DNA of 63,503 nucleotides, taken from Negaprion brevirostris (lineage: Eukaryota). The stretch spans positions 20,669,243 to 20,732,745 of the forward strand of contig JARDVH010000124.1 in the NCBI GenBank assembly GCA_030324005.1, written 5' to 3'. The notes under the pieces are model-generated. The model saw nothing but the letters and a program-made list of their open reading frames with translations, searched no databases and had not been told where the DNA came from. The position numbers were made by a program, and so were the translations under genes. The first letter of the stretch is position 1. The number at the start of each line of letters is the position of its first letter. This document shows positions 1 through 63,503 of the stretch, piece after piece.

Positions 1-215
1 CCCCTGACACTAAAGGGAAATTTAGCATGGCCAAACAAACTAACCTGCATGGAGTTTGCACATTCTTCCTGCATCTGCATGGATTTCTTCCAGGTGCTCT
101 GGTTTCCTCCTGCTGTCCAAAGATGTATGGATAAGGTAAATTAGACATGCTAAATTGCCCCTTAATGTCAGGGTTAATGTAAACCTACTTGTGACACTAA
201 TAAATAAACAAATAA
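1..215. mobile_element. Two inverted HE1/V-SINE fragments
   Basis: 1-49 is a minus-strand SINE body. 50-215 is a plus-strand V-domain plus the tail 'cctacttgtgacactaataaataaac'. Confidence 0.8.
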
Positions 216-1049
216 GAACTGCAAACTGCCCATACCAAGTAAAGACATTTTTTTAGGAGACTATGGAGACTTCAATACCAGAATTTCCCTGTCCCACCCA
301 CCATGGGAATTGTAGTGGGCAGGACACAGACCATACAAAGGTCCTTTGACCTCAGGCAGGACTTTCTGGTCTTAGGACAAGTGCGGCCAGAAAATCCCAC
401 CTTCCAGGATCTTTCCAGGCAAGTACTCATGAATCTGATGCCATTGACTCACTCTGGTCTTCGCTGGGTTTGGGGCAATTCCTCACTTACTTCCCATTCC
501 TCTGATTTTCTCATGTTCTGTGAATCATGCCCTCACTGACACTACTTGACTGCTCTGGGTGAAATGATCTGCTCTGGTGCCTAGTGGTGAAGTAGCAGAT
601 AACGCAAGAGTGGATCGGAAGGGATGGGTCAGGGCAGAAGAACACAGGGCAAGAGGTCTGTGCAGGAACTTACCTCCTTCTTGAGTCATTAACTGGGAGG
701 CCTCTGTTTCTCCATTTTCTTACCAGCTTTTGTTGTGGAGTTATTACATAATGTTTACAGTGTAGAAACAGGCCATTCAGCCTGAGTTGTTGATGCTAGT
801 ACTTGTGCTCCTCTCAAGTTATAAGAATAGCATATGAGATAGGGTTAGGATTAGGGTTAATTATCCCTTAATTATAAGGAAAGAACATTTATGTATCACC
901 TGCTCTAATTTCAGGACATTCAAAGTGCCTAACAGCCAACAAAGTAGCTTTTGGATCGTAACCACTGCTGTGGTGTTGGGAAAAGATTTTAAACTTTGGT
1001 TGTAGGTCCTTTGTGAATGGCAAAGTCACTATACCTGAAAAACCTTTAC

Positions 1050-1240
1050 TTAGAAATATAGAACAGCAAAGTACAGGCCCTTTGGCCCTCAATGTTGTGC
1101 CGAGCTTTNNNNNNNNNNNNNNNNNNNNNNNNNNNNNNNNNNNNNNNNNNNTGTGCTCCGTGTGCCTATCCAATAACCGCTTGAAAGTTCCTAAAGTGTC
1201 CGACTCCACTATCACAGCAGGCAGTGCATTCCACACTCCA
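1050..1240 (-). mobile_element. CR1/HER1-type LINE 3' fragment
   Basis: WNALPAVIVESDTLGTFKRLLDRH is a typical CR1 ORF2 C-terminus, followed by 3'UTR. Confidence 0.85.
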
Positions 1241-1334
1241 ACTATTTCTTCACTTGCTCACAGGTCTCCGTATTTCCAACGTTTGCAGTTATGTCTTTGT
1301 GTCTGCAAGCAGAGTACTTTATAAGAGCAACTAC

Positions 1335-1778
1335 ACCATGATTTGTCATACGAGGAGAGACTAAGTCAGTTAAAATTATACTTACTGGAGTTTGGAAGAG
1401 GGGTTCTCATAGAAACATTTAAATAACAGTGTTAGACAGGACAGATTCAGAAAGAATGTTCCCAATGATGGGAGTCCAGACTAGTGGTCATAGTTTGAAG
1501 ATAAAGGGTAAAGTTTTAGAACTGAGATGGGGAGAAATTTCTTCACCCAGAGGGTGGTGAATGTATGGAATTCACTACTACAGAATGTGGTTGAGGCCAA
1601 AATGTTGTGTGATTTCAAGAAGAAATTAGATATAGGTCTTGGGACTAAAGGGATCAAGGGATATGGCGGGAAGGGAGGGATCAGGATATTGAATTCCATG
1701 ATCAGTCATGATCAAGATAAATGGCAGAGGAAGTTTGAAGGGCCAGAAAGCCTACTCCAGCTTCTAGCTTCTATGTGG
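1335..1778 (+). mobile_element. CR1 LINE 3' fragment
   Basis: YEERL...RNFFTQRVVNVWNSL...DFKKKLD, ending in a TTCTATG tail. Confidence 0.9.
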
Positions 1779-2096
1779 TTACTACATGCTCAGTGTTCCA
1801 AGTGGATTTGTTTAAAAATAAATCTATCTTTTATGGATGGCGAAGTGGGATTGTGGTTTCCAGGGTTTAATATTTTTTAAAAAACACATCTACAGTATAT
1901 GAAAATACACAATGAACATAGTTGTATGCACCACAGGAGGCTAACAGAATTGCAAACAGTTTTTACTGCCATCTAGTGAACATTTCAGATGAAAACTTCA
2001 AACATGTATACATTCAAAATAAATTTTGCAGTATTATATTTGTCAGATGACTTTGTAGACTTCATTTAAATTGATTAGTATGATCAAGTATATGTG

Positions 2097-2402
2097 GGCA
2101 GCACAGTGGCACAGTGGTTAGCATTGCTGCCCATAGGTCCAGGGACCCGGGTTCAATTCCTGGCTTGGGTCACTGTCTGTGTGGAGTCTGCACATTCTCC
2201 ACGTGTCTGCGTGGGTTTCTTCCCGATGCTCTGGTTTCCTGCCACATTCCGAAAGACATGCAGCTTAGTTGCATTGGCAATGCTAAATTCTCCCTCAGTG
2301 TACCCGAACAGACACCAGAGTGTGGCGATGAGGAGATTTTCACAGTAACTTCATTGTAGCACTCATGTAAGCCTACTTGTGACCCCAATAAAATAAACTT
2401 AA
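2097..2402 (+). mobile_element. tRNA-derived HE1/V-SINE-type SINE
   Basis: A-box and B-box (GGTTCAATTCC), V-domain 'tgtggagtctgcacattctcc...gggtttc', tail 'cacagtaacttcattg...aataaataaactt'. Confidence 0.9.
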
Positions 2403-4229
2403 AAAATTAAACTCAAGAAAACTTAGAATTATCATCTCAAAAGTTCAAAATAGACCTGAGTAGTTGAAAAGTTATCTCTTACCAATTAACATATTGTTGA
2501 AATACCAACATTCACAATTTAATGAGTTAGGAATATTCACATGCACACAATGTGCACATTGCTAACACTGTTCATTCTAGTAGTCAAGCAAATGATTATT
2601 TATTGTAAACATAACGGAAATAAAACATAATTTTCAGTATAGTAAGCAAAACAATTATTTAACCATCCATTGCAGCAGGAAATAGTAGGGAAACAAATGA
2701 TATTGTGACAAATGAACCTTTCAGTATTTAAGATTAGATCAATTGTTCATTGCAGATGATAATTGTTATAACAGTCATGGGGTATCATCAATAGATCTTC
2801 CCATGGGCCTTGTAGAGTACAAGTGGAGGTTCACTCAATAAAGGAGGAGTAGCAGGAGTTTAAAATCAGCTGTCCCTACTCAGGCTGGCAATCAAAGGAC
2901 TCCTGGGCTTGACCTGTGCACTGTGGTTGTAGAGGTACTGCTTTATAAACTATATAAAAAGGGGGTGTTGGTGACAGACGACTGACCTCGATGAAATTAT
3001 TACATTTGACAATGAGGAGCAAAACAAATTCTTCTCTGCCCTTTGGACAAACTTCATTATCAAGACCTAATTCTCCAGTAAACAAAATACTTGTTTTTAG
3101 CAAAGTTGAAGCCTTTCTTGCAAGTCTCGAAGACTGGGCACAATACATTGAGCGCATGCATGATTACTTACTGAGCTAACAATATTGAGGGGGATGAGGA
3201 GCAGAAAATAGTCCTTTTGACAGCATGCGGGGTCTTGACACTCAGTGCAATACAAAGCGTGTCCTACCATATGTCCCTGACTCACAAACCTGTAATGAAT
3301 TGGTCGACTTGGTCAAAGGCTACTCTGACCCAAAGCCTTCTATAATACTCCAGTAAACTCCTGGGGAATCTGCCACTGAATCTCTAACTAAGTATGAAAA
3401 TTGGCAGAGCACTGAGAGTTCGGGCCAATTTGAATCTAAAGATGGTCATGCTGTATCATTGGAGAATGCAGAGATAGGAGCTCAGGTACGTCAGGGGAGT
3501 TCAGAAAGCAGTGTCTCCGATTAGGGAGAGGGGCCTCATGCAATGTCCATCCCCCAGCTGACAGCGATTGTGTTAGTAAAATATCAGAGAATCCCTTACA
3601 TCAATGGAGCACAAGTCACATTAGCAAGCAGTCAAGGAAAGGTAGGGGCAGCCTTCAGACTCCTAGGGAGCATATTTTAAAAGGTTGTAGATGCCAGATG
3701 GTGGACTGTGCAAATATTGCAAAGGACACAACCAAGACAAAAATCTAGGATAGTTAAAACCTGTGCGATCTCGAAAATGGTCAAGGTTGATGCCAGACCA
3801 GAAGTTGCAGGTATGTCCACTACCAGGAACATGGATAAGCCACATCTCCAAATGAAGGTTGCCCCCGTAATGGTGGAGTTGTTAGTAAGTGGTCACTTGG
3901 TAAAATTGAAGTGGCTATGGGGCAGCGGTCTCTGTTACCAGGGAGCAGACCTATGATCACCTCTAGATAGTTATTTAGCTCCTGAGCTAAAAAGACACAA
4001 AGCCAGACCAGTTACCTATATGGAGGAACCACTGCAGGTACAGGCACCATGGTAACCTTAGTGACTCGACTTTCACTCATCATTGTATAGGGCAACGTCC
4101 AAAGCTGATGGGGAGATATTGGCTGCAAGCACATCAGGCTGAACTTGCTGGGGATATTCAGGCTGGGTGAAGGGGGGCTGTTTGAAGTCATCAGTGAGTG
4201 CCCAAAAGCTTTGAGGAAGGACTGGGAAG

Positions 4230-5845
4230 AATAAAGGGAGCCAAAGCTAAAATCTGCGTCAACCCAATGCTACACCAAAGTACTTTAGAGTGAGACCAGT
4301 TCCATACTCCCTATTGGAAAAAGTAGTCAGAACTGGAAAACCTGGAAAAACTGGGCAGAATAAAACCCATATAATTTGCAGAATGAGCTACACCTGTTGT
4401 TCTTGTCCTTAAGCCAGATAAGTCAGTTCAACTTTGTGGAGACTATAAGCTGACGTAAATTGGGTTTCTAAACCTGACTGATACTCCATGCCCTGAATTG
4501 AAGACCTGTATGCCGAGTTAACCGTCGGCCAAACATTCTCTAATTTGGACCTGAGCCATGCATATCTCCAACTTGAATTAACTGAGCTTTCCTGGAAGTA
4601 TGCCACAATTAACATGCACAAAGGCCTATAAGAGTACACTCACCTGCCATTCGGGGTCTCGGCTGCATGCACCATTTTCCAACGGGTCATGGGTAATATA
4701 TTTCAAGGGTTACCTCAGGTAGCGATATACACAGATGATGTCCTGGTCACAGGAACTTCAGGACATGAATACTTAGCAAAACTGTGTTTCCTGGAGATTG
4801 GGATACACCTGAAGAGGGAATAATGTGTCTTCCAAGCAAGTGCCGTGACCTGTTTAGGCTATAGGATGCATAGCAAGGGTCTTCATCTGATGGAGGACAA
4901 AATAAGGGCTATTAAGAAGGTGCCAACTCCAAAGAATACCACGGAATTGAAATCCTTCCTGGAGTTACTGAATTATCACGGAAAGTTTATTCCTAATGTG
5001 GCTTCCTTATTGGTCCCTTACATACCCTACTACAGAAACATCAGAGGTAGTTTTGGGGGAGGGGTGTGGAAAGGTGCTGCAGATGGAGCATTAAACAGCA
5101 GTTCTTGTCCTCTAATTTATTGGCCCATTTTAACCCGAAAAAGGATCTTACCATGACATGTGATGCCTCCCATAAAGACGTTGTAGCAGTAGTGGCACAC
5201 TGCTGGAAAGCTGGAAGACTATTGCATCTGCAACCAGGACCCTTTCGAATGCTGAAGGAAGGTATTCCAAAAATCAAGAAAGAGGAATTGGCTGTTGTCT
5301 TCAGCATTAAAATAGTCCATCCATACGCCTACGGTAGCTGCTTCATCGTTGTAAGTAATCATAAATCCTTCTTGGTACTTCTTAAAGAAGGCAAGGCAAT
5401 ATCCCCCTATTGCCTTCACTCAGATACATCAACGGGCCTTGTTACTGGTGACTTATGGATACTTTCTGGAGCATCACCCTGGGATCTGGATAGCTAATGC
5501 TGATGCACTGAGTAGTCTGTTGTTACCCACAAGCCCGGCTTCATTACCAGCTGTGGAAGAGGTCATGATGACCCTGAATTTTTTGGACACCTTTCCGGCA
5601 TCTGCAAGGTAAGTCAAGCGTTGGATGTAAAAGGACCCAGTCCTGTCTAAATTAAAAAAGAATCATCCTCTGATTGTCCTGAGTAGTTGTCCCTCGTCCA
5701 GGGTGATGCCCAATACTTATGGAATTACACCATGGCCACCTTGAGATTTCAAAAATCTCAATTAGGAACTACATGTGGAGGCCCAGCCTCAACGCACACA
5801 TGACTAACTTGATCAGAGAGTGTGTTTCATGCCAGGTGAATCAAN
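4230..5845 (+). pseudogene. Gypsy pol remnant (RT, RNase H, start of integrase)
   Basis: Recognisable motifs occur in RT-RH-INT order across broken frames (ORFs 4845..5156, 5066..5497, 5719..). The integrase core falls in the N gap. Confidence 0.9.
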
Positions 5846-7096
5846 NNNNNNNNNNNNNNNNNNNNNNNNNNNNNNNNNNNNNNNNNNNNNNNNNNNNNNN
5901 NNNNNNNNNNNNNNNNNNNNNNNNNNNNNNNNNNNNNNNNNNNNNNNNNNNNNNNNNNNNNNNNNNNNNNNNNNNNNNNNNNNNNNNNNNNNNNNNNNNN
6001 NNNNNNNNNNNNNNNNNNNNNNNNNNNNNNNNNNNNNNNNNNNNNNNNNNNNNNNNNNNNNNNNNNNNNNNNNNNNNNNNNNNNNNNNNNNNNNNNNNNN
6101 NNNNNNNNNNNNNNNNNNNNNNNNNNNNNNNNNNNNNNNNNNNNNNNNNNNNNNNNNNNNNNNNNNNNNNNNNNNNNNNNNNNNNNNNNNNNNNNNNNNN
6201 NNNNNNNNNNNNNNNNNNNNNNNNNNNNNNNNNNNNNNNNNNNNNNNNNNNNNNNNNNNNNNNNNNNNNNNNNNNNNNNNNNNNNNNNNNNNNNNNNNNN
6301 NNNNNNNNNNNNNNNNNNNNNNCATTAATGGGGCAGACGTCGGACAAGAATAAGCCTAGTGTTTCCAAACCTGGCAGGAAGGGTGAAGTCCCAACAAGAG
6401 AACCAGAAGAAAAACCATGATTCTGCAAGGACAGAAAGAATGTACAAATCCAGTGCGCCGGTCCACATGAGGTACTTGGGAGGTGGCCTCAACCTGGTTC
6501 CTGGGATCATAAAGGAAAAAACAGGGCCAGGTCTTATGAACTAAAACTGCAGGGCAAAGTTATGAGGAGGCACCTGGATTATCTCAGGAGTAGGGAGCCC
6601 TGCCAGCGTATGTCTCATTACCAGCCACAGAGATGACTAATGCCAACACTGAGCCAAAAGCAAGCCCTACACCTGTCCCTCTGGGTGATAAGTATCCAGA
6701 TTCCGAGATGAAAGTAGAAGAGACTGCCGCCCCAGCTGACGCAGGGTCACAGGAAGAACCTGCATCAGTATCATTAAGGTGCTCCCTTAGAAAGCAAAGA
6801 TTTCCAACTTGGTTCACATTCTCATATCCAGTTTCACCATCAACTGACTGGACGTCGAGCAGCAAGCAGAGTAAAAGGCCCTCTCACAGTGGGATGTTGA
6901 GTAAGAAACAGACTTGAGGGAAGGGATCTTATGACAGCTATGGGGAATGGTCATTAGATTCCCTGTGGACCTTGTGGTTATAAACTCCCCTATTAAACAA
7001 GTGGAGACTCGCCCAATAGAAAAGGAGCAATGGGAGTTTAAATTCAGCTCTGTCTATTCGGGTTGCCAGTCAAAGGACTCCAGGTTTGACCTATGT

Positions 7097-7135
7097 TCGC
7101 TTCTCAGCCTTTTGGCTAAGATCAAGTGTAGTATC
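7097..7135 (+). pseudogene. U2 snRNA 5' fragment (nt 2-40), head of an inserted element
   Basis: TCGCTTCTCAGCCTTTTGGCTAAGATCAAGTGTAGTATC matches the recalled U2 5' end at 38/39 positions (one G>A at a CpG). It includes the branch-point recognition sequence GTAGTA. The rest of U2 is absent. Confidence 0.93.
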
Positions 7136-7409
7136 GACATGCTGTGCTTGGTTGAAGTCATTAGGTTACATTTNNNNNNNNNNNNNNNNNNNNNNNNNNN
7201 NNNNNNNNNNNNNNNNNNNNNNNNNNNNNNNCAAATGAGATCAAGCTTTGGAGGAGGAGTTATGTCTACTCCAATCAGCGTGGATCATGTAGATCAAGCC
7301 CCAGACTGGAGGTGAGAGCCGTCTTGTCAGCTTGGATCAGGAATGTCTCAACTTGTTGAGACTCTGAATTGGACTTGATTGGATTGAATTGAAACAAAAA
7401 CAAAAAAAA
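7097..7409 (+). mobile_element. U2-snRNA-headed short retroposon (SINEU-like or Keno/Tx1-derived) inserted in the Gypsy 3' LTR
   Basis: Absent from the 5' LTR, and LTR homology resumes at ~7410. It has a U2 head, a repetitive body, short TTG(A/G)A repeats and an A-rich tail AAACAAAAACAAAAAAAA. Confidence 0.75.
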
Positions 7410-8054
7410 CTGTAGCCTCAGGAGTGTGCTTTATTCACGATATAAATACAAGGCGCTGGTGACAGATTCTGGCCTCAGTGAGATTATTACAATAATCTTT
7501 AGGCTGCAGCTATTCAGTCATAGGCAGCTCTCCATACTGTAGAGTCTGGGACCTGAATCATTCACAGCATTTTGATCTTGTAATTTGCAAATTAGCCTTC
7601 CTTTCTGTCGAGTTACATCAAAAGTGCAATTTCACTGAGGATTAAAACATTTTAGGATTCAACTTTAGTAGACTTTTTCAGAAAACACCAACAGAACTGT
7701 CTGGAATACCTTCCAGAAAAAATGCCTCTGACAAAAAGTACATCATGCATTCATGAAAATTCAATGGTTCATTTCAGCAGCACTCCTTTATTGGAAGAAT
7801 TTTACAAAATTACAGCCCAAATAGTCCAGTGTCCTCAAAGTGGTTTCACTTTCAACTGCCCTCCAAGGGCAACTAGAGATGGGCAATAAATGCTGGCCAG
7901 CCAGCGACGTCCATATCCCATGAACGAACACAAACAAAGTTGCTCAGTAGGTTTAACGTTAACTTTGTCTCTCCAGAACTTAACCAAAATTTACAAATTG
8001 TCTCAAGGTTTTCTTTGAGAAATTACCTCATCAAAATAATCTGATGCAAATAAC

Positions 8055-8157
8055 CCCCAGGTCTGATGAATGACTACGATCTGGAACGTTAACTCCTTTC
8101 TCTCTCTCACGGTTGACAGCTGCCCTGCTGAGTATTTCTAGAATTTCTCTTTTTATC
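8055..8157 (+). mobile_element. Penelope-like terminal-repeat remnant with degenerate hammerhead core
   Basis: CTGATGA(8063-8069)...GGAACGTTAAC followed by 'cctgctgagtatttc'. It is the reverse complement of the repeats at 16777, 18781 and 19136. Confidence 0.55.
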
Positions 8158-9279
8158 GCTAATATTGTCTACATTTTTTAACCTTCACTTTTAATTAAAA
8201 TCCCATCACTCCCAAAAAATTCAGTTACAAATGCTGCCTTATCTAATGATATATTTAACCTGTTGTTGAGTGTCATTCAGAAATAACAGATAATTAAAAT
8301 AGTTAACTTCATACCAGCTATGTTTCTAATATGTCCAGGAAATTGTCTGGCAGCAATGGACCAAAAGGATAGCAAATTCAGCAGTGCCACCAGAATGTTT
8401 CAGCTGACTGAATTGTCACTATAAAAATCTTCCACTCAGCCTCTCTTCAACACTTGGTAACCTCACGAAACGTCCACCAGTAACAGACAGTATACAATAT
8501 TTTTATCTGCCCAATTTCACATTTTCTTGCGCAAGTTTTCTTCCCGTGAAACAGCATGCTTTAAAACAAACTAAAATTTTATTTTGCATGAGACCGCTCT
8601 TACTTGTACATCTTCTAATGACACATACTTGTGATAATAGTTTTATCATGCACATCTTTCTCCAGCCTTGCTCTTGCTTTCACTCTGGCCCTCTGAGTTT
8701 CATCAGCATCAGCTCACAATCTCTGCCAATGGGATCATAATAACCTTGCATGAAACCCTTGGTAAGTTTACCTCTCCTTCAGTTTCCAATTACCATAAAT
8801 AGAGTGGGGGGAGAGCATCTATAGAGAAGCTGTCCAGAAACCAAGTAGACTTTGATTCAGTCCAGTTGGCCTCAACTTGAAGGCTGTAGATCTAGTTCCA
8901 AAGTACTTCCTGTCTTTATTTTGGAAAGGATAATGTCCGCCTGGACTAAAACAATGTAATTTACCAAACAAACCGAATGGAACTGAATCCAACTTTACTT
9001 CAGCAGTCCATCTTACATGCTGATTGATGGCTGAATCAGTAATTAATATATTTTTGCCCAGCTCCAGCACAGAAACAATACAACAGCGGATTAGCCTGGC
9101 TGCTTGCAATCTGGCCTCACAAATGGGAAATCTATATAGGCATTGTTTGTCATACTTAAAGTTTGAGGGTTTGTGATAATATATTTACTTGCTTTTATTG
9201 AAAATGTGAGAACAATATGTCCATGCCCTTCTAATAGAAGAAAACATTTCTGTATGCATTTCCTCAATGCGTACGGATA

Positions 9280-10285
9280 ATACGAAAATTGGTGAAGGAG
9301 TCGTGATGAGGATTGCAATATGCTGCAGAAAGTCACACACTGAAAGATGAAACAGGTAGAAACACAGCAGGTGGAGTTTGGTGCAAAAGATGATTAAAAT
9401 GGAAAGGCAGTGGTACACAATTAGTAGCATGATTTTGACAAATATGTAGATGGGCATAGAAAGTTTGGTATGCATATATGCAAAGGTGGTGGGCAAGTCG
9501 ATAAGGTAGTTAAGGTAGTTAAAAAAGGTTACTTGACTGTATAAACAGAGAAATGGAATGTAAAAGCAAAGAAACCATGTTAGAACTTCATTTAAAAAAA
9601 AAGCTGGAGTGCCCCAGCTGGCATATTCTGGACACGACACTTCAGGAAAGATGCAAAGACTTCAGAAAGGATATGAGGAGCATTATCAGGATGTTTCCAT
9701 GGATGAGGTATTTCAGTTATGAACAGAGATTAGAAAAGTTAGGGCAAATCTCCTTGGAGCAGAGAAGGTTAAACAATGACCTAATCAAAGTTGAGAATTT
9801 TTCATGGAGCAGAATACTAACTACAAAAGTTGACTTTTATTGACTTTTTCTCTGGATTTATATTTTGGAAAGTATAAAAAGATAATCTAGCACCAGAGCA
9901 TCTTAGTGGATTCCCCCACGAAAGGAGCGTGTGTGTGTAAACAGCATCCAGTTTGAGAGCTGAAGGCACTTGCATCTCTCAGCTTATGCTCATTTATAGA
10001 TGGTTGAGCTATGAGGAGAGGCTGAATAAACTAGGCTTGTACTCGTTAGAGTTTAGAAGAATGAGGGGAAATCTCATTGAGACATATAAGATGATGAATG
10101 GGATGGATAGGATAGAGGTGGAGAGGCTCTTCCCGCTCAGAAAGGACNNNNNNNNNNNNNNNNNNNNNNNNNNNNNNNNNNNNNNNNNNNNNNNNNNNNN
10201 NNNNNNNNNNNNNNNNNNNNNNNNNNNNNNNNNNNNNNNNNNNNNNNAGATGGCCTACTCCTGCTCCTATTTCTTATGGTCTTAT
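9280..10285 (+). mobile_element. Two CR1 LINE fragments (older ~9280-9800, younger ~9997-10285)
   Basis: SYEQRLEKLG...LEQRRL and LSYEERLNKLGLYSLEFRRMRGNLIETYK motifs. Confidence 0.85.
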
Positions 10286-12159
10286 ATTGGATAGTTAACT
10301 ACAGAACATGAACGGAAATCTAGAAAATAGCCATTTTGAAACACAGGATAAGATTCTCCACTGCTATCATTTGACCAGTAAGAAATCTTCAAGTTTAGAC
10401 ATGAGCATTATGAAGAACATTTTTTGAAAAACACACGCGTAACATTTTGGCAAATAATCTACATTCCTTTACTGATAATTTTAGGGCCAGCAATTATAGA
10501 TAATTCCAATTTTGGCAACTCCGCTTTTTCCTTCTAATTGCTCTTGTCTCACGTCTACAGAATGTCGAGAATGAAAGGATCTTCTTCAGTATTTGAACAA
10601 AGGCATCTTCACATACTGGACTACTCATTAACCCTTCAGGACTTTGCAGAGAGTCTTCCTCGCAGGATGTTCAAGTCAAAGCAAATCACCATTCTGCTGA
10701 CCTTTTAACAGCATAATTGCAGGAAAGCCCAAAGGGACAAAACATCACAAAAAAGACTACTTCCGTTGTAGCCAGAAGACAAACACAACTCTCTCGAAGT
10801 GTATGATGCATACTTTAATTCAAAGAATGAGAACAACACGATAAGTTTCTTCAGCAACATTTTCCGTCATTACTNNNNNNNNNNACTTATCGATTCATTG
10901 GAGAAAGGTTGTTTGGGCTTAACGCCATGTCAAAAGCAAATGTTGTACAATCTACTTTGTGTGTCATAAAACAGCAGGGCAATGAAACATTCCCCACAGT
11001 GAACCTACAGTTAATAACAGAATAGTTTGCATAGACAATTCAATCACATTATAATTACGTTGGTGGAATGTTCTCTCCAGTACGTGCACACTAAGATTCT
11101 GTGTCAACTGTAACTTGTAGAAAGGTTGGAAATTACATTTGCCAATAGTTTAAAAATGTAATAACAAAATATTGTTGATGGATTCATTGCCATCTCAACT
11201 TAAGTCAGTTTTACAGCCCAAAAACCAAAACTTGTTTATCTGCTAAAGTTTCAGATGATCAAAATTTGAGCATGTAAATAATCTTGCCATGAATTTAACG
11301 CAAAAAGAAAATGATAGAATGGTTATAGGTCGCTTTATTAAGGAGGCTGTCATGAATGATCATAAACTATACATCAAAATTTATAGCTTAATATTATTTG
11401 TTCATAATTGATTTGACAAAAAGCTTTTAAATNNNNNNNNNNTGAAATTTCTGGGGTAGGAAGAAAAATGGCGCAAAATCTACAGGAGATAATACAAGAT
11501 GATACCAAATTTAATTTTAAAGGAGACATTCCCCAGTAAATTCCACCTTCATATGCAGCTGAAAGTTGAGGACAAGGTAAATTCTTAAGGGGCACAAAAT
11601 ATTAAATATCATAGAAGTTCACAAGTTATCAACTTAAGATTGAAAGACTGGTTAAGCAACTAATTCCTGGGATTTATGAGCAAACAGTAAAACATGAAAA
11701 TGAAGAGTTTCCATCATTTTCATAGCCAACAGAAATTTCAATGCATCAATAATGACCACCACCACATAACGAAGATTTAACCAAAATGAAGGACAACTGT
11801 CAAAGATGCAGTCTCATGCAATTCGTTAAGTAATGATTTTCCTGAAAAAGGATTAGAGCAGCATGACACCATAATTCTAGTGACTCTGTATAACAACTCA
11901 CTATAATGCCTTTACTGTCTAGAGGCATTTCACAGGAATGTTATAAAACAAAATTAGACACCATACCATGTAAGGTAATATTAGGGGATATGGCCAAATG
12001 CTTGGCCAAAGAGGTAGGTTTTAAAAGGTGTCTTGACGGAGAAGTAGAGAGCTAGAGGGAACACTAGAGCTTAGTGCACAGGGCGTTGAAGGTGAAGCCA
12101 TTGAGCAATTAAAACTGAGGATGCTCAAGAGGCCAGAATTAGTTGAACACTGAACGCAG

Positions 12160-12460
12160 AATGCACGATGGCAGTGGCTAGCACTGCTGCCTCACAACAC
12201 CAGGGACCCAGGTTCAATTCCCAGCTTGGGTCACTATCTGGGTAGAATTTGCACATTCTCCGTGTCTGCGTGGGTTTCCTCCCACAGTTCAAACATGTGC
12301 GAGTAGGGTGGATTGGCTATGCTAAATTGTCCCTTAATGTCAGGGGATTAGCTAGGGTAAATACATGGAGTTACGGGGATAGAGTCTGGATGGGATTGTT
12401 GTCGGTGCAGACACGATGGGCTGAATGGCCTCCTTCCTTACTGTGGGGTTCTATGATTCT
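12160..12460 (+). mobile_element. HE1 SINE
   Basis: B-box GGTTCAATTCC, V-domain and a CR1-like tail ending TTCTATGATTCTA. Confidence 0.9.
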
Positions 12461-13114
12461 AGGACTGGAGGTCTGTGGGGTTGGAGGAGATTAGAGACAG
12501 GAAGTGGTGAATCTATGGAGGGATTTAAAAATAAGGATGAGAAATTTTAAATCATGGTGCTATTTAGCCAGGACCAACGTTGGTCAGTGAGTACAAGGAT
12601 GATAAGTGAATGGGACTTAATATAAATAAGGACACAGGCAACAGCTTTGAATGACCTCAAGTTTGGGTGGGTAGAATATGGAAGGTCAAGCAGACATTAC
12701 AATGGTTAAGTGATAACAAAGGCATGAATGAGGATTTTGCAGCATGTCAGTTGAGGCAGAGTGAAGTCAAATGATGTTGCAGAGGTGAAACAGGTAGCCT
12801 TTGTTATGGGGCAGATATATGGTTAAAAGACAATGTTGAGGTCAAATATCACAATAAGGTTGCGCACAATTTGGCTGAAGTCTCAAGACTGTTGTCAGGG
12901 AGAGGGATGGAGTCAGTAATTAGGGAACAGAGTTTGCAGCATGATTGAAGACAATGGTTCTATATGTAACTGGAGGAAGTTTCTGCTAATCCAATACTGT
13001 GTGTTGGATAAGCAGTCTGATAATTTAATAAGAGTGGGGGAGTCGAGGGAAGTGATGGTGAGGTAGAATTAGGTACATGTGAATATTAATATCATGCTTT
13101 TGGATGATGTCACA

Positions 13115-14220
13115 GCTAGTTTGACGTCTGTGGTGGGGAAGTACTAGAATTGATCATTAAGGATATAGAAGGACACCTAGGAAACTCAAGCAATTGGGAA
13201 GAGTCAGCAAGGGTTCATGAAAGGGAAATCGTGTTTAAGCAATTCATTAGTGTTCTTTGGAGGAATAATATGTGCTGTGGGGAAAAAAGGAACCTGTAGA
13301 TGTACTATACTTGGATTTCCAGAAGGTAGTGAATAAGGTGCCACGTCAAAAGTTATTGCGGAAAACCTCAAAGTAGGGGGTAGGAAAAAATTTACATGCG
13401 TAGAAAATTGGCTGGCTGGCATAAAACAGAGAGGAGGCATAAATGAATCTTTGTCTGAGTGGCAGGATGTAATAAATACTGTTCTGCAGGCGTCTGTGCT
13501 GGAATCTCAAATTTTTACAATTTACATCAATGACTTAGATAAAGGGAGCAAAAGCATGGTAGCTAAATTTGCAGGCAACACTAAGACAGGGAGAAAAGTA
13601 TATTTTCAAGAAGACAGAGTTTGCAGCTGGATATAGATAGGTTGAGTGAGTGGGCAAAAACCTGGCAAACAGAGTATAATGTGGAGGAATGTGAAGTTGT
13701 TCACTTTGGCAGGAAGAATAAAACAAGCAGAGTATCACTAAAACAGAGAATGATTGCAGAATTCTGAGGTGCAGAGGCATCTAAGTGTTCTAGCGTACGA
13801 GTCACAAAAAATTAGTATACAGGTATAGCACCTAATTCAGGAGGCAAATGGAATGCTAACCTCCAGGAGGAAATGAACTTAGAAGTAAGGATGTTTTGCT
13901 TCAGTTACTTAGAGCATTGGTGAGACTACATCTCAAATACTGTGTGCAATTCTAGTCTCCTCAATGATGTAAATGCGTTGGAAGTGATTCCAGAGATGAG
14001 GAGAATTCAAGGGTTGAGTGACTTTGGAACTCCGCCTCAGAAAACGGTGGAAGCGGGATCATTGAATATTTTTAAGGTATGGTGGCTAAATTCTTGTTCA
14101 GTAAGGGAATCAAAGATTATCGGGATGGGGTTGGAATGGGAATCAAACACAGGTCAACCATGATCTTATTAAATGACAGAGCAAGCTCAATGGCCCACTT
14201 CTGCTGTTTCGTATATTCAG
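13115..14220 (+). mobile_element. CR1 LINE RT fragment
   Basis: QQGFMKGKSCLSN, LDFQK, FTIYINDLD and KFAGNTK (a decayed KFADDTK). Confidence 0.9.
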
Positions 14221-14459
14221 AAGGGCAGCATGTAGGTATGAAATAGGAGGTGGGGAGGGGATCAAGGATAGAAACTTGGGGGACGTCAGGGGTAATGGGG
14301 TGGGAGTAGCAAGAGAGACCATTATGTGATACTAAGTCTACAAAATGGAACCAGGTGAATCCAGTCCCATGCAGCTGGATGAGAATGGAGAGATGTTGAA
14401 GGAGGATGATGTGTCAACTATTTCAAAGTTTAAAGATGCTTAAAAAAATGCCTTCAACA

Positions 14460-16005
14460 GGAAAATTCTCAATGCATTTTTAATGTAAATTAGGCAGATT
14501 ATTAACCCATTTACCATACACAATGGTGACAGAAGAAGCAAGCACAGATCAATATATAAGACTTTCTTATATATGTCAGAAGTGTTGCATATAAGCTGCA
14601 TCTCAAGGTAATACAGCTTTTATATTGCACGCAAAAAAGTGTTGCACTCTTATGAATAAAGAAAGGAAGACTCTGACATTAAATCTGATGAACTCTCAAA
14701 ATATTTGGTTTGTAACGCACCAAATACATTACAAATAAGACTTATTTACAGAAACATAAACCGACACTTCAAGCACCTACTATAAACTAGTACTCCATGT
14801 TCAATAAAGCTCCAATGCTGCTAACTATAAAAAGAGCGCTTGTTGTTTAATGTTGTCATCTTATAATTGAAATGAAAATAGAAAAGATGCACCACTGGTA
14901 ATATTTTAGCAAAAGTGGAAATACAGAACTTAATTCGTAATACATAATTTGTAACAAACATTAGTTATGAAGCATTTGAAAAGATTTAATCATTAAATCA
15001 TTGCACAACAACCCCATGTCATTTTAGGCATCCAATGCAAAATATATTGAACAATCTAACTTTTTGTAAGTATGCAGGTTATAGTGCTTTATAAATATCT
15101 ATAGTTCTGCATTTTCTAGTTTCATTAAAAAAATGTCGGTAATGGTTGCTTTAAAGGGTTCATTAACACTGAGTTGCGGTTGTAATGTCAGATTGTAAAA
15201 TTTGTAGTATTACAGCTTTGCTGAACACTAAGTACTTGTTAAGAGTGAACACTTAAAATGGAACATTAACTATAAACCAAACATCGCTTTTCTGTGCAAG
15301 TATACAATACTTAAGTTTAGACTTGCATCCAAATATGGAGGCGATTCCCTGCTATGAATATGAAGGCTCGGAAACAGTCACCAAAGTCATTGCCCATGTG
15401 GAAAGCTCTGGACTGTTTGGAGATGTTGGGGAGGGGAAGAAAATAGAGTGACTAAAGATTAACATGACCTAACACTTAACACTGCCCATTTCAAAGGCAC
15501 GGAAACATACAATAACTTCAGATCAGCACCCCAGCTTTTGGTACTTAAATAATTCTATGATTTGATAAAATACTGATTAACAGTTCTGATATTGACCTTT
15601 GCCCAATTCATTCTCAAGTGTTGAGAATAATTTTTAATAACAGTAAAGATCATGATTTTTAAAAGGGATCAGAAGTAGGAAAACTACCACTTCTCTCTGT
15701 AAAATACAACATACACAACATTTTGAGACTGTCCACTGTTATTTGAAAAACACCCTTCCAATATTAATGTCAATTAAAGTATTAGTCTTCTTCTTGACAT
15801 CTTCTCCCACCTTTACAGACAACTGCATCAGTTGCCCCATTTTTGCATGTATTTCCCTTTTTTCTATCCATGTCCAAGACACTGACGTGCAGCACATTCC
15901 AGTTAGCAGTCACAGCTGACTTTGTTGTTCCAAATGTTTCCATGGAAGCTGGCTTGTAAAACTGAAGTGCTGATGGGGTGCTTGTGTGTGGAATCTAGCC
16001 AACAA
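14460..16005 (-). promoter_or_regulatory. Putative FHIP2A 3'UTR with candidate ATTAAA poly(A) signal at 14479-14484
   Basis: An AT-rich stretch with no recognisable repeats follows the stop and ends where LINE debris begins (~14430). ATTAAA on the minus strand is followed by a U-rich tract. The 3' end is inferred. Confidence 0.6.
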
Positions 16006-59468
<43,463 letters not shown>

Positions 59469-59669
59469 CTATAAAATACAAAATGGAAATAATAACAGCA
59501 GGTTAGACTTATTGAAATGCAAAGCTTTGAGCAATACTCCAAATATTTCACTAAGTAACAACCTCATTTATGAATCATCTACCAGAGACCTGGCTTTTGG
59601 TTTTATAATGTCACTGTCACCCCCAAATATTGTATGAATTTCTTCAAAAAGAATAGTTATTATTCTAAC

Positions 59670-59925
59670 GCTGCAATGATGTTACTGTGAAAAACCTCTA
59701 GTTGCCACACTCCGGTGCCTGTTTAGGTACACGGAGGGAGAATTTAGCACAGCTAAATGCACCTAACCAGCACATCTTTCAGATTGTGGAAGGAAACTGG
59801 AGCACCCAGTGGAAACCCATGCAGACACAGAGAAAATGTGCAGGCTCTGCAAAATGACCCAAGCCAGGAATTGAACCCAAGTCCCTGGCGCTGACAGACA
59901 GCAGTGCTAACCACTGTGCCACCCT
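59670..59925 (-). mobile_element. HE1/V-SINE-type SINE
   Basis: Reverse complement of the 2097-type element. Confidence 0.88.
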
Positions 59926-61582
59926 ACTATTATTCTCTTCACTCCATATTTCTATCCCTCTCTTTATTTTGCTTTCTACCTTCCTGGTGACCACGCGATG
60001 ATTCTTCAATCTATCTGGTTAAAGAGATACACCATTGCTTGACCTGTTCATGCAGTTTCCAGAACCCCCATAGAGAATGCCAAGTCATATCGAACTGCAA
60101 AATTCAGACCACTGTGGCATTTTTTTTAATGGCGAGGTTATGAAAAGAATACAGAGGATTTTCACTAAAATTACCAGAGACAGAAGATTGAAAAAAACTG
60201 AAGTTTTTTCCACTAGGTCAGAGAAGGTTAAAAGAAAACCTGATAGTGTTCAAAAAATTCTGAAATACACTGATAAGCTGAACTTCCACCAATTAGCACG
60301 TTTCCAGCAAGAGGAATCAATACCAAAGAACAGGGGAGCTTAAGAGATATCTTGGACATTGGGTTGTTAGGACTTCAAATGCCTTCTCGGAAACAACCTG
60401 GAAGCAGAATCAATAATAAGTTTTAAAGAGAACTAGATAAATACTGGATTTTTTTTCAAGGTATGGGTAACGACAGAGGAATGGATTATGTGGATCGCTG
60501 TTTCAAGAGCCGGTGCAGGCATAATTGTTCTTTGTCAAAGTCTGAAAAGGACAGTAATCTTTACTTAAGAAAACTCTGGTACTAATTTATTAATGGATGC
60601 CATTGTATCAATGAATGGAAATATCCCAACCTTATGGAGTAAGAATGTCATAAATGCAACTGTCAGTGACTTCAGTAATATAAAGACTATTTGGAATATT
60701 TATCAACTTCAGAAATGCTTTGTTTAAGAAATTTTCACTGCTGACCTTCAGCAATCATCTGGGAACAAGGGGTCAAATTCACAAATATGCCTATAGACCT
60801 ATTTTTAGGTTTTTTACTGATCCAAATGTTGTTACAACAGTATGTAACTGCCTAACCACCATTAAGACAATGCTGATTAGAAATTCTGCCCGCAGCTAAA
60901 CAGCAGGGAAATTATCCTTAGGGGCTTCCATCAGTGCATAGGTACATTTGGCCTTGAATCCATTCATCTTCCTGGCTGTGACCTCAGGCCAAGTACAGAT
61001 ACAACTCTTTTTCAGCCAGCACAGACAGAATGGACCAAATGGTCAGCTTCTGCGCTAAAAGTCTTCTATGCCAAAAATGTTCCATATTGGTATGCAGGTT
61101 TCACAATGTCCTCCCATTGTCCACTGTTGCAGATGCATTCTGCACTTTTAAATCTAATACACTCCTTGCTCATCACTCATTTTCAGTCATTAATATGCCC
61201 TTAACATTACCACTTCAGGAATTTAGATGCATTTACATCTGGCCCTTATTTCCAATTAGAAGACTGCACAAGTACTTAAAAAATGGGGATGTGTTTAGGT
61301 CCCAGAACTTTTTTTTTTTAAATGACTGAACCCTGACTTTATGTTTCACAATTTCCTACTTTTCAGACCTGTCCTCTGTGTGCAGCAACATATACAACCA
61401 AGTAGCAGCCTTAAAGCTGCAGATTAGCACACTTACTTTGGATTACCCAAATTAAAAAGTGATGTTTGAAAACAATCATACCAATTAGATTGCACAAGTC
61501 TGTTCACAGCATGCTTAGATATCACTGGCAAGCAAGCAAGCAAAAATACAGGAACAACCACAAAGATATAAGGCATTAAGCT

Positions 61583-61900
61583 GGGGCAGCACGGTAGCAG
61601 TGGTTAACACTGCTGCCTCACAGCACCAGGGACCCGGGTTCGATCACTGTCTGTGTGGAGTTCTCACGTTCTCCCCGTGTCTGCTTATGTTTCCTCTGGG
61701 TGCTCTGGGTCCAAAGATATGCAGATTAGGGGGACTGACCACACTAAATTGCTTTGTAGTGTCAGAGGGACCAGCTAGAGTAAATGCATGGAGTTATGGG
61801 GATAGGGCCTGAGAAAGGATGGTGGAGGAGGAGGAGGAGGATTGTGGTCGGTGCAGACTTGATGGCCCCCTTCTTCTGCACTATAGGATTCTATGATTCT
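61583..61900 (+). mobile_element. HE1 SINE
   Basis: GGGGCAGCACGGTAGCAGTGGTTA head, B-box GGTTCGATC and a TTCTATGATTCT tail. Confidence 0.9.
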
Positions 61901-63503
61901 AAACTGAATATAACTTCATACAATCAAAAATGTATTTCTTTTTCAAACATAAGTTATATTTTCACTGTCCCAATAGTTTGTGGTCAGGATCACTCGACTC
62001 ATCAACTTGCAAAATGGTACTTGCAGGAGGGGAGCACTTGTTGTACTTCAAAGCACACGCATCTTCAAAAACAGCGATTTTTCAGGAGGGCCTAAGACTA
62101 TCTTGCCTCATGTAATGTGTTTTACTCACATGCGTGAGACAGTAATTCCCATGATTGGCATTATGATATTAATATGTGCAAAAGTAGCACCCTATCATTT
62201 ATTTCAAAACAGGAAATAATGGCTCCCTTAACATTGTACTTTGGTAAAAATGACTGCCACCTCTTTTATGCATTAAGGCATTAAATAACTTTCTCCCTTT
62301 TTCCTCTCCTGAACATGCTCGCATGCATCAGTACAGGTCCACAAGCTCCTGAAGGCTGCTGACCATTTGTTTTGGTTCAGGGCCAAGCAACGAGAACATG
62401 TGAATATCTTCCCCAAGTAGTCACTTTTTCACACAAGCATCCAGATTGTGGCTATTCAACCACAAGGAGTGTCACAACCTTGTGACTTTGCCACAGGCCA
62501 TACTTTCTACCAGGAGGAATTGAACAGCCATCAGGAGCAAAAACGACGGTTGATTTTTCACCCAGGAATGCTAAAATAGTTGTAACATTTTTACTAACAC
62601 CCTGGCTGAGATTAAATCAGTATAGACTAGGAATTGATCATGAGATTCGCCAGGTTGAAGGTTAAGTGAAGACATTTTCAAAGTTTAAGCACTGAAGTTT
62701 GTAATCAAACAGCTTCAATTCAACATTGGTTCTGCTTCACACAAGAGTTAAAATTTGACATTTCATAATGAGTCACTACTGTTGTGACAGGGAGGAAAAA
62801 GAACTAGAAAGCATTTTTAAGTGTTACAGCTGATTGAAAACAGGTAAAAAGAATCACAAAGACTGAAATTAACTTATTTTTATAAACATCACTACATGTT
62901 TTATTATAAATTAGGTCTTGAATCTTTCCCAAAATGTTGGGAAGAAACTTAGCAAACAGGAGATTAAGGTCTTAATTGAAACTGATTTTGGGAAGATTTA
63001 ACACTCCACAAATTGACAAATTTAGTAAGAGACTATACAAGATGACTGGTGAGGAAATTGAGTGTCATGGTGGTAACATAGGGATACTTGTCAAATCATT
63101 TTAAGGTAATGAATGAATTTAACGCAATATTGGCTGTGCTTGGTTCAAACAATGGTACCCAAAGTACAGAGTTGTGATATCTTTCTTCCATTGATCATAG
63201 AAGCCCCCATCTCCAGCAAAATGAATTTTTTTGCCGCCCCTACTACCTTCCACGGGAGTTCATCTCCATTATCCTGACGGCAGTTTACATCCCACCCATG
63301 TGGATGTGAAGCCTTCCATTGTGTGCTGGAGCAGACGAGTGAAGGAGCAGAGAGACAGATAAGAAATTACCTGTTAAAAACCTGTTTAAATAAGTTTAAA
63401 GCACTTTTGTAGTAACAACTTACCTAGTAGAACTGTTTAAATCATTTAAAAGCATTTTTGCGGGCTTTTTGTATCTACCACTTTAAGAATTGTAAGGGAG
63501 TGG

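Follow-up and report, generated by a model that had tools for sequence, protein, structure and literature searches.

The window analyzed here, a 63,503-nt stretch of shark DNA, contains a decayed LTR retrotransposon that was later entered by a second, much shorter element of approximately 310 nt (positions 7097 to 7409); both are on the forward strand. The 5' LTR (2764 to 3004, bordered by ATAAT at 2759 to 2763) is empty at the insertion site, whereas the 3' LTR (6927 to 7491, with a purine tract at 6916 to 6926 and ATAAT at 7492 to 7496) is interrupted. Between them lies a decayed internal region (3005 to 6926) with reverse transcriptase (RT) and RNase H pieces, broken frames and 478 N. The LTRs are identical at 184 of 238 aligned columns (77%), and ATAAT borders both. 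Homology between them breaks off at approximately 7095 and picks up again at approximately 7410. Because the block is missing from the 5' LTR, the short element inserted after the LTR retrotransposon, as an earlier note on this DNA had proposed. That note labelled the host element Gypsy, a label that the RT-RNase H order of the predicted pieces would fit. Numerous copies of a common tRNA-type SINE-like repeat are also found in the window (1 to 200, 2095 to 2395, 12163 to 12443 and 16556 to 16752, among others).

The short element begins with a U2 snRNA head corresponding to U2 nt 2-40 (7097 to 7135), including the branch-point-pairing bases. The Rfam U2 model matches from 7096 onward (E 1e-6, 44.2 bits), which is just below the gathering score of 46 because the first 40 model positions alone align. 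Identity to nt 2-40 of L031, the genome's top-scoring U2 copy, is 38/39 (97.4%). Base 7096 is either U2 nt 1 or the final LTR base, making the element/LTR junction uncertain by 1-2 nt. The head is followed by a non-U2 segment (7136 to 7173) that is a degenerate inverted repeat of the head, and the two are predicted to form a long, G-U-rich hairpin (7106 to 7167). Next is a stretch of 58 N (7174 to 7231); in sister copies its place is taken by 55 nt that contain a second U2-like segment (U2 nt 4-27). In the 3' body (7232 to 7391), two hairpin modules that are related to each other precede a terminal hairpin at 7345 to 7362. An A-rich tail (7392 to 7409) ends the element; AATAAA opens the tail in most sister copies and is altered in the window copy. 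Sister copies read U2 1-40, mirror segment, second U2 segment, two related hairpin modules, terminal hairpin, AATAAA and A tail. The element is non-coding. These data bear out the earlier description of a block of approximately 310 bp with a U2 start, an A-rich end at 7409, 58 N in its body and no clear TSD, the longest repeat flanking the window copy being 3 nt.

The head does not fit a classical Pol III SINE: U2 was the sole match in an Rfam scan of the element, and a tRNA, 5S or 7SL head was absent. The alignment of copies also displays oligo-T runs inside the element, a T4 in both U2 segments and a T5 near the middle, which argue against Pol III transcription.

The window copy is one member of a dispersed family. 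A genome search with the 3' body returned 1649 candidates, of which 40 were scored; 39 besides the window copy matched at 91-93%. Exact-motif matches genome-wide numbered 380 for the head/body junction, 952 for the body and 824 for the U2 head, with 0 for all controls. When calibrated on sampled loci (8/29, 13/31 and 6/29), these counts give estimates of approximately 1,380 (junction), 2,270 (body) and 3,450 (U2 head) copies, and the family numbers about 2,000 copies (range 1,400-3,500). Since the body- and junction-based estimates disagree, a considerable share of the copies may lack the head or have a single one. At least part of the first U2 segment is nevertheless present in 27 of 29 loci chosen by body alone; the two exceptions begin at the second U2 segment (L010) and just past the head (L027). 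Thirty exact U2-head matches were sampled, and 26 belonged to this element, 3 to LINE 5' ends and 1 to a sister family. The head/body join falls at U2 nt 40, the same base across sampled copies, and together with the heads on 27 of 29 loci this indicates master-derived copies instead of one-off chimeras. The earlier note had suggested a dispersed snRNA-headed SINE family outside U2 loci, and had taken a single copy, or body copies without the U2 head, as grounds for abandoning the idea. The junction and body matches, the copy estimate and the heads on body-chosen copies all favor the family.

Among 53 near-full copies, the median distance from the column majority is 5.6%, and their tree is star-like; it includes three older copies and one small group, subfamily B. 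Element 5' ends concentrate at the first U2 bases, next to unrelated flanks. Exact flanking repeats of at least 7 nt were found in 10 of 46 evaluable copies (60 examined), compared with 1.2% of 2070 mismatched pairs, although one of the ten (L030) is a U2/U2 match and not a TSD. The earlier note proposed a count of U2-headed copies with TSDs at unrelated loci; most copies have unrelated flanks, and TSD-like repeats occur in this minority. Neighboring copies beside 100-N gaps (L004, L005, L023 and L069) are possible assembly duplications and were excluded from the tandem count. At least half of the sampled element words occur in 11 public runs from 5 studies, representing 3 coded organisms (possibly including the source) and unlabelled samples. 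No RNA run is listed among those that carry the element, and 9 runs with shares below one half were set aside.

A second, older family is colinear with U2 and resembles SINEU-3 (L186-L205; G000:C1:78888888 and others). It is approximately 215 nt long and had 2564 candidates, with 40 scored at 80-85% besides the query. Its layout is head, inserted hairpin, stem, Sm-site-like stretch, 3' stems and A tail. Rfam scores it as U2 at 72.9 bits, and its 3' half aligns with U2 41-191 (0/300 shuffles as good). The last ~105 nt of the element's 3' body are homologous to this family (score 71 vs 19.6 ± 3.4; 0/300 shuffles), and via this alignment the terminal hairpin maps onto a U2 stem. Aligned directly to U2 nt 41-191, the element body gave no significant match (24-294 of 300 shuffles as good). 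A U2 origin of the element's 3' hairpin would therefore be transitive only, through the older sister family.

Other U2 copies were encountered in the genome. L036-L038 (G000:C157:37354999-37356174) form an intact tandem array of a variant U2 in 492-bp near-identical units, 84% identical to L031. Dispersed full U2 retrocopies (L039-L046, L049, L050, L056 and L058) have a common end approximately 37 nt beyond the mature 3' end and no A tail; several have flanking repeats by eye, and they are possibly retroposed pre-U2 or a third family. L032, L033 and L034 are U2 genes approximately 81% like the host's with an additional base ahead of the branch-point stretch. Two of these are on short contigs, and all three are possibly from a parasite or contaminant.

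The mirror segment behind the head was analyzed by folding. The first 77 nt of the window copy are predicted to form a 25-pair hairpin covering U2 nt 11-39 (z -3.88; 2/200 shuffles as good). The fold predicted for the 3' part of that copy is no more stable than those of its shuffles (z -0.81). In fold predictions the branch-point bases are locally paired (P>0.5) in 33 of 40 copies vs 1/100 shuffles, after the 13 of 53 copies without the searched motif were dropped. Departures from a perfect inverted repeat include 9/18 pair-keeping vs 0/11 pair-breaking transitions (Fisher p 0.005), in a test that is partly circular, its register having been taken from the fold. Covariation in the named pairs was not above shuffles (212/500), as is expected of copies decaying after insertion; a single compensatory pair was seen, in 4 rows of subfamily B. 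RNAalifold returned almost no structure on the copy alignment because the latter has partial rows. The G-U-rich hairpin is predicted to hide the branch-point-pairing bases.

A LINE family of this genome shares the element's insertion site in U2. Its ORF1 has a zinc knuckle and RNA-binding domains of the ZCCHC3 type; the family also encodes an RT and a zf-RVT domain, and an EEP endonuclease is present in its relatives. The closest named relative of its RT is from Mobula (76%), by which the host appears to be a cartilaginous fish. None of the relatives matched by the RT search is named Keno or Tx1; we take the LINE to be of Tx1 type from its architecture and its target. The family is dispersed (149 matches among 2486 candidates), and its inter-copy identity of 80-91% overlaps the element's 87-93%. 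Its 5' ends bear U2 heads of differing length (U2 1-41, 10-35, 1-44, 1-52 and stacked). At L150/L151 (G000:C1:8703182), at least four U2 fragments are stacked at a LINE 5' end. L166 (G000:C1:70956936) packs U2 1-52, parts of ORF1 and, past a small gap, the 3' UTR into approximately 1.25 kb, and is possibly an internally deleted non-autonomous form of the LINE.

An A run directly precedes the U2 3' part at six places: two element, two LINE, one behind a gap and one U2 pseudogene. Insertion before U2 nt 39 is exact for the element at L145 and for the LINE at L149, imperfect for the element at L030, and accompanied by a small deletion for the LINE at L092. The flank at which L145 and L149 resume is the Keno 3' target in the accessible text of PMC6136364, and that of PMC4640811 numbers the same U2 junction nt 39. 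On contig L092 the order is element 3' end, 5'-truncated LINE, U2 43-186, spacer, U2 1-39 and another element head. At L030, U2 43-188 follows the element, and a complete 5S rRNA copy (L030:2102-2221; 70.3 bits) is fused directly to the element's U2 head. The A run also occurs before the element's own nt 39 at two places, a LINE end nested in a head (L211) and a subfamily B copy (L215). Of 29 loci chosen by the LINE, 5 also contain the element, which at two of them lies no more than 13 nt from the LINE tail; approximately 0.1 would be expected by arithmetic estimate. Direct LINE/element joins are also found at non-U2 loci. From the element side a LINE neighbor is rare, with 1 locus (L179) among 87 scanned, some of them duplicated; 5 matches to a query piece that probably holds other repeats were set aside. 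L179 (G000:C1:106755363) has element pieces inverted head-to-head beside a LINE 3' end. The occurrence of the element and the LINE at one fixed U2 base suggests that the element likely rides the LINE.

Most insertions lie elsewhere. U2-site insertions account for 2 of 71 element 3' flanks, and L030 was the sole match to the pattern of a subfamily A tail plus the U2 3' part. For L145 and L030, retrocopying of a read-through RNA and insertion into a U2 pseudogene would each account for the arrangement. Dispersed sites display no U2-like target preference (mean likeness to U2 nt 39-52 of 5.8 vs 5.5 in controls), and none of the 19 LINE 3' ends sampled at 17 loci runs on into U2 nt 39. Comparison of 71 3' flanks and 79 5' flanks gave no target repeat in common, apart from further copies of the element, LINE ends, U2 and a single repeat that occurred 3 times. 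The earlier note linked the element to Tx1/Keno; the common insertion site at U2 nt 38/39 supports the link, but a shared 3' tail was not found. The body does not share a tail with the LINE 3' UTR (48/300 and 195/300 shuffles as good), nor does the subfamily B tail (30/300). The name "Keno-derived" given in that note was not upheld either, as the body has no significant alignment to the LINE 5' UTR piece (one 5' and one 3' UTR copy compared).

Seven junctions between U2-array spacer and U2 start were found. Three are intact and belong to the 492-bp tandem array, two lead into the element and two are LINE-disrupted. The array units with the element are diverged and lie on a 2.2-kb contig. In L183, a dispersed full copy, the head is preceded by 43 nt of array spacer; the alignment, which takes in 9 letters of U2, matches at 44 of 52 positions. 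At L209, a second kind of U2 upstream DNA is followed by U2 1-40, approximately 12 weakly body-like letters and a LINE ORF2 piece. The earlier note had proposed looking for a master copy with PSE/DSE upstream; some copies do follow U2 upstream DNA, but none of the array junctions found belongs to a master that is complete, intact and equipped with a promoter, and the two kinds of upstream DNA gave no definable common PSE/DSE motif. Of 53 copies, 36 have within their second U2 segment a motif that we presume to be the octamer, but a shuffled 3.2-kb locus yields one in 68/200, making it a lead only. Copies behind U2-array upstream DNA and the spacer at L183 suggest that element RNA would likely be made from a U2 promoter.

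We consider it probable that the block in the window is a copy of a dispersed, master-derived family of U2-headed retroposons, likely copied in trans by the Tx1/Keno-like LINE and likely transcribed from U2 promoters inside U2 genes. It is hypothesized that U2-like DNA is cut at nt 38/39 by the endonuclease of the LINE, which would be less specific at other sites, and that the LINE machinery copies the element in trans. An element landing at nt 38/39 would keep U2 nt 1-38 upstream, so that the external U2 promoter would give RNA from U2 +1 without an internal promoter. Because the element's head re-creates the target, nested copies and stacked heads would result. The post-head segment is predicted to pair with the head and cover the branch-point-pairing bases, which would keep the RNA from functioning as U2. 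The full version of this model is more tentative, and we place it somewhat short of an even chance: a promoter-less, U2-built retroposon would home to U2 base 38/39, be transcribed there by the snRNA promoter, regrow heads via its re-created target, and silence the spliceosomal end with an antisense arm under RNA-level selection.

Family and LINE partner could also be as described, but with source copies whose RNA arises by read-through of host promoters or introns unrelated to U2, and with the U2-array copies as dead ends. Only 2 of 79 5' ends are array-linked (identified by targeted searches), flanks are mostly unrelated and an intact master was not seen; in its accessible text, PMC4494074 suggests flank-driven transcription for SINEU-2. 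Read-through would predict varied 5' extensions, yet the 5' ends cluster at the first U2 bases and the sole extension traced is the U2-array spacer of L183, so we regard this as unlikely. Copying mostly by a different L1/Tx1 family, with the Keno-like LINE behind the rare U2-site insertions only, would accommodate the lack of a common tail and the location of nearly all copies outside U2-like sites. It appears improbable given that the Keno-like LINE is itself dispersed, has an overlapping range of divergence and is directly joined to the element at non-U2 loci.

If a headless body RNA repeatedly gained its head by template switching to U2 RNA, the family would be a sum of independent chimeras. 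The LINE heads of differing length indicate that recurrent head addition does occur in this genome, and body matches outnumber junction matches (952 vs 380). In sampled copies, however, the element's join is at one base, the next segment mirrors the head, and the head persists on nearly all body-chosen copies, rendering this very improbable. Descent of the element from the Keno-like LINE by internal deletion, as a non-autonomous form, is hardly credible. U2 heads and the insertion site are common to both, and the subfamily B tail is loosely like the LINE's final bases, but there is no significant match to the LINE UTR pieces and the 3' part aligns with the U2-colinear family instead. The preferred reading remains that of a U2-headed family carried by the LINE.

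The closest known systems are SINEU-1, -2 and -3 of crocodilians, described with a Tx1-Mar partner (Kojima 2015, PMC4494074); the accessible part of a review (PMC5381603) gives SINEU for crocodilians only. We found no report of a shark snRNA-headed SINE in the literature searched, which was mostly open-access. Within that literature, a U2-headed SINE in a shark would be new, with a mechanism like that of SINEU and a different target. Kojima left the transcription of snRNA-headed SINEs as a question, a puzzle since U1/U2 promoters lie upstream of the RNA (PMC4494074). That question becomes testable with copies that begin at the U2 start, downstream of U2 upstream DNA, and whose base-exact target is also that of a LINE. 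If the homing and promoter reading is true, it would explain SINEU-type transcription and imply that such elements arose independently a second time, in sharks, where at least two families succeeded each other. The element family also constitutes a young, orientation-defined marker set for shark phylogeny.

With SINEU, as far as the available descriptions go, the element shares a U2-derived head, a length under 500 bp, an A tail, the absence of a LINE with a shared tail, tandem copies, stacked snRNA segments (as in SINEU-1) and a Tx1-type partner whose 5' end can bear an snRNA head. Its master-derived copies, internal oligo-T and target common with a Tx1-type LINE also agree with the characters of SINEU; the likeness to SINEU-3, colinearity with U2, belongs to the older sister family. 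A preference of the Mariner-N4_AMi type was absent from the 3' and 5' flanks, and the element is thus classed as SINEU-like and set apart by description from SINEU-1, -2 and -3. Keno is described as a U2-specific member of the Tx1 clade (PMC6136364, PMC4640811, PMC4494074). The companion LINE resembles it in its ORF1 domains, RT and zf-RVT and in ending before the Keno 3' target in U2 arrays (PMC6136364), but lies mostly outside U2, and the element itself is non-coding and not LINE-derived. Utopia has an identical junction at U2 nt 39 and a weakened specificity in its crocodilian families, yet is described with a restriction-like endonuclease (PMC4640811), whereas the LINE here is of the EEP/RT/zf-RVT type, judged from its relatives. 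In contrast to SINEU as described in crocodilians, where the target is Mariner-N4, the element occupies a cartilaginous-fish-like genome and targets U2 nt 38/39 and its own head; it has copies behind U2 upstream DNA, and its mirror segment is predicted to mask the head.
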